From Candidatus Saccharimonadales bacterium (GTDB lineage Bacteria > Patescibacteriota > Saccharimonadia > Saccharimonadales > JBGSXW01), in contig JBGSXW010000002.1 in assembly GCA_041751215.1 (NCBI GenBank), positions 350,591 through 414,590 on the forward strand: a DNA stretch of 64,000 nucleotides. Direction: 5' to 3'. The translations under genes and the position numbers were made by a program. Below are positions 1-64,000 of this stretch, in pieces; within the stretch, counting starts at the first letter, position 1, and the number at the start of each line of letters is the position of its first letter. Under the pieces are notes generated by a model. That model was not told where the DNA came from, made no database searches, and was given only the letters and a program-made list of their open reading frames with translations.

Positions 1-236
1 TCTTCTTCGACCGGAGCAACCGGAGTCTCATTTATAGCTATAAAGACCGAGTCCAGAGCATCGTAAACACGTTCGGCGCTATCGTTTAGCTCGTCGACCC
101 AGTCTTGGGTTACGGTAGTTGCACCGTCGGTTGCAACGATACCAAGGCCAGCAATCGCATCATGACTAGCTCGCTCAATGCGCTCGGCTAGCTCTGCAAA
201 TTCGGCTGAAATAGTAGCTGGATCAAAGTCTGGCAT
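1..236 (-). CDS. hypothetical protein, N-terminal 78 codons (gene runs off left edge)
   Basis: Uninterrupted minus-strand frame from ATG 236-234 to the window edge (MPDFDPATISAEFAELAERIERASHDAIAGL...). GGAGG (complement of 242-246) lies 5 nt upstream. It is absent from the ORF track because it is open-ended. Confidence 0.45.
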   Translation of the reverse strand, partial: MPDFDPATISAEFAELAERIERASHDAIAGLGIVATDGATTVTQDWVDELNDSAERVYDALDSVFIAINETPVAPVEE

Positions 237-286
237 AATAGCCTCCAGCATATCTGTCGACTTGATCTCAAGCAAGCATAAGCTAG

Positions 287-688
287 CTAGTCTATGTAGC
301 CGACCATTTTTAGCAGATCGTGTAAGTCGTGGATCAAATCCGATTTAGCGTAACACTCTTGTGGTGTTAGCCATTTGTAATCTGAGTGCGCCGAGTCTTC
401 AAGCCTTACTTCGTGGTGATCATCAATCTTGATTCTGTAAGTTACGTATTCATAAGGTGTGTCTGGAGCTGGTAAGAAATCAAAGACACCTAGTAGTTCC
501 AGCTGTGAGGCCCCGCCACTGTAACCGGTTTCTTCCTCGAGTTCACGAAGTACAGCCTGGTCGTCAGTCTCGCCGGGCTCTACCTTTCCGCCTGGCAGAC
601 CCCAGGTGTTTCCGTGGGGCTTGTGGCTGTGTCGCAGCAATACCAGAAACTTGCCGTCATATTCTAAAAAACAACCTACTATTCTCAT
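287..688 (-). CDS. NUDIX hydrolase
   Basis: Nudix box [23 protein letters not shown]. Confidence 0.85.
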
Positions 689-750
689 TAGATAATCTTA
701 GCAAAACCATGCTATAACGCACGCTGCTTGAATAAAGTATCAGCATAATC

Positions 751-756
751 GATTAT
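751..756 (+). promoter_or_regulatory. -10-like hexamer GATTAT exactly 6 nt before ATG 763 (leaderless geometry)
   Basis: GATTAT-GTAAGT-ATG with no SD. Five other genes in the window show the same spacing. Confidence 0.3.
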
Positions 757-762
757 GTAAGT

Positions 763-1746
763 ATGAATAACGAGCAGCAAAAGCTTGAGATTATGATAAA
801 ACTACCTCGGGGATTGAGTCTACCGGGTGGTCTGGTGGGGGCTGTCGCAAAAACTAAACTTTGCGACAAAGACACCTCTATATACACGCCCTCCTTTCGT
901 AAGATAAGGCGTAGGGATGAATTTAAGCCGATAGTCCCCGTTAAAACTGCTGCGAATTGGGAGCAGCACTTTAATAGTCCGCCACACGATACGCGAGCAC
1001 CCTGGGGGCGTGTGACTAGCCATCAAGAAGGCGAGGGCGGGCGTGGAATTCATTCTTTTTATGTAACTCGATTAATTGCTATTACCGACGAATCCGTCAC
1101 GCATAATACTGCGCAAAAAATTTATCACTCACTGGATGACTGGGCACAATTACTATGCGACTGGTATGAGGTCTACTTTCAAACAACCAGAGGAAATTCC
1201 TTAGAAGTAAAGCAGCACTCCAAGCATCATGAGGGGGTACAAGTTGATAGCAATGGAAAAATCGACAGCGAACTGAAGTGTAAGCATCCAATCGCAATTA
1301 CACTTGAGGTGGGCGACAAGCCTAATATACGACCGCAAGACTGGAGACGCATACTGGAACTTACTGGCATGGAGTCTGCGCCTCCTGAACCACATATTTT
1401 GTTACGAGATTCTCGAATTGAATATGGCAGAAAAAATTATCGGAGATGTGTGCTCGATGCAGCAACTGCAGCTGAAATGGCTTTGATTAAGTTGCAAGAT
1501 TCCACCCTTTTAAATACAGACTTGAAAATTGCTAAGTCAGTTAGGAAAAAGTACCGAGGAATTTACGAGCTTGTGGAATACCTCAAGACTACAGAAGTAG
1601 AATTTCCAAAAGACCAAATAAACAATGACGTCGCAAAGCCTAGGAACAAAGCCATACATGAGGGGGTTATGCCTAGCAAGGAACAAGCGGTGGCATGTTT
1701 AGAAAAAGCGACGGAGCTAGTAAACCGAGCTTTTCCTATTAATTAG
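763..1746 (+). CDS. HEPN-domain protein (RX4H motif), candidate RNase / abortive-infection-type effector
   Basis: The C-terminal ~110 aa are predicted helical, with AKPRNKAIHEG (R294-x4-H299, nt 1642-1659) in the position of the HEPN catalytic motif. I did not recognise the N-terminal 200 aa. Confidence 0.55.
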   Translation: MNNEQQKLEIMIKLPRGLSLPGGLVGAVAKTKLCDKDTSIYTPSFRKIRRRDEFKPIVPVKTAANWEQHFNSPPHDTRAPWGRVTSHQEGEGGRGIHSFYVTRLIAITDESVTHNTAQKIYHSLDDWAQLLCDWYEVYFQTTRGNSLEVKQHSKHHEGVQVDSNGKIDSELKCKHPIAITLEVGDKPNIRPQDWRRILELTGMESAPPEPHILLRDSRIEYGRKNYRRCVLDAATAAEMALIKLQDSTLLNTDLKIAKSVRKKYRGIYELVEYLKTTEVEFPKDQINNDVAKPRNKAIHEGVMPSKEQAVACLEKATELVNRAFPIN

Positions 1747-1775
1747 GGGTTCTCCCGCGCACAAACTTTGACGAC

Positions 1776-1805
1776 CGAACCTGGTGCTTTGCACCTTCAG
1801 GTTCG
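1776..1805 (-). other. tRNA-trailer hairpin module (T-arm mimic) downstream of tRNA-Arg
   Basis: In tRNA sense: CGAACCT-GAA-GGTGC-AAA-GCACC-AGGTTCG. The 3' strand CAGGTTCG equals the 5' half of the tRNA-Arg T-arm. The architecture matches the modules at 32114-32143 and 4145-4171. Confidence 0.55.
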
Positions 1806-1835
1806 ATGCTTGTCAGAACTACCACGAAAACAAAA

Positions 1836-1850
1836 CCACCCCTTGGGTGG
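1836..1850. terminator. bidirectional stem-loop terminator
   Basis: CCACCC-CTT-GGGTGG is followed by cattatttt on the plus strand and by TTTTGTTTTC on the minus strand. It sits between the HEPN gene end and the 3' end of tRNA-Arg. Confidence 0.5.
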
Positions 1851-1861
1851 CATTATTTTCG

Positions 1862-1938
1862 TGGTACCCCGGGCAGGAATCGAACCTGCGACACGTGGGA
1901 TAGAAGCCCACTGCTCTAATCCGCTGAGCTACCGGGGC
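1862..1938 (-). tRNA. tRNA-Arg (anticodon TCT)
   Basis: Hand-folded cloverleaf GCCCCGG/CCGGGGT, anticodon arm GTGGG-CTTCTAT-CCCAC, T-arm GCAGG-TTCGATT-CCTGC, encoded ACCA. Confidence 0.95.
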
Positions 1939-2073
1939 ATGTTTGTTGCCACTTCGGGGCCCCCGCAAAGTTCCTACTTTGTGGGGAAGAGGAGGAATGA
2001 CGGAAAACTTACATCGCATGGACAGCGACACTTGTTCTTGTTCATGCCAGTAAGTTTGTAGTCCATTCCGACG

Positions 2074-2148
2074 TGGTGCGGGATAACGGAGTCGAACCGA
2101 TGTCCTCAGTTTGGAAAACTGATATATTAACCGCTATACGAATCCCGC
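2074..2148 (-). tRNA. tRNA-Gly (anticodon TCC)
   Basis: Acceptor GCGGGAT/ATCCCGC, anticodon arm TCAGT-TTTCCAA-ACTGA (anticodon TCC, not CCA), T-loop GGTTCGACTCC, encoded CCA. It closely resembles E. coli tRNA-Gly(UCC). Confidence 0.93.
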
Positions 2149-2163
2149 GTCTTGCAAATTATA

Positions 2164-2814
2164 TCAGAGAGAGTTCAGTAGCGCAGCAGCAACCACCGGA
2201 ACAAACAAGTTATCAAAACCGCCAGCAAAGGCTCCTTCTACGCCAGTCAGGAACAAAGATCCTGCAATCACCGCTGCCAGCCTAAACTGCGTTACGTCTC
2301 CGACCAAAACAAATGTGCTCATCAAAACTAGGGTTACGATAAAGAACACTGTGCTCCCGTAGAAAGTTTTATATCCGCCCAATGCTCTATAACGGCGCTT
2401 CCCTCGCCACTTACCAAAAACTGCCGCCAGGCCATCAGATAGAGCCAGCACCAACACAGCAAACGAATAAACCACCGGGTCTTTAAATATAACGGTAACG
2501 GCAATAATTCCTATCGGGTACAAAAAATGCCCCAGTGTCCAACGCGGCACATCCTCAATCGATTTAAACAGGTGGAGTATTCCCGATAGCAGTATCAAAC
2601 CGATAAACAATGAGATGTTGATCAAAACAATCTCACGGCGATTCATATAGAGCGGCAGCGTAGCTAGAAATAACCCAACAGATATATGAATTAGCTTGCG
2701 AGCGTACTCACCGTGGACCAAACCAAATCGCTTCATCGCCTCGGCTACTAGCAGAATCACCCACATTACCAGGATGGCAAAAACCAGATCAATTATGTTT
2801 ACGTGGAATATCAT
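2164..2814 (-). CDS. polytopic membrane protein, CTP-dependent kinase / cytidylyltransferase family (dolichol/phytol-kinase-like)
   Basis: About seven hydrophobic helices. SDGLAAVFGKWRGK...YKTFYGS resembles the D..A..G...G / K(S/T).EG signature of the CdsA/dolichol-kinase superfamily. Confidence 0.45.
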   Translation of the reverse strand: MIFHVNIIDLVFAILVMWVILLVAEAMKRFGLVHGEYARKLIHISVGLFLATLPLYMNRREIVLINISLFIGLILLSGILHLFKSIEDVPRWTLGHFLYPIGIIAVTVIFKDPVVYSFAVLVLALSDGLAAVFGKWRGKRRYRALGGYKTFYGSTVFFIVTLVLMSTFVLVGDVTQFRLAAVIAGSLFLTGVEGAFAGGFDNLFVPVVAAALLNSL

Positions 2815-2863
2815 TAACGCTAATTATACGACGATCGCGTAAAAGCTTATCATTGATGCAACA

Positions 2864-3724
2864 GTGGTTTTAGGTTATAGTATGCAAATTATGTCTGTTG
2901 ACGTTTTTGACCCCATTCCCTGCTTGGACGAAGCTCGTGAACTAAAGGTTGGCTTCAGAGATCACCCGATTGATCCTGATCAGCCGCTTTTTGATGAACC
3001 GCTGGTTGCATTGGCCGATTACGGTGTTGAAGGTGTTAACTACTACAGTCAACCCAACAATGCCACCATCGATCCGGTTGAAGGCGTAACTCCCAACGTA
3101 TTTGTGCGTCGCACCGTAGCCGAGAAGTTAGCTGCCGCCGATGAGTTTCTTTTAGCCCACGACGGATTAGCGGCAATGTTTGATGGCCGTATTAAACTCT
3201 ACGTTCGCGACGGCTTTCGGTCTCCGGTTTTGCAGGAACACTTAAACAATACTGTGATCCCAAATCTGATCCGGACTCAGAATCCGCAGTGGTCCGAGCA
3301 GCAAGTAGCCCAGCGTGCTTCACAAGTTATGACTTCCGGTCTATGGAGTGAGTCCTCTATACCTCCGCACTTCACAGGTGGCGCCGCCGACGTAATACTG
3401 GTCAGAGCCGATGATGGATCGATTATTAACACCGGTTTTAAAATCGTTACTCTCGGCAGCGAAGCAATTCACACCGACCACCTAGAAGCCATTGATGTTG
3501 AAGAACATGAACTAGTGCTGGCTCGCTATGCTCGGCGCGCTTTGTATAATGTTTTAACTTCCAATGAAGTCGGCAATGTGGCGATGACTAACAATCCAAC
3601 TGAAACTTGGCATTTTTCTATTTACGATCAAATGTGGGCCCGACTCAGTAACCAGCCCGCAGCACTCTATGGAGTCCCGCCCGAAATACCAGAGGAATTA
3701 AATCTGGTGGAAATTAATAATTAG
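2864..3724 (+). CDS. D-alanyl-D-alanine dipeptidase family (peptidase M15, VanX/DdpX-like)
   Basis: PPHFTGGAADVILV and ETWHFS match the zinc-binding H..G.A.D and (E)WWHF motifs. The start is uncertain (GTG 2864, ATG 2881 or ATG 2890). Confidence 0.65.
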   Translation: MVLGYSMQIMSVDVFDPIPCLDEARELKVGFRDHPIDPDQPLFDEPLVALADYGVEGVNYYSQPNNATIDPVEGVTPNVFVRRTVAEKLAAADEFLLAHDGLAAMFDGRIKLYVRDGFRSPVLQEHLNNTVIPNLIRTQNPQWSEQQVAQRASQVMTSGLWSESSIPPHFTGGAADVILVRADDGSIINTGFKIVTLGSEAIHTDHLEAIDVEEHELVLARYARRALYNVLTSNEVGNVAMTNNPTETWHFSIYDQMWARLSNQPAALYGVPPEIPEELNLVEINN

Positions 3725-3727
3725 CTC

Positions 3728-3746
3728 TTGGTCGGGGTGAGAGGAC
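3728..3746 (-). repeat. exact 19-nt copy of the tRNA-Pro(CGG) 3' end (att-like direct repeat)
   Basis: TTGGTCGGGGTGAGAGGAC at 3728-3746 is identical to 3933-3951. It starts 4 nt after the stop of the upstream CDS. Confidence 0.85.
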
Positions 3747-3901
3747 AGCGCTCCGGCTTCGCGCGGGGCTAACCTCCGAATTATTTTGCTCGCTCGTAAA
3801 GTGCGCTTAACGCACCTCGCTCGGCCAAGCAAGGAAAACATAAAGCCAAGACTTTGGCTTTATGCCTATCGGTCGGAGGTTCAAGACCAACAATCAGCCA
3901 A
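3747..3901 (-). repeat. tRNA-trailer module E1 (GC-rich, hairpin-rich, built partly from tRNA-Pro T-arm pieces)
   Basis: AACCTCCGA (3771-3779) is a direct T-stem copy. GGTCGGAGGTTCAAGACC (3871-3888) is a 17/18 inverted copy of the tRNA T-arm. An 11-bp hairpin CATAAAGCCAA/TTGGCTTTATG is also present. There is no credible ORF. Confidence 0.6.
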
Positions 3902-3933
3902 CCAAAAAGGGCCACAAAGCGGCCCCCTTTGGT
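3902..3933 (-). terminator. intrinsic terminator after tRNA-Pro(CGG)
   Basis: Minus sense: GGGGCC-GCTTTGT-GGCCC followed by TTTTTGG. Confidence 0.6.
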
Positions 3934-4008
3934 TGGTCGGGGTGAGAGGACTTGAACCTCCGACCTCCGCGTCCCGAACGCGGCGCGCTACCACTGCGCC
4001 ACACCCCG
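3934..4008 (-). tRNA. tRNA-Pro (anticodon CGG)
   Basis: CGGGGTG/CACCCCG acceptor, CCGCG-TTCGGGA-CGCGG anticodon arm, GGAGG-TTCAAGT-CCTCT T-arm, encoded ACCA. Confidence 0.95.
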
Positions 4009-4040
4009 ATCAATAACTAAGTCTATCAAACGGTATTAGT

Positions 4041-4053
4041 GCGGTGAAAGGAC
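4041..4053 (-). repeat. degenerate copy of the tRNA-Pro(TGG) 3' end
   Basis: GCGGTGAAAGGAC versus GGGGTGAAAGGAC in the tRNA (4233-4245), 12/13 identical. Its position is analogous to the 3728-3746 copy. Confidence 0.45.
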
Positions 4054-4190
4054 ATCGCGCGGCTAAGAAGTGAGTGAAAGGGGCCGCCTTCGGCGCGTTT
4101 CCTCATGTGCTCGAAGTAAACTTCTGCGCGCATTCGTCACGAACGAACCTTCTGCTACGCAGTACAGGTTCTCGGGTCTATGCATCCGCA
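4054..4190 (-). repeat. tRNA-trailer module E2 (homolog of the module after tRNA-Lys)
   Basis: The reverse complement of 4110-4149 matches 32138-32177 at 33/40 positions without gaps (hand count). The hairpin GAACCT...AGGTTC (4145-4171) has a 3' strand, in tRNA sense, of GAAGGTTCG, which equals the tRNA-Pro(TGG) T-arm. Confidence 0.65.
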
Positions 4191-4227
4191 CCAAGCAAAA
4201 AGCCCTGCATTAGCAGGACTCTTTGCT
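4191..4227 (-). terminator. intrinsic terminator after tRNA-Pro(TGG)
   Basis: Minus sense: AGTCCTGC-TAAT-GCAGGGCT followed by TTTTTGCTTGG. Confidence 0.6.
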
Positions 4228-4304
4228 TGGTCGGGGTGAAAGGACTCGAACCTTCGACCCCCGCGTCCCAAACGCGGTGCGCTAGCCAACTGCGCTACAC
4301 CCCG
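4228..4304 (-). tRNA. tRNA-Pro (anticodon TGG)
   Basis: CGGGGTG/CACCCCG acceptor, CCGCG-TTTGGGA-CGCGG anticodon arm, GAAGG-TTCGAGT-CCTTT T-arm, encoded ACCA. Confidence 0.95.
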
Positions 4305-4318
4305 ACGAACAGAGGCGA

Positions 4319-4858
4319 TTATACCAACTCAAACCGATAAATACTACTGTTTTGTAGCTGCTTTACGGTACTCATTTCTTCTGGTTGACGATTCTCAGCT
4401 ATCACTTGTACCATTCTACCGGTGCCGTTGTGACTAACAACTAAGATGTTCTCAGCAGGCAAAGCCCGTAACTTATCTAAGCCTCGCTTAACTTTTTCGT
4501 ACATTTCTTGCTTAGAATCAGCACCGGTGATGGGAGGTCCATTTTTTTCACGTTCAAAATACTCGTCTCTTTTCATGCCGGTTGCTTCACCAACATTTCG
4601 TTCAGTCAGCTCTGGTATGATCACAATCTTGTCGGAATCATAACCGATAACATTGGCGATAATTTTAGCACTATCTAGTGCTCTAGATTTAGGAGAGCTA
4701 ACGACTAGGTCTATGCCCTTTGACCTCAGCTCTTCAGCAACACTCTTTGCTTGATCTCGGCCAATGTCAGTCAGCGGAGAGTCAATCCCATCGCCAGCAA
4801 TTACGCCGTCGCGATTAGCTTGACTCTCGCCGTGCCTAACAAAGTAAACAGTTTTCAC
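4319..4858 (-). CDS. histidine phosphatase family protein (phosphoglycerate-mutase-like)
   Basis: N-terminal VYFVRHGESQAN (RHG catalytic motif) and a later SH(N)G motif. Confidence 0.8.
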   Translation of the reverse strand: MKTVYFVRHGESQANRDGVIAGDGIDSPLTDIGRDQAKSVAEELRSKGIDLVVSSPKSRALDSAKIIANVIGYDSDKIVIIPELTERNVGEATGMKRDEYFEREKNGPPITGADSKQEMYEKVKRGLDKLRALPAENILVVSHNGTGRMVQVIAENRQPEEMSTVKQLQNSSIYRFELV

Positions 4859-4860
4859 TG

Positions 4861-6375
4861 CTACTTAGCGAACTCGATAGCGCGAGTTTCGCGAATTACA
4901 TTTACTTTTATTGTGCCCGGGTACTGCATTGTCGATTCAATCTTGTTGGCAATATCTCGGGCCAGCTTGATGGCGCTAAGGTCATCGATATCTTTGGGAC
5001 GAACAACCACACGGATTTCGCGACCGGCAGAAATAGCGTAGGCCTTGTCGATCCCTTGGAATCCAGTAGCAATATTTTCGAGTTCTCGCATGCGCTCAGC
5101 AAAGTTCTCGGCACTAACGTTACGAGCACCGGGGCGTGCCGCGCTAATTGCGTCTACGATACGCACCACCAAGGCCTCGGGAGTTGTAGCCTCGACATCA
5201 TCGTGGTGAGCCTCAATCGCGTGCGCAACTTCTTCTGGCAGACCGTACTTACGAGCCAGCTCGCCGCCAATGTGGTGGTGCTTGCCCTCAATCTTGTGCG
5301 TTAACGCCTTACCAAAGTCGTGTAGCAAAGCTGCAGTTTTGGCAACACGCACATCAGCACCGATTTCATCGGCAATCATGCCAGCTAGGTGTGACATTTC
5401 GGTTGAGTGCTTGAGCACATTCTGGCCGTAAGAAGTTCGGTATTTTAGCTCACCTAGGTAGCGCATGACTTCTTTTGGAATGCCCACTACGCCGACTTCG
5501 CGGCAAGCATCTTCGGCTGCAAGATCAATGTCTTTATCCATTTGTTTGTGCGCTTTTTGAACAACTTCTTCGATACGAGCTGGATGCACTCGGCCATCTT
5601 TGAGTAACATTTCGAGGGCAATTCTGGCAGTCTGGCGCCGAATCGGATCAAAACTAGAAAGAATAATCATGCCTGGCGTGTCGTCAACTAATATGTCGAC
5701 GCCGGTCTCTCGCTGCAAGGCCTGAATGTTTCGGCCTTCTTTACCGATAATGCGGCCCTTCATTTCTTCGTCGTCGAGTTTAACGGCGGTCACTGTTCGC
5801 TCGGCCGTAACCTCGGAAGACATACGCTCCATGGCGGTTAGCAGCACCAGTTGAGCCTGTTCTTCGGCGTCTTCTTTGGCGGTATTTTGCAACTTAGCGA
5901 CCAGGCCTTTTAGGTCCTCTTTAATGTCGCGCTCGGTCATTTTCATCAACTTATCAGCGGCCTCTTGCTTGGTAAGCTTGGCAACTTTTTCGAGCTTGTC
6001 TTGTTGTTTTGAGCGAATGGCTCTAATCTCATCTTTGAGTTTTTCCATCTCGCCTTCGCCAGTACGTAGCCGCTCGGCTCGCTTGTCGAGTTCGTCAAGT
6101 TTCTTGTCGAGATTTTCCTCGCGCGAGAGAATTCGCTCTTCGGTTTTCTTTAGCTCGTTGCGAGCTTGACGCTCAGCCTTGCGGGCTTCATCAGCAATCT
6201 GATCGGCCTCAGCTTTGGCTTTTCGGATCTCGTCTTGAGCCTTTTTTTCAGCATCACGAAGAGTCTTTTCGGCTTTTTTATCGACTTCGCCAAGTCGTTT
6301 TTTAGTTACAGCTGTCGACGCTCCGAATCCGGCAACAATTGCCACGGCGCCGACCACAAGAGTAATTGGGTCCAT
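4861..6375 (-). CDS. rny: ribonuclease Y
   Basis: N-terminal TM helix, long K/E-rich coiled coil, KH domain (GKEGRNIQALQRETGVDILVDD) and HD domain (LLHDFGKA...HH). The start was moved to ATG 6375 (MDPITLVV), which is preceded by AGAAAGGAAAA. Confidence 0.92.
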   Translation of the reverse strand: MDPITLVVGAVAIVAGFGASTAVTKKRLGEVDKKAEKTLRDAEKKAQDEIRKAKAEADQIADEARKAERQARNELKKTEERILSREENLDKKLDELDKRAERLRTGEGEMEKLKDEIRAIRSKQQDKLEKVAKLTKQEAADKLMKMTERDIKEDLKGLVAKLQNTAKEDAEEQAQLVLLTAMERMSSEVTAERTVTAVKLDDEEMKGRIIGKEGRNIQALQRETGVDILVDDTPGMIILSSFDPIRRQTARIALEMLLKDGRVHPARIEEVVQKAHKQMDKDIDLAAEDACREVGVVGIPKEVMRYLGELKYRTSYGQNVLKHSTEMSHLAGMIADEIGADVRVAKTAALLHDFGKALTHKIEGKHHHIGGELARKYGLPEEVAHAIEAHHDDVEATTPEALVVRIVDAISAARPGARNVSAENFAERMRELENIATGFQGIDKAYAISAGREIRVVVRPKDIDDLSAIKLARDIANKIESTMQYPGTIKVNVIRETRAIEFAK

Positions 6376-6560
6376 AGTTTTCCTTTCTGCACCTCTGTCC
6401 TGCGGGCCAAACTGTGCGTGTTTGGCTAGTTGTATCACCGCCCAACAAAGATGTATATCACTATCTAAATTTTTCTAACTGGACTTCCTCACACAATAAA
6501 GAAATCTGTACTTATAATACGCGTCTTAGTTTTGCTTGGTCAATGCCAATAGCTTTTAGG

Positions 6561-6953
6561 CTATTTACGAGGCTTAGTAATGTTTGCTTCGCCGCCGTAT
6601 TCGGGCATAGCAATTTGATCGCTCTCGCCGTTGTTTAATCGTTTAAGCCCTAGTTCAATCCAAGCCGCCTCGCTGGTTGCAACAACCGGCACATCGTTTG
6701 AATAAGCTAGGGTATTGGCTATAGTGTGTCCGATTCTCAGGCCCGTAAACGAACCTGGTCCCTTAAACACAATCACGCCAGTTATGTCACCGAGGGCTTT
6801 GCCCTGTTTAGCCAATAGTGCTTCGATTTGAGCAAGCAGATCATCCGATAATTCGCGTCCGGCGTTCCAGGTCTTTTGCTCAAGCGTTGAGCCCGAGTTA
6901 TCAATTAGTGAAATGGCTGCCTCAGGTTGGTCGGTTTTAAGAGTTAAGATCAT
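6561..6953 (-). CDS. tsaB: tRNA t6A biosynthesis protein TsaB (short, N-terminal domain only)
   Basis: GPGSFTGLRIG motif. The protein is 130 aa against the usual ~230 aa. It is translationally coupled to tsaE. Confidence 0.7.
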   Translation of the reverse strand: MILTLKTDQPEAAISLIDNSGSTLEQKTWNAGRELSDDLLAQIEALLAKQGKALGDITGVIVFKGPGSFTGLRIGHTIANTLAYSNDVPVVATSEAAWIELGLKRLNNGESDQIAMPEYGGEANITKPRK

Positions 6954-7420
6954 GCTAGATCCTTAGTTAAGTGTTTGTGAGCAGGGCCAATGATGAGTTC
7001 GAGCTTTCTGGTGTTTTCTGTCGGACTCGTAAACTTTATCTGTAGACGATCATCAGGCAGCACTGAGCTTATGACGTCAGACCACTCTACAACAACCGTT
7101 TCTTGAGCGTGCCCAATAATTTCCGCTATTTCGTTCTTCATAATTCCAGCATCAGCTAGCCGATAAAAATCAAAGTGGTTGATTCTTAGCTCGTCTTTGG
7201 CCTTATAAATTCTGCTAATTGTAAAGGTTGGGCTTGCCACCTGATCGCTACTACCCGCTCCACGAGCCAGACCTCGAACAAACTCAGTTTTACCAACACC
7301 AACATCACCGATAAGCTCTATTACCTCTTTGCCTCGGAGGTTTTTTCCAATCGCTTCACCGATCTGTTGCGTATTTGTAAAGCTTTTTGACTCCAGCAGT
7401 AAGGTTGTGTCGGTATTCAT
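6950..7420 (-). CDS. tsaE: tRNA t6A biosynthesis ATPase TsaE
   Basis: Walker A GDVGVGKTEFVRGLARG. Start chosen at ATG 7420 (MNTDTT). It still overlaps the upstream gene end by 65 nt. Confidence 0.8.
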   Translation of the reverse strand: MNTDTTLLLESKSFTNTQQIGEAIGKNLRGKEVIELIGDVGVGKTEFVRGLARGAGSSDQVASPTFTISRIYKAKDELRINHFDFYRLADAGIMKNEIAEIIGHAQETVVVEWSDVISSVLPDDRLQIKFTSPTENTRKLELIIGPAHKHLTKDLA

Positions 7421-8714
7421 AACAGCCATAGAGTACGCCAGCAACCACCAATCCCACAAGTACAGTCCTGCTCAAGACTGCCTTTGTCTCGTCGGTTTCG
7501 GCAGTATCATCCTCGGAGCTATCTGAGCCTGTGGTGTAAGCACTTAACACCTCTCCTCGGTCGGATAAGCTGGTTGAGCTGCCCGAGAGCTCTGTTTCTC
7601 CTTCTAATCCGGCTGGCAATTCACTGTCGGCAAAAACATTAGGCGCGCCTGGGGTCGGCGTCTCTGTCCATTGCCAACCCCCCGAATTATCCTTGGCCCA
7701 AGCTTCGTTTGGATCTGCAACTTCGTAAGGTTGAGTTTGGTCAATCGCCTGACCGACAGGACTCATTAGCCTAGCCACTCCTCCACTGTTAGAAAGTGTG
7801 AGATTACTATCAATTGAATACACAGCCAGATATGACTTAGGTTTCATGACCTGCGAGGGTAGCGTAAAGGAGTAAGAAAACGTGCTACCGGTCTGGATTG
7901 TATAGCCAGATAAGTTAACCGCTTGATTAGTTGGATTATAGATTTCAACAAACTCGTCTTCATCGTCCAGCAATGGTTTATCGGGATCGATGAACAGTTC
8001 TGTTAGCTGTAGCGGAGCATTGCTCAAGTTTGCAGCCGACCCTCCGGCCCCGGAGCCAGTTGTAGGCTTGGGGCTGGACGCTGGTGCTGGAGCTGGCTTA
8101 GGTTTTGTAACTGGTTTGGGCGTAGAAGTAGGCTGATTAGGCACAACTGCAACTTGGTCGCCGTGCGGAGTTGGCTGCGTGCTAACAAAAAAGTCTAAGC
8201 TGTTGTTGTCGGTATCAATAAAGTAGCCATCCTCATTAATCACACGCTTCAGTGACTCGCCATTATCCGGAGCGGTAGCTGGCAATTCCTCTGGTTCTAG
8301 TGCGTCACCCCAGCCAACACGGTCGTATTCCGTAACTTCACCGTTACTATTAACCACCGACACTCTCACGTGACCGCCACCGCCCGCCAAGCCGCTGCTC
8401 ATGACGTCATTGCTGGAGTCTTCTAGGTAGCCACTAGTTGCAACGAGGAACCGCCCACGCGGTTCAATTTTGCCGCTCAGCTCCGCCTTGCTAGTCCAAG
8501 TGCTGCCACTCGATGACAAATAGCCGATCGTCCAGCCAGTTAAATCTACTGTCGACCCGCCAAGATTGTGCAGCTCTACAAACTCCTCGCTCGATGAATT
8601 TGCCGAGCCGGTTTGTAACTCTGCAATGATTATTTCCGGTGTTGAGTTTGCGCCAGCTATCGATGCGAAAGCTACAACAACGAATCCGCTGAGCGCAATT
8701 AATAAGTATTTCAT
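7356..8714 (-). CDS. secreted, C-terminally anchored protein with two lamin-tail (LTD) domains
   Basis: Signal peptide, two E(E/D)FVE(L/I)xN LTD signatures, a P/T/K-rich linker and a C-terminal TM helix. Confidence 0.7.
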   Translation of the reverse strand: MKYLLIALSGFVVVAFASIAGANSTPEIIIAELQTGSANSSSEEFVELHNLGGSTVDLTGWTIGYLSSSGSTWTSKAELSGKIEPRGRFLVATSGYLEDSSNDVMSSGLAGGGGHVRVSVVNSNGEVTEYDRVGWGDALEPEELPATAPDNGESLKRVINEDGYFIDTDNNSLDFFVSTQPTPHGDQVAVVPNQPTSTPKPVTKPKPAPAPASSPKPTTGSGAGGSAANLSNAPLQLTELFIDPDKPLLDDEDEFVEIYNPTNQAVNLSGYTIQTGSTFSYSFTLPSQVMKPKSYLAVYSIDSNLTLSNSGGVARLMSPVGQAIDQTQPYEVADPNEAWAKDNSGGWQWTETPTPGAPNVFADSELPAGLEGETELSGSSTSLSDRGEVLSAYTTGSDSSEDDTAETDETKAVLSRTVLVGLVVAGVLYGCYEYRHNLTAGVKKLYKYATDR

Positions 8715-8776
8715 GCCGGTGAGTGTAGCTGTTCCTAGCTTAGAGTAGGATTAGAACCTGTTATTATGGTTATGCT

Positions 8777-9301
8777 ATGTTCCGATCATCTCTTCAGCGC
8801 GGATTTACCATCATCGAACTCTTGATAGTAATTGTAGTCATTGGAATTATTGCCGGCTTTGTCGTATTTATTGTTCCTAATTCGCGTGAGCGAAGTTTTT
8901 ATGCCCGAGGAGAGTCCGAACTCAGAACAATGGGCAACGCCGTTAAGTTTTATGTAGATAAATATGACGAGTACCCAGCCGATGTTAACCGCGGCCTGCC
9001 AGCTGGTATCGAGGAGTTTGTTCAGGCCGAAGACGAATGGCCAGACGCTCCGTGGCCAAACAGTGTTTACGACTACGACTACTACGATAATGACGGCGAG
9101 ACCGTTCAGATAAGTATTCGGTTTTGCCCGATTGGCGGACCTCTTTCTGCTTGTAACTTTCCTGATCAGCCGTGGGCTGCAGACTTTGAAGTAAACAGCA
9201 GCATGTACTACTGCATCAAGGGAAACTGTAAAGCCCACCCAGACTCGCCAGCCGACACACCTGGATATTGCATCAACTGCGGCCACAGCGAAGACGATTA
9301 G
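8777..9301 (+). CDS. type IV pilin-like protein (prepilin N-terminal methylation motif)
   Basis: QRG|FTIIELLIVIVVIGIIAG. Confidence 0.7.
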   Translation: MFRSSLQRGFTIIELLIVIVVIGIIAGFVVFIVPNSRERSFYARGESELRTMGNAVKFYVDKYDEYPADVNRGLPAGIEEFVQAEDEWPDAPWPNSVYDYDYYDNDGETVQISIRFCPIGGPLSACNFPDQPWAADFEVNSSMYYCIKGNCKAHPDSPADTPGYCINCGHSEDD

Positions 9302-9312
9302 ACTAAGTCGAG

Positions 9313-9318
9313 TACAAT
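9313..9318 (+). promoter_or_regulatory. -10-like hexamer TACAAT exactly 6 nt before ATG 9325 (leaderless geometry)
   Basis: TACAAT-ATAAGT-ATG with no SD. Confidence 0.35.
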
Positions 9319-9324
9319 ATAAGT

Positions 9325-9864
9325 ATGCTGCTTTTATCTGATCAGTTATTAAACCTCCCGATCAATAGCCTTCAGGTGGGTGGCCAGGTTGGAACTATTC
9401 TAAGACCGATAATTGATCCAAATAACCTGGAGTTGCCAGCTTTTTGGTGCTCTGGGGCAGTCGGCAATTCTGAGCTTATTTTGCACACGAACGACATTAG
9501 AGAACTAAATCAGTTTGGAGCTGTAATCGATGACGAAGATAAACTCACAAGCACCGAAGATCTAGTTCGACTCCAAAAAGTGATAAAACTAAACTTTAAT
9601 CTGCAGCGAACTTTGGTTGTCACAAACAACGGTTCCAAAATCGGCCGAATCGAGGAATACGTAATAAATACCGACGAATTTTTAGTACAAAAAATTCATG
9701 TATCTCAGCCGTTTTTTAAAAGCATCCTAATCGGCAGTCGCATCATTGATCGGCAACAAATTATTAGAGTCGAGGGCAAAAAGATCGTTGTGCAAGAGGC
9801 CGAGAATAAAGGGTCGAACCGCGCAAGCGCAATCGCGTTTACTCCTCCTCAAGGGCAGATTTAA
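9325..9864 (+). CDS. hypothetical protein (possibly tandem PRC-barrel-like)
   Basis: The call rests on ORF length and codon usage. A weak PRC-barrel-like pattern (L.G..V....G..(I/V)G.I....I) occurs twice. Confidence 0.35.
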   Translation: MLLLSDQLLNLPINSLQVGGQVGTILRPIIDPNNLELPAFWCSGAVGNSELILHTNDIRELNQFGAVIDDEDKLTSTEDLVRLQKVIKLNFNLQRTLVVTNNGSKIGRIEEYVINTDEFLVQKIHVSQPFFKSILIGSRIIDRQQIIRVEGKKIVVQEAENKGSNRASAIAFTPPQGQI

Positions 9865-10438
9865 TTTGATGATAGTTGAAGCCGCGGCGAGCTAAAAAGG
9901 CCATTAGTTTCTGATCATCCTCGTAGCGCGCAATCTTGCGCTTCTTTGCGACAAGCTCTTTAAGAGCGGCTTCTTCTGACTGTTCTGAGTCGCCCAGCAC
10001 TTGATCGATTACGTCTTTGCCTATTCGCTTTTTCATCAGTTCTGCTTGCAGTTGCCTATCGCTGCGCTGAGACAGTCTCCGTCGCTCATCCACCCAGACT
10101 TTGGCAAACTGTAAATCATCAAGATACTTAGTCTCAAAAAGACGTTCGATCACACGATCAATTAGCTCTGGTTCATAATCTTTGCGTTTTAGATAATCTC
10201 GTATCTCCCACTCGCTACGGCGGCGTCGAGCCAACAGATCATAGGAGCGCATAATTGCCTTGTCTTCTGCGGCCCGGTCTTGAAGTTCATCTAGCCCTGC
10301 CTCGGTGACTTCCTGCTCAAGCTTTAGCCCAGATTTTATCAACTCGGGTTCCGAGAGCGAAAAGCTGTACTTGCCATCAACAAAAATCGAATATCGCCCT
10401 TGGCGCTTAACTTGGGCTTTGATGTTAGTTATCTTCAT
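9839..10438 (-). CDS. recX: recombination regulator RecX
   Basis: Repeated three-helix modules, and its position directly downstream of recA. Confidence 0.8.
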   Translation of the reverse strand: MKITNIKAQVKRQGRYSIFVDGKYSFSLSEPELIKSGLKLEQEVTEAGLDELQDRAAEDKAIMRSYDLLARRRRSEWEIRDYLKRKDYEPELIDRVIERLFETKYLDDLQFAKVWVDERRRLSQRSDRQLQAELMKKRIGKDVIDQVLGDSEQSEEAALKELVAKKRKIARYEDDQKLMAFLARRGFNYHQIKSALEEE

Positions 10439-10507
10439 TTAGTCTCTTGGGCTGTGTGGGTTTTGCCTCTTCAGCATATCCTTTAAGAGTTGGCACACTG
10501 CTCGCTT

Positions 10508-11542
10508 TTAGTCGTGGCTGGCGGCTTCAATAACCAGAGCCCGAATCTTCTCGAGTAGCTTGGGGTCGTCTGTCAAAGTCTGCTTTGCGGCCTCTCGACC
10601 CTGACCGAGCTTAGCGCCTTCGTACTCAAACCAGGCACCAGCTTTGCCAACAATTTCATAGTTGACCGCTAGATCGAGTACGTCACCACTGGTTGAAATA
10701 CCATTGTTGTACATGATGTCGAACTCAGCCACTCTAAACGGCGGCGCAATCTTGTTTTTTACGACTTTTACGCGCACATGGTTACCAACAATTTTTTCAC
10801 CATTTTTTAATTGACCAATTCGGCGGATATCCAGTCGAACTGATGAGTAGAATTTTAAGGCATTACCGCCGGTAGTTGTTTCGGGGTTGCCAAACATCAC
10901 GCCGATCTTCATACGAATCTGGTTGATAAAGATGACCGTCGTACCAGTTTTACTAATAGTTCCGGTTAGTTTGCGGAGCGCCTGGCTCATTAAGCGAGCT
11001 TGCAGACCCATATGTGAATCGCCCATCTCGCCTTCAATCTCGGCCCGTGGAACTAACGCTGCCACCGAGTCGACAATAACGATGTCAACGGCGTTGGACC
11101 GAACTAGCGTCTCTACAATCTCGAGAGCTTGCTCACCGGCATCGGGTTGAGATATGAGCAGGTTATCAATGTCTACGCCGATTTTTTTGGCGTACTGTGG
11201 GTCAAGGGCGTGCTCGGCATCAACAAAGGCTGCAGTGCCCCCAGCCTTTTGGACTTCGGCCAGTATATGAAGCGTTAGAGTGGTTTTACCGCTTGATTCT
11301 GGGCCATAAACCTCAATGACTCGCCCTTTAGGGATTCCGCCACCAAGGGCTAGGTCTAGAGAAAGACTGCCAGTTGGTATGGTCTCGACTTCGACCTTCT
11401 GAGCTTCTCCCAGCTTCATGATTGAACCTTTGCCGAATTGCTTCTCGATTTGCTCGAGCGCAAGATCAAGTGCCTTGCTTTTACCGCTGTCGGCCCCTGT
11501 GTTCGTCTTGGCCACCCCTTTGGCTGCTTTCTTTGTAGCCAT
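10508..11542 (-). CDS. recA: recombinase RecA
   Basis: [10 protein letters not shown] Walker A and canonical RecA sequence throughout. TATAAT plus a GGGGG SD lie upstream. Confidence 0.98.
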
Positions 11543-11665
11543 TTTTACCCCCAGTTATTTGTGTTCATTATAGCGTTTGTGGTCAGCTTCTAAAAGGGGT
11601 GCCTCCCAGTCTCTAATAAAAATCTCATCTGCAACATACCTCTAGTTTTAGCACAAGCATTTAGT

Positions 11666-11671
11666 TATACT
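11666..11671 (+). promoter_or_regulatory. -10 hexamer TATACT exactly 6 nt before pilB ATG (leaderless geometry)
   Basis: TATACT-GGCCAT-ATG with no SD. Confidence 0.4.
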
Positions 11672-11677
11672 GGCCAT

Positions 11678-13432
11678 ATGCGCATATCTGATGCAGCGGT
11701 GGAGCAGATTTTGCTTGCCGCCGGCAAAATTAAGACTGAAGATATCAAAAAGCTTGAGGAACAGGTGAAAGCCGACAAAAAGCCTCTTCAGGACATTGTA
11801 TTAAAGGATAATTTAGTTAGCGAACAGGAGTGGACCAAGCTCTACGCTAAAGAATTTAACTACCCCTATCTTCAGATTGATCCAAAAAGCCTCAAGAAAG
11901 AAATTGTTCAACTCATCCCTGAAAAATTTGCCAGGCAGTACAACACGTTATTAATTGAGCTCAATAAAGACGGCTCATACGAGCTAGCCATGGAAGACCC
12001 CGACGATGTTCAGGCCATCGACTTCTTAAAAAAGCAGCTGGGCTCAAAAATTAACATTAGCGTTGCTTCAAAGTCCGACATTTTAGCCGGGCTAGATCAA
12101 TACCGCGAGAACATAACCACCGAGATTAGCGACGTTATTACTGAAGCTGATGAAACCGAGAACGCTAATGAAGAGGTCGACGAAGAAGACATCGCCGAAG
12201 ACTCACCAATCGCTCAAACCGTTAACCTGATTATCGAATATGCTGTTAAAACCGGCGCCTCAGACATCCACATTGAGCCACACGAAGGCAAGGTCATGGT
12301 TCGCTATCGACTCGATGGCGTGTTAAAAGAAGGCAATACGCTGCCTAAAAAGGTCCACGCGGCCCTAGTTTCTCGTATTAAAATCTTGGCTAATCTTAAA
12401 ATCGATGAACGCCGAGCGCCGCAAGACGGTCGCTTTAAAATCAACCTTAATGGTCGCATTTTTGCCTTTCGTGTTTCGGTCTTGCCGATTGTTGACGGCG
12501 AAAAGGTAGTGATGCGAGTGTTGGATGAGTCTAGTGAGCCAGCCAGTCTCGAGCAGCTGGGCCTTTGGGGGGCTTCGTTAGAAAAGCTCAACGGCGTTAT
12601 TCACGAACCGCACGGCATGGTATTGGTGACTGGGCCAACCGGTTCTGGTAAGTCCACTACTCTACACAGCGTGCTAAACATTCTGAACACGCCGGGGGTT
12701 AATATTTCTACCGTCGAGGATCCAGTTGAGTATCGATTGGACGGAACCAACCAGACTCAGGTTAACGATAAGGCTGGTATGACCTTTGCAAACGGCCTGC
12801 GCGCACTGCTGCGACAAGACCCTAATATCATCATGGTCGGTGAGGTTCGCGATACCGAAACCGGCTCTCTGTGTGTGCAGGCGGCGCTGACCGGTCACTT
12901 GGTGTTCTCTACGCTCCACACAAACAATGCCGCAACTTGTTTACCGCGCTTGCTCGACATGAAGATCGAGCCTTTCTTGATTGCTTCAACAGTACGAGCC
13001 GTTGTTGGACAGCGCCTGGTGCGCCGAGTCAATGAGGAAGAGTGCGAACAGTACACCCCAGATGAAAACGAGCTCAAAGAACTTGAAAAAACTTTCAACA
13101 TTCAAGGCGAAGAAGGCTGGAAAACTGTCTTCGGCTTAGTTAAACAAGCCAACGATAAAGTTGATATCAAATCTGTCAAAGACATCAAACTGTGGCGACC
13201 AAAATCAAAGCTAGAAAAGGGTCAGACTGGCTACAAAGGCCGGCAGGGAATCTACGAAGTTTTGGTAAACACCTCCGACATTCAAAAGATGATCATGGCC
13301 AACGCCACCAGTGAGGACATAAATAACCAGTCCATTAAAGAAGGAATGGTTACGATGTTTATGGATGGTTTGGTGCGAGCATTAATTGGTCAGACCAGTA
13401 TTGAAGAAGTGTTGCGAGTTACAAGAGACTAG
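11678..13432 (+). CDS. pilB: type IV pilus assembly ATPase PilB (GspE family)
   Basis: GPTGSGKST Walker A, Asp box, His box and an N-terminal GspII_E domain. Confidence 0.92.
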   Translation: MRISDAAVEQILLAAGKIKTEDIKKLEEQVKADKKPLQDIVLKDNLVSEQEWTKLYAKEFNYPYLQIDPKSLKKEIVQLIPEKFARQYNTLLIELNKDGSYELAMEDPDDVQAIDFLKKQLGSKINISVASKSDILAGLDQYRENITTEISDVITEADETENANEEVDEEDIAEDSPIAQTVNLIIEYAVKTGASDIHIEPHEGKVMVRYRLDGVLKEGNTLPKKVHAALVSRIKILANLKIDERRAPQDGRFKINLNGRIFAFRVSVLPIVDGEKVVMRVLDESSEPASLEQLGLWGASLEKLNGVIHEPHGMVLVTGPTGSGKSTTLHSVLNILNTPGVNISTVEDPVEYRLDGTNQTQVNDKAGMTFANGLRALLRQDPNIIMVGEVRDTETGSLCVQAALTGHLVFSTLHTNNAATCLPRLLDMKIEPFLIASTVRAVVGQRLVRRVNEEECEQYTPDENELKELEKTFNIQGEEGWKTVFGLVKQANDKVDIKSVKDIKLWRPKSKLEKGQTGYKGRQGIYEVLVNTSDIQKMIMANATSEDINNQSIKEGMVTMFMDGLVRALIGQTSIEEVLRVTRD

Positions 13433-13434
13433 TC

Positions 13435-14661
13435 ATGACAAAGTTTACTTACACAGCAAAAAATAAAGAAGGCAAGGCCGCTGGCGGAACCGTAGAAGCT
13501 TCCGATAAAGCTGCTGCGCTTAGTCTGCTAGAAAAACAATACCTAACCGCTGTTAGTTTGCATGAGGAAAAGACCGGTTTTGACCCAAATAACCTAAACA
13601 TTGGCTTTCTTAAATCAAAAAAAGTTAAAACCAAGGACATGGTCATTTTTTCTCGACAGCTATCGACCATGGTTAACGCTGGCGTTCCGCTCGTAAGATC
13701 TCTTAACACCTTAAAGTCTCAAACCAAGAGTTTGTATTTTCAAGAGGTAATTACTGGCGTTGCGAAAGATGTTGAAAGCGGCACGCCACTAGCCGACTCT
13801 CTGCAAAAGTACCCAAGAGTTTTTTCAGATGTGTACATAAATATGGTGAGAGCCGGTGAAGCTGCGGGTATCTTGGATGAAATCCTCAAACGCTTGGCGG
13901 TACAACAAGAAAAAGAAGCGACCATAAAAAAGAAGATTAAGAGCGCTTCCATGTATCCGATGGTTCTTTTGGTCATAACCACGGTGGCATTTTTTGCCTT
14001 AATGATCTTTATTGTCCCTAAGATCGGCGATATTGTGGTCGATCTGGCAGGAGAAGATACACAACTTCCTCCCTACACCCGCGCCATGCTGGCTTTAAGT
14101 GATTTTATGGTCAACCAATGGTACTTCTTTATGGCCATCATTTTTGGGGGCATTTTTAGCTTTAGGCGATACACCAGAACTAAAAATGGCAAGCGTCAGT
14201 GGCACAAACTACTACTAAAAATGCCGATCGTTAGCGGAATTTTAACTAAGATTGCTGTGGCTAGATTTGCTAGAACCTTCGCTTCGCTCCTTGGGGCTGG
14301 CGTTGGCGTGCTCGATTCTATCCACATCACCGGTCGCGCGGTTGGTAATGTGATTATAAAAGAAGAGTTAGATGCCGCTGCTGAGCAAGTAAAAAACGGT
14401 AAGCAACTCTCAGAGCCGTTATCAAATAGTCAGGTCTTTCCCCCAATTGTGGCGCAAATGCTCTCAATCGGTGAAGAGTCGGGTAAAACAGATGAAATCC
14501 TGCTTAAAGTGGCAGATTTTTACGAAGAAGAGGTTGATGCTGTTATTGACGGCCTCAGCTCTATAATTGAGCCTATTATGATTGTGATCCTCGGGGCAAT
14601 GGTCGGACTGATTGCCGCCAGTGTTATGGGCCCAATTAGCGAGCTGTCTCAGAATATTTAG
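13435..14661 (+). CDS. pilC: type IV pilus platform protein PilC (GspF family)
   Basis: Two GspF repeats and three TM segments. It is coupled to pilB. Confidence 0.9.
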   Translation: MTKFTYTAKNKEGKAAGGTVEASDKAAALSLLEKQYLTAVSLHEEKTGFDPNNLNIGFLKSKKVKTKDMVIFSRQLSTMVNAGVPLVRSLNTLKSQTKSLYFQEVITGVAKDVESGTPLADSLQKYPRVFSDVYINMVRAGEAAGILDEILKRLAVQQEKEATIKKKIKSASMYPMVLLVITTVAFFALMIFIVPKIGDIVVDLAGEDTQLPPYTRAMLALSDFMVNQWYFFMAIIFGGIFSFRRYTRTKNGKRQWHKLLLKMPIVSGILTKIAVARFARTFASLLGAGVGVLDSIHITGRAVGNVIIKEELDAAAEQVKNGKQLSEPLSNSQVFPPIVAQMLSIGEESGKTDEILLKVADFYEEEVDAVIDGLSSIIEPIMIVILGAMVGLIAASVMGPISELSQNI

Positions 14662-14705
14662 TCCGCTGTTTCGGTTTGTGCTGTGTCCTCTCTCTTAGAA
14701 TGGCA

Positions 14706-14733
14706 TTGACTTCATTAGGCTAGTGCTTATAAT
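14706..14733 (+). promoter_or_regulatory. sigma70-type promoter of the major pilin gene
   Basis: TTGACT (14706-14711), 16-nt spacer, TATAAT (14728-14733). A 5'UTR hairpin and an AGGAGGG SD follow. Confidence 0.6.
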
Positions 14734-14809
14734 TGTGTTCAGGTACTCGTCTTAAAAGATGACGAGCCATAGTATAAGTAACAGTAAAAAAATTAGGAGG
14801 GTGGGCTAA

Positions 14810-15256
14810 ATGACCTCACGCATTAACAAACAATCAGGTTTCACCATTGTGGAACTTTTGATCGTAATAGTCGTTATCGGTATCTTGGCCGGTCTCGTCT
14901 TGAATACATTTAACGGTATCCAAGCCCGAGCACGTGACGACGAAAGAAAAACTGACATTAACGCTGTGCAGGGTCACCTTGAGGCCTACCACGCAGATAA
15001 TGGTAGCTATCCAACAACTGCCAACATCGCAGACACAGCATGGGTTAGCTCAAACCTACAGGGCCTCGACCCAGAAGCTTTGATCGACCCAAGTAGCGGT
15101 AACTACAGCTATGTTGCAGAACCAGCAGATTGTGATAACGCAACTGATGACTGTACGGACTTCACGCTATCCGCCGATCTTGAAGAAGACGGTCGCGGTT
15201 CAGCTGACGCCGACGACGACACGGCTGATTACGTAAAGAGTGGTCTAAACAACTAA
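14810..15256 (+). CDS. pilA: major type IV pilin
   Basis: KQSG|FTIVELLIVIVVIGILAGL. It has its own strong promoter, SD and terminator. Confidence 0.8.
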   Translation: MTSRINKQSGFTIVELLIVIVVIGILAGLVLNTFNGIQARARDDERKTDINAVQGHLEAYHADNGSYPTTANIADTAWVSSNLQGLDPEALIDPSSGNYSYVAEPADCDNATDDCTDFTLSADLEEDGRGSADADDDTADYVKSGLNN

Positions 15257-15279
15257 CTCTAGCTAGTCTAGCTAAGTTT

Positions 15280-15316
15280 ATCCCCGGTTTAGTTATCTGA
15301 ACCGGGGATTTGTCTT
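15280..15316 (+). terminator. intrinsic terminator/attenuator after pilA
   Basis: ATCCCCGGTT-N10-AACCGGGGAT followed by TTGTCTT. Confidence 0.65.
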
Positions 15317-15332
15317 ATACTTAAACGTAAGC

Positions 15333-15752
15333 ATGAAGAACTGTCATAAAAACGAGTCGGGTTTCACTATTGTTGAGCTGCTTATAACGCTCACGATTTT
15401 AGCGACCGCTTACATATCCTTTAACAGTTTGTTCGTGAGTGTTCTGCGCATTTCGGACAGGAGTAGCGAATTCGTTCTAGCTAACTCTTCAACTGCCCAA
15501 AAGATGCAGGCTTACGAGAACACCAATTTTGACAACATCGGTACGGGCGGCGTACTAGAAGAAGTAGAGATTGAAGACTTTGAATCAGATCTTCCTAGCG
15601 AACTAAACGAGCCACGCTCTGCTAAAGTCTACGCGACTATGCTATCCCCGACTTTAAAGCGCGTAAGAGTCACCGTAATGTATCAAGATTTTTCTGATGG
15701 TGAAGAAGTTACTTATGTCAGCCTAATTCACGAAAGCGGGCTAGGCAGATGA
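15333..15752 (+). CDS. minor pilin / pseudopilin
   Basis: NESG|FTIVELLITL. Confidence 0.7.
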   Translation: MKNCHKNESGFTIVELLITLTILATAYISFNSLFVSVLRISDRSSEFVLANSSTAQKMQAYENTNFDNIGTGGVLEEVEIEDFESDLPSELNEPRSAKVYATMLSPTLKRVRVTVMYQDFSDGEEVTYVSLIHESGLGR

Positions 15753-16483
15753 GGCAACGCGGATTTACTCTGGTTGAAATTGTTATCATTGCCCCCTTAT
15801 TTATTGTTACCGCGCTCGTAATCCTAAGTTACTTAGTCAACCATTACGGCGACTTGATTCAGAAGTCGGCTAGAACCAATCTTAAGATAGAGGGTCAAAG
15901 CATCCTGTTTGTTTTGCAAGACCAGCTGACTTTTGCTGGAGGTTTTGATGAGACCCTATCTGACCACGTCGAAAGCCAACTCAGTGATGACTTTCAGCCA
16001 GCCGGCGGTTGGACTTTTAATACCGATCCGGACACCTTAATTCTAAAAGAGCTAGCTACTACCGCTTCTCACCGTGACCCGGACCGTGAGTTCGTTTATC
16101 GCAACCTGACAGGCTGCAACGACGACTTATCACAAAACCCCGTAGTTCTTAACAACATAATTTACTTTGTTGAAGGCCAAACTCTTTATAAGCGCACAGT
16201 GACTCCTGGTGACAATTCAACACTTTGCAACGACAATTATAAAACTCAATCCTGCCCAGAATCCGAAGTTACTGAGGACTGTATCGCCGACGTAGTGATG
16301 AGCGACAAAATTGCCGACTTCGACATTGTTTACTACGCAGAGAATAACGTTTTAGTTAACGATGAGGCTGGCGATACACCAACGGCCGCAACCCGAGCCG
16401 ATATCTCTATTACACTTACCGACACTGCCTTTGGCGAAACCATTGAAGAAACCGTAATTATAGCGATTAAGCGCCTTAATTAA
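15749..16483 (+). CDS. minor pilin (PilW-like)
   Basis: QRG|FTLVEIVIIAPLF. A 4-nt overlap couples it to the previous gene. Confidence 0.65.
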   Translation: MRQRGFTLVEIVIIAPLFIVTALVILSYLVNHYGDLIQKSARTNLKIEGQSILFVLQDQLTFAGGFDETLSDHVESQLSDDFQPAGGWTFNTDPDTLILKELATTASHRDPDREFVYRNLTGCNDDLSQNPVVLNNIIYFVEGQTLYKRTVTPGDNSTLCNDNYKTQSCPESEVTEDCIADVVMSDKIADFDIVYYAENNVLVNDEAGDTPTAATRADISITLTDTAFGETIEETVIIAIKRLN

Positions 16484-16487
16484 TGCT

Positions 16488-18230
16488 ATGAAAAAGATAC
16501 TTTCAACTTACAAGATCCGCCAACAGTCAGGGTTCATTATGCCCTCGGTTATCATAATGATGCTGACAATGATGGTGCTCTCGGCTGTCACCATGCAGGT
16601 CGTTATCGGAAACTTCAGTCTGGCTAAGCGCCAGGCCTATTTACAGATCGCACAGGTTGCCTCCAAGTCAGCCATTGACTACGCCAAGGAGCAATTTGAA
16701 GCCGACCCTAACTACAACGGAACGCCAGAAACAGAGTTGGTCAACGTTGGAAAATATCGAGTGACATTTCAGGTTAACGTTGTTGACACTTCAGATGATG
16801 GGCTAGAAAAAAACATCCAAGGGTTTGGCAACGTTTATGTACCTGAAACCTCAGAAACAGCTAGGTTTGTAAGAGACATTAAAGCTCAAATTATTAGACG
16901 TGGAACTGTTAGTGGCGATCCTACCGACTACAGCCCCAGCCTATGGCTAGATGCCAGCGATGAGAGCACCTTGCTAACCAACACGGTCAGCTCGATTACA
17001 CGAATCGCGAGCAGCACTAAGGAAGAAAAAACCAGTGGCTGGCATTCTATATTCTCTTGGCTTAGCAACGATCTAGAGTTTTTTGATGGATTTATTTTGG
17101 GGCTGCAAAGACTTGGGGTTAGATTTGCAAATGTTGCCATCCCACCAGGAGCCAACATTACCCAAGCATACTTACAGTTCCAGGTTGATGAAACCGGAAG
17201 CGCCCAGGGTATTACTGCAAACATTCGCGGAATCGATACAGACAATAAAGGCAACTTTTTAGCTCCACTGTCGTCAGACGAACTCAAGGACGCTTCGCTT
17301 ACAAATGCTTCCACTCTCTGGCCAATACCAACCTGGAACGTTGTTGGCCAGAGCAGTTTAGCGCAGCGTACACCTGATTTATCGGGGATTGTTCAGGAAA
17401 TTGTAGATCGAGGCGGATGGAGCAGCGGCAATGGTCTAGCCTTTAGGCTTAATAAACAAGGTGGCGGCAGTGGGCTACGGGTAGCAGAAAAGAATCCAGT
17501 GTCGCTTTACGTAGAATGGGGCGGCGGTGGAACCGACGAAGCCGATGATGGCGAGGCGGTTGTTCAGTGGAATGATAAGTCCGGCAACGGCAATAATGCA
17601 TTTGTAGAGTACGGCAACGCTCCGATTAAGCGCAGTGATGAGCAGAACAACCAGTCGGTGGTCGAGTTTAACGGCGACGGGGCGATGCGCAGTGGCCTCT
17701 CTGCTGATATTAATTCGGAGTCTCTGACTGCCTTTTTAGTAACTCGTCCCAAGACTACAAGCTATGGCAATGGACGTTTTCTTAGCGCAATGAACTCTGA
17801 CCAAGACCATGACTGGAACACCACCAGCGGAGCTGCATTGTTTAGGCGCGTAAACAGCTCTGCAAATATTGACGGCTACCACAACTCACAAACCGGACCA
17901 GCGGCAATAGCTGCCATCAACGACAGCTATGGTGTGTTTTCGAATCTGTTGTCTGATCCAGAAACTGATGTTATTCGCCATAACGGCGTAGAGGCAGAGT
18001 TAAATATTACGAATGATTTTGAAGACCTAGAAGAAATTTTTATTGGCGGCAGACGATGCAGCTCATCTGGTTGCGACTACGTTGATGCGTATATAGCCGA
18101 GGTAATTGTCTACGACTACGCGCTCAACTGCGATCAGATTCAGGCCATCGAAAACTACTTAGCAGATAAGTGGAGTATCAACCAGACAGAATACACATGT
18201 CCAGCCACTCCAACAGAACCAGTTCTTTAA
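16488..18230 (+). CDS. large pilus-associated protein (PilX-like N-terminus, LamG/jelly-roll-like C-terminal region)
   Basis: QQSG|FIMPSVIIMMLTMMVL hydrophobic N-terminus lacking Glu5. The 580 aa include a C-terminal ...DEVIVYDYALN-type LamG-like ending. Confidence 0.5.
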   Translation: MKKILSTYKIRQQSGFIMPSVIIMMLTMMVLSAVTMQVVIGNFSLAKRQAYLQIAQVASKSAIDYAKEQFEADPNYNGTPETELVNVGKYRVTFQVNVVDTSDDGLEKNIQGFGNVYVPETSETARFVRDIKAQIIRRGTVSGDPTDYSPSLWLDASDESTLLTNTVSSITRIASSTKEEKTSGWHSIFSWLSNDLEFFDGFILGLQRLGVRFANVAIPPGANITQAYLQFQVDETGSAQGITANIRGIDTDNKGNFLAPLSSDELKDASLTNASTLWPIPTWNVVGQSSLAQRTPDLSGIVQEIVDRGGWSSGNGLAFRLNKQGGGSGLRVAEKNPVSLYVEWGGGGTDEADDGEAVVQWNDKSGNGNNAFVEYGNAPIKRSDEQNNQSVVEFNGDGAMRSGLSADINSESLTAFLVTRPKTTSYGNGRFLSAMNSDQDHDWNTTSGAALFRRVNSSANIDGYHNSQTGPAAIAAINDSYGVFSNLLSDPETDVIRHNGVEAELNITNDFEDLEEIFIGGRRCSSSGCDYVDAYIAEVIVYDYALNCDQIQAIENYLADKWSINQTEYTCPATPTEPVL

Positions 18231-18286
18231 TAGGCATTACCTCTAAGAATTGATATAATTTAGCCAAGTAGCGCTAATGCTTAACT

Positions 18287-19354
18287 ATGATTAATACTCC
18301 ACTATTTTACCGCGACGAACCAATCTTTGGCTTTGACCTGGGCTATAACAGCTTGAAGGTCATGGAGATCAATACTGCCAGACAGCCCAACAAAGTTGTA
18401 GGTTATGGTTTTGCTAGTTTTGATCCAAAATTTGTCCAAAAAGGAGTAATTAAAGATCCTGAGGGTGTCGCCAAAGCCGCCCATGATTTGTTTACCCATA
18501 ACCTAGTGGGGCAGATCGACACTAAGCGCGTTGTGACCGCCCTGCCCGTTGCCCAAACTTTTGTGCGAGTCTTGACCATGCCTAAAGTTTCTAAAGAAAA
18601 CCTCGAAAGCGCAGTAATGGCCGAAGCCGAGCAGTACTTGCCGGTTGCCACAGGTGAACTTTACTTTGATTTTGAGGTTAGTGACTCAGAAGAAAAAGAA
18701 ACTCAAGAGGTTTTAGTGGTGGCAGCTCCCAAGAAAATTGTTGATTCTTACTTAACATTATTTAGCTTACTCGGTCTTGAGTTAGCTGCACTTGAAACTA
18801 CTATTAGCGCCTCGACTCGCTTGGTACGGCACGCCGAAGGTACCGACATGCCAACCCTAATGATCGATTTTGGCAGCATTTCGACCGACCTAGCCATATT
18901 CGATAAAACGCTGCGCGTTACTGGTGCTGTAGCTGATGGTGGAGACACTATCACTGCTACGATTGCGAGTAAATTAGGACTCTCAGCTAAGCAAGCTCAT
19001 ATCGTCAAAACCCGACATGGACTGAGCGCCGGCAAACATCAGCAGCACATAACCAAAGCTATTGAGCCAATGCTAGCTAACCTCGTTAACGAGATTAAGC
19101 GCATGGTACGCTTTTATCAAGAACGCTCAGGGACAAGCAGCAAGTTAGAGCAAGTAATTATTGTTGGCGGCGGGGCAAACATGCCCGGACTTGCTGATTT
19201 TTTGACCGATCGTCTGCGTATGGCAACTCGAACCGTTGACCCTTGGCTACACCTTGATTTTGGACGACTGCAACCACCACATCAGCTTGAAAAAACTTTA
19301 TATGCAACTGTAGCCGGTCTGGCACTGCTTGACCCAAGGAGTATTCACAAATGA
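18287..19354 (+). CDS. pilM: type IV pilus assembly protein PilM (actin-like ATPase)
   Basis: FGFDLGYNSLKVMEI phosphate-1 motif and ...IIVGGGANMPGL. Confidence 0.85.
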   Translation: MINTPLFYRDEPIFGFDLGYNSLKVMEINTARQPNKVVGYGFASFDPKFVQKGVIKDPEGVAKAAHDLFTHNLVGQIDTKRVVTALPVAQTFVRVLTMPKVSKENLESAVMAEAEQYLPVATGELYFDFEVSDSEEKETQEVLVVAAPKKIVDSYLTLFSLLGLELAALETTISASTRLVRHAEGTDMPTLMIDFGSISTDLAIFDKTLRVTGAVADGGDTITATIASKLGLSAKQAHIVKTRHGLSAGKHQQHITKAIEPMLANLVNEIKRMVRFYQERSGTSSKLEQVIIVGGGANMPGLADFLTDRLRMATRTVDPWLHLDFGRLQPPHQLEKTLYATVAGLALLDPRSIHK

Positions 19355-19962
19355 TCAGTTTGCTTCCCCCAGAGTCTAAGAATGCAACTAAATACGCACG
19401 CCTAAATGTGACTCTAATTGAATACTGCGTGTTGGTCATAATAATTAGCGCTGGACTACTTGGCATCGTCTTTTTTGGGATGGTAATTGTTAGTCGTGAA
19501 GAAAAAAATCTAAAAGCGTCGATTGCCGCCGACGAAGCGCAGGTCCGCGAGCTTGCTTCAATAAGCAGCGAGGCTAAGGAACTGTCTAGCACAGTTGACA
19601 CTATCTCTACCCTGCTTGAGCGTGAAGTTAAATTCTCTGAACTACTAGATGAAATTGGCTCAATTTTGCCACGAGGCTCTGTGTTGACCGGTCTTACTTT
19701 GTCTACTCAACAAGATCAGCCGTTAACGCTTGATGCGCTGGTAGTAGACGAGGAGGCGGCGGCGGTTTTACGAGAAAACCTAGCTGACTCGGATCTGTTT
19801 GAAGCCGCCGATATTGTTAGCATCTCTTCTGGCGAAACCGACAGCGGCAATCAATCATATAGCTATACCGCCCAGTACCGCGCCTACTTTACCGGCTCAG
19901 CTGACGCCACAAAGAAGAAAGCCGCTGATCAAAACAAGCCAAGCGAGGAGTCTGAAGAATGA
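19351..19962 (+). CDS. pilN: PilN-like pilus assembly protein
   Basis: N-terminal SLLP motif, a single TM helix and a coiled coil. It is coupled to pilM. Confidence 0.6.
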   Translation: MISLLPPESKNATKYARLNVTLIEYCVLVIIISAGLLGIVFFGMVIVSREEKNLKASIAADEAQVRELASISSEAKELSSTVDTISTLLEREVKFSELLDEIGSILPRGSVLTGLTLSTQQDQPLTLDALVVDEEAAAVLRENLADSDLFEAADIVSISSGETDSGNQSYSYTAQYRAYFTGSADATKKKAADQNKPSEESEE

Positions 19963-20534
19963 GACAAAAACGCGCCTACTTAGTCATGCTTGGTGTTTTA
20001 GCGGCTACGGTATTGATCGGGCTGGCTGGCTTTTACCTGGGCGAGCAAAGACTAGCAAAAAGAGCAGCCTCGATTGCTGATTTAAAGGCTGATCAACAAA
20101 TTGCTCAGCAGCAAATAGAAATCTATAAAGAAACTGAAGCCAAGGTTGAAGAACTATCGTTTGTAAAAGAACTAGCTGATGATGTGCTGCCTCAAGAAAA
20201 GGCGCAGGCGGCTGCTGTCGCTCAACTTCAAGTGTTAGCCCGCGAATCAGGCGTGGGCGTCCAGACTATTAGTTTTGGCGGCAGCAGTGATCCTAAGTCG
20301 CCGGAACTATCTCAAACAAATGCGGTCGACGGCGTAACCGGAGTTAGAACATTTCAGGTAACCCTTAGTTTAGAAACTGGATCAACCTACAAAGAATTCC
20401 TCAACTTTTTGCAAAAACTCGAGCGGAACAGACGAAAGATGCAAGTTACTAGCCTCGCAATTACACCGGATTCTAATAACCGAAATATTCTCTCATCGGC
20501 CAACTTATCAATTAATGTTTACTTGAGAGGCTAG
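19959..20534 (+). CDS. pilO: PilO-like pilus assembly protein
   Basis: Single TM helix followed by a coiled coil, plus operon position. Confidence 0.55.
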   Translation: MRQKRAYLVMLGVLAATVLIGLAGFYLGEQRLAKRAASIADLKADQQIAQQQIEIYKETEAKVEELSFVKELADDVLPQEKAQAAAVAQLQVLARESGVGVQTISFGGSSDPKSPELSQTNAVDGVTGVRTFQVTLSLETGSTYKEFLNFLQKLERNRRKMQVTSLAITPDSNNRNILSSANLSINVYLRG

Positions 20535-20535
20535 T

Positions 20536-20841
20536 ATGAAGCTATTTGGACTTGAGCTTGAAACCAAAAAGTACATAACTCAGGCTAAGAACTATGCCAG
20601 TAAATACCGAGTAACACTTACGAGTATTGCAATCTTGCTGGTGTTTTCAACAGCAATCATTCGCATTGACCGTTTAGCTAGCCCGGACATGAATCAAGAT
20701 CGATACGATGAGCAATTAGAAACCATCCAACGTGTGGATTTTGATGAAGACGCGATCAAAGAGATTAGAGCACTGAGAGATGTCGATGTCGATGTTGACT
20801 CACGCTTTAATGACCGCCGCGAAAATCCATTTAGCGAATAG
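20536..20841 (+). CDS. hypothetical single-TM protein, last gene of the pilus operon
   Basis: An ORF coupled to pilO with one TM helix. Confidence 0.4.
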   Translation: MKLFGLELETKKYITQAKNYASKYRVTLTSIAILLVFSTAIIRIDRLASPDMNQDRYDEQLETIQRVDFDEDAIKEIRALRDVDVDVDSRFNDRRENPFSE

Positions 20842-20843
20842 TC

Positions 20844-21407
20844 TTAGATACCAGCACCAGACGGCGACTGAGGGCCTTGTCGGTTATGAACATATTGTTC
20901 GTGGGCTTCGATAATTTGCTTTGATAATCGATCTGGATTGCGTGCATACGTAAAACGAAAGTTAGCAGCCTCTCCTGCGGTCTCTATCTCAACCGTTCCA
21001 TAGCTGAACATGCTTGCTAGAATCCCTACTTTATCAGCCGATACATCTTGAATCTTGGCCAGATTAAGTTGTGATATTTGACGGTTAAACAAGCCAAATT
21101 GAAGAATCTGCAGAATGTTTTCGTTGGTTAATACTAGCTGGTTTGTCCGATAAATCTTGATGGCAATTGCTGCTATCGCAAAGATAAAGACAATAACGGC
21201 ACCGAACACCAGCATTATTATGCCGTTGCCAAAATCTTCCAAGCCAACATCAGCTTTTTTATTAATCACAAAGTACATGGCGCCGAGCAACATAGCGATG
21301 GCTGCAAAGGCTCCGAGAAAAATTTCGATCATTCCGATTGGATGACGCTTTTCGTTAAAAATGATTTTTTCGTTAGGATCGATGTCTAGAATATCTTGTA
21401 ATGACAT
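20844..21407 (-). CDS. membrane protein with bacterial PH domain (YdbS/YdbT-like)
   Basis: Two TM helices followed by a ~80-aa bPH-like domain (LTNENILQI...GTVEIETAG). Confidence 0.55.
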   Translation of the reverse strand: MSLQDILDIDPNEKIIFNEKRHPIGMIEIFLGAFAAIAMLLGAMYFVINKKADVGLEDFGNGIIMLVFGAVIVFIFAIAAIAIKIYRTNQLVLTNENILQILQFGLFNRQISQLNLAKIQDVSADKVGILASMFSYGTVEIETAGEAANFRFTYARNPDRLSKQIIEAHEQYVHNRQGPQSPSGAGI

Positions 21408-21432
21408 GGTGTTCTCTTTCTTGTTATTAAGA

Positions 21433-22467
21433 TTATAACAGCTTGGCTTGATCTTTATTGTCAGTGTTTTTTGGACCTGCTATGCCCAGATGCCTGTAGG
21501 CTTTGGGTGTAGCTTTTCTACCCCTCGGTGTCCGTTCTAGTAGTCCGATTTGCAATAGGTACGGTTCATAAAAATCTTCGATAGTGGATCGTTCCTCGGA
21601 AGTTAGGGCAGCAATCGTTTCGACACCAACAGGACCACCACTGTGGTTAACGATGATTGCTTCAAGCAAGCGTCGGTCACCGTGGTCTAAGCCAATCTCA
21701 TCAATTTCTAACATCTCGAGTGCTTTTAGCCCTGTAGGGTGATCAATAATTCCATCGCCGTTAACGTCAGCGTAGTCGCGGGCGCGTTTTAGCAAGCGGT
21801 TAGCGATTCTTGGGGTTAGACGCGAGCGCTTAGCAATTTCGTGACCAGCCGGTTTATCGAGTTTTACGCCAAGTATCCGCGAAGATCGACTCAGAATCTT
21901 TTCAATTTCTTCAGGTGTGTAAAATTCCAGTCGCTGCAAAATCCCAAAACGGTCACGCAGCGGTGCGGCCAGGTTTCCGGTTCTGGTAGTCGCACCGATG
22001 ATCGTAAACTTGGGTAAATCTAGTCGCAGACTACGCGCTGAGGGGCCTTTGCCGAGCATGATATCGAGCTGGTAATCCTCCATGGCCGAGTAGAGTACTT
22101 CCTCTACTTGCCGACTTAGGCGGTGAATCTCATCAATAAACAAGATCTGGTTATCTTCTAGGTTGGTAAGCAGTGAGGCTAGATCACCTGCGCGTTCAAT
22201 GGCCGGACCTGAAGTAACTCGCATATCCACGCCCATTTCATGAGCAATCACACCGGCCATGGTCGTTTTGCCCAGTCCTGGCGGACCGTGCAGCAAGATA
22301 TGATCGATTGGCTCACCCCGCTTTTTGGCCGCATCGATCGCCAACTTGACGGTTTTCTTTAATCGCTCCTGACCAATGTAGTTCTCAAAGTCTTTAGGCC
22401 GCAGAGTTTCTTCTACCTGCTCCTCTTCTTTATCTTCTGGCTCGTCTTTGGCGATTCTCTCGATCAT
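21433..22467 (-). CDS. ruvB: Holliday junction helicase RuvB
   Basis: [19 protein letters not shown] and canonical RuvB sequence throughout. Confidence 0.97.
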
Positions 22468-22955
22468 GCCGTAACCTCTCGGGTTGCTAGTTCAATAACT
22501 TCTCTGAAGTCATGCGTGCTAGCACGTTTAAGGCCACTAACTTTCTCAAGCGGAACCCATTCAGGCATTCCCATATAATCCTTCTCGGCTTCTTCTATAC
22601 CATCGATACTAAACTCTCCGCCCACATACTCGCAGAGGTAGTAGATAAGGATCGAGTGATAGTTATATTGTTTTTCAGGATCGGGCCAAACAAAGAAACT
22701 TTCAGCGACATCAAGTAGCTTCATTGGCCTTGTTTCGATGCCGGTTTCTTCTCGGACTTCTCTAACCACGGCTTCAGTCATCTGCTCACCCAGCTCAATA
22801 CCGCCACCAGGCAGATCATACTTGTCTCCAAATTGGTGCGACATCAATAACTTGCCGTCTTTTATAACTAGCCCGTAAATACTGGGGCGCCACTCTAAAT
22901 CACCAGCCTCAATCTTATAGGTTTTACCGAAGACATCTCGACCACTAACAATCAT
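22464..22955 (-). CDS. NUDIX hydrolase (embedded between ruvA and ruvB)
   Basis: Nudix box [23 protein letters not shown]. Confidence 0.85.
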
Positions 22956-23521
22956 CAGTTAAGTCCCTTCAGGGCTTGCTTTACGCGCTCCTCGGTTTTA
23001 AGCGCGCGGTCAACGCCAGCTAGTGCGGCAGCGGCTTCGTTGGCGGGGTAGCCAAGCGCAACTAACGCAGCTTGCGCATCGTCTCCCGCTGCCACTACTC
23101 CAACTCCCGAACTCACGCCAGCTAAGCCGACCTTATCTTTAAGGTCAACGCAGATTCGATCAGCAATCTTTTTGCCAACACCGGGAGCACTAGATATGTA
23201 AGCCGAGTCTTGGTTGGCAATCGCGTTCTGGAGCGCCGAGGCATCACCCAGACCGATAATCGATAAAGCGGCCTTTGGACCCACACCGTTAACTCCAATT
23301 AGCTGCGTAAAAAGTCTTTCGGCAGTAGCAGACATAAAGCCGTAGAGTTCTTCTGCTTGTTCGCGAACATGGTGGTAAGTGTGCAAATCAACCTTGTCGC
23401 CAAGCTTGTTTTTATCGATATCGTGCCCACTCATTAAAATTTCGTAGCCAATACCAGAAACTTCCACCACCAGACTCTGTGGCAAGATATCTATCACCTC
23501 TCCCCTAATTCGCGCAATCAT
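22955..23521 (-). CDS. ruvA: Holliday junction binding protein RuvA
   Basis: MIARIRGEV... OB fold and tandem HhH motifs (GVGPKAAL, GVGKKIADR). Confidence 0.92.
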   Translation of the reverse strand: MIARIRGEVIDILPQSLVVEVSGIGYEILMSGHDIDKNKLGDKVDLHTYHHVREQAEELYGFMSATAERLFTQLIGVNGVGPKAALSIIGLGDASALQNAIANQDSAYISSAPGVGKKIADRICVDLKDKVGLAGVSSGVGVVAAGDDAQAALVALGYPANEAAAALAGVDRALKTEERVKQALKGLN

Positions 23522-23543
23522 GTCCTAATTATAGCAACCGGCA

Positions 23544-24011
23544 TCAGATAGACATAGCGCAACAGATAGCAGCTGCTAGCGCATCGGCACAATCATCGGG
23601 TTTGGGAACTTCTTTGAGTTTTAGCAACACCTTAACCATCTCTTGAACCTGCTGTTTGTCGGCTTTACCGTAGCCGGTAATGGCTTGTTTGATCTGCAGG
23701 GGAGTGTATTCGTAAATTGGCAGCTTGTTTTGGCGAGCAACCAACATAACAACACCGCGAGCTTGTGATACGGACATCGCCGTTGAAACATTGGTCTGAA
23801 AGAATAGCTTTTCAATTGAGACGACTTCTGGCTTGTTGGTCTTGATGATGTCTGCGACTGAATCGCAAATTATCTCTAATCGCTCGTCATCTGGCGTGTG
23901 CGGCTTGGTCCGAATCACTCCAGCATCAACCATCTTGTACTTTTGCCCATCAACATCAATCACGCCAAAACCAGTTATACCGGTGCCGGGATCAATGCCG
24001 AGTATTCTCAT
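23544..24011 (-). CDS. ruvC: Holliday junction resolvase RuvC
   Basis: MRILGIDPGTGITGFGVI and the C-terminal DDCADALA catalytic Asp. Confidence 0.92.
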   Translation of the reverse strand: MRILGIDPGTGITGFGVIDVDGQKYKMVDAGVIRTKPHTPDDERLEIICDSVADIIKTNKPEVVSIEKLFFQTNVSTAMSVSQARGVVMLVARQNKLPIYEYTPLQIKQAITGYGKADKQQVQEMVKVLLKLKEVPKPDDCADALAAAICCAMSI

Positions 24012-24322
24012 TTTTTGGTTCTGTTAAAAACCGTAATTGCACCAAATGAGACTGTCGTCCAAAAGAGCATATTAAGTGCAAATGCCCCAGCGTTAAGTTC
24101 GGTTTTAGGAGGATTATAAACTGGGTTACCCCCCTCGCTCTGCATTATGAAGGAAGCTGGCCAGCCTCTCTCTTCATAACGACCCCGCTCGTCCACAACA
24201 TCAGGGCAGAAACCGCTCGTCCTGCATCGTTCCGCTAAGCTACTGTGCTTATCAACCTTTAAGACCGCGCTAGCTAAGCAAGCGACAAGTCCAATCGCTA
24301 TGGCTATTAATAAAAGTTTCAA
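24008..24322 (-). CDS. hypothetical small exported/membrane protein
   Basis: N-terminal signal/TM and C-terminal TM helix. It is coupled between yebC and ruvC. Confidence 0.4.
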   Translation of the reverse strand: MKLLLIAIAIGLVACLASAVLKVDKHSSLAERCRTSGFCPDVVDERGRYEERGWPASFIMQSEGGNPVYNPPKTELNAGAFALNMLFWTTVSFGAITVFNRTKK

Positions 24323-25053
24323 ATCTCTATTCCTTCAGCTATCTCGAAATTTGAGTAGGTATTCGTAACGTCATCTATATCATCAATTGCCTCAAGTAGC
24401 CGCACCAGTTTTTGCGCGGTAGACTGGTCGCCAACTTCTACGGTGTTCTTCGGAATGTAGGCCAGTTCAGCTTCGATCACTTCGATTCCGCCCTCTTTGA
24501 GCTTGTTGCGAACTGCCGCTAGGTCTTTCATCTCTGTGTAGACAATAATTTCATCGCCCTCTTCACTTGCATCTTGGGCGCCGGCGTCTAGAACTTCAAG
24601 GAGAGTGGTTTCAGGATCGTCCCCAGCCTTAACTCGAATTACACCTCTTCGATCAAACTGATAGGCCACCGCTCCTGTTTCGGCAAGGTTACCGCCGTGT
24701 TTAGAGAAGGCAGTTTTAACTTCGGTTGATATGCGGTTCTTGTTGTCAGAAGCCGCTTCAACAATGATCGCAGTTCCGCCTGGTCCATAACCTTCGTAGG
24801 TATATTCGGTGATTTGATCACCGCCGAGTTCGCCGGTTCCGCGTTTAATAGAACGCTCGATGTTAGCGTTTGGCATGTTGGCAGCTTTGGCTTTTTCGAT
24901 CGCCAGGGCAAGAGTTGGATTCATGGTGGGGTCGCCGCCCGATTTAGCTGCTACCGCGACGGTATTTCCGAGCTTGGTAAACAACTGCCCGCGCTTGGCG
25001 TCGTTTGCACCTTTTTGTCGTTTAATTGTTGCCCATTTTGAATGACCAGACAT
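24319..25053 (-). CDS. yebC: YebC/PmpR family DNA-binding regulator
   Basis: MSGHSKWATIKRQKGANDAKRG... Confidence 0.92.
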   Translation of the reverse strand: MSGHSKWATIKRQKGANDAKRGQLFTKLGNTVAVAAKSGGDPTMNPTLALAIEKAKAANMPNANIERSIKRGTGELGGDQITEYTYEGYGPGGTAIIVEAASDNKNRISTEVKTAFSKHGGNLAETGAVAYQFDRRGVIRVKAGDDPETTLLEVLDAGAQDASEEGDEIIVYTEMKDLAAVRNKLKEGGIEVIEAELAYIPKNTVEVGDQSTAQKLVRLLEAIDDIDDVTNTYSNFEIAEGIEI

Positions 25054-25063
25054 AAAGCTCCTT

Positions 25064-26467
25064 TTATTGTCTCTTTAAGTATAGCTTACGGTGATAATGG
25101 AGTGCCAGAGCAAACGCTCCAACCAGACAATAGATTACGCCGAGTTGATACCAGGTCATTGTTACCTCAACTAGTGCTCCAGGAATAACTGCCAGCAAGT
25201 CTACTATCTTGATGATTAGCCCTAAAACAAGAGTGGCTGGCAAACTAAGAAGCGGGCTAGCAAACGAGCCGATCAATGCGATGGTCGTCATCAGCATTGC
25301 TAGTGGTACCAGGGGCACAACCAGAGCGTTGGCTAGAAACGAAATGACCGAGAGTTCGCCGAAGATTACCATTATCAACGGCAACGCCATAATTTGAGCA
25401 CTAAACGTTTCTATTAAAACACTCGGCAACAAGCCGGGTGTTCTTTTCTTGTAAAATCGATCGGTAAGCAAGGGCGCTACAATTAATATCCCACTAAATG
25501 CTAAGAATGAAAGCCACCAGCCCAGATCCGACCACAAGTAAAGTGGACTGATGGTTGCAGTGACGGCCGCAGGCAACATGATTACAACAAGCGGCGAAAC
25601 GGCCCTGCCAAAATAAGCGGCGGCAAGCGCCACACCAGAAACCGCCGATGCCCGAACTATTGAAGGGCTTAGGCCGGTAATACCTAAAAAAGCAATAATC
25701 AGAGCTATCGAACCAAACAAGGCCAGCCGATGCGAAAAACGGCCAACCGTGCGCTGCGATACTCTAACTAAAATTGTTAGATTATAGCCCGAAGCTACCA
25801 CAATATGCGTGAGGCCTACGACTGCCAGATTTTCCTCTAGGTTCGCGGGCAAAAAGCTTTTTATGCCAACCAGAAAACCCAAGCCGAGTGATGCGTGCGG
25901 CTCAGGCAAAATAGTGTAGGTCTTAGTTATTGCCTCGGTTCTTAGTCGCTCGAGCTGGCTGTTCGACTCTTCCAGCACCTCAGTCTCAGCAAAACTCACG
26001 CTACCCTGCCAGCTGCCAAAGCCTGGATAAAGTTTGCCTTCGCTTGAAACAATGTCGCCGCGATTAATGTTGCCAGTGCCAAACGAGCGTACCCGAACTC
26101 GACCAATTAGCTGCTCGTTATTAATCTGTGGCGATCCAATATGAAATTGAGTTTGGCCACGGTCATCATACGAGGGGTCATCGATAACTCTTCCGATTAC
26201 TGTTACTTGTTGTTCGATATATCGATCGTATTTACTTAGATCGCCTAAAGCCGCCTGGCCACGCCAACACCCAATCCAAAGCGTGGCAACAAACAAAACA
26301 ATCAGCAGCTTTAAGCCTTTGCGCATTAAAATCCAGCCAATTGTGGCCGCAATTAGAGCTAATTCCAGGGGAAAGTCTGTAATAAAACGAGCCAAAACCA
26401 AGCCAGCAATTAAACCACTGCAGCCAACCAAGATCAGTGCGCGATTATCCAAATGCATGAAATTCAA
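25064..26467 (-). CDS. comEC: DNA internalisation channel ComEC/Rec2 (competence domain only)
   Basis: Polytopic membrane protein with an N-terminal OB-like segment and a GLTHIVVASGYNLTIL competence-domain motif. There is no C-terminal beta-lactamase domain. Confidence 0.78.
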   Translation of the reverse strand: MNFMHLDNRALILVGCSGLIAGLVLARFITDFPLELALIAATIGWILMRKGLKLLIVLFVATLWIGCWRGQAALGDLSKYDRYIEQQVTVIGRVIDDPSYDDRGQTQFHIGSPQINNEQLIGRVRVRSFGTGNINRGDIVSSEGKLYPGFGSWQGSVSFAETEVLEESNSQLERLRTEAITKTYTILPEPHASLGLGFLVGIKSFLPANLEENLAVVGLTHIVVASGYNLTILVRVSQRTVGRFSHRLALFGSIALIIAFLGITGLSPSIVRASAVSGVALAAAYFGRAVSPLVVIMLPAAVTATISPLYLWSDLGWWLSFLAFSGILIVAPLLTDRFYKKRTPGLLPSVLIETFSAQIMALPLIMVIFGELSVISFLANALVVPLVPLAMLMTTIALIGSFASPLLSLPATLVLGLIIKIVDLLAVIPGALVEVTMTWYQLGVIYCLVGAFALALHYHRKLYLKRQ

Positions 26468-26526
26468 GCTATCAGAATAGAGACAGACTTAAATAGCTTC
26501 TGAACTATTAATTCACAAACTTTTAA

Positions 26527-27447
26527 CTATTGATTTGCAGCTGGAGCGTCGCCGTAGCTAGCAACTACTCCCTTTTCGTCTAAGAACAAGCAGCCCTGTC
26601 CGCCCTTTAGAGTTGCGGCCGCAACCAGTGGAGCGCCGGTTACAACTTTTACTTGTCTGCCCAGGCATGGGACGCTACTACCACTTGGAAAGGCAAATAC
26701 TTCACCGTTTTTACCGAGCAGAGCATAGCCAAACTCGCCTTTGTCTTCGACTAAAATCATATCCACAATTTGCTCGTCGCTCGACAATCCAGCAACCCGG
26801 CCTAAGTCTCCGAGGTGCTCTGCGTCGCCGTAAGCATAAACAACGCCCATATTGTCGACTATCCAAAAGCCGCTACCATCGGGCAGGCCGACTGCCGACA
26901 CCGCTCGACTGTTATCGCGAGCTATTTGGTTCACTGGGTCGGGAGTTGCTAAGGGCCGCTGTTGTTCGATGTTAAAATCGTAAACTCGACCATCGGCACC
27001 AACTAAGCGATACCCTCCGGTCTGTGCGGGCACAATGTCAACAATGGGTGCTGGCGGAAAACTGCCATCAAGGCCGCCGTAGTACTCAGCCCCACCATAA
27101 CCATATACTCCACCGGTTGATGAGACTGCCCAAAAGCCCCCGGCGGATCTCGGGCTAGCCGCTACAACATCGCTAAGGGGTAGCTCGTCTGGAAAAGTTT
27201 GATCAAGTGGTGCGCCTTCTTCTGCCTGAACCTGTCCGTCTAGCGACAGCAACCAATAACCATCGTTGCTAGATGAAACTAAAACTGTAACTGGTGACGC
27301 AGGAGAGTTTGTTAAGCCAACAAAAACTAAAAAAGCCGCCAGTATAAATAAAATCGCTGCGATGGTTCGATCACGAAATCGCATTCCGTGACTTATAAAA
27401 GACATCCCCTTGCGATTGTTGCTTTGAGCTGTTTTAGTTTTGGCCAT
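26527..27447 (-). CDS. membrane-anchored exported protein with six G(Y/F)W-type repeats (probable beta-propeller)
   Basis: Signal anchor followed by six repeats: GYWLLSLDGQV, GFWAVSSTGGVYGYGGA, GYRLVGADGRVYDF, GFWIVDNMGVVYAYGDA, GYALLGKNGEVFAF, GCLFLDEKGVVASYGDA. Confidence 0.5.
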   Translation of the reverse strand: MAKTKTAQSNNRKGMSFISHGMRFRDRTIAAILFILAAFLVFVGLTNSPASPVTVLVSSSNDGYWLLSLDGQVQAEEGAPLDQTFPDELPLSDVVAASPRSAGGFWAVSSTGGVYGYGGAEYYGGLDGSFPPAPIVDIVPAQTGGYRLVGADGRVYDFNIEQQRPLATPDPVNQIARDNSRAVSAVGLPDGSGFWIVDNMGVVYAYGDAEHLGDLGRVAGLSSDEQIVDMILVEDKGEFGYALLGKNGEVFAFPSGSSVPCLGRQVKVVTGAPLVAAATLKGGQGCLFLDEKGVVASYGDAPAANQ

Positions 27448-27603
27448 TTTTGTTGTTGCCTTTATGCCTTAAGCATATGCGTAAAACCATAGCATGTCAA
27501 AGAAGAAGAGGCTGTTGTCCGATTGATAATGAACTTGAATTACTGCCGCTGGGCTCGGTAGATTCGCAGTAGTTGCGGAAGTGAGAAGTCTACGGGTTCA
27601 TAC

Positions 27604-27773
27604 TAAGACCAAAATCTGGGCGTCTACGACAAGGAAGGTGCGAGCAGCGGAAGGGTTGCTGTGCTTATTAGCACTGCGCCCTGAGCAGCGGAGCACCTGA
27701 CGCAGAGTCACAGGTGCCAGCAGCTGGGCTGCTGGGCAGTGGGACGATCGTAGCGTTCAGACTTTTGGTCTTA
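27604..27773 (-). repeat. GC-rich structured intergenic element, copy A
   Basis: A 25-bp closing helix (27604-27629 with 27748-27773) encloses at least three hairpins. The core 27630-27707 is homologous to copies B and C. There is no ORF. Confidence 0.65.
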
Positions 27774-27774
27774 C

Positions 27775-28971
27775 TTAGCGTTCGGAGGTTACGAAGGTGA
27801 GCGCGTAACCAATCCGGCCAGCTCGTCCCGCTCGTCCAATACGGTGAACATAGTCATCGTAGGTGTTGGGCTGAGAGTAGTTAACAACGTGAGTAATGTC
27901 GGCAACATCAATACCTCGAGCTGCAACGTCAGTAGCAACTAGAATCGTAATCTCGTTGGTACGGAATCGATTTAGTGCTCGCTGACGAGCTCCCTGGGTT
28001 TTTCCGCCGTGAATAGCGTCGGCTGCAAAGCCACGTGATTGTAGCTCTTTGCTAAGTCGTTCAACGCTACGCTGGGTGTCGTCAAAAACTAGAACTTTAG
28101 CAACTTTTTCGTCAATCAAGACGTCGTGGAGCTTATCGATCTTAGTCATGTTGCCCTGGTATTGGATGACGCTTTGTTCAATATTCTCGCCGGTGTCTCC
28201 GGTTCGGACCGAAACGTGCACAGGATCATTCAAGAAAGTGCGCATTAGGGCCTCGACCTTGTTGTCGATTGTGGCAGAGAAAAAGAATGACTGTCTAGGA
28301 GTTGCGAGTTCACCGAGCAGTTGACGGATATCATTAATGAATCCCATGTCTACCATACGGTCAACTTCGTCCAGAACAACAATGTTGAACTTAGAAAGAT
28401 TTAAGGTGCCGCGCTCAACGTGATCTTTGATGCGTCCTGGAGTTCCGATAACAATATCGGGGCGAGCCTTAAGGTCTCGTAACTGAGGACCCATTGGTGC
28501 TCCACCAATTAGCATGGCGCCGCGCAAGCCACTGCCAACGGCAAATGACTTACATTCATCTTGAATCTGAATAGCTAGCTCACGGGTTGGTGCAAGCACC
28601 AAAGCGTTTGAGTTGCGATCATTCATCAATTTGTTTAGCACTGGAATTGCAAATGCTGCAGTCTTACCGGTACCGGTGTTTGCGATACCAATAATATCGC
28701 GACCTTCTAGGCCGGCAGGAATCGATTGATCCTGAATTGGTGAAGGTGTTTCGTAACCTTTAGAAATAACATTGCGCTTAATAAGGTCGTTAATTTCAAA
28801 GTTGTCAAACGAGTGAGTAGCGTTATAAACGACTTCCTCAACTGGCTTAGCAGTCTTGATGAACTTACTAGGGTGGATGTATTGCTTGCCGGGACGTGAT
28901 GGTCGTCGGCTGTTAAAGCTTGATCGTCCGTTACGGGGGCGAGAGCTATATATAGTTTTTGGTCTAGGCAT
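27775..28971 (-). CDS. DEAD-box ATP-dependent RNA helicase
   Basis: Q motif, AxTGTGKTAAF, VLDEVD, SAT and HRIGRAGRAG. Confidence 0.93.
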   Translation of the reverse strand: MPRPKTIYSSRPRNGRSSFNSRRPSRPGKQYIHPSKFIKTAKPVEEVVYNATHSFDNFEINDLIKRNVISKGYETPSPIQDQSIPAGLEGRDIIGIANTGTGKTAAFAIPVLNKLMNDRNSNALVLAPTRELAIQIQDECKSFAVGSGLRGAMLIGGAPMGPQLRDLKARPDIVIGTPGRIKDHVERGTLNLSKFNIVVLDEVDRMVDMGFINDIRQLLGELATPRQSFFFSATIDNKVEALMRTFLNDPVHVSVRTGDTGENIEQSVIQYQGNMTKIDKLHDVLIDEKVAKVLVFDDTQRSVERLSKELQSRGFAADAIHGGKTQGARQRALNRFRTNEITILVATDVAARGIDVADITHVVNYSQPNTYDDYVHRIGRAGRAGRIGYALTFVTSER

Positions 28972-29149
28972 AAAAAAAGAATCCTTTACATTCGTTATTG
29001 TTTATACTCGATTGTCGGCAATGAAATCGAGTAATAGGTGTAACGAACCCGGATTCACTGAAACAATACCGCAATTATAGCACTTATACGATTAACTTAC
29101 AAGACCATAATCACAAGCGCTATGCTGCATAGAAGCTACTGGTGATATT

Positions 29150-29647
29150 ATGTATTTAATTATGACACCCTACCTAATAATCGCTGGTTTGCTCGCTTTG
29201 CCACTGTTGCTTGGCCTCTTGTTTAGAGTGGGCGCGCCGCATATCTTTTTTAGCGTGATGGCCGGCGAACTTCTGGGCCGATATTTTAGTCACGACGGAG
29301 AAGAGCTGTTGCTCGAAGCCGCAAATGACCCTCAGCTTGCCGAGTACATAGAAGTCGCAATCATCATTCTACCCCTGTTGCTTACCAGCTTCTTTTTGCG
29401 CGGATCGCTTAGTAAAAGCAAGCTTGTGCTGCACGTCTTTCCGTTTGTCATCACTGGTTTAGTGTTAGCAGCCTTTGTGCTGCCAGTATTGCCCGAATCT
29501 TTGATCGCCGAAATCAAGCAACTGCCTGTTGGAATGTATCTGTTGGAACTTAGCAATGTGATCATTGGAACAGTCATTGTGTTTCAACTTATTGCACTAT
29601 GGCTACTTAACCGCGGTAATGACAAAAAGCGCGGAAAAAAAGATTAG
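29150..29647 (+). CDS. hypothetical polytopic membrane protein
   Basis: Four to five hydrophobic helices and a basic C-terminus. Confidence 0.5.
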   Translation: MYLIMTPYLIIAGLLALPLLLGLLFRVGAPHIFFSVMAGELLGRYFSHDGEELLLEAANDPQLAEYIEVAIIILPLLLTSFFLRGSLSKSKLVLHVFPFVITGLVLAAFVLPVLPESLIAEIKQLPVGMYLLELSNVIIGTVIVFQLIALWLLNRGNDKKRGKKD

Positions 29648-29756
29648 TTTATTTAGTCCTCACCAAGTCTCATAAATCTTTATGAAGCTTGGTGAGAGAC
29701 AGAGCTTACTCGGAGTGAGTAGACATTCGGTCTCCCATATTCAGTTGTGGTGAGGG

Positions 29757-30533
29757 CTAGCAGGCGCCAGCCGTCACATGTTGGGTTGACCAGAGGCCGT
29801 TCTCGAAGGGCACGAGGCCGACGTCCTGCATGGACTCGAGTTCCATGATCGGGTCGTCGCTGACGCGGTTGTAAGCCGGCCAGGCATTGATCTCGTCTCC
29901 ACTCATGTAGACATGGGCCGAGATCGACTCGATGGTGTCCGTGACGAGGGCCTCACCGAATGCGTTGTGCACGCAGACCTCCATGCCGGTTTCCAGGTCC
30001 GCGAGAGACAAGGCTTCCGGATAGGTCGGATGCACGAGGTTGGCGGGAACACCCAGCAGTTCGATCGGCAACTCGATGCTCAACTCCCCTTCGGGAATGT
30101 TCACCAAGTTGGGATCGATCGGCGTGGCCGTCCACTTGTCGCTCTCGGCGCCCTGGAAGTACCAGCCCCAGTGGTCCGTCTCACAGTCGTAGTTGAAGAA
30201 CGCACCGTCCTCGCGCACTCGTGGATCATCGGGGAAACCGAGGAACTCGTAGTGATCGACGGTGACGCACTCCTCCTGCGGCAGCTCGCCGAGCATCTCG
30301 GCGCGGAGGCCGTAGTCGGGCAGGACGAACTCCTCCGGAACGCTGGTGGTCACCTCGAGCGGAGTCGGCGTGACCTCCACCACGTCCTCGTTGACCGGGA
30401 TTGTGACTTCTGGCGACGACTTGTCGCCATCATTCTCCGTCCAGTTCGCAATGAACAGGCCGATGCAAACTGACCACGCGACTGCGCCGAGGATGATGAG
30501 CCCCGCGGATTGACCGTTATCGTTACTTGGCAT
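29757..30533 (-). CDS. hypothetical membrane-anchored acidic protein on a high-GC cassette
   Basis: A 258-aa ORF with an N-terminal TM helix and GGAG 5 nt before the ATG. The other frames also stay open, which is typical of high-GC coding DNA. Confidence 0.6.
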   Translation of the reverse strand: MPSNDNGQSAGLIILGAVAWSVCIGLFIANWTENDGDKSSPEVTIPVNEDVVEVTPTPLEVTTSVPEEFVLPDYGLRAEMLGELPQEECVTVDHYEFLGFPDDPRVREDGAFFNYDCETDHWGWYFQGAESDKWTATPIDPNLVNIPEGELSIELPIELLGVPANLVHPTYPEALSLADLETGMEVCVHNAFGEALVTDTIESISAHVYMSGDEINAWPAYNRVSDDPIMELESMQDVGLVPFENGLWSTQHVTAGAC

Positions 30534-30711
30534 GTCTACTCCCTGTTTGTCGGATTATTACGTGAATGTGACCCTTTACCGACAGTTGTCGACAAGGGGC
30601 CACATTCAGGCTCCAACAGATGTGTAAGCTCTGTCAAAGTTCAAAAGTTAGAAAACTCCTAACTTGAAGTATATTGTAACACATCTGTACAAAAAACACA
30701 AGGGTTAGCGC

Positions 30712-31869
30712 CTACCTGTTATGTGGGGTGTCGCCAGCTTTATGGAAGGGATCAATTGCTGTATAAACAGTCTGCCTAATCATCTCGTTGTAGTAGGCAA
30801 TGTCTTGGGTTGAATTTGTATCCAAAAACAGTCGGCTTTTATTGGGATCAGGTGGTCGATAAACGTGATCGTGCAGATCCTCTAAAGGCACTTTTTCGGC
30901 CTCTTCCCTGCAATATGTGCGCCCGTACCACAACTGTTGTGTCGCCTCAACCATCTCGTCGGGCTTAATGCCGTATGCTCTCAGCACGTACGCAACATCG
31001 GGGTTCGCGGTTCCATAAAACTGATAATAACTTCCATGAAAAATCCGGTTAACTAAATCTAGTGGGTTTGACATCTCCATGTTCAGCCGATAGTCTCTGT
31101 AATCTTTGAACTCTTGCTCGGGAGCTCGATTTACTTCCAGCTCTCGCCTGCTCTGCACATAAAAGCTCGACAGGACTTCGGCGATCCCAACAAGCACCCG
31201 AAAACGATGTTCTTCTGGCAACGGCAAGTCTGTTTCTGGCACCCCCGCTATGTTTGCTGAGACAGCTAACGACAACAGGTCCCAGTCAACCCGAGGTAAA
31301 AGATGATCACCTGTGCGCCAGGCCATTCGTTTTGGCTCTCCCGCTTCGGTTTCATCCACAAACCCCTCTAGGAATCCGGTAATCGCCCGCTTTCCAACTA
31401 GCAAAACGGTAGGCTGGGTAATTTCGCGAAGAAATACATCCGGACAAGCCGATCCAAGTTCTCGTGCTTTGTTCTGATCTTTAACCACGCTCATAGGTTC
31501 GGAGGGCTCAATCAAGTCGGCTTCTGGAGGGTGAAAGCCAGCTAGGTGCCCGGAGCGATACATGTTTGCTGGCAGCAACTCCCATATATCAGAACGGTAA
31601 CTGACGCCAACACTAGTAATAACAAATGGATGTTGCGGCAGGCTTGGCTCTACGTCTTCTTGGGCCTCAGATTGCATACCAAAGTCAACTGGAGGAAACG
31701 CAGCTATTCGATAATCTCGGTAGGTAATATAACCGGCTTCGTAATTGCCAGGCTCTGCTGAGCGCATCGGGTTTTGTATTTGTTCTCCCAGGTCGTAAAT
31801 ACCGAGCACTGGCTCTTGCTCAAAGTCCGATAAGTACTCCGGTCTCTCGGCGGGAACGAATTCTCTCAT
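30712..31869 (-). CDS. hypothetical protein (385 aa, no recognised domain)
   Basis: A long ORF with no competing frame. Confidence 0.55.
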   Translation of the reverse strand: MREFVPAERPEYLSDFEQEPVLGIYDLGEQIQNPMRSAEPGNYEAGYITYRDYRIAAFPPVDFGMQSEAQEDVEPSLPQHPFVITSVGVSYRSDIWELLPANMYRSGHLAGFHPPEADLIEPSEPMSVVKDQNKARELGSACPDVFLREITQPTVLLVGKRAITGFLEGFVDETEAGEPKRMAWRTGDHLLPRVDWDLLSLAVSANIAGVPETDLPLPEEHRFRVLVGIAEVLSSFYVQSRRELEVNRAPEQEFKDYRDYRLNMEMSNPLDLVNRIFHGSYYQFYGTANPDVAYVLRAYGIKPDEMVEATQQLWYGRTYCREEAEKVPLEDLHDHVYRPPDPNKSRLFLDTNSTQDIAYYNEMIRQTVYTAIDPFHKAGDTPHNR

Positions 31870-31981
31870 CTAGCAAGTATATCTCCTGGGCCATAGGATA
31901 AACATGAGCCTGATAAAACTTGTCAGGAATAGCCAGTCAGGTTGCAAAAACAGAGGTGAAATAGTAAACTACTGCAGTTAA

Positions 31982-32058
31982 GGGCCCATAGCTCAGCCGG
32001 TTAGAGCACCTGCCTTTTAAGCAGGGTGTCCTGGGTTCGAGTCCCAGTGGGCCCTCCA
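31982..32058 (+). tRNA. tRNA-Lys (anticodon TTT)
   Basis: GGGCCCA/TGGGCCC acceptor, CCTGC-CTTTTAA-GCAGG anticodon arm, CTGGG-TTCGAGT-CCCAG T-arm, encoded CCA. Confidence 0.95.
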
Positions 32059-32095
32059 ATCTAAGAACCTGCCGTATGGCGGGTTTTTAGATTGG
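32056..32095 (+). terminator. intrinsic terminator after tRNA-Lys
   Basis: CCAATCTAA...AACCTGCC-GTAT-GGCGGGTT-TTT...TTAGATTGG, a nested stem ending in a T-run. Confidence 0.6.
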
Positions 32096-32096
32096 A

Positions 32097-32282
32097 GAGA
32101 TTTATTGCGTACTCGAACCCATGACGGCGTAGCCGTGGGTTCGTTCGTGAGGAGCTCTCGCAGAAGCTTGCTTCGAGAAAGTGACGAAACGGCGAACGTA
32201 AGTGAGCGCCCCCGGTGGGCCAATTTCAATCGCGAGCTGAGAGGGCGAGCGTAGATGCAAATTGCCCCCAGTGGGTTTTCAC
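32097..32282 (+). repeat. tRNA-trailer module D (homolog of E2) with degenerate tRNA-Lys 3'-end copies
   Basis: Hairpin CGAACCC-ATG-ACGGC-GTA-GCCGT-GGGTTCG (32114-32143). 32138-32177 matches E2 at 33/40. CCCCCGGTGGGCC (32209-32221) and CCCCCAGTGGG (32265-32275) echo the tRNA segment CCCAGTGGGCC. Confidence 0.6.
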
Positions 32283-32359
32283 TAGCTAGTGGCTCTGATC
32301 GAATGCCATGCCTCCTTCTGATATAGTAAGCTCAACTAATAATTACAAGGAATTACTAC

Positions 32360-32599
32360 ATGTTGAACTTCGGCTGGATCGATGAAAACACAGGATCTAT
32401 TCTGCTGTTAGCCTTTATTTTAGTAGTCGTATTGCCGCTTTTTCTATTGTTTGTATCAGCCAGCAAGTACGTGAGCGCGCGTAAAGCTGGCGACGTAGTC
32501 AATCAAAAGAAACATCGCACTCGACTTATTATCATTGTCTGCATAGTTTTGGCCTTAATAATTTTGAGGTCTGTGAGTATGAGATCAGCAAGTTTTTAG
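32360..32599 (+). CDS. small two-TM membrane protein
   Basis: A 79-aa ORF with an AAGGAA SD and two hydrophobic helices. Confidence 0.4.
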   Translation: MLNFGWIDENTGSILLLAFILVVVLPLFLLFVSASKYVSARKAGDVVNQKKHRTRLIIIVCIVLALIILRSVSMRSASF

Positions 32600-32655
32600 A
32601 TCCAGACTATCTAGTTACAAAACGAGCGCAATATTTGTGGTTTAATTAGACAATT

Positions 32656-33180
32656 ATGGCAGTCGACAACCAACCAACACCCGAAGCTACGGCTTCAACC
32701 GAAATAGAGCGCAAGTTTGTTATCGATGCTCTTCCTGAAGAACTAGATCTCGAGGGTTTTAAAGCCAAGAAGATTCGCCAAGGCTACCTCTCGAGCACAC
32801 CGAGTGAAGCCGTTAGGATCAGGCAAAAAGGCGATAGCTATTTTTGGACTTACAAGGCCGCTCCAACTAGCCACGCAGCCGAGCGAGTAGAGTTAGAATG
32901 CGAGATTTCCAAAGATCAGTTTGATGCTATGTGGCCAGGAACAGCCGGGCGACGTCTAGAGAAAACTCGCTACGAAATCCCCTTAGGCAAACATGGAGAA
33001 CACACTGTCGAGCTAGATATTTTTGAAGGCGATAACGATGGTCATATGTTGGCCGAAGTTGAGTTTAGCTCCACTCAAGGAGCGGATTTGTTTGAAGCGC
33101 CAGATTGGTTTGGACAAGACGTTACCGCCGATAAATCTTACGGCAACGCAAACATAGCCGAGCACGGATTTCCGAACTAG
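32656..33180 (+). CDS. CYTH-domain protein (triphosphate tunnel metalloenzyme)
   Basis: N-terminal EIERKF (ExExK) signature and size. Confidence 0.8.
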   Translation: MAVDNQPTPEATASTEIERKFVIDALPEELDLEGFKAKKIRQGYLSSTPSEAVRIRQKGDSYFWTYKAAPTSHAAERVELECEISKDQFDAMWPGTAGRRLEKTRYEIPLGKHGEHTVELDIFEGDNDGHMLAEVEFSSTQGADLFEAPDWFGQDVTADKSYGNANIAEHGFPN

Positions 33181-33320
33181 GAAGCTTAGCCTTCGGGGAA
33201 ATTTTTTGAGCCCGGATCATTCTTTAGTGCAATGGGCGATTATGAGCCGCTTATGTTTAGTGTTAAAATAAGCAAGAACTTTAAAGACTCTAAAGAGACT
33301 AAAATCAAAAGGATTAAAAA

Positions 33321-34325
33321 GTGGAAGCCTGCGAGCGTCTAGTTGACACCGGCCTAAGTCAAATTACTCTGTTATCTGTTGGTGTTTTAGTTATTAGTGC
33401 TGCCCTGGCTCTAATCTTTTTTGGTAATCGATACTCGATCAAAACTTTGGTTTTGGTAGTTGGAGTGCTCTTTAGTCTTACGTTTATATCTAGCCCAGCA
33501 ATTAGCTTCGCCCAAGCTGTTGAAGACGACTGCCCGACGGAAGTCGATAACGATGAAGGAACGGCCGTACTTTCTTTGGTTGATGACCAAGGCGTAATAC
33601 AACTCCCCGACGAAGATAGCAGCACTACCACTATATACATGGCGATCCTTAACAATGATCAGCATGAAGCCGGCGATCCAATAGACTGGGAAACCGTCGA
33701 CCTAGACCCAGATACTCCTGGGATCCAAAGCTCCATAGCTCTAATGCACCCAGACGATGAGGTTGACGACTACTACTGCGGCTCAATTACGGTCGAGAGT
33801 TTTGGCATTTTATCTGTATCATTATCCTTTAACTGCTTCGACGGAGAATTTGATGCATCATTAGAAATACCACTTGATTACACAATCGCACCGTTTGCCT
33901 ACACCGCCCAGACACTTGGGGGCACCCCTGCCACCGCTCCAGCCACCGTGACAGTTATTGTTGAAGCCGACATCGAAGCAAGTATTGTACTAGCAGAAAA
34001 TGACCACGCTTCCGAATTTGGCGATTGCGGTGTTTTTGAAAGCTTTTCATTCAATGTCTTAACAAACGACAGCACATCCGAAGGCAGTCTGGTGGCCTCG
34101 ACTGTGGACCTAAATCCATCGCGCGCAGGCGTGCAAAGCAGTGTCAATATAGTTGTTGATGGCACCGTCTTTACGGCAAGCGTAAATGGAGCTGGCCTAG
34201 TCACTGTGACAAATGTTAGTGAAAACGGCGAAGCTCCTCCGGTTTTCTTCTACACAGTCGAGAACTCAAACGGGGGTGTGTCTAACGTTGCCGCCATAAC
34301 TTGGTCTTGTGAAGGTATTTTTTGA
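33321..34325 (+). CDS. exported protein with cadherin/Ig-like repeats
   Basis: GTG start with an AAAGGA SD, an N-terminal TM/signal, and two (I/V)LxND..(E/S)G motifs typical of cadherin-like repeats. Confidence 0.4.
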   Translation: MEACERLVDTGLSQITLLSVGVLVISAALALIFFGNRYSIKTLVLVVGVLFSLTFISSPAISFAQAVEDDCPTEVDNDEGTAVLSLVDDQGVIQLPDEDSSTTTIYMAILNNDQHEAGDPIDWETVDLDPDTPGIQSSIALMHPDDEVDDYYCGSITVESFGILSVSLSFNCFDGEFDASLEIPLDYTIAPFAYTAQTLGGTPATAPATVTVIVEADIEASIVLAENDHASEFGDCGVFESFSFNVLTNDSTSEGSLVASTVDLNPSRAGVQSSVNIVVDGTVFTASVNGAGLVTVTNVSENGEAPPVFFYTVENSNGGVSNVAAITWSCEGIF

Positions 34326-34335
34326 GTAAACCAGC

Positions 34336-34833
34336 TTAGAGCTTAAAGCTAACAGGCTGCCCGACTTCGACGTTTAGCGACTCGGCTTCGCCGCCGTTGA
34401 TCTCTAACACGTAAATTATTGGCGCTGATGGTTTAAACGACTCCGGATACGTATCTGGGCTAATATTTGCATCGATATCAGCAACTTCTTTAGCCTCATT
34501 TATCCAAATAATGTCTAGGGGAAATTGCATGTCCTTCATCCAGAATCCAGGCTGGGCCGGAGATTCGTAAATAAAGAGCATACCCGTGCGCGGTTCTAGC
34601 GACGGTCGACCACTTAGTCCGGTGGCACGTTTTTCTGGAGTATCGGCAACTTCAAGATTTATGCGCTGATCATTAATTGTTAGATACGGCTGTTCGGTCT
34701 CTTTACTCAAACCAAAAAAAGCGGCAAAGCCAATGCAGAGTAAAACAGCAACAATACTAATTATTACTGCTAATTTATTATGGAAGATCAAAGGTATTTT
34801 TGATCGCTGCAATGGTGTCTCGGCCTTTGGCAT
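34336..34833 (-). CDS. DUF192-family exported protein
   Basis: GMLFIY...MKDMQFPLDIIWI matches the DUF192 core. It has an N-terminal TM helix. Confidence 0.65.
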   Translation of the reverse strand: MPKAETPLQRSKIPLIFHNKLAVIISIVAVLLCIGFAAFFGLSKETEQPYLTINDQRINLEVADTPEKRATGLSGRPSLEPRTGMLFIYESPAQPGFWMKDMQFPLDIIWINEAKEVADIDANISPDTYPESFKPSAPIIYVLEINGGEAESLNVEVGQPVSFKL

Positions 34834-36145
34834 TTAGGTCTCCGTTTTTAGACATGGTCTTACCATACTTCATAACCTTTAGAATACGCTTGCCGGTATC
34901 AACAGAGTCGCCCTGAGCGTGGCGAGACATGATCAGCATTTTGTCATCACCTCTTAGTGCTTGCAGTGAAAAGGCGTCTTTTACAAACTCAACCTTGTTG
35001 CCAACTTGGCGATAAACTCCAGGCTTGATGTGATGTTTCATAACTAGTGGCTCTTCGAGCGGATTACTCATAACTAATAGCGATGCCTGTTTTTTGTAGC
35101 GCCCGGTGCTAGGAAGAGCGGTTACGTCTGTGACGTCATAATCAAAATTTCCTAGCTCTAATGCGTGTAGTAGCATGAACGGGATTTTGCCGTTTTGCAT
35201 TTGTAGATCGCTAATAACATGCGAGTAACCGGTTAAGCGAGCGTTGATCTCAATGACATAAACTTCGTTGTCAGGAGTAATAATAAAGTCGACACCAAAG
35301 ATGCCTTTGTATCCGTGGCTCGCCAACTCAGAACCAATGATCGAAGCAACTTCTTGAGTTTGGTGGTGAACAATGTCTGGATACTCGACTCCAACTTCAC
35401 CGCCGCACCATTTGCTTTGATCGTCGAGCTTGCTGTTGCAAAGCCAGGCGCTGTTCATTAGCTGGCGTTGGATTCCACCGTTAAAAATTCCGTGCTTAGT
35501 AATACAAACCTGAATGCTGGTGGATTCGCCCGGGATATACTTAGAAACTACGATGTTGCGTCCACGGGAGTACTTTTTTAGAGCTCGGATTGCTTCTAGG
35601 TAATCGTCTGAATTTTCGATTCTATATGTGCCCTTTGAGCCCGAGGAGTCTTCGTCCTGCAGCATAAACCAACCATACTTTTCCTTGAGTTCTTTATAGG
35701 CGGCTGCTCGATCCAGCTCACTCATGTACATAATTTCGTACTCGGGCATCCTAATTAGATCGGCAAACTCATCACGGAAATAGCGCTTGTTTTCGTAAGC
35801 GTGGGCAATGGTTGGTGAATTCATTAAGTACGCTAACGGGTTGATCTTATAGGGTGGGTCGATTGGCGCATACATTACAAACTTGCGCTTAGAGTCTTGC
35901 TTGAACTTCTCCATGAATTGCTTGGAGCTTAGAACTTTAGGCAAGTTGTTGCCATACTGCTTTGTGCGGCCCAACCATGCCAAAGAGCCCTTGAGCGGAA
36001 GCTCGGTAAGCCAGTCTTGTTTTACTTCGGTGATAATCTTAAAGTCATCAAATAGATTATCAAAAATCAGATAATTATAAGGATCAGAACTAACCACACC
36101 AAGTGGCAGAGAACGCTTGTAATCAATTGCCTTTTGCCAAGTCAT
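34778..36145 (-). CDS. ATP-grasp domain ligase (substrate unknown)
   Basis: GYKGIFGVDFIITPDNEVYVIEINARLTG ATP-grasp C-terminal motif. Confidence 0.75.
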   Translation of the reverse strand: MTWQKAIDYKRSLPLGVVSSDPYNYLIFDNLFDDFKIITEVKQDWLTELPLKGSLAWLGRTKQYGNNLPKVLSSKQFMEKFKQDSKRKFVMYAPIDPPYKINPLAYLMNSPTIAHAYENKRYFRDEFADLIRMPEYEIMYMSELDRAAAYKELKEKYGWFMLQDEDSSGSKGTYRIENSDDYLEAIRALKKYSRGRNIVVSKYIPGESTSIQVCITKHGIFNGGIQRQLMNSAWLCNSKLDDQSKWCGGEVGVEYPDIVHHQTQEVASIIGSELASHGYKGIFGVDFIITPDNEVYVIEINARLTGYSHVISDLQMQNGKIPFMLLHALELGNFDYDVTDVTALPSTGRYKKQASLLVMSNPLEEPLVMKHHIKPGVYRQVGNKVEFVKDAFSLQALRGDDKMLIMSRHAQGDSVDTGKRILKVMKYGKTMSKNGDLNAKGRDTIAAIKNTFDLP

Positions 36146-36314
36146 ACTGATCCTTTCTAGTCTTAATTATTACATCTGTTCGGATTCGATGTACTGTACC
36201 ATAAAACACTAGTTTTATCAATACCTAAGTTGCAGCTGTCCACGGCTTCTGTCGCCATTTGTATCATACGACCTGAACTTCAAATCAGCAAAGCGCTTAT
36301 GCTAACTAATTAAA

Positions 36315-36905
36315 CTAACTACTAAGAACGGCTTCTATCACCACTCGCCCATCGGCTGCACCACCTAAAGTACAGGTGTATAGAGTCATTTTAGCCTCCT
36401 GTGACGGATCTTCTATTTCCACTGCATCTGGCTTGACGGTGTACTTATCAACCACCTTATACTGAAACCACTCGCCCTCGTAAAAGACTTTTATTTGATC
36501 GTTAACCTCAACTTCTTCGAGTCGATAAAACGGCGATTTAGCTAAAGTTCTACTAGGAGTTAGCCCTAAGTAGAATCGATGAGCGCTAAGAATAAAGTTG
36601 CCACCTTTAATTGGATTACCTCGTTCTGGATAGCGCCACCACGCTCCTTTATCTAGCTGCTCCTCACCACCAGCCCCATACGTCACCTCTAGGTTGATCT
36701 TTTCTATCTGAATTCGGTTACGAAGATCTGTAGCATCATTGCTGGTGTTGAGCGTGTTTGGGGTTCTAATAATAAACGAGGCCTGCGGCGACAATACTAA
36801 TATCAATAAATACGCACCGCTAGCCAGCATCAGCGCACCGATTGATAGCAATATTCTCCGCCTAAGGCTAGCCTTGTTTGAATTCTTACGCTTTTTAAAC
36901 CCCAT
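36315..36905 (-). CDS. sortase family transpeptidase
   Basis: N-terminal anchor, ILSAHR (His), TLYTC (catalytic Cys) and a downstream conserved Arg. Confidence 0.8.
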   Translation of the reverse strand: MGFKKRKNSNKASLRRRILLSIGALMLASGAYLLILVLSPQASFIIRTPNTLNTSNDATDLRNRIQIEKINLEVTYGAGGEEQLDKGAWWRYPERGNPIKGGNFILSAHRFYLGLTPSRTLAKSPFYRLEEVEVNDQIKVFYEGEWFQYKVVDKYTVKPDAVEIEDPSQEAKMTLYTCTLGGAADGRVVIEAVLSS

Positions 36906-36950
36906 GTCTGTATTGATTCTACTAGATCCGGCACCCTAAAGCTTTAGTGC

Positions 36951-37697
36951 TTAGTTAATAAGGAGATTGATGGCCAAGAGTGCGCTTGTAATCGCAAACA
37001 GGTTAATCACAAATTTGTTGCCTTTTTTGACTGCAATATGCGCTCCGATGTAACCACCGATCAGTGACGTCACAAAACTAACGACTGCAAAATCGTAATC
37101 AATCAAGCCGGCGATAATCAGAACCAACAAACTCACTACTGCTACTGTTAGCTGCATAAATCGCCTGGTGGCGTTAGCGGTAATAGCCGTCATGCCAAAA
37201 CAACCCATCATGACAACTAGCTGCAAGCTGCCGATCCCCGCACTCAGAGCAGCTTGGAGTAAAACGCTAAGAGTTAACAGAACAAAACCAATAATTTCTA
37301 GGTAGCGAGGCTGCTTTTTTGTTTCTAGTCCGAGGTTTCTTAAATAAAGCAGCGGTATTCCAACCGCTAGAATAATTATGCCCATCAAGTTTTCTAGCAA
37401 CTCAGTTTGCGTGCTAATCTGCGTAAGAATTAAGCTGCCTGCCAGTGCCCCAGCCGCCGCAAAGATCGAAAAAATTACGACGGTTCGTTTATCAGTTGCG
37501 TTTTCCTTGTAAAATCTGGCGCTCGTACCCATTGATATGCCGAGGCCGCCGAACTTTGCGGTTGCAATGGCCGTAGCTGGCGAAAGTCCAAGAAACACCA
37601 TAAAAGGAGTAGAAATAAGACCGCCGCCACCTCCGGTAACTCCGCTAAGTGCAGAGGCCAAAAGATTCACAACTGCAAACAAGACCAAGTTTTCCAT
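36951..37697 (-). CDS. TauE/SafE family anion exporter
   Basis: Eight-TM glycine-rich protein of typical size and pattern. Confidence 0.65.
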   Translation of the reverse strand: MENLVLFAVVNLLASALSGVTGGGGGLISTPFMVFLGLSPATAIATAKFGGLGISMGTSARFYKENATDKRTVVIFSIFAAAGALAGSLILTQISTQTELLENLMGIIILAVGIPLLYLRNLGLETKKQPRYLEIIGFVLLTLSVLLQAALSAGIGSLQLVVMMGCFGMTAITANATRRFMQLTVAVVSLLVLIIAGLIDYDFAVVSFVTSLIGGYIGAHIAVKKGNKFVINLFAITSALLAINLLIN

Positions 37698-37745
37698 TTT
37701 TGTCTCTGCCTTAAGTACTTTTAGCTTATCACGCTAAAACTTGAG

Positions 37746-38840
37746 CTACCAACGTTTGGTCTTGGCTTTTTGCAACTTCTCGAGCAAGGCTTTTTGCTCT
37801 TTGGATAGCTTTTTCGGGACTTCAACTTTAATCTGAACAATGTGATCTCCGCGACCACGTCCATTAAGATGCGGTACGCCTAAGTCTCGTAGTCTGAAGT
37901 CGGTGCCAGGCTGAGTGCCAGCCGGGATCTTGAGAGTTTTAGGGCCCTCGACGGTCTCGACCTTAATTTGAGTACCTAACGCAGCGTCAATCATAGAGAT
38001 AGTCTCGGTTGAAAGAATTAAATCACCCTCGCGGGTAAAGTGCTTGTGGGCTTTGACGTTCACGACAACGTAAAGATCGCCCTGTTCGCCGTCGGCTAGG
38101 GCTTCGCCCTTGGCACGAATGCGAATAGTCGCACCGTCGCTAATGCCAGCTGGGATCTTAACCTTAACTTCTTGGCGCTGACGAGTTACACCTTTGCCGT
38201 TACAAACCGTGCAAGCTTTTTCGGGAATTTTGCCCTTGCCTTTACAGGCTGGGCAACGAGCTGCTTGCTGAATATTTCCAAAGACCGTGCGATGAACTTG
38301 AGTCACCTGCCCGCTTCCACTACAGGTTGCACAGGTCTTGAGCTCGTGTCCTGGTTCGGCCGTAGTGCCTTTACAGTGCGTGCATTTTGCATCGAGGTTC
38401 AGACCAAGCTTTTGCTCAATACCAAAGATGGCCTCTTCAAAAGTTAACGTGACTTCAGTTTGTACGTCGCGCCCGCGCTGCGGCCCGCGTTGTCGGGCTG
38501 AACCACCAAAGAAGCTAGAAAAAACATCACCAAAGTCAAAGTCGACGTTCTGTCCGCCAAAAATATCTTCGTAGTTGAAGCCGCCGGCTCCTCCAGGTCC
38601 ACCACCACTGGCTGCGCTTGTTCCAACTCCGGCGTGACCAAACTGATCGTAGCGCTGACGCTTGGTGGTGTCTTTTAAAACCTCGTAGGCTTCGTTGATT
38701 TCTTTGAACTTGGCCTCATCGCCCCCCTCTTTGTCTGGATGGTGCTTGACCGCAAGTTTACGAAAAGCCTTCTTGATCTCGTCCTCAGAGGCCGATTTAG
38801 GAATTCCTAGAACTTCGTAGTAATCTCGTTTTTCAGCCAT
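37746..38840 (-). CDS. dnaJ: chaperone DnaJ
   Basis: J domain (HPD), G/F region and four CxxCxGxG zinc motifs. Confidence 0.97.
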
Positions 38841-39487
38841 TATTTGCTCGAGCTCAAAGCTACTTTAATTCCTAGAGCAATCAACACTACTCCGAAGACG
38901 TGCTCGAAGTGATGTTTCACTCGACTAAATACACTGTTTACGTGACGCTGGGTAAGCACTACGGAAACAAAGGCGAACCACGCAAAAGTCGCGATAGACA
39001 TTTCTAATCCATACAAAACTTTTATACCGATTGCTGTGTCTGGATTAATTACCTGCGTAAACAACGCGAGGAAGAACAAAGTAGCTTTAGGGTTTAATGC
39101 GTTAGTAAGAAAACCAACCTGAATTGCCTTAGCAGTGCTGAGATCTTTCTTGGCTGGTTCGTTGTTAAACTCTGACTTCAGCTCTGCCTCGATCTCTTTT
39201 TTTGACTCTCGCTTTGATAGCAAGGACTTAACGCCGATGTAAATTAGATAAGCTGCCCCTAAAAATTTGATCGCATTAAACAACATGACTGACTGAGAAA
39301 TAATCAGTCCAATACCGAGCAAACTATAAGTTACATGGAGCAGTATGCCCAAACCGAGGCCAACAGCAGCAAGTAGGCCGGTTCGGCGCGAATACACCAA
39401 CGAGTTGCGCACAACCATAGCAAAGTCGGGACCAGGGCTCATAACAGCTAGCAAGTGAATGCCAGCTACCAATAAAAACTCGTTCAT
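38840..39487 (-). CDS. LysE/RhtB family amino-acid exporter
   Basis: N-terminal ...[12 protein letters not shown]... motif and six TM helices. Confidence 0.78.
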
Positions 39488-39533
39488 ATCTTTGCCTCTC
39501 CTTTTTTTGCTGCTAAGCTGCTACGCTTCTGGC

Positions 39534-40346
39534 TCATTGCTTTATTCCTTCAACAACAGTTTCCATGTCATCCAGTGCGACACGGCTGGTGGCAATGCAA
39601 ACTCCGTGAATACAGAGTTCGGCTGCTAGATCGTCGAATACAGGTAGCAGCTCCTTCTGGTCTTGCATGGCTCTGTATTCTTCCGGAGTTACCCAACGCA
39701 TATCACTGTAGTCTCTAGTTTGGGTTGGAAACAAGTCTTTTTGAGACGGATCTACTTTAAGCAATACATTCAGCATCGCTACTTTTTCGATAATGTCTCG
39801 ACCATCTTCTGTAACCCCGGCCCGACTATCGCCGAGCGTCAGCGAGTGTATCGCGTAATTATACTTAAGAGCTGTGTGCCAGCCATAGCCCGGCGGGATC
39901 CCTAGTTTAGCTTCAAGCAATCCGTCGATGTCCATTTGTCCTAGTCGAGACTTGTTGTAGTGATCGTGACCAGGCCATCGCCACCCACCCTGGTATATCT
40001 CAAACAGGTGAGAGTTCGCGGTTTGTTCCAAGAGTTTAGGTCGCGAAGCTATTTCCACAAACCCTTCTGGATCAATGCGCTTGGTAGGTGTGCTGACAAC
40101 ATTTGGGTGAATGACATTGGATCGCGGATCGCGCACCCCGACCAAAATTTCATTAACACCGTCCCTGTCGGCAGTGAATACGGTCAACGCTAGGACTGGA
40201 GCATAGTGTTGCTCCCCGGTAAATAGCTCTGCGTACTCTTGAGTCCTGTCTCTGTCGATGTCGCCGACTTCAAGCGTTGGCAAGCTATGGTCCGAGCCTT
40301 CTACAACAAACTGCGGGCCCTCTAATTCTGTAGCGACAGCAGTCAC
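39534..40346 (-). CDS. hypothetical protein (270 aa) inside the chaperone operon
   Basis: A long ORF with a 4-nt overlap to the upstream ORF. Confidence 0.5.
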   Translation of the reverse strand: MTAVATELEGPQFVVEGSDHSLPTLEVGDIDRDRTQEYAELFTGEQHYAPVLALTVFTADRDGVNEILVGVRDPRSNVIHPNVVSTPTKRIDPEGFVEIASRPKLLEQTANSHLFEIYQGGWRWPGHDHYNKSRLGQMDIDGLLEAKLGIPPGYGWHTALKYNYAIHSLTLGDSRAGVTEDGRDIIEKVAMLNVLLKVDPSQKDLFPTQTRDYSDMRWVTPEEYRAMQDQKELLPVFDDLAAELCIHGVCIATSRVALDDMETVVEGIKQ

Positions 40347-40681
40347 GATGCTAAGCCTCCGGTTTCTGTTGGGTAGTCTGCTATTTGGCCGTCCTGATCT
40401 GGAAGCTGCAAGATAACTCCATTTATGTCATCGGTGTTAAATCTAAGCAGCTGCGCTACCAAACCGTCTGGGTCGTCTTGTTTATTGACTTCACCAACAA
40501 ACAATATGCCCTGTTCATACTCAAAGTCTGTTAGCTCGCCTGCTAGATACGCCAAGTCAACCCGTGCCTCTAAGTCAGCGACAGTCTCTGGGAAGTCATC
40601 CGAAAACAACGGTATGTGAAGAACGTCCATTCCTAATACACAATCATCAACCAGTTGTAGCTCTTCTTGTGAATCAGGCAT
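40343..40681 (-). CDS. hypothetical acidic protein (112 aa)
   Basis: The ORF lies 8 nt downstream of dnaK and is coupled to the next ORF. Confidence 0.45.
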   Translation of the reverse strand: MPDSQEELQLVDDCVLGMDVLHIPLFSDDFPETVADLEARVDLAYLAGELTDFEYEQGILFVGEVNKQDDPDGLVAQLLRFNTDDINGVILQLPDQDGQIADYPTETGGLAS

Positions 40682-40689
40682 CGTAGACC

Positions 40690-42594
40690 TTATTTCTTCT
40701 TTTCCTCGGTCTCTGGCGGATCAACGATTTCGCCTTCAACCGGTTCATCCTTTTTGTCGCCGTCTTTAGCTTCTTCTTCGGCTTTGGCAGCCTCTTCGTA
40801 AAGCTTGGTGGCGATTGGCTGGATCTTCTCGTTCATTTCGCTTAGAGCTTTTTCGATCTCTTCTTTGTCATCTGAGCTCTCGTGCTTTTTAGCTTCGGCT
40901 ATAGCGTCTTCCATAGCTTTCTTGTCTTCTTCAGCTAGCTTGTCGCCAGCTTCTTTAAGCGACTTTTCGGCTGAGTAGATACTGGTAGAAAGTGTGTTCT
41001 TCATTTCTACAACTTCACGCTTTTTCTTGTCTTCGTCGGCGTGGGCTTCAGCCTCTTTTTGAGCTTTTTCGATATCCTCTTTACTCAAGTTGCCCGAGTC
41101 TTTGATGGTGATCGACTGCTCTTTGCCAGTGCCTTTGTCTTTAGCGGTAACATTTAAAATACCGTTGGCATCGATGTTAAAGGTAACTTCAACTTGTGGC
41201 ACACCGCGCGGAGCTGGTGCAATACCATCAAGCACAAAGCGTCCGAGAGTTTTGTTGTCATTAGCCATTTCGCGCTCACCTTGCAGAACATGGATTTCAA
41301 CTTGTGGCTGATTATCGGCCGCGGTTGAGAATACTTCGCTCTTGCTGGTTGGCACCGTAGTGTTGCGCTCAATCAGCTTGGTCATGACGCCGCCCATGGT
41401 TTCGACACCAAGAGACAGGGGAGTAACATCGAGTAACAGAACGTCTTTGACGTCTCCGGCTAGCACACCAGCTTGAATAGCAGCACCGATCGCTACTACT
41501 TCGTCGGGGTTTACACCTTGCAGCGGATCTTTACCAAATATTTTCTTAACGCTCTCGACAACTGCTGGCATTCGGGTCATACCACCAACTAAGATCACCT
41601 CATCGATGTCTTTTGGCTCTAACTTTGCGTCCTTAAGTGCAGCACGAACCGGAGCTTCGGTTTTAGCAACCAGATCCGCAACCAATGATTCAAGCGTAGC
41701 TCGGCTAAGTTTCATCTCGAAGTGCTTTGGACCATCGGCATCAGCGGTCAAGAACGGAAGATTGATGTCGGTTTCGTTGGTAGTCGAGAGTTCTTTCTTG
41801 GCTTTTTCGGCTTCTTCTTTAAGACGCTGCATGGCTGCTTTGTCGCCCTTAATGTCGGTGCCGTGTTCTTTCTTAAATTCTTCTAGCAGGTGGTTAACGA
41901 TTACCATGTCAAAGTCTTCGCCGCCGAGGTGAGTATCACCGTTGGTAGACTTAACTTCAAACACTCCGTCGCCAAGTTCCAGGATAGAGATATCAAACGT
42001 ACCGCCGCCGAGGTCAAAGACGGCAATATTTTCTTCGGTCTTAGCTTTTTTGTCTAAACCGTAAGCAAGGGCAGCCGCAGTTGGCTCGTTGATGATGCGT
42101 TTTACTTCAAGTCCGGCAATCTTACCGGCGTCTTTAGTCGCCTGACGCTGAGCGTCGTTAAAGTAGGCTGGAACCGTGATAACAGCTTCGGATACTTCTT
42201 GGCCCAAGAACTTTTCGGCGTCGGCTTTAAGCTTAGAAAGAATCATAGCTGAGACTTCCTCTGAGCTGTAGTCTTTGTCGCCCATCTTAACTTTTACGGC
42301 CGTGCCCGACTTAACAATCTCGTAAGGCATTAGCTCAAGATCTTTTTGAACTTCTTTATCGTTAAAGTTGCGGCCAATCAGTCGCTTAACGCCGAAGATA
42401 GTGTTTGTAGCGTTAGTGACCCGTTGGCGACTAGCCACCTGGCCAACTAAACGTTCGCTGTTTTTGTTAACCGCCACAACACTTGGCGTGGTTCGGTTGC
42501 CTTCTGAGTTGGCAATAATTTCTGGCTTGCCACCTTCCATCACAGCCATAGCTGAGTTGGTGGTGCCTAAGTCGATTCCGATGATTTTTCCCAT
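40690..42594 (-). CDS. dnaK: chaperone DnaK (Hsp70)
   Basis: [17 protein letters not shown] and canonical Hsp70 sequence throughout. Confidence 0.98.
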
Positions 42595-42607
42595 AATTTG
42601 TTCTCCT

Positions 42608-42790
42608 TTATTCGTTTGCGTAAAATTCTATATCTAGGCCGAGTTCCCCTGCAGCTGCCCATGCATCCTTCACGTGGTCTAGTGTTGCGGTTGGCGCTTT
42701 GGTGACATCGTCGGTGATGTGTTCCACGAGTTGGGCCGCTTCGTCTGGGGTTAGGCCGTCTCGCCAGCTGGCTTCAAATGTTTCGCTCAT
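42608..42790 (-). CDS. hypothetical small acidic protein (60 aa)
   Basis: An ORF with a 4-nt overlap to the upstream ORF. It ends 13 nt before dnaK. Confidence 0.35.
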
Positions 42791-43092
42791 GTCGTTGCTC
42801 CTTTCAAGTTGCCTGGTAGGCCAGCGAAGAGTTTCGCTTTGTTGTGTTCAGAGCTGAACTCAAGGCTAGAAATTAAAACCGGTATTGCAACCTCTCTGGT
42901 GCCAAAACGAGCCTCGGCATGAACGTCTAGTAAGGCTCCGGCAATTGCTAGCTTCTCAAGATCGCCCTCCTCGACTATTCCAGCTAGCGTATCGCCGGTT
43001 AGTTCGCCGGCTCTTGCAGTCTCAAACAGTTGCGCTAACTGCTCTTGATCAAATTCAGCACCTTCTCTAATTGGATCGTGGTCTATAGTCAT
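42787..43092 (-). CDS. hypothetical acidic protein (101 aa)
   Basis: An ORF whose start overlaps the grpE stop by 1 nt. Confidence 0.4.
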   Translation of the reverse strand: MTIDHDPIREGAEFDQEQLAQLFETARAGELTGDTLAGIVEEGDLEKLAIAGALLDVHAEARFGTREVAIPVLISSLEFSSEHNKAKLFAGLPGNLKGATT

Positions 43093-43556
43093 TATTTACT
43101 CCTTTTAACTTTAACTATTGCGTGTCTAATAACTTGCTCGCCTAATATGTAGCCGGCTTGCAATTCATCGGTGATTACTTCGCGGTCGCCGTCGCCATCT
43201 TCCATTTGTACAGCTTCGTGAAAGTTAGGGTCGAATTCTTCGCCGACAGTTACGATCCGCCTGACGTCTAGCTGCTCGAGTTGGCCGGTTACCTGCTTGG
43301 CTACTTGGCTAACCCCTTTGGCCCAATCGTTTCTTTCTAGTTCTTTGGGCATATGAGAAAGCGCGCGTTCTAAGTTGTCGATTACCGGGAGAATCTGAGT
43401 CAAAACCTCTTGCTTGGCAAAGGTTACAACCTGAGATCTTTCGTCTTCGATGCGCCGCTTGTAGTTAACGAAGTCAGCCTGAAGACGCTGCAAATCTTCG
43501 GTTAAAGCTGCTAGCTCATCTGGTTTCTTAGCTTTGGACTGTTTTTTTTCACTCAC
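43092..43556 (-). CDS. grpE: nucleotide exchange factor GrpE
   Basis: Coiled-coil N-terminus, ADFVNYKRR motif and a C-terminal beta domain. Confidence 0.92.
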   Translation of the reverse strand: MSEKKQSKAKKPDELAALTEDLQRLQADFVNYKRRIEDERSQVVTFAKQEVLTQILPVIDNLERALSHMPKELERNDWAKGVSQVAKQVTGQLEQLDVRRIVTVGEEFDPNFHEAVQMEDGDGDREVITDELQAGYILGEQVIRHAIVKVKRSK

Positions 43557-43568
43557 TGCTTTGTTCTC

Positions 43569-44282
43569 CTATAAAACTGCTTCTAATTGTCGTCCGGCTT
43601 GTCGAACTAGATTCATAACTTCTCGGTAGTTTTGCCGCGTTGGACCGAGCACGCCGATGTAGCTTCGGTCGCTGTAAGGCGAGCTAAACCGAGCAATTAT
43701 CAGCGAACAGCCACTGGCTTTGCCGATTGGGTTTTCGCGGCCAATATAAACGCTGAGTGGTTCACTTGGGGCTGCTTCTTGTAGCCAAGGCTCAAGATTA
43801 TCAAGCAAACTTGCTACTTCTTGAACTGTGTCTCCGCGCAAAAATTCTGGCTGACCAAAGAGGTTTGTAAGTCCGCTGATATAAAGTTGATCGCCAATCG
43901 TAGCTAACCCAAGATTGTGCGTGAGCTCAACTAGTGAATCGACGGCGCTCTTTATTGCAAATCCAGAACCTCCGGCGCTTTGAACTCTCGTTTCCATCGC
44001 TCTTGTGCTGCGAGGAAGTTGTCCAACCCGTGACTCTTGCTCGCCTAGGCTGTTTACGTAGAACCGATAGCCTTTGTCGCTTGGCACCCTACCAGCAGAA
44101 GTGTGTGGCTGTTTGATGTAGCCTAACTGTTCTAAGATAGCCATTTCGTTGCGAATGGTAGCTGGTGAAACGTTAAAGAGCCTCGCAAGTGTCACTGAAC
44201 CAACCGGACTGGCTACTTCGGCGTATTGCTCTACGATTGAGCATAAAATGCTGGCTTGTCGACTCGTAATGTTGTTGGTCAT
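43569..44282 (-). CDS. hrcA: heat-inducible repressor HrcA (short form)
   Basis: N-terminal winged helix ([13 protein letters not shown]...VGS.TLA) and operon position. The start was moved to ATG 44282 so that the CIRCE element lies upstream. Confidence 0.8.
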
Positions 44283-44320
44283 GCTTATCACTCGCGTGTT
44301 TGTACTGCTAATTATAGCAG

Positions 44321-44347
44321 TTAGCACTCACGGGTCAAGAGTGCTAA
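44321..44347. promoter_or_regulatory. CIRCE operator (HrcA binding site)
   Basis: TTAGCACTC-ACGGGTCAA-GAGTGCTAA, a perfect match to the consensus TTAGCACTC-N9-GAGTGCTAA, 39 nt upstream of hrcA. Confidence 0.92.
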
Positions 44348-44375
44348 TCAGAGTTTTAGTTGAGTTTGCTTGGGG

Positions 44376-45134
44376 CTAGTGGCTCTCTAGGTAGTCGTTA
44401 AGGTCTTCGAGCAATTGTTCTGTGGTTTCTTGAGCGATCTTAACTTCGGTCAGATCCCTCGCACCTCTTAAAATATAGTCGTCAATGGCATTTACGCACT
44501 TTTTAATGTCGTCGTTAACCATCAATGTAAAGTATTGATGTGTTAAGCCAAACTCAAGAATGGCCTGAGCGGATTTTAGTCGCCTAGTTTTCTCAATTGG
44601 ACTCATTTTTCCGCGCTTTTCCATTCTTTTCATCCAGGTGTCAAAAGTTGGAGGCACCAGCAGAATTACTAACGAATCGTATTTAACCTCGTGGATAAAC
44701 TTTGCGCCGAGCAGATCCATGTCAGTAATTGCAATTTTGTTCTCATCTGCAGCTTTTTTGAGTTCATTTAAGCTAACTCCAGAAACTTGTTGCTGATGAA
44801 TAATTTCGGCTTCTAAAAAGTCTCCTCGCTTAAGCTCCTCCAAAACTTCTTTCTCGGTACGAAAATTATACTCAACACCGTCTTGCTCGAGGACGCCGTC
44901 GTTAACCCGTGGCTTGCGAGTAGTATCAGAAATAATAAATCGATAATGACCAGTTTTAATTAACTGCTTTATTACCGTATTGCGGCCACTCGATGATGGC
45001 GCCAACAGCGCTACGAACTTTAGTTTTTTAAGTAATTTTTGGCCCTCGTCGCTAATCTTGTAATTGCCAATTACTTCTTCAAACTCTTGCTTATAAACTA
45101 GTTCGTTGTCACTCATGTCCTTATATACTATCAA
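44376..45134 (-). CDS. guanylate-kinase-like P-loop kinase
   Basis: A degenerate P-loop (APSSSGRNT) plus SDTTRKPR...DGVEYNF...F(L)E matches the guanylate kinase core pattern. Confidence 0.5.
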   Translation of the reverse strand: MIVYKDMSDNELVYKQEFEEVIGNYKISDEGQKLLKKLKFVALLAPSSSGRNTVIKQLIKTGHYRFIISDTTRKPRVNDGVLEQDGVEYNFRTEKEVLEELKRGDFLEAEIIHQQQVSGVSLNELKKAADENKIAITDMDLLGAKFIHEVKYDSLVILLVPPTFDTWMKRMEKRGKMSPIEKTRRLKSAQAILEFGLTHQYFTLMVNDDIKKCVNAIDDYILRGARDLTEVKIAQETTEQLLEDLNDYLESH

Positions 45135-45136
45135 CT

Positions 45137-47059
45137 TTAGTCGCGTCTTAGTAATGTCGTGAAGGCTTCGGGCGGAATATCAACCTTCCCAAACTTCTTC
45201 ATTCGCTCTTTGCCTTTTTTCTGTTTGGCTAGAACTTTCTTCTTCCGCGAGACATCTCCACCGTACAAACCTTTGGTCACATCTTTACGAAAAGCCGACA
45301 AGTCCTCGCGGGCAATAAACTTTGACCCGATAGCTGCCTGGAGGCTAACTTTAAACTGTTGCCGCGGGATAATGTCTTTGAGTTTTTTGACAGTTTCGCG
45401 CCCAAGACGATCAGCTTCGCTGCGATGAGCCATCAAACTTAGGCTGTCTACCATCTCGCCAGCCACTAAAAAGTCGACTCGGACTAGTTCTTCGGTTCGG
45501 TAATCATCGAGTTCGTAGTTAAAAGACCCGTAGCCACTTGTGGAGCTTTTGAGTTGATCGTAAAAATCGGTTAAAACGTTTGCCAACGGAGCTTCAAAGG
45601 TAATTAGTGCGGTTTTATCGTCAATAAAGTCTAGGCCTTTTTGCAGACCGCGTAGTCCAACCACTAACTGAATGACTGTCCCGACATAATCTTTGGGGAC
45701 AATTATCTCGCCCTTGATCCAAGGTTCTCTGATTTCAACAATGCGACTAACGTCCGGAAGTTCTCCGGCATTTTTAATTTCTATGTCTTCGCCATCGGTC
45801 AGGCTAACTTCGTATCTGGTTGAGGGGTTGGTGATGATCAAATCTAAGTCATAGCCGCGTTCTAGCCGTTCTTTAACAATCTCGAGATGCAGCAACCCTA
45901 AGAATCCCACTCTAAATCCAAAGCCTAGAACCTGCGAAGTTTCTGGCTCGTAGCTCAACGAAGCGTCGTTAAGCGAAAGTTTAGATAGCGCATCCTTGAC
46001 CCGGTTATAGTCGTCGGATGAAGCAGGGAATAGACCAGCATAAACAAATGGTTTGACTTGCTTATATCCTGGCAGCGCTTCTGAGGCAGGATTTAATTGC
46101 AAAGTAACAGTGTCGCCAACTCGAGCATCGGCAACCGTTTTAAGATCAGTTACGATGTAGCCAATCTCGCCAGTTTGCAGAAACTTTGTGGCTTGCCGCT
46201 TAGGAGTCGTGAAGCCAACTTCATTGGCAATTGCGCCTGCACTTGTAGCCATCATTTTAAGCTTGGCTTCTTTATCAATTGCGCCGTCAACAACTCGAAC
46301 CGATAAAATAACTCCTCGATAATCGTCGTACATGGAGTCAAAAATTAGAGCACGAGTCGGAGCGTCTTTATCGCCGGTCGGCGGTGGAACCTGTTCAACT
46401 ACCGAACTTAATACGCGGTCGACGCCCTCACCGGTTTTAGCCGAAATCGGGATAATGTCTTCTTTGCCGCAACCTAACAGGTTAATAATTTCCTGGCTAA
46501 CTCGGTTAACATCTGAGGCCGGCAGATCAATCTTGTTAATGACTGGGATTATCTTTAGGTCAGCCTCGATTGCTAAATAAACATTGGCAAGTGTTTGCGC
46601 TTGAATCCCTTGAGTAGCGTCAACTACTAGCAAGGCGCCCTCGCAGGCTACTAGGCTACGAGAAACTTCGTAGCTGAAATCAACATGACCTGGTGTATCA
46701 ATTAAATTTAGTTGGTGGCCTTGATAATCCATCCGTACGGGCTGCAACTTAATCGTTATGCCCTTTTCGCGCTCGAGATCCATTTGGTCAAGCAGTTGAG
46801 CCTTCATTTCTCGCCGCTCCACTGTATTGGTCAATTCGAGCAAGCGATCAGCTAGCGTAGATTTGCCGTGATCTATATGCGCAATAATACAAAAGTTCCT
46901 GATCGCCTGCTGACCGACCGCATTCACCTGCCTACCGGCAGAGCCGGCTGCACCGTGAATGCTCTTGGCGGACTGCTTTGTCTGTGACTCCGGTACTCGC
47001 TCGTCGTATGTCATATACGGCGTGCTCCGTTCCTCGTCACATCCTTGCATTCCATCCAA
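45137..47059 (-). CDS. lepA: translation elongation factor 4 (LepA)
   Basis: IIAHIDHGKST, DTPGH, NKID and the LepA C-terminal domain. The N-terminal extension is uncertain (alternative start ATG 47014). Confidence 0.95.
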   Translation of the reverse strand: MDGMQGCDEERSTPYMTYDERVPESQTKQSAKSIHGAAGSAGRQVNAVGQQAIRNFCIIAHIDHGKSTLADRLLELTNTVERREMKAQLLDQMDLEREKGITIKLQPVRMDYQGHQLNLIDTPGHVDFSYEVSRSLVACEGALLVVDATQGIQAQTLANVYLAIEADLKIIPVINKIDLPASDVNRVSQEIINLLGCGKEDIIPISAKTGEGVDRVLSSVVEQVPPPTGDKDAPTRALIFDSMYDDYRGVILSVRVVDGAIDKEAKLKMMATSAGAIANEVGFTTPKRQATKFLQTGEIGYIVTDLKTVADARVGDTVTLQLNPASEALPGYKQVKPFVYAGLFPASSDDYNRVKDALSKLSLNDASLSYEPETSQVLGFGFRVGFLGLLHLEIVKERLERGYDLDLIITNPSTRYEVSLTDGEDIEIKNAGELPDVSRIVEIREPWIKGEIIVPKDYVGTVIQLVVGLRGLQKGLDFIDDKTALITFEAPLANVLTDFYDQLKSSTSGYGSFNYELDDYRTEELVRVDFLVAGEMVDSLSLMAHRSEADRLGRETVKKLKDIIPRQQFKVSLQAAIGSKFIAREDLSAFRKDVTKGLYGGDVSRKKKVLAKQKKGKERMKKFGKVDIPPEAFTTLLRRD

Positions 47060-47189
47060 GTCGGCAACAGCGATTTTTTATAGAAGCGGGTCATTAGGTT
47101 AATAGTATAAGATCTTGAGCTAAAAGCACAAAGCGAAATCTATAAAATTATATAACTTCCTGACCTTCTTTTCAGCAATCAAGCACAAG

Positions 47190-47394
47190 GAAGCCTAGAT
47201 TCCTGCTTCCGCAGGAATGACAAGGTTTTGGTCTAAGTTCTTTTCGCGGATGAAATGCAAGGAAGATGTGAAGCACAGAGGCGGGCTGTGCAAGTGGCAC
47301 TGCCCCCGAGTACTGGAGCGTCTGACGCAGAGCCGGCAGAGCTGTTGGCTCTGCCAACAGGCAGGCCGGCGACAGTTCGCCGTGAGAGGTTAGG
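47190..47394 (-). repeat. GC-rich structured intergenic element, copy B
   Basis: The core 47258-47332 aligns to copy C at 53/75 without gaps (hand count) and to copy A with small indels. Hairpins lie at 47199-47218, 47335-47355 and 47367-47382. It abuts the murJ stop. Confidence 0.6.
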
Positions 47395-48987
47395 CTATTG
47401 AATACGAACTGGCTTAAACACAAAGTCAGTAATCTTGCGCACAACTGGGATCGACTCCTTTAGCTGAAGGGCATAGGAGAAACAGAGGTAAACCACCAGA
47501 GTTAGCGCAACCGATAGCACAAACTTAGGCACCAGCGAGAAGAACCCAACATCAGTAATTCTAAGTGGCAGAACTCGTATCAGGAAGTACATGGTGGCTG
47601 AGGTAAATATCGCGGCAATTACCATCCTTAGCAAACCACGGAAAAACTCAGGCTCAAACAAACCGGGGAATCGTCGACTCAAAATGTATATCAAAGTCAA
47701 AACCTCAAAGACGGCCACAATTGATTGCGCCACAGCCAAGCCGTAAATACCTAGATTGGCACCCCACGGAAGCACCAAATAAACCGCCAAGGCAATGTTT
47801 AATAGAATCGCAAACACTGAAACAAAGAATGGTGTTTTGGTATCTTGCTGAGCATAAAAGCTACGTGACACCAGGTGAAAAATACCTCGGAAGAAGATAG
47901 CCATGACCAATAGTCCAAGCAAATCGGCAATGATTGCGTTTCCATCCGCCACTAACAGGCGCACGATATATCCACGCCCAAAGTAGGCAACAATTATGAC
48001 CGGCAGGCTGATCCAGATTAAAACTCGCAAAATGCTGGTGAATTCTTTTTTAAACAAATCCGGCCGACCTTGGTTTAAGCGCTCGCTCATTTGTGGAAAC
48101 GCGGCAGTTGAAATAGCCACGCCAATTAGGTTGATCGGTACCCAGTGCAGCGTAAACGCAACTTCCCAAACGTTAATGAACCCGCGGCCAATACGAGAAG
48201 CCAAGTGAATCTCAACAATACTGTTAAAGTAATCGATTCCCTGGTCGACCGATCGCCAAGGCAGTAAGCTAAGCACCTGTTTAAAGCCACGGCTCCGCCA
48301 GTTAATTCGGTTGTGATACTCAAAACCAATACCAATCATTCCAATAGCAGCAATAGCTAGCTGGGCAAACGACCCCAGCAGCACACCGTAAGCCACACCA
48401 ATAATCCCTAGTTGTGGAGCCAAAAAGACAATCCCAAAAATTATGCCCAGGTTGTAAATGGCTGGAGCCATAGCAAAAAAGAAGAACCTACCCATGGCTT
48501 GCTGAACACTAGTTAAGACACTGGAAATCGCAAACAAAAACGGGTTGAAGGCGATTATTCGCATCATAATTGTAGACAATTCTTTACTGGTTGCCGACAT
48601 TTCATCGGACACAACCAAATCCACAATCTGCCCAGCAAAAATAATGATAAAGATGCTGGCTGCAAAAATAATTATCGCTAAAAAGTTAAGCAAACTAGAC
48701 GACATATCCCAGGCGGACTTCTTATTTCCGTTGGCTAGTCGCTCGTTTAAAACCGGGATGAAGGTGACGCTAAGAGCGCCTGAAACCAAAATGATAAACA
48801 TGAAGTCGGGGAACTTAAAGGCCACGCGGTAAGCATCGAGTTCTTCACTGAAAACCCCAAACTGGGTAATGAGCAGTCGCTCCCTGAAAAGGCTCAAAAT
48901 CATGCCAAAAAAGCTCATGCCGGCCAGCAAGGCTGCTGCCCATCCAATCGATAACTTGGAATTAGCTTTGTTTAGCCATTTTCTCAT
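47395..48987 (-). CDS. murJ: lipid II flippase MurJ (MviN family)
   Basis: A 14-TM MOP-superfamily pattern with the conserved N-terminal segment ...SRLLGFIR-like (FRERLLITQFG). Confidence 0.85.
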   Translation of the reverse strand: MRKWLNKANSKLSIGWAAALLAGMSFFGMILSLFRERLLITQFGVFSEELDAYRVAFKFPDFMFIILVSGALSVTFIPVLNERLANGNKKSAWDMSSSLLNFLAIIIFAASIFIIIFAGQIVDLVVSDEMSATSKELSTIMMRIIAFNPFLFAISSVLTSVQQAMGRFFFFAMAPAIYNLGIIFGIVFLAPQLGIIGVAYGVLLGSFAQLAIAAIGMIGIGFEYHNRINWRSRGFKQVLSLLPWRSVDQGIDYFNSIVEIHLASRIGRGFINVWEVAFTLHWVPINLIGVAISTAAFPQMSERLNQGRPDLFKKEFTSILRVLIWISLPVIIVAYFGRGYIVRLLVADGNAIIADLLGLLVMAIFFRGIFHLVSRSFYAQQDTKTPFFVSVFAILLNIALAVYLVLPWGANLGIYGLAVAQSIVAVFEVLTLIYILSRRFPGLFEPEFFRGLLRMVIAAIFTSATMYFLIRVLPLRITDVGFFSLVPKFVLSVALTLVVYLCFSYALQLKESIPVVRKITDFVFKPVRIQ

Positions 48988-49047
48988 CTTGAACTTAGTA
49001 TAGACCCTGCGCCACTTTTCATGACATCAATTTTTTCATCGATCGGT

Positions 49048-50253
49048 CTATAAATCACGGGCAAACACCTCAAAGACAGCATTGGTCCAAGCAAATCCAT
49101 GCTGAATTGGATAAACACCTTCGGCCGCTCCAGCATCTGGATCTACCACGTTGTACTTTTCGTAAAACCGCCCTGTCTTAGCGTAAGCTCTTAGGTTAGT
49201 GGACAGCCACTTTTTACGGATTCGCTTTGCTTCATCGTGATAGCCGTATCGCTTTAAGCCCTCGACCACAAAATAATGTAGTGGCGCCCAGCCGTTTGGT
49301 GAAGCCCATTGTTTTAGCGAGTAGTCTCCATCCTCTGGTGGTGTGGTGGCGAGCCCGTAAGGTGTTTCAAAAAGATCAAGCTTGCTCACTAGCTGGGCAG
49401 CCCGCTTGCTGCTAACCATTCCGACGAACATCGGTACATAAGCGGCAAGTGAATAAACTTTACCGGAGACATCGCCAATAAAATCGTAGTCAAAGTAAAA
49501 CTCTCGGGATTCCTGCCAAAGGTTGGCATCAACTACACCCGAGCGCGTCTCGGCTCGATCGTGCCACTCTGCTGCAGCCAATCTATCTCCAGCTTGCTCA
49601 TAGTATGTCGCCAGATCTTTTTCATACTTCCAAAGAAAAGCGTTTAAATCGATTGGGATGAAGTTAAGACAACGACCATCAAAGCGCGGCGTGTAATCCC
49701 AACCACTCTCGGCTTCGGCCAGCTCGTTTAACATATTGATATCGTAGTAACGCGACAAGCCTTTAAAGATACGGCGGTTGTGCGGGTGCAAATTCGCCAT
49801 CCAAACATTGTGATATTCGGCTTCGGCAGCCTTCATTGCCTCACTAAGAAAATCATGGTCACCGGTTTTCTCGTAGACCATCATGGCCTGAGTCGTTAAG
49901 GTCGGCGGTTGAGACCTTCCTAGCATGTAGTAACGACTGGCATTTGGAACCATGCCGAATCGACTTATCAACTCAACCTCATTTTCTACTATGCCTTTGG
50001 CTAAATCAGTGCGATCAGAAGCCAAGAGGCCCGTGATTATAAAAAGATTATCCCAGTAGTACATTTCATCAAACACAAACCCAGATGTATCGTCGGCCGA
50101 GGGAACAATGTATGGATGTGGGAGCCCAATCAATGTTTGTTGATCGTGAGAATTCTTTCGCTCTAGCTCCTCCCAATAACTATCGGCATACGACAGCGCG
50201 GTTTGGAGGAGAGCATCATCAATACTGGTGTGTAGGTTAGTGTTTGTTTGCAT
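49048..50253 (-). CDS. trehalase-like glycoside hydrolase (GH37)
   Basis: F.EMYYWD and QWASPNGWAPLH resemble GH37 signatures 1 and 2. Confidence 0.7.
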   Translation of the reverse strand: MQTNTNLHTSIDDALLQTALSYADSYWEELERKNSHDQQTLIGLPHPYIVPSADDTSGFVFDEMYYWDNLFIITGLLASDRTDLAKGIVENEVELISRFGMVPNASRYYMLGRSQPPTLTTQAMMVYEKTGDHDFLSEAMKAAEAEYHNVWMANLHPHNRRIFKGLSRYYDINMLNELAEAESGWDYTPRFDGRCLNFIPIDLNAFLWKYEKDLATYYEQAGDRLAAAEWHDRAETRSGVVDANLWQESREFYFDYDFIGDVSGKVYSLAAYVPMFVGMVSSKRAAQLVSKLDLFETPYGLATTPPEDGDYSLKQWASPNGWAPLHYFVVEGLKRYGYHDEAKRIRKKWLSTNLRAYAKTGRFYEKYNVVDPDAGAAEGVYPIQHGFAWTNAVFEVFARDL

Positions 50254-50320
50254 AAGAGCTTACGCAAATTATAACGTTACCAAGCAGTTTATACGAGGGC
50301 TATTTCGATAAACTTTTTAT

Positions 50321-52174
50321 CTAGTAAAGCGAAGCTTCTTTGGGCATTTTTGTACCCTTTAAGATTTTTTCGACTTCTTCGGCTTCGACTGTTTCTTTGT
50401 CGATTAGCTCGTCTTTGAGTTTATCTAGGAAAGATCGGTTGGCTTTAATTACCACCTCGGCCCGACGCGCAGCCTCTTCGATTAGTTGTTCGACTTCTTT
50501 ATCAATTAGCTTGGCTGTTTCTTCAGAATACGGACGCTCGTGCACAATTTTATCGATCATCATTCCACCTTCATCCTGATGAAAAACCTTGTTGCGAGTA
50601 GTTTTACCCATGCCTTGCTCGATAACCATCTCGCGCGCTAATTCGGTTGCCTTTTGCAGGTCGTTTCCAGCACCGGTCGTAACGTGTTCTGCTCCAAGCA
50701 CAACTTTCTCGGCCACTCGCCCACCAAGCATTCGCGCCAAAACATCTTTGTACTCAATGATCGAGTGATAGCTTTTGTCTTCTGGAGGAATAAACCAGGT
50801 GACTCCGCCGGTAGCTCCGCGCGGAATGATTGTAACTTTATGAACCATGTCAGAATCTGGCAAAACCTGCCCAACTACAGCATGGCCTGCTTCGTGATAA
50901 GCGGTTATCTGCTTTTCCTTTTCGCTCATAATCTTGCCCTTGCGCTCTGGACCGATGGCCACCTTTTCAAAAGCATTCGTTACGTCTTGGCTGATAATGG
51001 TTTTTCGGTTATGTCTGGCTGCTAGAATTGCAGCTTCGTTAGCAATATTAGCCAAGTCAGCACCTGAAGATCCGGCGGTTTTAGCGGCCAGCGCATCGAG
51101 GTTTACATTTTTTTCTAGCGGCTTGTTCTCAAAATGAAGCTTCAAAATTGCTTCTCGGTCTTTACGGTCTGGCAAAGCCATACCAACTCGACGGTCAAAG
51201 CGACCAGGACGAAGCAGCGCCGGGTCAAGTACGTCGGCTCGGTTGGTAGCAGCTAGGACGATTACGTTGGTTCCTTGCTCGAACCCATCCATCTCAACCA
51301 GGATTTGGTTAAGGGTTTGTTCGCGCTCATCGTGACCACCACCCATTCCGCTGCCACGGCGACGGCCAACGGCATCAATCTCATCTACAAATATAATGCA
51401 CGGTGCGTTTTTCTTAGCTTTAGTAAAGAGATCGCGCACACGACTAGCACCCACACCAACAAACATCTCTACGAATTCAGAACCAGAAATGCTAAAGAAT
51501 GGAACGTTGGCTTCACCGGCTACGGCTCGAGCCACCATCGTTTTACCAGTTCCCGGAGGGCCCACTAGCAGCACCCCCTTTGGAATCTTAGCGCCAACAT
51601 CGCGGAACTTCTTAGGAAACTTTAAAAACTCTACAACTTCTTGCAAATCTTGCTTGGCTTCTTCGTTTCCGGCAACATCGTTGAATAGAATTTTTTCTTT
51701 GTCATTGCCGTAAAGCTTGGCTTTAGACTTTCCGAAATTGAGGGCTTGGCTACCCTGTCCTTGAGCTTGGCGCATCATAAAGTAAAAGAATCCGATGATA
51801 ATCGCGATCGGCAAAATCGTTAGTCCGATGCTTAGCCAGGCTTGGTTATCGGCGGCCGGCTTAACTGAAAGTGAAAACTTGGTTTCGTCAAAACCTTGCT
51901 CGGTCAAACTCGAAGATGGGTCCTTACGCGACTCTATAGTTGGGTTTTCTTCGCCGGCAGGTGTAATTATTAGAGTGTCGCCCTCTTGGACGATTAAGTC
52001 TATCTCGCCAGCATTGGCCTTGGTTCGAGCTTCAGAAAGCGGAACTTCAGTTAGTTGTGTGGTGTCGGAAAAAGCGGCCACAACTGTAAGTCCTAACACT
52101 AGTAAAATGGCTACAAAGCCGATGTTCTTCATTGATTTGTTTGGTTTCTTTGACAACTGTTTTACCACGTACAC
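50321..52174 (-). CDS. ftsH: ATP-dependent zinc metalloprotease FtsH
   Basis: GPPGTGKT, the SRH region and the HEAGHA zinc motif. Confidence 0.98.
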
Positions 52175-52204
52175 TCCTATTCGTTGCTGGGATTCAGTCT
52201 CATA

Positions 52205-53113
52205 TTATACCAGTCTCTTGAGTTCTAAGTTGTTTCTTCCTGAAGTTAAGGCCAATCCGCCGCCCACCTGATAGGTTTTTCCGGCCTTGGCTGTCTTGGC
52301 AAAATGAACAACCTTTTCAACAGTTTTAGTCGAGAGCTTTCCGTGTTCGGGCTCGTGCCGCAGCAACTGAGCAGCAACCTCTTTGGCCACAGCGTGTGGC
52401 AGCTGAGCAAAGCGACTACGATTTAGGTCCTCGCCTAGCCACTCGTTTAGGTTTGCGAGCTCTGAATCAATGCCAGATTCTTGCTTGATAAGTTGATCTC
52501 TAATTTCAAGCAGGCTCGTTCTAAACTCAGGGTCGGTTTTTTCGAGCCGCGGCAAAACAACGTGACGAAAGTGATTCCGTAAGTAGTTGGTGTCTTGGTT
52601 GGTTGGATCCTCACGCCAATCAATGTTTTGGTCCTGAGCGTACTCCACAAGTTGCTTTTTTGAGTAATCTAACAAGGGGCGAATACGATTTGGAGCGCTT
52701 TTAAGTGAGGTCAAGCCGCGCCAGGAAGTTCCGCGCCATAAGTTAATTAGCATAGTCTCGACTACATCGTCTTGATGATGGGCGGTAACAATTGCGGTGC
52801 ATTTGTTGTCTTTGCTCGTCTTTTCTAAGAATTCATAACGAGCAGCGCGCGCAGATGCCTCGTTTTTTAGCAGGCCTGGCTTGGCCTTTTCTGTAACAAA
52901 CTTGAAACCGTAACTCGCAGCCGCATCAGATACAAAATTACAATCACGATCCGAATTCAAGCGCATCGAATGGTCAAAGTGAGCCACAATCAACTCGATT
53001 TGTTTTTGCTTGGCCAGCAATTCTAAGAGCACCATCGAATCAACGCCGCCAGAAACAGCAATTACATACTTACCTGCTTTGATGTCATCTATTCTCATGT
53101 CTTTAACCAGCAT
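52205..53113 (-). CDS. tilS: tRNA(Ile)-lysidine synthase TilS
   Basis: SGGVDSMVLL PP-loop. Confidence 0.87.
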   Translation of the reverse strand: MLVKDMRIDDIKAGKYVIAVSGGVDSMVLLELLAKQKQIELIVAHFDHSMRLNSDRDCNFVSDAAASYGFKFVTEKAKPGLLKNEASARAARYEFLEKTSKDNKCTAIVTAHHQDDVVETMLINLWRGTSWRGLTSLKSAPNRIRPLLDYSKKQLVEYAQDQNIDWREDPTNQDTNYLRNHFRHVVLPRLEKTDPEFRTSLLEIRDQLIKQESGIDSELANLNEWLGEDLNRSRFAQLPHAVAKEVAAQLLRHEPEHGKLSTKTVEKVVHFAKTAKAGKTYQVGGGLALTSGRNNLELKRLV

Positions 53114-53120
53114 ACTCTTG

Positions 53121-54497
53121 TTAGTCTGAGACTTCGACTGCTCGGCTCATGTCCTGATAAAGCTTAAGAAAGTCTTGCCAGTCAGCCAACGCAGCAATTT
53201 TATTCACGTCCCCGGTTTCTACTCGGTCTCCGTCACGGTAATGAAAGCTGACTCCCGCCAGCCCAAAGGCTGTTAGCTTTCCTGGTGCATCAATTCTAAA
53301 TAGCTCTTGTTTCTCCTGAATACCAGACCTACACTGCGCAACTCTATAAGTTGATTCGCCCAGATTAAATGTTTGTGGTGACAGCGCTGCGGCTAAATAA
53401 TTTGCTGCTGGTGATACAGCCACTCGAACTCTGTCCCCGATTATGCCTGGGCCATCTCGGAGCGTATCAATCCGTTGGCGAATTGCTCTAAGGCGGTGCC
53501 TCTCCCACTCAAAAGGCTTTACTGGTTTTTGTTCTAGATCGGCCTGCAAGACATTTGATACAACAACGACACTACCTAACAGAGCGTAATTTGAGCGTTG
53601 CAGTAGGGCCTCTTCTCGATTTGCTAACAGTTCTTCGATGTCTGATTCAACGAGCTTAAGCGCGCCCTCAACCAGCTCCACACTAACTGGCGAACTATTT
53701 AGTGGGCCTCTTGCAAACTCTGCAGTTTCGACAGGCGCCTGGTAAAAGGTTCTGCGGGATTTTGCTACGACCTCTTCAATGCGGGCTAATGCAAGTTCAT
53801 CAAGTTCTTTCTTTTCGCCCGATTGGTCTTTTTTCTTCTTTTTGGGATCTTCGGATTGGATCTTGGCTCTAGTTTTTGCCAACGCATCATCAAAACATGG
53901 ATTGGCTAATACATTTTTAATGTCGCAGACAGCACCTGCGCGCTCATCGGAGTCGGTCAGAAGCCGGCGCTGTATCCGACCTTGGTCAAATTTGCCAACT
54001 TTGCTCTCAGCTATGTCTGTCTGGTCAGGAGATGCCAAAAGCTCAATCTCTCGCCGGGCGTGTGTCTTGCAGTCGGTTTCGGTAAGCACCCACTTAAACA
54101 AGGCATCGTCCTGCTTGGCCATGGTAAGAGTTACCAAGCTTAGGCCGTCAACTCCGAGTCGAGCTTTGGTATCGGCTTTAGTCTGTTCATTAACATTTGC
54201 CAGAGCAAACTCACCCGAAGCTCCGCGGAAAAACTGTACCGATACCTCTGATAGATCGTCATCTTCACTAGTTAGAATGTTTGGCCACATGCGCTCGATA
54301 TCTTCAAAGCTACCAAGCGATCCCTCGCCTATTGTTTGCTGATTAGAATAAAGTAAGACGCTCTGTTCTGGACTGATGAGCCCCGGTTCAGGCCAGTGCC
54401 AGCCGTTTTTTCGTGCCTGCAAATCAATGGTTTCAAGTTCAAAAAAAGCACCCTGTTCGGGTGCCACCGGTTCAGCATGTGAGTCTATTACAGTCAT
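53121..54497 (-). CDS. hypothetical protein (458 aa, no recognised domain)
   Basis: A long ORF with an internal K/E-rich linker (DPKKKKKDQSGEKKE). Confidence 0.5.
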   Translation of the reverse strand: MTVIDSHAEPVAPEQGAFFELETIDLQARKNGWHWPEPGLISPEQSVLLYSNQQTIGEGSLGSFEDIERMWPNILTSEDDDLSEVSVQFFRGASGEFALANVNEQTKADTKARLGVDGLSLVTLTMAKQDDALFKWVLTETDCKTHARREIELLASPDQTDIAESKVGKFDQGRIQRRLLTDSDERAGAVCDIKNVLANPCFDDALAKTRAKIQSEDPKKKKKDQSGEKKELDELALARIEEVVAKSRRTFYQAPVETAEFARGPLNSSPVSVELVEGALKLVESDIEELLANREEALLQRSNYALLGSVVVVSNVLQADLEQKPVKPFEWERHRLRAIRQRIDTLRDGPGIIGDRVRVAVSPAANYLAAALSPQTFNLGESTYRVAQCRSGIQEKQELFRIDAPGKLTAFGLAGVSFHYRDGDRVETGDVNKIAALADWQDFLKLYQDMSRAVEVSD

Positions 54498-54572
54498 ACT
54501 GAGGTTTAATTATAGCTCATTTTGAGCCTACAACATATAACTAATGATGATGCCTGTATAATAAACGCCAGC

Positions 54573-55496
54573 ATGAATCATTTAGTTTCACTCGATCAAC
54601 TGCTCGACACAGAATTATTGGCAAAACTATTTGACCGAGCAGCTGAGTTCAAACTCTTAAGCAGCCGCGATTACCCTCAGGTACTGCAAGGAAAAACCGT
54701 GGCAACGTTGTTTTACGAACCCAGCACTCGCACGCGCTTGTCTTTTGAAGCAGCGGCGCAAAATTTGGGTGCACGTCTAATTAGCACTGAAAACGCCGGT
54801 CAATTCTCGTCTGCTGCAAAAGGGGAGTCGCTAGAAGACAGTATTTGCACTGTTGGCTGTTACGCTGATTGCATCATTCTTAGGCATCCAGAAAAAGGCG
54901 CATCCCACGCCGCTGCCGAAGTTTCTAAAGTGCCGATTATCAACGCTGGCGATGGCGCCGGTGAACATCCAACCCAGGCCATGCTAGATTTATTTACGGT
55001 TCTTGAATCCAAGCCAAATGCTAGTGATTTATCAATTGGCCTAGTGGGCGACTTACTGTACGGTCGCACCATTCACTCGCTTTGCCAATTGCTAGCTCTC
55101 TACAAGCCCAAAACCGTTTACGCGGTTGCTCCGTCTGGCTTAGAGTTGCCAGCTCAGTATGCAAAAACCCTAAAGGAGTCGGGAGTTGATCTAAAGCAGG
55201 TTGATAACTGGGACGAGGCCATCACGAAAATTGACGTACTTTATATGACAAGAATTCAGCGTGAGCGCTTTGCGACAGAATCGCAATATCTAAAACTCAA
55301 GGACTCGTTTGTTCTAACGCCTGACGAAGTTAAGAAAATGAAAAGCGATGCTATGATCCTTCATCCATTGCCAAGAGTAAACGAAATCGACCCGCTTGTA
55401 GATGCCGATCTTCGTGCCCTCTACCTTGAACAAGCGCGCAATGGATTGTTTGTTCGAATGGCGTTGCTTGAGTATGCAATAAACAGACCTTCATAG
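54573..55496 (+). CDS. pyrB: aspartate carbamoyltransferase catalytic subunit
   Basis: STRTR, HPTQ, GRTIHS, TRIQRERF and HPLPR are all present. Start chosen at ATG 54573 (MNHLVSLDQL), 10 nt after TATAAT. Confidence 0.9.
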   Translation: MNHLVSLDQLLDTELLAKLFDRAAEFKLLSSRDYPQVLQGKTVATLFYEPSTRTRLSFEAAAQNLGARLISTENAGQFSSAAKGESLEDSICTVGCYADCIILRHPEKGASHAAAEVSKVPIINAGDGAGEHPTQAMLDLFTVLESKPNASDLSIGLVGDLLYGRTIHSLCQLLALYKPKTVYAVAPSGLELPAQYAKTLKESGVDLKQVDNWDEAITKIDVLYMTRIQRERFATESQYLKLKDSFVLTPDEVKKMKSDAMILHPLPRVNEIDPLVDADLRALYLEQARNGLFVRMALLEYAINRPS

Positions 55497-55499
55497 TGT

Positions 55500-55505
55500 T
55501 ATATT
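55500..55505 (+). promoter_or_regulatory. -10 hexamer TATATT (with TGn) exactly 6 nt before ATG 55512
   Basis: TGT-TATATT-AGATTA-ATG. Confidence 0.35.
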
Positions 55506-55511
55506 AGATTA

Positions 55512-56600
55512 ATGAGCGCTCGGGCATTCTACGATCCAGCAAAAACTTACGATGATAACTTTGATTCTGGTCCTTTTCTAACCAGTGACAACGACAAGCC
55601 ACTGGCAACAAAGACCGAGCCCAGCAAGAGCTATACCTTTCTCGGAAAAAAAGTAGGATTACCATTTGGAATCCCAGCCGGCCCGTTGCTGCATAGCGGG
55701 CACATAAAGTACGCCTTTGAGCGCGGCTTTGATATCAACTGCTATAAAACTCAACGAAGCGTTCCGTTTGGAGTAAATGAATTCCCGAATGTGCTGTATC
55801 TGGATATTGACGGTGATTTAACTTTAGAAAAAGCCGCAAATCCACAGCTTGGACTAACGTCTACCAAAAAAGGCCCGACAGAACTATCTATTACTAATTC
55901 GTTTGGTAATCCGTCTAAGGGTCCAGAGTTTTGGGTAGACGACCTCAAAAAAGCTTTGAGCTATCAGGGCGAAAACCAACTCTTGATCATGAGTGTGGTC
56001 GGGACAATTCAAGACGGATTTTCGGAAGAAGACTACTGGGACGATTTTGCTAAAGCCGCCGGATTGGCTGCCGATGCCGGAGTGGAAGCCATCGAACTTA
56101 ACTTGTCTTGTCCGAACGTCGCCAATGAGGGCGTTCTTTGCTACACCCATGACGCAGTCGTCGAAATCTGTAAACGAGTAAAAAACCGCGTCGGCAATAC
56201 GCCAGTTGTGGCCAAATTTGGCTACTTCTCGGCCGAGCAGCAAGAACTTCTTGAGAGCATCGTCAAAGATAGCTCACCATTCTTGGCTGCATATTCTTCG
56301 ATCAACACCATAGCAGCGCCAGTTGTAGACGAAAACGGGGACCAAGCTTTGCCAGGAGCAAATCGACTTAAAAGCGGGGTTTGCGGAGCTAGCATTAAGT
56401 GGGCTGGACTCGATATGGTTAAGCGACTCTCGGCCATCCGTGAAGCTAACAACTTAGACTACGAAATTATTGGAGTTGGAGGAGTAATGACGCCAGAGGA
56501 CTTTAACGACTACATAAGCGCCGGAGCAGATTCGGTGCAATCGGCTACGGGAGCAATGTGGAATCCAGGTTTAGCTGCCGAGATTAAAGCGAGCCTATAA
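55512..56600 (+). CDS. pyrD: dihydroorotate dehydrogenase-like flavoenzyme
   Basis: ELNLSCPNV active-site loop, a TIM-barrel pattern (GVGGV...) and its position beside pyrB/pyrC. Confidence 0.72.
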   Translation: MSARAFYDPAKTYDDNFDSGPFLTSDNDKPLATKTEPSKSYTFLGKKVGLPFGIPAGPLLHSGHIKYAFERGFDINCYKTQRSVPFGVNEFPNVLYLDIDGDLTLEKAANPQLGLTSTKKGPTELSITNSFGNPSKGPEFWVDDLKKALSYQGENQLLIMSVVGTIQDGFSEEDYWDDFAKAAGLAADAGVEAIELNLSCPNVANEGVLCYTHDAVVEICKRVKNRVGNTPVVAKFGYFSAEQQELLESIVKDSSPFLAAYSSINTIAAPVVDENGDQALPGANRLKSGVCGASIKWAGLDMVKRLSAIREANNLDYEIIGVGGVMTPEDFNDYISAGADSVQSATGAMWNPGLAAEIKASL

Positions 56601-57642
56601 CCCGGCCGCTGCCTGGCGCTACTAAAACTTTTCCCTCAGAAAAAACTAACTCGCCGCGCAAAAATGTTTGTTTAACTTGACCAGCTACCTTGCGTCCGGC
56701 AAAAGGACTCCAGCCGCACTTGGTAAGTAGTTTTTCATTCTCGATCGCAAACTCACCTAACTCGACTTCAACCTTTGAGCTCTCGTCTGTCTTGAGTTTA
56801 AAAATTCGTTGAGGGGAGCCGTGCAGAAGATCAATAAGCTTGGCTTGGCTAATCTTTCCTTCTTGCTGAGCAGTTAGCATTAAAGGTAGCGTGGTCTCGA
56901 GCCCAGGAACTCCAAAAGGTGGCTCGGCACTATCTTTCTCAGCCTTAGTATGCGGAGCATGATCGGATTCTATGATGTCTACGGCATCGATGTGGTTCCA
57001 CAAAAAGTCTAGGTCTTTTTGAGTCTTAAGATAAGGCTTCATGTGTCCGTAAGCACCAAGTCGATCGGCATCCTTGTTGGTCAAAAATAAGTGATGAGGC
57101 GTTACGCCGCACGAAATCGGAAGACCCTCCTCTTTAGCTTTCATTACAAACTCAAGCTCCGCTTGGCTCGAAACGTGACAAATGTGAGTTTGGCGCTTGG
57201 TTTTTCTGATGGCGTTAAGGACAATGTCGGATACGTCTTCTTCGGCGTGGAGTAAAATTGGCTTGCTAGCTGGCCAAGCTTCGTAAATCGAGAGCAACTT
57301 GGTTTTATCGATTATAAAGTTCCCGGTCGTGACGTTGAGATATATTTTAAGTCCGCAAACTTGATCGATTACTTTGCTAAATTCATCAAAATTATCGCCT
57401 AAGGTTCCAAAATGAAATCCGATGTCGCTGACTGTTTGTTTGGAGGCACTATCAATCTTAGTCTGCAGTTTTTTGCTAGTAGTTATTGGATCGGCGTTGT
57501 TTGGCATGTCGAGTACCGTGGTGTAGCCCCCAGCTAGCGCTGCCGAAGTGCCGGTGAAAAAATCTTCTTTGTGAGTCTGTCCTGGATCTCGAAGATGCAC
57601 GTGCGGATCAATTAAACCTGGCAGCGTGATGATCTTATTCAT
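56584..57642 (-). CDS. pyrC: dihydroorotase
   Basis: LIDPHVHLRDPG metal-binding motif and the amidohydrolase pattern. Confidence 0.8.
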   Translation of the reverse strand: MNKIITLPGLIDPHVHLRDPGQTHKEDFFTGTSAALAGGYTTVLDMPNNADPITTSKKLQTKIDSASKQTVSDIGFHFGTLGDNFDEFSKVIDQVCGLKIYLNVTTGNFIIDKTKLLSIYEAWPASKPILLHAEEDVSDIVLNAIRKTKRQTHICHVSSQAELEFVMKAKEEGLPISCGVTPHHLFLTNKDADRLGAYGHMKPYLKTQKDLDFLWNHIDAVDIIESDHAPHTKAEKDSAEPPFGVPGLETTLPLMLTAQQEGKISQAKLIDLLHGSPQRIFKLKTDESSKVEVELGEFAIENEKLLTKCGWSPFAGRKVAGQVKQTFLRGELVFSEGKVLVAPGSGRVIGSL

Positions 57643-57662
57643 TCTGCTATTTTAGCAGCTGC

Positions 57663-57668
57663 TATAGT
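57663..57668 (+). promoter_or_regulatory. extended -10 (TGc-TATAGT) exactly 6 nt before ATG 57675
   Basis: TGCTATAGT-ATTTTT-ATG with no SD. Confidence 0.4.
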
Positions 57669-57674
57669 ATTTTT

Positions 57675-58283
57675 ATGACAAAAGTAAGCTTTGATGACCT
57701 GCGCAAACTCTACCTAGAGGCGATCATCCCCTTTCATGAAATTAAGCGGGATATTTGTTTACCGCTTGATGAACATCGACCAGACAACGATGCCGAGCAT
57801 TCATGGTCATTGGCTTTAATGGCCTGCGCCTTAGCAGCAGAAGTAGACAAAGAGCTCGATGTTGGCCAAGTAACAATTTTTGCGGTTGTTCACGACCTGG
57901 TAGAAATCTACGCCGGCGACACTTCGGTTTGGAGCGATCCAGATCAGCTTGCAAACAAGAATGATCGCGAGGCCAAGGCTTTGAAAAAGATTGCCCAAAA
58001 TTTTAGTGCGTTTCCTGGCTTGGTTAAGCATGTTCAAAATTACGAGTCCAAGGAAAGCGCAGAAGCTAAGTTTGTTTATGCCCTAGATAAGTTTTTGAAC
58101 CTACTTAATCTGCTCGAAGATAAAGGTCACTTTTATCGAGATCTGCGCAAAATTACAAAAGCTCAGGTTGATGAGCAGCTCAAAGAGCACCGAGAAAAAG
58201 GCATGAGCGATCCAAATGTAGCCCCATATTACAAAAAGCTACGCGAAGCCTTTGATGCCCATCCAGAGTATTTTTATAAGTAG
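57675..58283 (+). CDS. HD-domain phosphohydrolase (YfbR-like 5'-nucleotidase)
   Basis: EHSWSLALMA...VHDLVEIYAGD (the H...HD...D pattern). Confidence 0.75.
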   Translation: MTKVSFDDLRKLYLEAIIPFHEIKRDICLPLDEHRPDNDAEHSWSLALMACALAAEVDKELDVGQVTIFAVVHDLVEIYAGDTSVWSDPDQLANKNDREAKALKKIAQNFSAFPGLVKHVQNYESKESAEAKFVYALDKFLNLLNLLEDKGHFYRDLRKITKAQVDEQLKEHREKGMSDPNVAPYYKKLREAFDAHPEYFYK

Positions 58284-58319
58284 GCTTCTGGTCGGAATGA
58301 ATCTCAGAAATTACAAAAA

Positions 58320-58868
58320 CTAAATAAGTTCTAGAATTTCGCAGTTACCAATGCGAGCTACTTCATGAGTGTATTCGTGATGATGTGGTCGCTCCTCAAC
58401 TACTAGTCTGAATGCGCGGCCGAATGATCCGTGACTAACAACCAGAATCACGTTTTCTGGGCGCGTTTTTAAGTATTGCAATGCTTCGGCTGCTCGCTCA
58501 TGCATAGCCTCAAAAGTTTCTGCACCATTTACTTTGTCCATCTCCTTGTAGTGATGAACTTTTATAAAATCTGGGGCAGACTTTCCCTCTTGATCTCCGA
58601 AGTTGCGCTCAACAAACCGATCGTCCGTAACGATTTTGTCTGCTGGGTAATCGATCTGCTCGGCAATTAGTTTAGCCGTATTGTGAGCTCTAGATAACGG
58701 AGAGCAGATTATTAAATCAATCTTTGGATGTTTTTCATGAATAACTGCACCAGCTGCACGAGCTTGCTCTTTGCCTTCTTCGGTTAACTTAGCGTCAGTC
58801 AAACCAGCAAACTGCTCCAACACGTTCATGTCGGTTTGACCGTGGCGCACAAAGAAAAGTTTTTTCAT
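58320..58868 (-). CDS. histidine phosphatase family protein
   Basis: MKKLFFVRHGQTDMN (RHG) and ...SHG. Start moved to ATG 58868. Confidence 0.8.
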   Translation of the reverse strand: MKKLFFVRHGQTDMNVLEQFAGLTDAKLTEEGKEQARAAGAVIHEKHPKIDLIICSPLSRAHNTAKLIAEQIDYPADKIVTDDRFVERNFGDQEGKSAPDFIKVHHYKEMDKVNGAETFEAMHERAAEALQYLKTRPENVILVVSHGSFGRAFRLVVEERPHHHEYTHEVARIGNCEILELI

Positions 58869-58892
58869 AACAGATACAACTATACCAGATGG

Positions 58893-58898
58893 TATAAT
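58893..58898 (+). promoter_or_regulatory. extended -10 (TGg-TATAAT) exactly 6 nt before ATG 58905
   Basis: TGGTATAAT-TCCTGC-ATG. Confidence 0.4.
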
Positions 58899-58904
58899 TC
58901 CTGC

Positions 58905-59210
58905 ATGCTTAACCTTTTTGCCCATGCCGGTGAGGTTCACGATGACGTGTTAGATAGCACCGCGCACTTACTAGATTTATGGTACGTTACGTTACCAATT
59001 TACGTCTTGGCTATCGCTGCCATAACGATTGTCTCTTACTACGCCACTAAAAAATCAGTTAATGCTGCATTTTTAGTTTTAAACACCGCCTTGCTAGTTG
59101 GTGGGCTAGTGATGTATCAACTTTCACCAACTGTCAGCGCGGTTTCTCTTAGTCTTGGCTTTACAATGGCCTTAATTTCGGTGTTAGGTGGACTAAAGGT
59201 AGGAAAATAA
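58905..59210 (+). CDS. small three-TM membrane protein
   Basis: MLNLFAHAGEVHDD followed by hydrophobic helices. The start was chosen to avoid overlap with the divergent gene. Confidence 0.4.
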   Translation: MLNLFAHAGEVHDDVLDSTAHLLDLWYVTLPIYVLAIAAITIVSYYATKKSVNAAFLVLNTALLVGGLVMYQLSPTVSAVSLSLGFTMALISVLGGLKVGK

Positions 59211-59737
59211 TGCCCCATATCCACACCGAGCCCGGGCATCACGACCAAACTGCAAGCGCCATAATCGTACGTACCGATGGCTCAGAGCCACGAGTCATGC
59301 TGCATCGTCACAAAAAACTAGGGCTCTATTTGCAGTTTGGCGGACACATTGAGTTGGATGAAACACCTTGGCAGGCGATTGCCCACGAACTTGAAGAAGA
59401 GTCCGGCTACACGCTCGGACAATTGAACATACTGCAACCACCAGATCGTCTAAAGGATCTACCGTCGAACGACCTTCACCCATATCCCATCTGCCAAATT
59501 ACTCATCGTTTTAGTGATATTCACAACCATACCGACACGATGTACGGTTTTATAACCGATCAAGAACCCTCAAAAACAATCGCCGAAGGTGAGTCAACCG
59601 ACATAAAGCTTTTTAGCAAAGCTGAGTTAAAGGATTTTCAGGCTAACGACATTCAACCCGACATTGCTGCCACGGCCTTATTTGTACTCGACGTGGCGTT
59701 GAGCAAATGGGATATTCTAAAAACTAAAGATCTTTAG
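59210..59737 (+). CDS. NUDIX hydrolase
   Basis: Nudix box GGHIELDETPWQAIAHELEEESGY. Confidence 0.8.
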   Translation: MPHIHTEPGHHDQTASAIIVRTDGSEPRVMLHRHKKLGLYLQFGGHIELDETPWQAIAHELEEESGYTLGQLNILQPPDRLKDLPSNDLHPYPICQITHRFSDIHNHTDTMYGFITDQEPSKTIAEGESTDIKLFSKAELKDFQANDIQPDIAATALFVLDVALSKWDILKTKDL

Positions 59738-60039
59738 GCTGGTCTAGCCGAACAACAACCACAACCGCAAGGTCCAGTTGGTTCGGCAGCAATTGTTACC
59801 CCGCCTATTTTGATTTCGTTAAAGCTAGTGTCAAACAGCTGATGTGTTGGATTAACTGATCTAACCACAGCCGTGCGCTCCGATTTTGCTGGAGTTAAAC
59901 CAAGAACAGTTTTGCTAACCTGAACTGTCATCAAGTACGCTATCGTAAACGCTGAGGTTACAATGATTAAACTTGATGCAACAACTTTTGATTTATTCAT
60001 TCTAAGCGCAAGTATAGTATCCTTCGTCCTCAAGCTCAA
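59734..60039 (-). CDS. hypothetical anchored protein with C-terminal CGCGCC motif
   Basis: An ORF with a TM helix and the C-terminus ...EPTGPCGCGCCSARPA. Confidence 0.4.
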   Translation of the reverse strand: MSLRTKDTILALRMNKSKVVASSLIIVTSAFTIAYLMTVQVSKTVLGLTPAKSERTAVVRSVNPTHQLFDTSFNEIKIGGVTIAAEPTGPCGCGCCSARPA

Positions 60040-60042
60040 GCG

Positions 60043-60525
60043 CTATCTAGCAAGTGCGCGTAGAGTAAGTAAATCGACTTCTGATTTGTTGTGTCTATCA
60101 TCGTTGACCCACGCAGCTTCAATGGTTGCAACGTAGATTCTCAGCGGGCTTTCATCAAGAAAATCCTCGACTGGTGGCACGGTCTTGCCCCGAAAACGAA
60201 CTTCCAGTAAGCGCTTGAGCTCATTCGTATCAACCACTTCATGCGCTACGGCCTTGGTGTAAAAACCAAAGTCGCCCACGTCTTCTGTTTCACTGAAAAC
60301 GGTAATAGATACCTGAGGATTTTTCTTAATATGCTCTGAGTGCTGCGTATCTTTTAAAGATTTCCAGATGATATTCACGTCTGAGTCATAGCTCAAGTTC
60401 AAGCAAACACACCACGGCGCTCCCTCCGAATCGACAGTCGCCAAAGCAAACTGCTTGTGACGCGGCAAGTTATCGAGCACAAAGGACGCAACAGATTTTG
60501 GATCGTTTTCGTTAAAGTTGCTCAT
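60043..60525 (-). CDS. pyridoxamine 5'-phosphate oxidase-like FMN-binding protein
   Basis: The size and split-barrel pattern fit (...ATVDSEGAPWCVCLN...). This is a weak motif-level call. Confidence 0.5.
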   Translation of the reverse strand: MSNFNENDPKSVASFVLDNLPRHKQFALATVDSEGAPWCVCLNLSYDSDVNIIWKSLKDTQHSEHIKKNPQVSITVFSETEDVGDFGFYTKAVAHEVVDTNELKRLLEVRFRGKTVPPVEDFLDESPLRIYVATIEAAWVNDDRHNKSEVDLLTLRALAR

Positions 60526-60540
60526 AAGGGTAATTATACA

Positions 60541-60729
60541 CGTCGAGAAGTGGCGGCCTTGTTAACAGAACCGCAGTGCTTGATTTGGTTTCTGGCCAGG
60601 AAGAACTGAAACACAGACCGATGCTGTGTAACTGACACCGCTCGGGAGTATTGGAGGCTCTGACGCCGCCAGAAAGCAAAAGGCCGGCAGCGCAGTGAGC
60701 TATGCTCGCTGGCAGGCCGGCCGATCAAG
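60541..60729 (-). repeat. GC-rich structured intergenic element, copy C
   Basis: The core 60596-60670 aligns to copy B at 53/75 without gaps. The hairpin GCTGTGT/ACACCGC covaries with GCTGTGC/GCACTGC of A and B. An 8-bp hairpin CAGTGAGC-TAT-GCTCGCTG is present. Confidence 0.6.
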
Positions 60730-60734
60730 TTCTG

Positions 60735-60781
60735 TGGTAGCGGCGACTGGATTTGAACCAGTGACCCCAGGCTTATGAGTC
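60735..60781 (-). pseudogene. truncated tRNA(CAT): 3' half only (anticodon loop to CCA)
   Basis: GACTCATAAGCCTGGGGTCACTGGTTCAAATCCAGTCGCCGCTACCA is 40/47 identical to the 3' half of the intact tRNA at 60949-61025, with compensatory T-stem changes. There is no matching 5' acceptor strand upstream. Confidence 0.8.
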
Positions 60782-60948
60782 TTGCCTTTGACGCTAATGC
60801 TAACGACTTCACCAAGGTGTACGAACGAGCATCACTGCGTTTTCGTCAGCACATGATTGGTGCTATTGCCGTCAACTCTAGCCGTCAGAATGATTAACAC
60901 GAGCAGGGATTAAGTTGTTATTTGTATAACTTTTTTAATAAAGTCAAA

Positions 60949-61025
60949 TGGTAGCACCGACAGGAATTGAACCTGTGACCTTAGGCTTATGAGTCCTACG
61001 CTCTAACCAACTGAGCTACGGTGCC
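60949..61025 (-). tRNA. tRNA with CAT anticodon (elongator Met or lysidine-dependent Ile2)
   Basis: GGCACCG/CGGTGCT acceptor, loop CTCATAA, T-arm ACAGG-TTCAATT-CCTGT, encoded ACCA. It is not initiator-like. There is an A31-G39 mismatch. Confidence 0.9.
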
Positions 61026-61154
61026 ACATTAAGCTAATATATCATAATACGCCCCTGTTGGCTACTGTAAAAGCTAGGTGCTAGATACTTTGGCTTATTA
61101 AGTCAAATGCCCTACGAACTACCGACCCACCATGCCTACCTATATAGTTGCCGA

Positions 61155-62066
61155 CTATAATAGGAAATGCTTAACGATAGCCATACGCATGTATAAGCCT
61201 AATTCATTTTGAATAAAGTAGTAGGCTTTCGGGGATTTATCAACTTCTGTGTCTATCTCGTCAATTCTTGGCAATGGGTTCATGATTATACAGTCCTCAG
61301 CTAATAAAGCTTCAATCTTACTATCTATAATGTACTGTCGGACTATTTTCTGGCTAAAAGTTCCCGATGGATTTATGGGCGGAAAGCCAGCACTATAAAC
61401 TACCTGTTCATTACCAAGCTCTTGTTTGGTAATTTGCTTTAATGAATTGCTCTTCTTGAAGTCATCAGTATATTTATCTGGTAAGCTCAACTCTTTTGGT
61501 GTTATCTCATTCACTGTATTACCCGAAAACTTGGCAAGTAAAAGCATTAGCGAATGTACCGAGCGAGAATAACGGGTATCGCCGATAAAAGTAATGGTTA
61601 GATTATCTAGCCTTCCAAACCTAACCCATATTGCGTATGCGTCAATCAGTGCTTGTGATGGGTGTTCATCATAGCCATTTCCGCAGTTGATAATCGGGTA
61701 GTCAGTAAAGGGCGTGACTTCTTTAAAAACCCTTTCATCATGATGACGAATAAAATATGCGTTCACATACGCATTCAAAGTCCTGATGGTATCAGGCATA
61801 CTTTCAGCCCACCCCTCTGATACGCTAGGCTTTGCTTCATCAAGTAGCACAGATTTATATCCAAGCTTCCAAGAAGCCGTTTCAAAACCAATTCTAGTAC
61901 GGGTTGAGGGCTGGAAAAAGAGCAAGCCAAATAACTTAGAATTATCTATACCGTTACTGTTAATGGGCTTTAAGCGGAAATCATTAGCTGTCGCAAAAAG
62001 GCTGAGAATATCTTCTCGTTTTAAGTCTTTAATGGATAGCAAGTTCATTACTTGATAATAACCCAA
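61155..62066 (-). CDS. divergent aspartate/ornithine transcarbamylase-family paralog (substrate unknown)
   Basis: The carbamoyl-phosphate site is conserved (STRTR, HPSQ, GDTRYSRSVHS, NPLPR), but the ATCase TR(V/I)QKER aspartate-binding motif is absent. Confidence 0.7.
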   Translation of the reverse strand: MGYYQVMNLLSIKDLKREDILSLFATANDFRLKPINSNGIDNSKLFGLLFFQPSTRTRIGFETASWKLGYKSVLLDEAKPSVSEGWAESMPDTIRTLNAYVNAYFIRHHDERVFKEVTPFTDYPIINCGNGYDEHPSQALIDAYAIWVRFGRLDNLTITFIGDTRYSRSVHSLMLLLAKFSGNTVNEITPKELSLPDKYTDDFKKSNSLKQITKQELGNEQVVYSAGFPPINPSGTFSQKIVRQYIIDSKIEALLAEDCIIMNPLPRIDEIDTEVDKSPKAYYFIQNELGLYMRMAIVKHFLL

Positions 62067-62193
62067 AATAATTTTTTACAATAGTACTTCCAGGGTGTAA
62101 TATTATATATAGAACAATAATTGGACTTTCCACATGTGATAGCTTAAAAATCGCTAGCTGGTATTGGAAAAAATAAGAGGGTAAACAAATTAT

Positions 62194-62898
62194 ATGACAG
62201 AACGCTTACCAGAAAGTATTGAACGAACCGAGGAGCCCACACGTGAGATTGGCAGGCTAGTCCTTGACGTTATTCAGACAAGACGAAGTATCCGTGAGGG
62301 ATTTATGGATATACCAGTCTCAAACGATGTCATTAACGGAATTATTCAGAGTGGCTTAACAGCACCATCAAGTAAAAATGCACAGCCCTGGCGGGTTCAT
62401 GTGGTTCATAGAGGAGAGATGCTTGATGACATTGCCGACTATGTGCAAAGTGCTAAGGATGCAAGTCGATATGCGCCAATAGACCCTGCAACAGAAGAAA
62501 TACGAGAATGGCCTTCCACTGTAGCTGAATCTGCTCAAACTCTAAGAGGTGTAAGCGTTGGTTTATTTGTTGAAAATACAGTTCCTTTTAGTGAAGGCAA
62601 GAACTATTTATCCAAGTATATAAGACAAAATGAAGGGGTACTTTTGGATGGCTATGCTTTGGAAATGATGAGCCTTGGTGCAATGATACAAAATATGTGG
62701 TTAAGTGCCCACGCACAAGGCCTTTCTGGTGTATTTATGGGTGATGTAATGGTCGCTGAAGATGATATACGAGAACGACTAGAAATTGACGGTGATTTAA
62801 CAGGCGTTCTTGCACTTGGTTATGCAGACCAGAACACATTTGATAAGAAGCTAAGGGGTGATAAAGTAGTCTTTCACACGATGGGTGAGGAGGTATAG
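62194..62898 (+). CDS. nitroreductase-family flavoprotein
   Basis: TRRSIREGF...APSSKNAQPWRVHVV. Confidence 0.8.
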   Translation: MTERLPESIERTEEPTREIGRLVLDVIQTRRSIREGFMDIPVSNDVINGIIQSGLTAPSSKNAQPWRVHVVHRGEMLDDIADYVQSAKDASRYAPIDPATEEIREWPSTVAESAQTLRGVSVGLFVENTVPFSEGKNYLSKYIRQNEGVLLDGYALEMMSLGAMIQNMWLSAHAQGLSGVFMGDVMVAEDDIRERLEIDGDLTGVLALGYADQNTFDKKLRGDKVVFHTMGEEV

Positions 62899-62900
62899 TT

Positions 62901-64000
62901 ATGTCGTACGGAATTGAACAGAGTGGGTTCTCTCCTATCACTGATCCAGAGGCCGCACAGCGACTAAAAATTGATTTAATTACCGATGGCTTATCAGTTA
63001 GTCCTGAAACAAAGGCAGCCTTAGTAGAATCAGAGGATATACCGCTTACGCTTGCTGACTACGCTTCTACGTCTGGTGTAACATTGAAACTACCCAATGA
63101 TACTTGGGTTAATGCTCCTTTTAGTGAGTTCAACCCTAATTTTGTAGATACACCAGCTAACAGCTTGTCAGTAGAAGACGGAAAATTATATGTAGTAAAC
63201 GGTGATGACGCATACGAAGCAGAGTTTATCCCCGTTCCTGCTTATCACGACAAGACATTAGAAGATGGTAGCCCAGTAAAATGGATTGCAATTACTCACT
63301 CCGATAGAGTACGCTTATCGCCTATCAAAGGTTGTGCAATTCAATGTGATTTCTGTGACATACCATTTGATAAAGCTCCTGACGAACCAGCATACCGTGG
63401 ACAAAAAATCATCGGTAATATTCTTGAAGCAACTGGTGTAGCCTTGCAAGACCCCATATTGCCTGCTCAACACGCATTAATATCTGGTGGTACACCGAGA
63501 AAGAGTGATTACGGCTATGAGAATGAAGTGTACGAACGCATGGTTATTGAGAACCCAGATATTGATGTAGATATTATGATGGTGCCAATGCCTGGTCTGC
63601 TTAATATCAAGCGATTAGGTGAAATCGGCATACATGGTTTAAGTATCAATATAGAGCTATGGAACAAAGACATTGCAAAAGCTACTATGCGTAGTAAAGC
63701 AAAGGCTTCAAGGGAACTGTACTTAGACTTTATTGAAAAGGCTGCAGAGGAATTTGGTGCTGGCAGAGTTCGTTCATTACTAATGGTCGGAATTGAGCCA
63801 ATAGAAGATACGCTTCGGGGCGTGGAAGCTCTAGCTGAACGTGGTTGCGACCCAGTGCTTAGTCCGTTCCGCCCAGACCCCATCACTCCTATGAGAGATG
63901 TTAAACCATCAACAGCAGACGAACTATTAGAGGTATGGCAACGCAGCCAAGAGATTGTTGGTAAATACGAAGGCGTTAAACTAGGTCCACGCTGTATCCC
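62901..64000 (+). CDS. radical SAM enzyme with ~140-aa N-terminal extension (partial; runs off right edge)
   Basis: The frame is open from ATG 62901 (GAGGAGG SD) to the window end. The CAIQCDFC CX3CX2C motif lies at 63333-63356, with a downstream ISGGTP glycine-rich SAM motif. It is absent from the ORF track because it is open-ended. Confidence 0.75.
   Translation, partial: MSYGIEQSGFSPITDPEAAQRLKIDLITDGLSVSPETKAALVESEDIPLTLADYASTSGVTLKLPNDTWVNAPFSEFNPNFVDTPANSLSVEDGKLYVVNGDDAYEAEFIPVPAYHDKTLEDGSPVKWIAITHSDRVRLSPIKGCAIQCDFCDIPFDKAPDEPAYRGQKIIGNILEATGVALQDPILPAQHALISGGTPRKSDYGYENEVYERMVIENPDIDVDIMMVPMPGLLNIKRLGEIGIHGLSINIELWNKDIAKATMRSKAKASRELYLDFIEKAAEEFGAGRVRSLLMVGIEPIEDTLRGVEALAERGCDPVLSPFRPDPITPMRDVKPSTADELLEVWQRSQEIVGKYEGVKLGPRCI

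What the first reader, a model, noticed from the sequence alone, without database searches (positions are those of the whole stretch)
60735..61025. Half-tRNA direct repeat: 47-nt anticodon-loop-to-CCA copy 167 nt downstream of an intact tRNA(CAT)
The fragment is 40/47 identical to the 3' half of the intact gene. It differs by compensatory T-stem changes (ACAGG/CCTGT versus ACTGG/CCAGT) and by a different acceptor 3' strand (CGGTGCT versus CGCCGCT). It therefore derives from a distinct, once-functional tRNA rather than from a recent local duplication. A full tRNA followed by a same-orientation copy starting in the anticodon loop is the classic attL/attR footprint of integrase-mediated insertion into a tRNA gene (anticodon-loop class). 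Here only about 170 bp of AT-rich DNA lies between the repeats, and no integrase is present. The footprint could be a decayed island scar or a miniature element.
Basis: partly seen in the sequence, partly recalled or inferred. Interest (0 to 1): 0.55.

Follow-up and report, generated by a model that had tools for sequence, protein, structure and literature searches.

The report
Mobile-element junction inside a tRNA-Met gene
The half-tRNA is the leftover 3' half of this Saccharibacteria genome's own methionine tRNA gene, split by a mobile element, and the intact tRNA beside it was brought in by that element; this is a known kind of event seen here in a little-studied bacterial group.

Summary
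An intact tRNA(CAT) lies at 60949-61025 (-). A 47-nt copy running from the anticodon loop to CCA lies at 60735-60781 (-). They are 167 nt apart and 40/47 identical.

The interpretation needs revising. The two are not the regenerated target gene and its displaced fragment around a 170-bp remnant.

- **The fragment is native.** It matches a Saccharibacteria relative's tRNA-Met at 44/47, including the acceptor strand. It keeps its own terminator and flank.
- **The intact tRNA is imported.** The tRNA, its promoter region and a 106-nt conserved arm recur in contig L035. There the tRNA is 77/77 identical, but it abuts a different host half-tRNA.
- **The junction recurs.** Two more contigs (L036, L037) carry the same arm joined at the anticodon arm to other tRNA-Met halves. 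L037 shows the classical layout.
- **The DNA to the right looks foreign.** It has GC3 of 0.31-0.38 and holds a horizontally shared four-gene cassette.

The locus is best read as one end junction (attR: element arm joined to the host 3' half) of a tRNA-Met-targeting integrative element lying to the right. Its far end and integrase are outside the data. The closest known parallel is "tRNA-dependent lysogeny", which remains unproven here.

The parts
60735..60781 (-). Displaced 3' half of the genome's native elongator-type tRNA-Met, running from positions 30-31 and the anticodon loop to CCA. This is the host side of the attR junction.
   Evidence: Present once in the window. It is 44/47 identical, with the same acceptor strand CGCCGCT, to the intact tRNA-Met of Saccharibacteria relative L004. 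It does not score as a full tRNA.
60773..60779 (-). Anticodon loop CTCATAA, the presumed crossover (overlap) segment.
   Evidence: In all four loci the conserved element arm meets the variable host tRNA sequence at this loop (alignment A2). Placing the crossover inside the loop is an inference.
60782..60887 (-). Conserved 106-nt element arm (like the P arm of an attP site). It contains the repeated motifs GACGGC (twice) and TTAGC.../GCGTCA and can fold into a long hairpin.
   Evidence: Recurs in L035, L036 and L037 directly next to different tRNA-Met halves, with nhmmer E-values of 1e-28 to 1e-33. It is 88.5% identical to the L035 copy. Fold z-score -3.3. Covariation is uninformative.
60888..60948 (-). 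AT-rich linker (26% GC) between the element-borne tRNA and the arm.
   Evidence: Composition. Its length and sequence are not conserved in L035 (58 versus 32 nt aligned, 43% identity).
60949..61025 (-). Intact elongator-type tRNA-Met(CAT), here called tRNA-Met', carried by the element.
   Evidence: Found by ARAGORN and Rfam at 71.1 bits. It is 77/77 identical in L035, where both flanks differ. Its acceptor stem GGCACCG/CGGTGCT is self-consistent and incompatible with the fragment.
61026..61148 (-). Conserved region upstream of tRNA-Met'. It holds a promoter-like site (TTTACA-16-TATTAT, 61071-61044) and the motif ACTATATAGGTAGGCATGGTGGGT (within 61093-61148).
   Evidence: Promoter scan scored 10/12. 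The region is 76% identical to L035. The motif alone is also found downstream of the ATCase-like gene in L029 and L158-161, which then diverge at about window position 61085.
61155..62066 (-). ATCase-like paralogue, the first gene of a four-gene cassette on the foreign side of the junction.
   Evidence: Pfam domains OTCace_N and OTCace. GC3 is 0.38. Homologues reach 89% aa identity, against 61% at best for the native flank gene. The cassette is 73-84% nt identical (78-84% in most of them) in other contigs with different contexts.
62194..64000 (+). Nitroreductase (62194-62898) and the start of a radical-SAM gene (from 62901). The cassette continues beyond the window with an ATP-grasp gene, an HTH_7-like gene and a 280-aa ORF.
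   Evidence: GC3 is 0.32. Logan contig L001 extends the window to the equivalent of position 67915.
60595..60725 (-). Native downstream context of the split tRNA: a strong hairpin plus T-run terminator (about 60678-60725), sitting inside an intergenic module specific to this genome.
   Evidence: Fold energy -35.5 kcal/mol, z-score -3.2. A second copy of the module (68% identical) lies between murJ and lepA at 47257-47370.
60043..60525 (-). PNPOx-family gene, part of the native chromosomal flank.
   Evidence: Pfam PNPOx_N. GC3 is 0.50, typical of the genome.

Best explanation
The locus is one end (attR: element arm joined to the host 3' half) of an integrative mobile element. The element inserted into the anticodon loop of this Saccharibacteria genome's own elongator tRNA-Met gene.

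**Layout, read on the minus strand.** In order: element cargo, including the low-GC four-gene cassette; a promoter; an element-borne intact tRNA-Met'; an AT-rich linker; a 106-nt conserved element arm; the anticodon loop, where crossover is presumed; the host's displaced 3' half; the host's own terminator; the host chromosome. The element therefore lies to the right of the fragment and runs off the window.

**Shown.**
- The fragment is of the host type and sits in host context.
- The arm and the tRNA-Met' module are mobile. They recur joined to different host tRNA-Met halves.
- The junction falls at the same tRNA position in four loci.

**Inferred.**
- A site-specific (most likely tyrosine) integrase catalysed the insertion.
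- The host 5' half and the integrase lie at the unseen far end.

**Most likely function of the intact tRNA (my estimate about 0.4).** It substitutes for the split host gene, as in 'tRNA-dependent lysogeny'. In that system the element does not rebuild the target and instead carries a tRNA of the same type. The alternative (about 0.3) is that the target is rebuilt at the unseen end and tRNA-Met' is a redundant passenger.
For: **1. The fragment is native.**
- It is 44/47 identical to the intact tRNA-Met of relative L004, with an identical acceptor 3' strand. Two of the three differences form one compensatory T-stem pair.
- It is followed by its own terminator, inside an intergenic module that also occurs between murJ and lepA in the same genome.

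**2. The intact tRNA is not the regenerated target.**
- Its 5' strand GGCACCG leaves two mismatches against the fragment's CGCCGCT.
- In L035 the same tRNA (77/77), its upstream region (76%) and the arm (88.5%) adjoin a different half-tRNA (33/47 identical; T stem GTAGG/CCTAC; acceptor CATCGAC). The outer flanks also differ.

**3. The junction recurs.**
- L036 and L037 carry the same arm fused at the anticodon arm to two further tRNA-Met halves (nhmmer E-values 1e-28 to 1e-33).
- In all four loci the element side keeps a 4-5 of 5 match to the anticodon-stem 5' strand (CAAGA, CAAGA, CAGGA, CAAGC). This is what an anticodon-centred core site would look like.

**4. L037 shows the classical layout.** It has an intact tRNA-Met (GGCGATG...CATCGCT), then 1.8 kb, then the arm, then a fragment with the same acceptor strand. 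The fragment differs 3' of the loop by one compensatory T-stem pair. So the arm belongs to a family that integrates at tRNA-Met.

**5. There is a composition break at the junction.** GC3 is 0.31-0.38 for the four cassette genes to the right, against 0.39-0.53 for nearly all other genes.

**6. The DNA to the right looks horizontally shared.**
- The ATCase-like gene has 89% aa homologues, while the native PNPOx has at best 61% in the same database.
- The cassette is 73-84% nt identical (78-84% in most of them) in contigs with unrelated flanks.

**7. The intact tRNA looks expressed.** A promoter-like site lies upstream of tRNA-Met' and is conserved in L035.

**8. There is precedent.** The principle of a displaced fragment marking an island end is established, and 2083 of 3919 Islander islands have anticodon-centred sites (PMC4383910). 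Elements that carry a tRNA of the same type to replace a target they do not rebuild are described in PMC10865867.
Against: - No integrase was found in the 7.1 kb of element DNA available (60782 to the equivalent of 67915). The far end (attL) was not seen, so neither integrase-mediated insertion nor non-reconstruction of the target is demonstrated.
- The only mobile-element-like gene is a 75-aa HTH_7 / terminase-small-subunit-like ORF, and its hits are weak.
- No free (attP) form or phage relative of the arm was found in IMG/VR.
- The tRNA-Met' module and the four-gene cassette are separable. L035 lacks the cassette, and L158 and L029 lack the module. The element's limits are therefore unclear.
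- In L036 the arm's neighbour is tRNA-Phe, not a tRNA-Met. The same-type tRNA is therefore not a constant feature of the family.
- No close relative with an empty site exists in the searched collections.
Confidence: 0.6

Rival explanations
1. **Classical tRNA-targeting island with a passenger tRNA.** The geometry is the same, with the element to the right and the fragment as attR. The element's attP carries a tRNA-Met 3' half, so the host gene is rebuilt at the unseen attL. The nearby tRNA-Met' is redundant cargo, perhaps a former attL captured from an earlier host.
For: L037, a member of the same arm family, has exactly the rebuilding layout. The T stem of tRNA-Met' (ACAGG/CCTGT) is the same as that of the element-derived 3' half in L037. 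Rebuilding is the rule among Islander islands.
Against: This reading gives no reason for an element to keep a tRNA of exactly the target's type, 100% conserved and with its own promoter, about 60 nt from its arm. In the actinophage families studied, close relatives switch between rebuilding the target and carrying a tRNA of the same type. L037 therefore does not decide the window's case.
Confidence: 0.28
2. **The first reader's reading.** The intact tRNA is the regenerated target (attL), the fragment is attR, and the 167 nt between them is a decayed island scar or a miniature element.
For: The order and orientation fit: intact gene, then a same-strand 3' fragment. L037 shows that short, integrase-less intervals of 1.8 kb occur in this family.
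Against: - The acceptor strands are incompatible (GGCACCG versus CGCCGCT).
- The intact tRNA and its upstream 125 nt are conserved in L035, while the fragment there is a different allele.
- The composition break and the foreign cassette lie upstream of the intact tRNA, not between the repeats.
Confidence: 0.05
3. **No site-specific recombination in this genome.** A foreign segment (cassette, tRNA-Met', arm and a donor half-tRNA) entered by homologous or homology-facilitated recombination. One crossover fell in the 14 nt shared by donor and recipient tRNA-Met (GACTCATAAGCCTG). This replaced the native 5' half and left a scar that only looks like attR.
For: No integrase or attL was seen. The cassette sits next to other tRNA genes in other genomes without any half-tRNA, which suggests that tRNA genes also act as general rearrangement points here.
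Against: Four loci with four different host alleles all switch from conserved arm to host-specific sequence at the same place. Random homologous crossovers along a 47-nt, roughly 85%-identical stretch would not be expected to do that. L037 retains both junctions in classical form.
Confidence: 0.1
4. **A functional RNA.** The arm plus half-tRNA would be a split, permuted or intron-containing tRNA-Met, or a tRNA-like domain at the 3' end of a small RNA.
For: - The half keeps a perfect T arm, discriminator base and CCA in all four loci.
- The arm is well conserved and folds.
- The tRNA model gives weak sub-threshold full-length alignments in L036 and L037 (about 21 bits).
Against: - The acceptor 3' strand varies (CGCCGCT, CATCGAC, CCCTGCT, CATCGCT) with no covarying partner in the nearly invariant arm.
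- No 5' half exists in 68 kb.
- An intact elongator tRNA-Met is present nearby in three of four loci.
- In L037 the half simply copies that genome's intact gene.
- There is no Rfam family and no significant tmRNA score.
Confidence: 0.03
5. **Local tandem duplication.** A second tRNA(CAT) gene arose by duplication and later lost its 5' half by deletion.
For: The two copies lie on the same strand and close together.
Against: The two copies differ in co-adapted stems, so they come from different lineages. The same breakpoint and the same adjoining 106 nt recur in unrelated contigs. There is a composition break at the site.
Confidence: 0.02

Closest known systems
Genomic islands and prophages integrated at the anticodon loop of tRNA genes (Islander principle; 'anticodon-centred' attP class of Williams 2002 and Hudson et al. 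2015, PMC4383910)
   Same: A same-strand 3' tRNA-gene fragment starting at the anticodon arm marks one end of foreign DNA. The junction position is constant across host alleles. The element side keeps an anticodon-stem-like half-site. L037 has the full classical layout.
   Different: In the window the adjacent intact tRNA is not the rebuilt target. No integrase and no attL are in the available sequence. The element end carries a complete tRNA of the same type as the target.
tRNA-dependent lysogeny of actinobacteriophages such as Fionnbharth, LeBron, Gaia, OneUp and Mollymur (Guerrero-Bustamante & Hatfull 2024, PMC10865867); also suggested there for the Lactobacillus johnsonii prophage Lj965
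   Same: The target is a tRNA gene. [quoted passage not shown] Close relatives in the family differ in whether they rebuild the target or carry a same-type tRNA (compare L037 with the window and L035).
   Different: The host is a Saccharibacterium rather than an actinobacterium. A phage nature is not shown. A short common core and failure to rebuild the target are untested, because attL and attP are unseen. Here the tRNA sits about 60 nt from the att arm, whereas in Fionnbharth it overlaps a distant gene.
Large-serine-recombinase elements beside tRNA genes in Saccharibacteria (seen here in L028)
   Same: In L028 the same four-gene cassette lies in an element with a 545-aa serine recombinase. 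The end of that recombinase's ORF overlaps tRNA-Asn on the opposite strand.
   Different: No such recombinase is found in the window or its extension. L028 has no half-tRNA. The recombinase family is ubiquitous in Saccharibacteria and is not tied to the tRNA-Met arm.
Split tRNA genes (Nanoarchaeum type) and tRNA genes with anticodon-loop introns
   Same: A free-standing 3' half that begins near the anticodon loop and is preceded by a structured leader.
   Different: There is no 5' half, no covarying leader or acceptor pairing, and an intact gene of the same type is present. The break lies at the start of the anticodon arm, not at position 37/38.

Membership tests
tRNA-targeting integrative island (Islander criteria) | A tRNA-gene fragment in the same orientation as a tRNA gene, marking an island end | tested here: met
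   A 47-nt 3' fragment lies on the minus strand at 60735-60781. The same kind of fragment, joined to the same conserved arm, occurs in L035-L037.
tRNA-targeting integrative island (Islander criteria) | A regenerated intact target whose 5' half is cognate to the displaced fragment | tested here: not met
   The adjacent intact tRNA has 5' strand GGCACCG against the fragment's CGCCGCT, and it is identical in L035, where the fragment differs. No GGCGGCG-type 5' half occurs in the window or L001. The true attL, if it exists, lies beyond the available sequence.
tRNA-targeting integrative island (Islander criteria) | An integrase gene inside the island | tested here: inconclusive
   None found in 60782 to the equivalent of 67915 (Pfam, PHROGs and tblastn). 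The island continues beyond the data.
tRNA-targeting integrative island (Islander criteria) | A constant crossover position within the tRNA (anticodon loop flanked by stem half-sites) | tested here: met
   The switch from arm to host sequence falls at the anticodon arm in four loci. The element side reads CAAGA, CAAGA, CAGGA or CAAGC.
tRNA-dependent lysogeny | [quoted passage not shown] | tested here: met
   An intact elongator-type tRNA-Met(CAT) lies inside the conserved element block and is 77/77 identical in L035. The elongator assignment rests on similarity to L004a and to E. coli metT recalled from my own knowledge.
tRNA-dependent lysogeny | A short common core, so that no functional tRNA is rebuilt at the attachment junction | not testable with these tools
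   attL and attP are not in any sequence I could retrieve.
tRNA-dependent lysogeny | A tyrosine integrase and a temperate-phage nature | tested here: inconclusive
   No integrase was seen. The only phage-like signal is the 75-aa HTH ORF (PHROG terminase small subunit, E-value 7.6e-9). The arm and the tRNA have no relatives in IMG/VR.
tRNA-dependent lysogeny | The host has no other gene for that tRNA type | not testable with these tools
   Only 64 kb plus 3.9 kb of the genome is available. No other tRNA(CAT) occurs in it.
Split, permuted or intron-containing tRNA | A 5' half whose acceptor strand pairs with the 3' half, either nearby or covarying across genomes | tested here: not met
   ARAGORN and Rfam find none. 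BLAST with the expected 5' half finds none. Acceptor strands vary without any covarying partner.
Large-serine-recombinase element | A serine recombinase gene in the element | tested here: not met
   tblastn with the L028 recombinase against the window and L001 finds nothing beyond antisense-tRNA noise.

The most novel reading that the evidence does not exclude
A family of integrative elements in Saccharibacteria (candidate phyla radiation) splits the host's only elongator tRNA-Met gene at the anticodon loop without rebuilding it. The elements carry their own promoter-driven tRNA-Met next to the attachment arm. The host would then depend on the element for an essential tRNA. This would be 'tRNA-dependent' integration outside Actinobacteria phages, acting as an addiction device in very small genomes with a single copy of each tRNA.
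Probability: 0.35. Interest if true: 0.6.

Novelty: new member of a known kind. Interest (0 to 1): 0.42.

Why it matters
Mobile elements of Saccharibacteria and other ultra-small bacteria are poorly mapped. This locus defines a recognisable element end: a 106-nt arm, often accompanied by a tRNA-Met gene. That end can be used to find such elements and their target site in metagenomes.

If the element-borne tRNA really replaces the split host gene, the recently described tRNA-dependent mode of integration would extend to a distant phylum. In a phylum where each tRNA is usually single-copy, a mobile element would then have become indispensable.

For genome annotation, it is also a clear case where the tRNA next to a tRNA fragment is not the fragment's partner.

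Tried and rejected
**1. Synteny in relatives.** Twenty-three loci found with pyrC (GTDB species representatives) share only the pyr genes. None has the flank or a tRNA at this place. The one useful by-product was L004's tRNA-Met.

**2. Contexts of homologues of the left-flank PNPOx gene.** The best homologue is 61% identical and shows no synteny, so no empty site could be found. The source's 419-kb NCBI contig could not be retrieved.

**3. A large serine recombinase as the integrase.**
- L028 has one next to the same cassette, with its ORF end overlapping tRNA-Asn.
- The window has none, L028 has no half-tRNA, and the family is ubiquitous in Saccharibacteria.
- I dropped it as the explanation for this locus.

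**4. Viral contigs.** Exact 3' halves of both tRNAs and one arm pattern gave nothing. A looser 15-base arm pattern gave only chance hits.

**5. RNA families.** Nothing beyond the intact tRNA was found. The tmRNA and permuted-tmRNA alignments to the fragment are not significant.

**6. Covariation in the arm hairpin.** Almost all pairs are invariant in four sequences, so it neither supports nor excludes an RNA structure.

**7. The 41-aa ORF (60775-60900, +) that starts at the complement of the anticodon.**
- I treated it as spurious. Its 'homologues' are the same DNA junction translated, with N-termini that are antisense tRNA.
- It was nevertheless the handle that located L035-L037.

**8. A miniature element of about 365 nt (motif to arm) as the whole mobile unit.** Rejected because no tRNA 5' half abuts the motif in the window or in L035.

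**9. More copies of the arm.** A search of all 157 held loci found none.

Full report
**1.

- The window is from a Saccharibacteria (TM7) genome of about 47% GC. Its pyrC gene is at best 74% identical to any GTDB species representative, and all close hits are Saccharibacteria.
- ARAGORN and Rfam find an intact tRNA-Met(CAT) at 60949-61025 on the minus strand.
- After 167 nt on the same strand, 60735-60781 repeats the anticodon loop through to the CCA end, with 40 of 47 positions identical.
One T-stem pair is changed on both sides, and the acceptor 3' strand is different.
- About 1e-12 such matches are expected by chance in the window. There is no third copy.
- The fragment does not score as a tRNA and has no 5' half in front of it.

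**2. The fragment is the native gene's 3' half**

- A Saccharibacteria relative, L004, has an intact tRNA-Met: GGCGGCGTAGCTCAGTTGGTTAGAGCACAGGACTCATAAGCCTGGGGTCAGTGGTTCAAGTCCACTCGCCGCTACCA.
- The fragment matches its 3' half at 44 of 47 positions. The acceptor strand CGCCGCT is identical, and two of the three differences are a compensatory T-stem pair.
- Directly 3' of the fragment is a strong hairpin with a T-run (-35.5 kcal/mol, z-score -3.2).
- That hairpin sits inside a roughly 125-nt intergenic module. A second copy lies between the core genes murJ and lepA in the same window.
- Genes to the left have GC3 typical of the genome.

**3. The intact tRNA is not the fragment's partner**

- Its acceptor stem (GGCACCG/CGGTGCT) is internally consistent. 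Its 5' strand would leave two mismatches against the fragment's CGCCGCT.
- It differs from the L004-type gene in both halves (13 of 77 positions). It is therefore not a host-5'/element-3' hybrid of the native gene.

**4. The spacer is a conserved, mobile sequence**

- A protein-level search with the spurious ORF that crosses the spacer found three small ORFs. Their N-termini are antisense tRNA.
- Their contigs all carry the same junction. A conserved stretch of about 105 nt is fused at the anticodon arm to a tRNA-Met 3' half: GACGGCTAGAGTTGACGGCAATAGCACCAA...AAGTCATTAGCATTAGCGTCA.

The four half-tRNAs differ in ways that preserve the fold:

| Locus | T stem | Acceptor 3' strand |
|---|---|---|
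| window | ACTGG/CCAGT | CGCCGCT |
| L035 | GTAGG/CCTAC | CATCGAC |
| L036 | GCGAG/CTCGC | CCCTGCT |
| L037 | ACTGG/CCAGT | CATCGCT |

- These halves descend from different functional tRNA-Met genes, while the arm is nearly invariant (alignment A2; nhmmer E-values 1e-28 to 1e-33).
- The element side always ends in a 4-5 of 5 match to the anticodon-stem 5' strand.
- No partner in the arm covaries with the changing acceptor strands. This argues against a split tRNA or tRNA-like RNA.

**5. L035 and L037 fix the geometry**

L035 holds the same block as the window, joined to a different host half. Identities to the window by segment:

| Segment | Identity to the window |
|---|---|
| Intact tRNA | 77/77 |
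| About 125 nt upstream, including the promoter-like site | 76% |
| Arm | 88.5% |
| Host half-tRNA | 33/47 |
| Outer flanks | unrelated |

- The tRNA, its promoter and the arm therefore travel together, while the half-tRNA belongs to each host.
- L037 shows the classical arrangement for the same arm family. It has an intact tRNA-Met, then 1.8 kb, then the arm, then a fragment. The fragment's acceptor strand equals that of the intact gene, and it differs 3' of the loop by one compensatory T-stem pair.
- On the tRNA strand, the arm and everything 5' of it are element DNA. In window coordinates the element lies to the right of 60781.

**6. The right side looks foreign**

- GC3 falls to 0.31-0.38 in the ATCase-like, nitroreductase, radical-SAM and ATP-grasp genes. 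Elsewhere it is about 0.39-0.53.
- The ATCase-like protein has homologues at 87-89% identity. The native PNPOx reaches only 61% in the same database.
- The four-gene cassette is 73-84% identical at the DNA level (78-84% in most of them) in Logan, JGI and ENA contigs. Their flanks are unrelated to this window.
- Beyond the window, Logan contig L001 adds a 75-aa HTH_7 / terminase-small-like ORF and a 280-aa ORF. It adds no integrase and no tRNA 5' half.
- The tRNA-Met' module and the cassette are separable. L035 has the module without the cassette. L158-161 and L029 have the cassette and a shared 60-nt motif but then diverge at about window position 61085. The element is therefore mosaic, and its full extent is unknown.

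**7. Mechanism**

- The best reading is an attR junction produced by site-specific integration at the anticodon loop of the host's elongator tRNA-Met. This is the commonest position class for tRNA-targeting islands (2083 of 3919 in Islander; PMC4383910).
- The unusual feature is a complete, promoter-equipped tRNA of the same type as the target, about 60 nt from the arm.
- That is the defining cargo of 'tRNA-dependent lysogeny' (PMC10865867). In that system the common core is only 8-17 bp, the host tRNA is not rebuilt, and the phage tRNA keeps the lysogen alive.
- In those phage groups, close relatives switch between rebuilding the target and carrying a tRNA. The contrast between L037 and the window/L035 pair looks the same.
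- Whether the window's element rebuilds the host gene cannot be decided, because attL, attP and the integrase are outside every sequence I could obtain.
- My estimates are about 0.4 for the replacement-tRNA mode, about 0.3 for classical rebuilding with a passenger tRNA, and about 0.1 for a recombinational scar without integrase action in this genome.

**8. Comparison and verdict**

- The locus is a new member of a known kind: an island junction in a tRNA gene, possibly of the tRNA-dependent variety, in a phylum where such elements are barely described.
- Interest is moderate. It would rise if the far end shows that the host's only tRNA-Met gene is left broken.

Noticed in passing
window 61155-64000 and beyond (L001 1-4028); also L028, L029/L030, L031/L163, L032, L158-L162: A four-gene cassette (ATCase-like paralogue, nitroreductase, radical-SAM enzyme, ATP-grasp enzyme) at about 40% GC. 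It is conserved at 73-84% nt identity (78-84% in most of them) in Saccharibacteria-type contigs with unrelated flanks, and the genome keeps a separate bona fide pyrB at 54522-55496. In several contigs it is bounded by tRNA genes: Ser-CGA in L029, His and Gly/Arg in L031, Asn in L028. It may be a mobile small-molecule or nucleotide-modification module. Its function is unknown.
   Followed up: partly
window 60595-60725 and 47257-47370: A roughly 125-nt intergenic module present twice (68% identical, blastn E-value 4e-8). It has two hairpins that differ by apparently compensatory changes. Each copy sits just downstream (minus strand) of a gene end: the tRNA-Met fragment and murJ. It has no Rfam match. 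It may be a terminator or REP-like element, or a small RNA.
   Followed up: partly
L028 2304-3974: A 545-aa large serine recombinase whose last 14 codons or so are the antisense of the 3' end of an intact tRNA-Asn(GTT). Homologues of the same length are extremely common in Saccharibacteria (2775 hits at E <= 1e-30, the top 120 at 71% identity or more). This suggests a widespread recombinase tied to the tRNA-Asn locus.
   Followed up: partly
window 61093-61148; L035 about 385-443; L029 11030-11087; L158 about 3320-3380: A conserved motif, AACTATATAGGTAG(G/A)CAT(G/A)GTG(G/A)GT, plus about 35 nt. It occurs at the joint between different modules: after the ATCase-like gene, and before the tRNA-Met' promoter. 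It could be a recombination joint or a regulatory site.
   Followed up: partly
window 29757-30533 (-): A 258-aa ORF with 61% GC and GC3 of 0.82, far above the genome's roughly 0.45, with an overlapping 186-aa ORF on the other strand. Neither has a Pfam match. It is either a compositionally odd insert or non-coding GC-rich DNA.
   Followed up: partly
L001 4030-5040 (equivalent to window 65430-66440): About 1 kb with no convincing ORF between the ATP-grasp gene and the HTH gene, in places GC-rich and repetitive-looking. It has no Rfam match at E <= 0.1.
   Followed up: no
L037 about 1635-1665 (+): A T-arm and acceptor-like sequence (GAGAGTTCGAATCTCTCATCCCCA) inside the 1.8-kb interval between the intact tRNA-Met and its fragment. 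It may be a relic of another tRNA gene.
   Followed up: no
window 60775-60900 (+): A 41-aa ORF whose ATG is the complement of the fragment's CAT anticodon. Gene callers predict the equivalent ORF in other assemblies (P0265, P0267, P0268). It is almost certainly spurious, but it is a useful search handle for this junction.
   Followed up: yes
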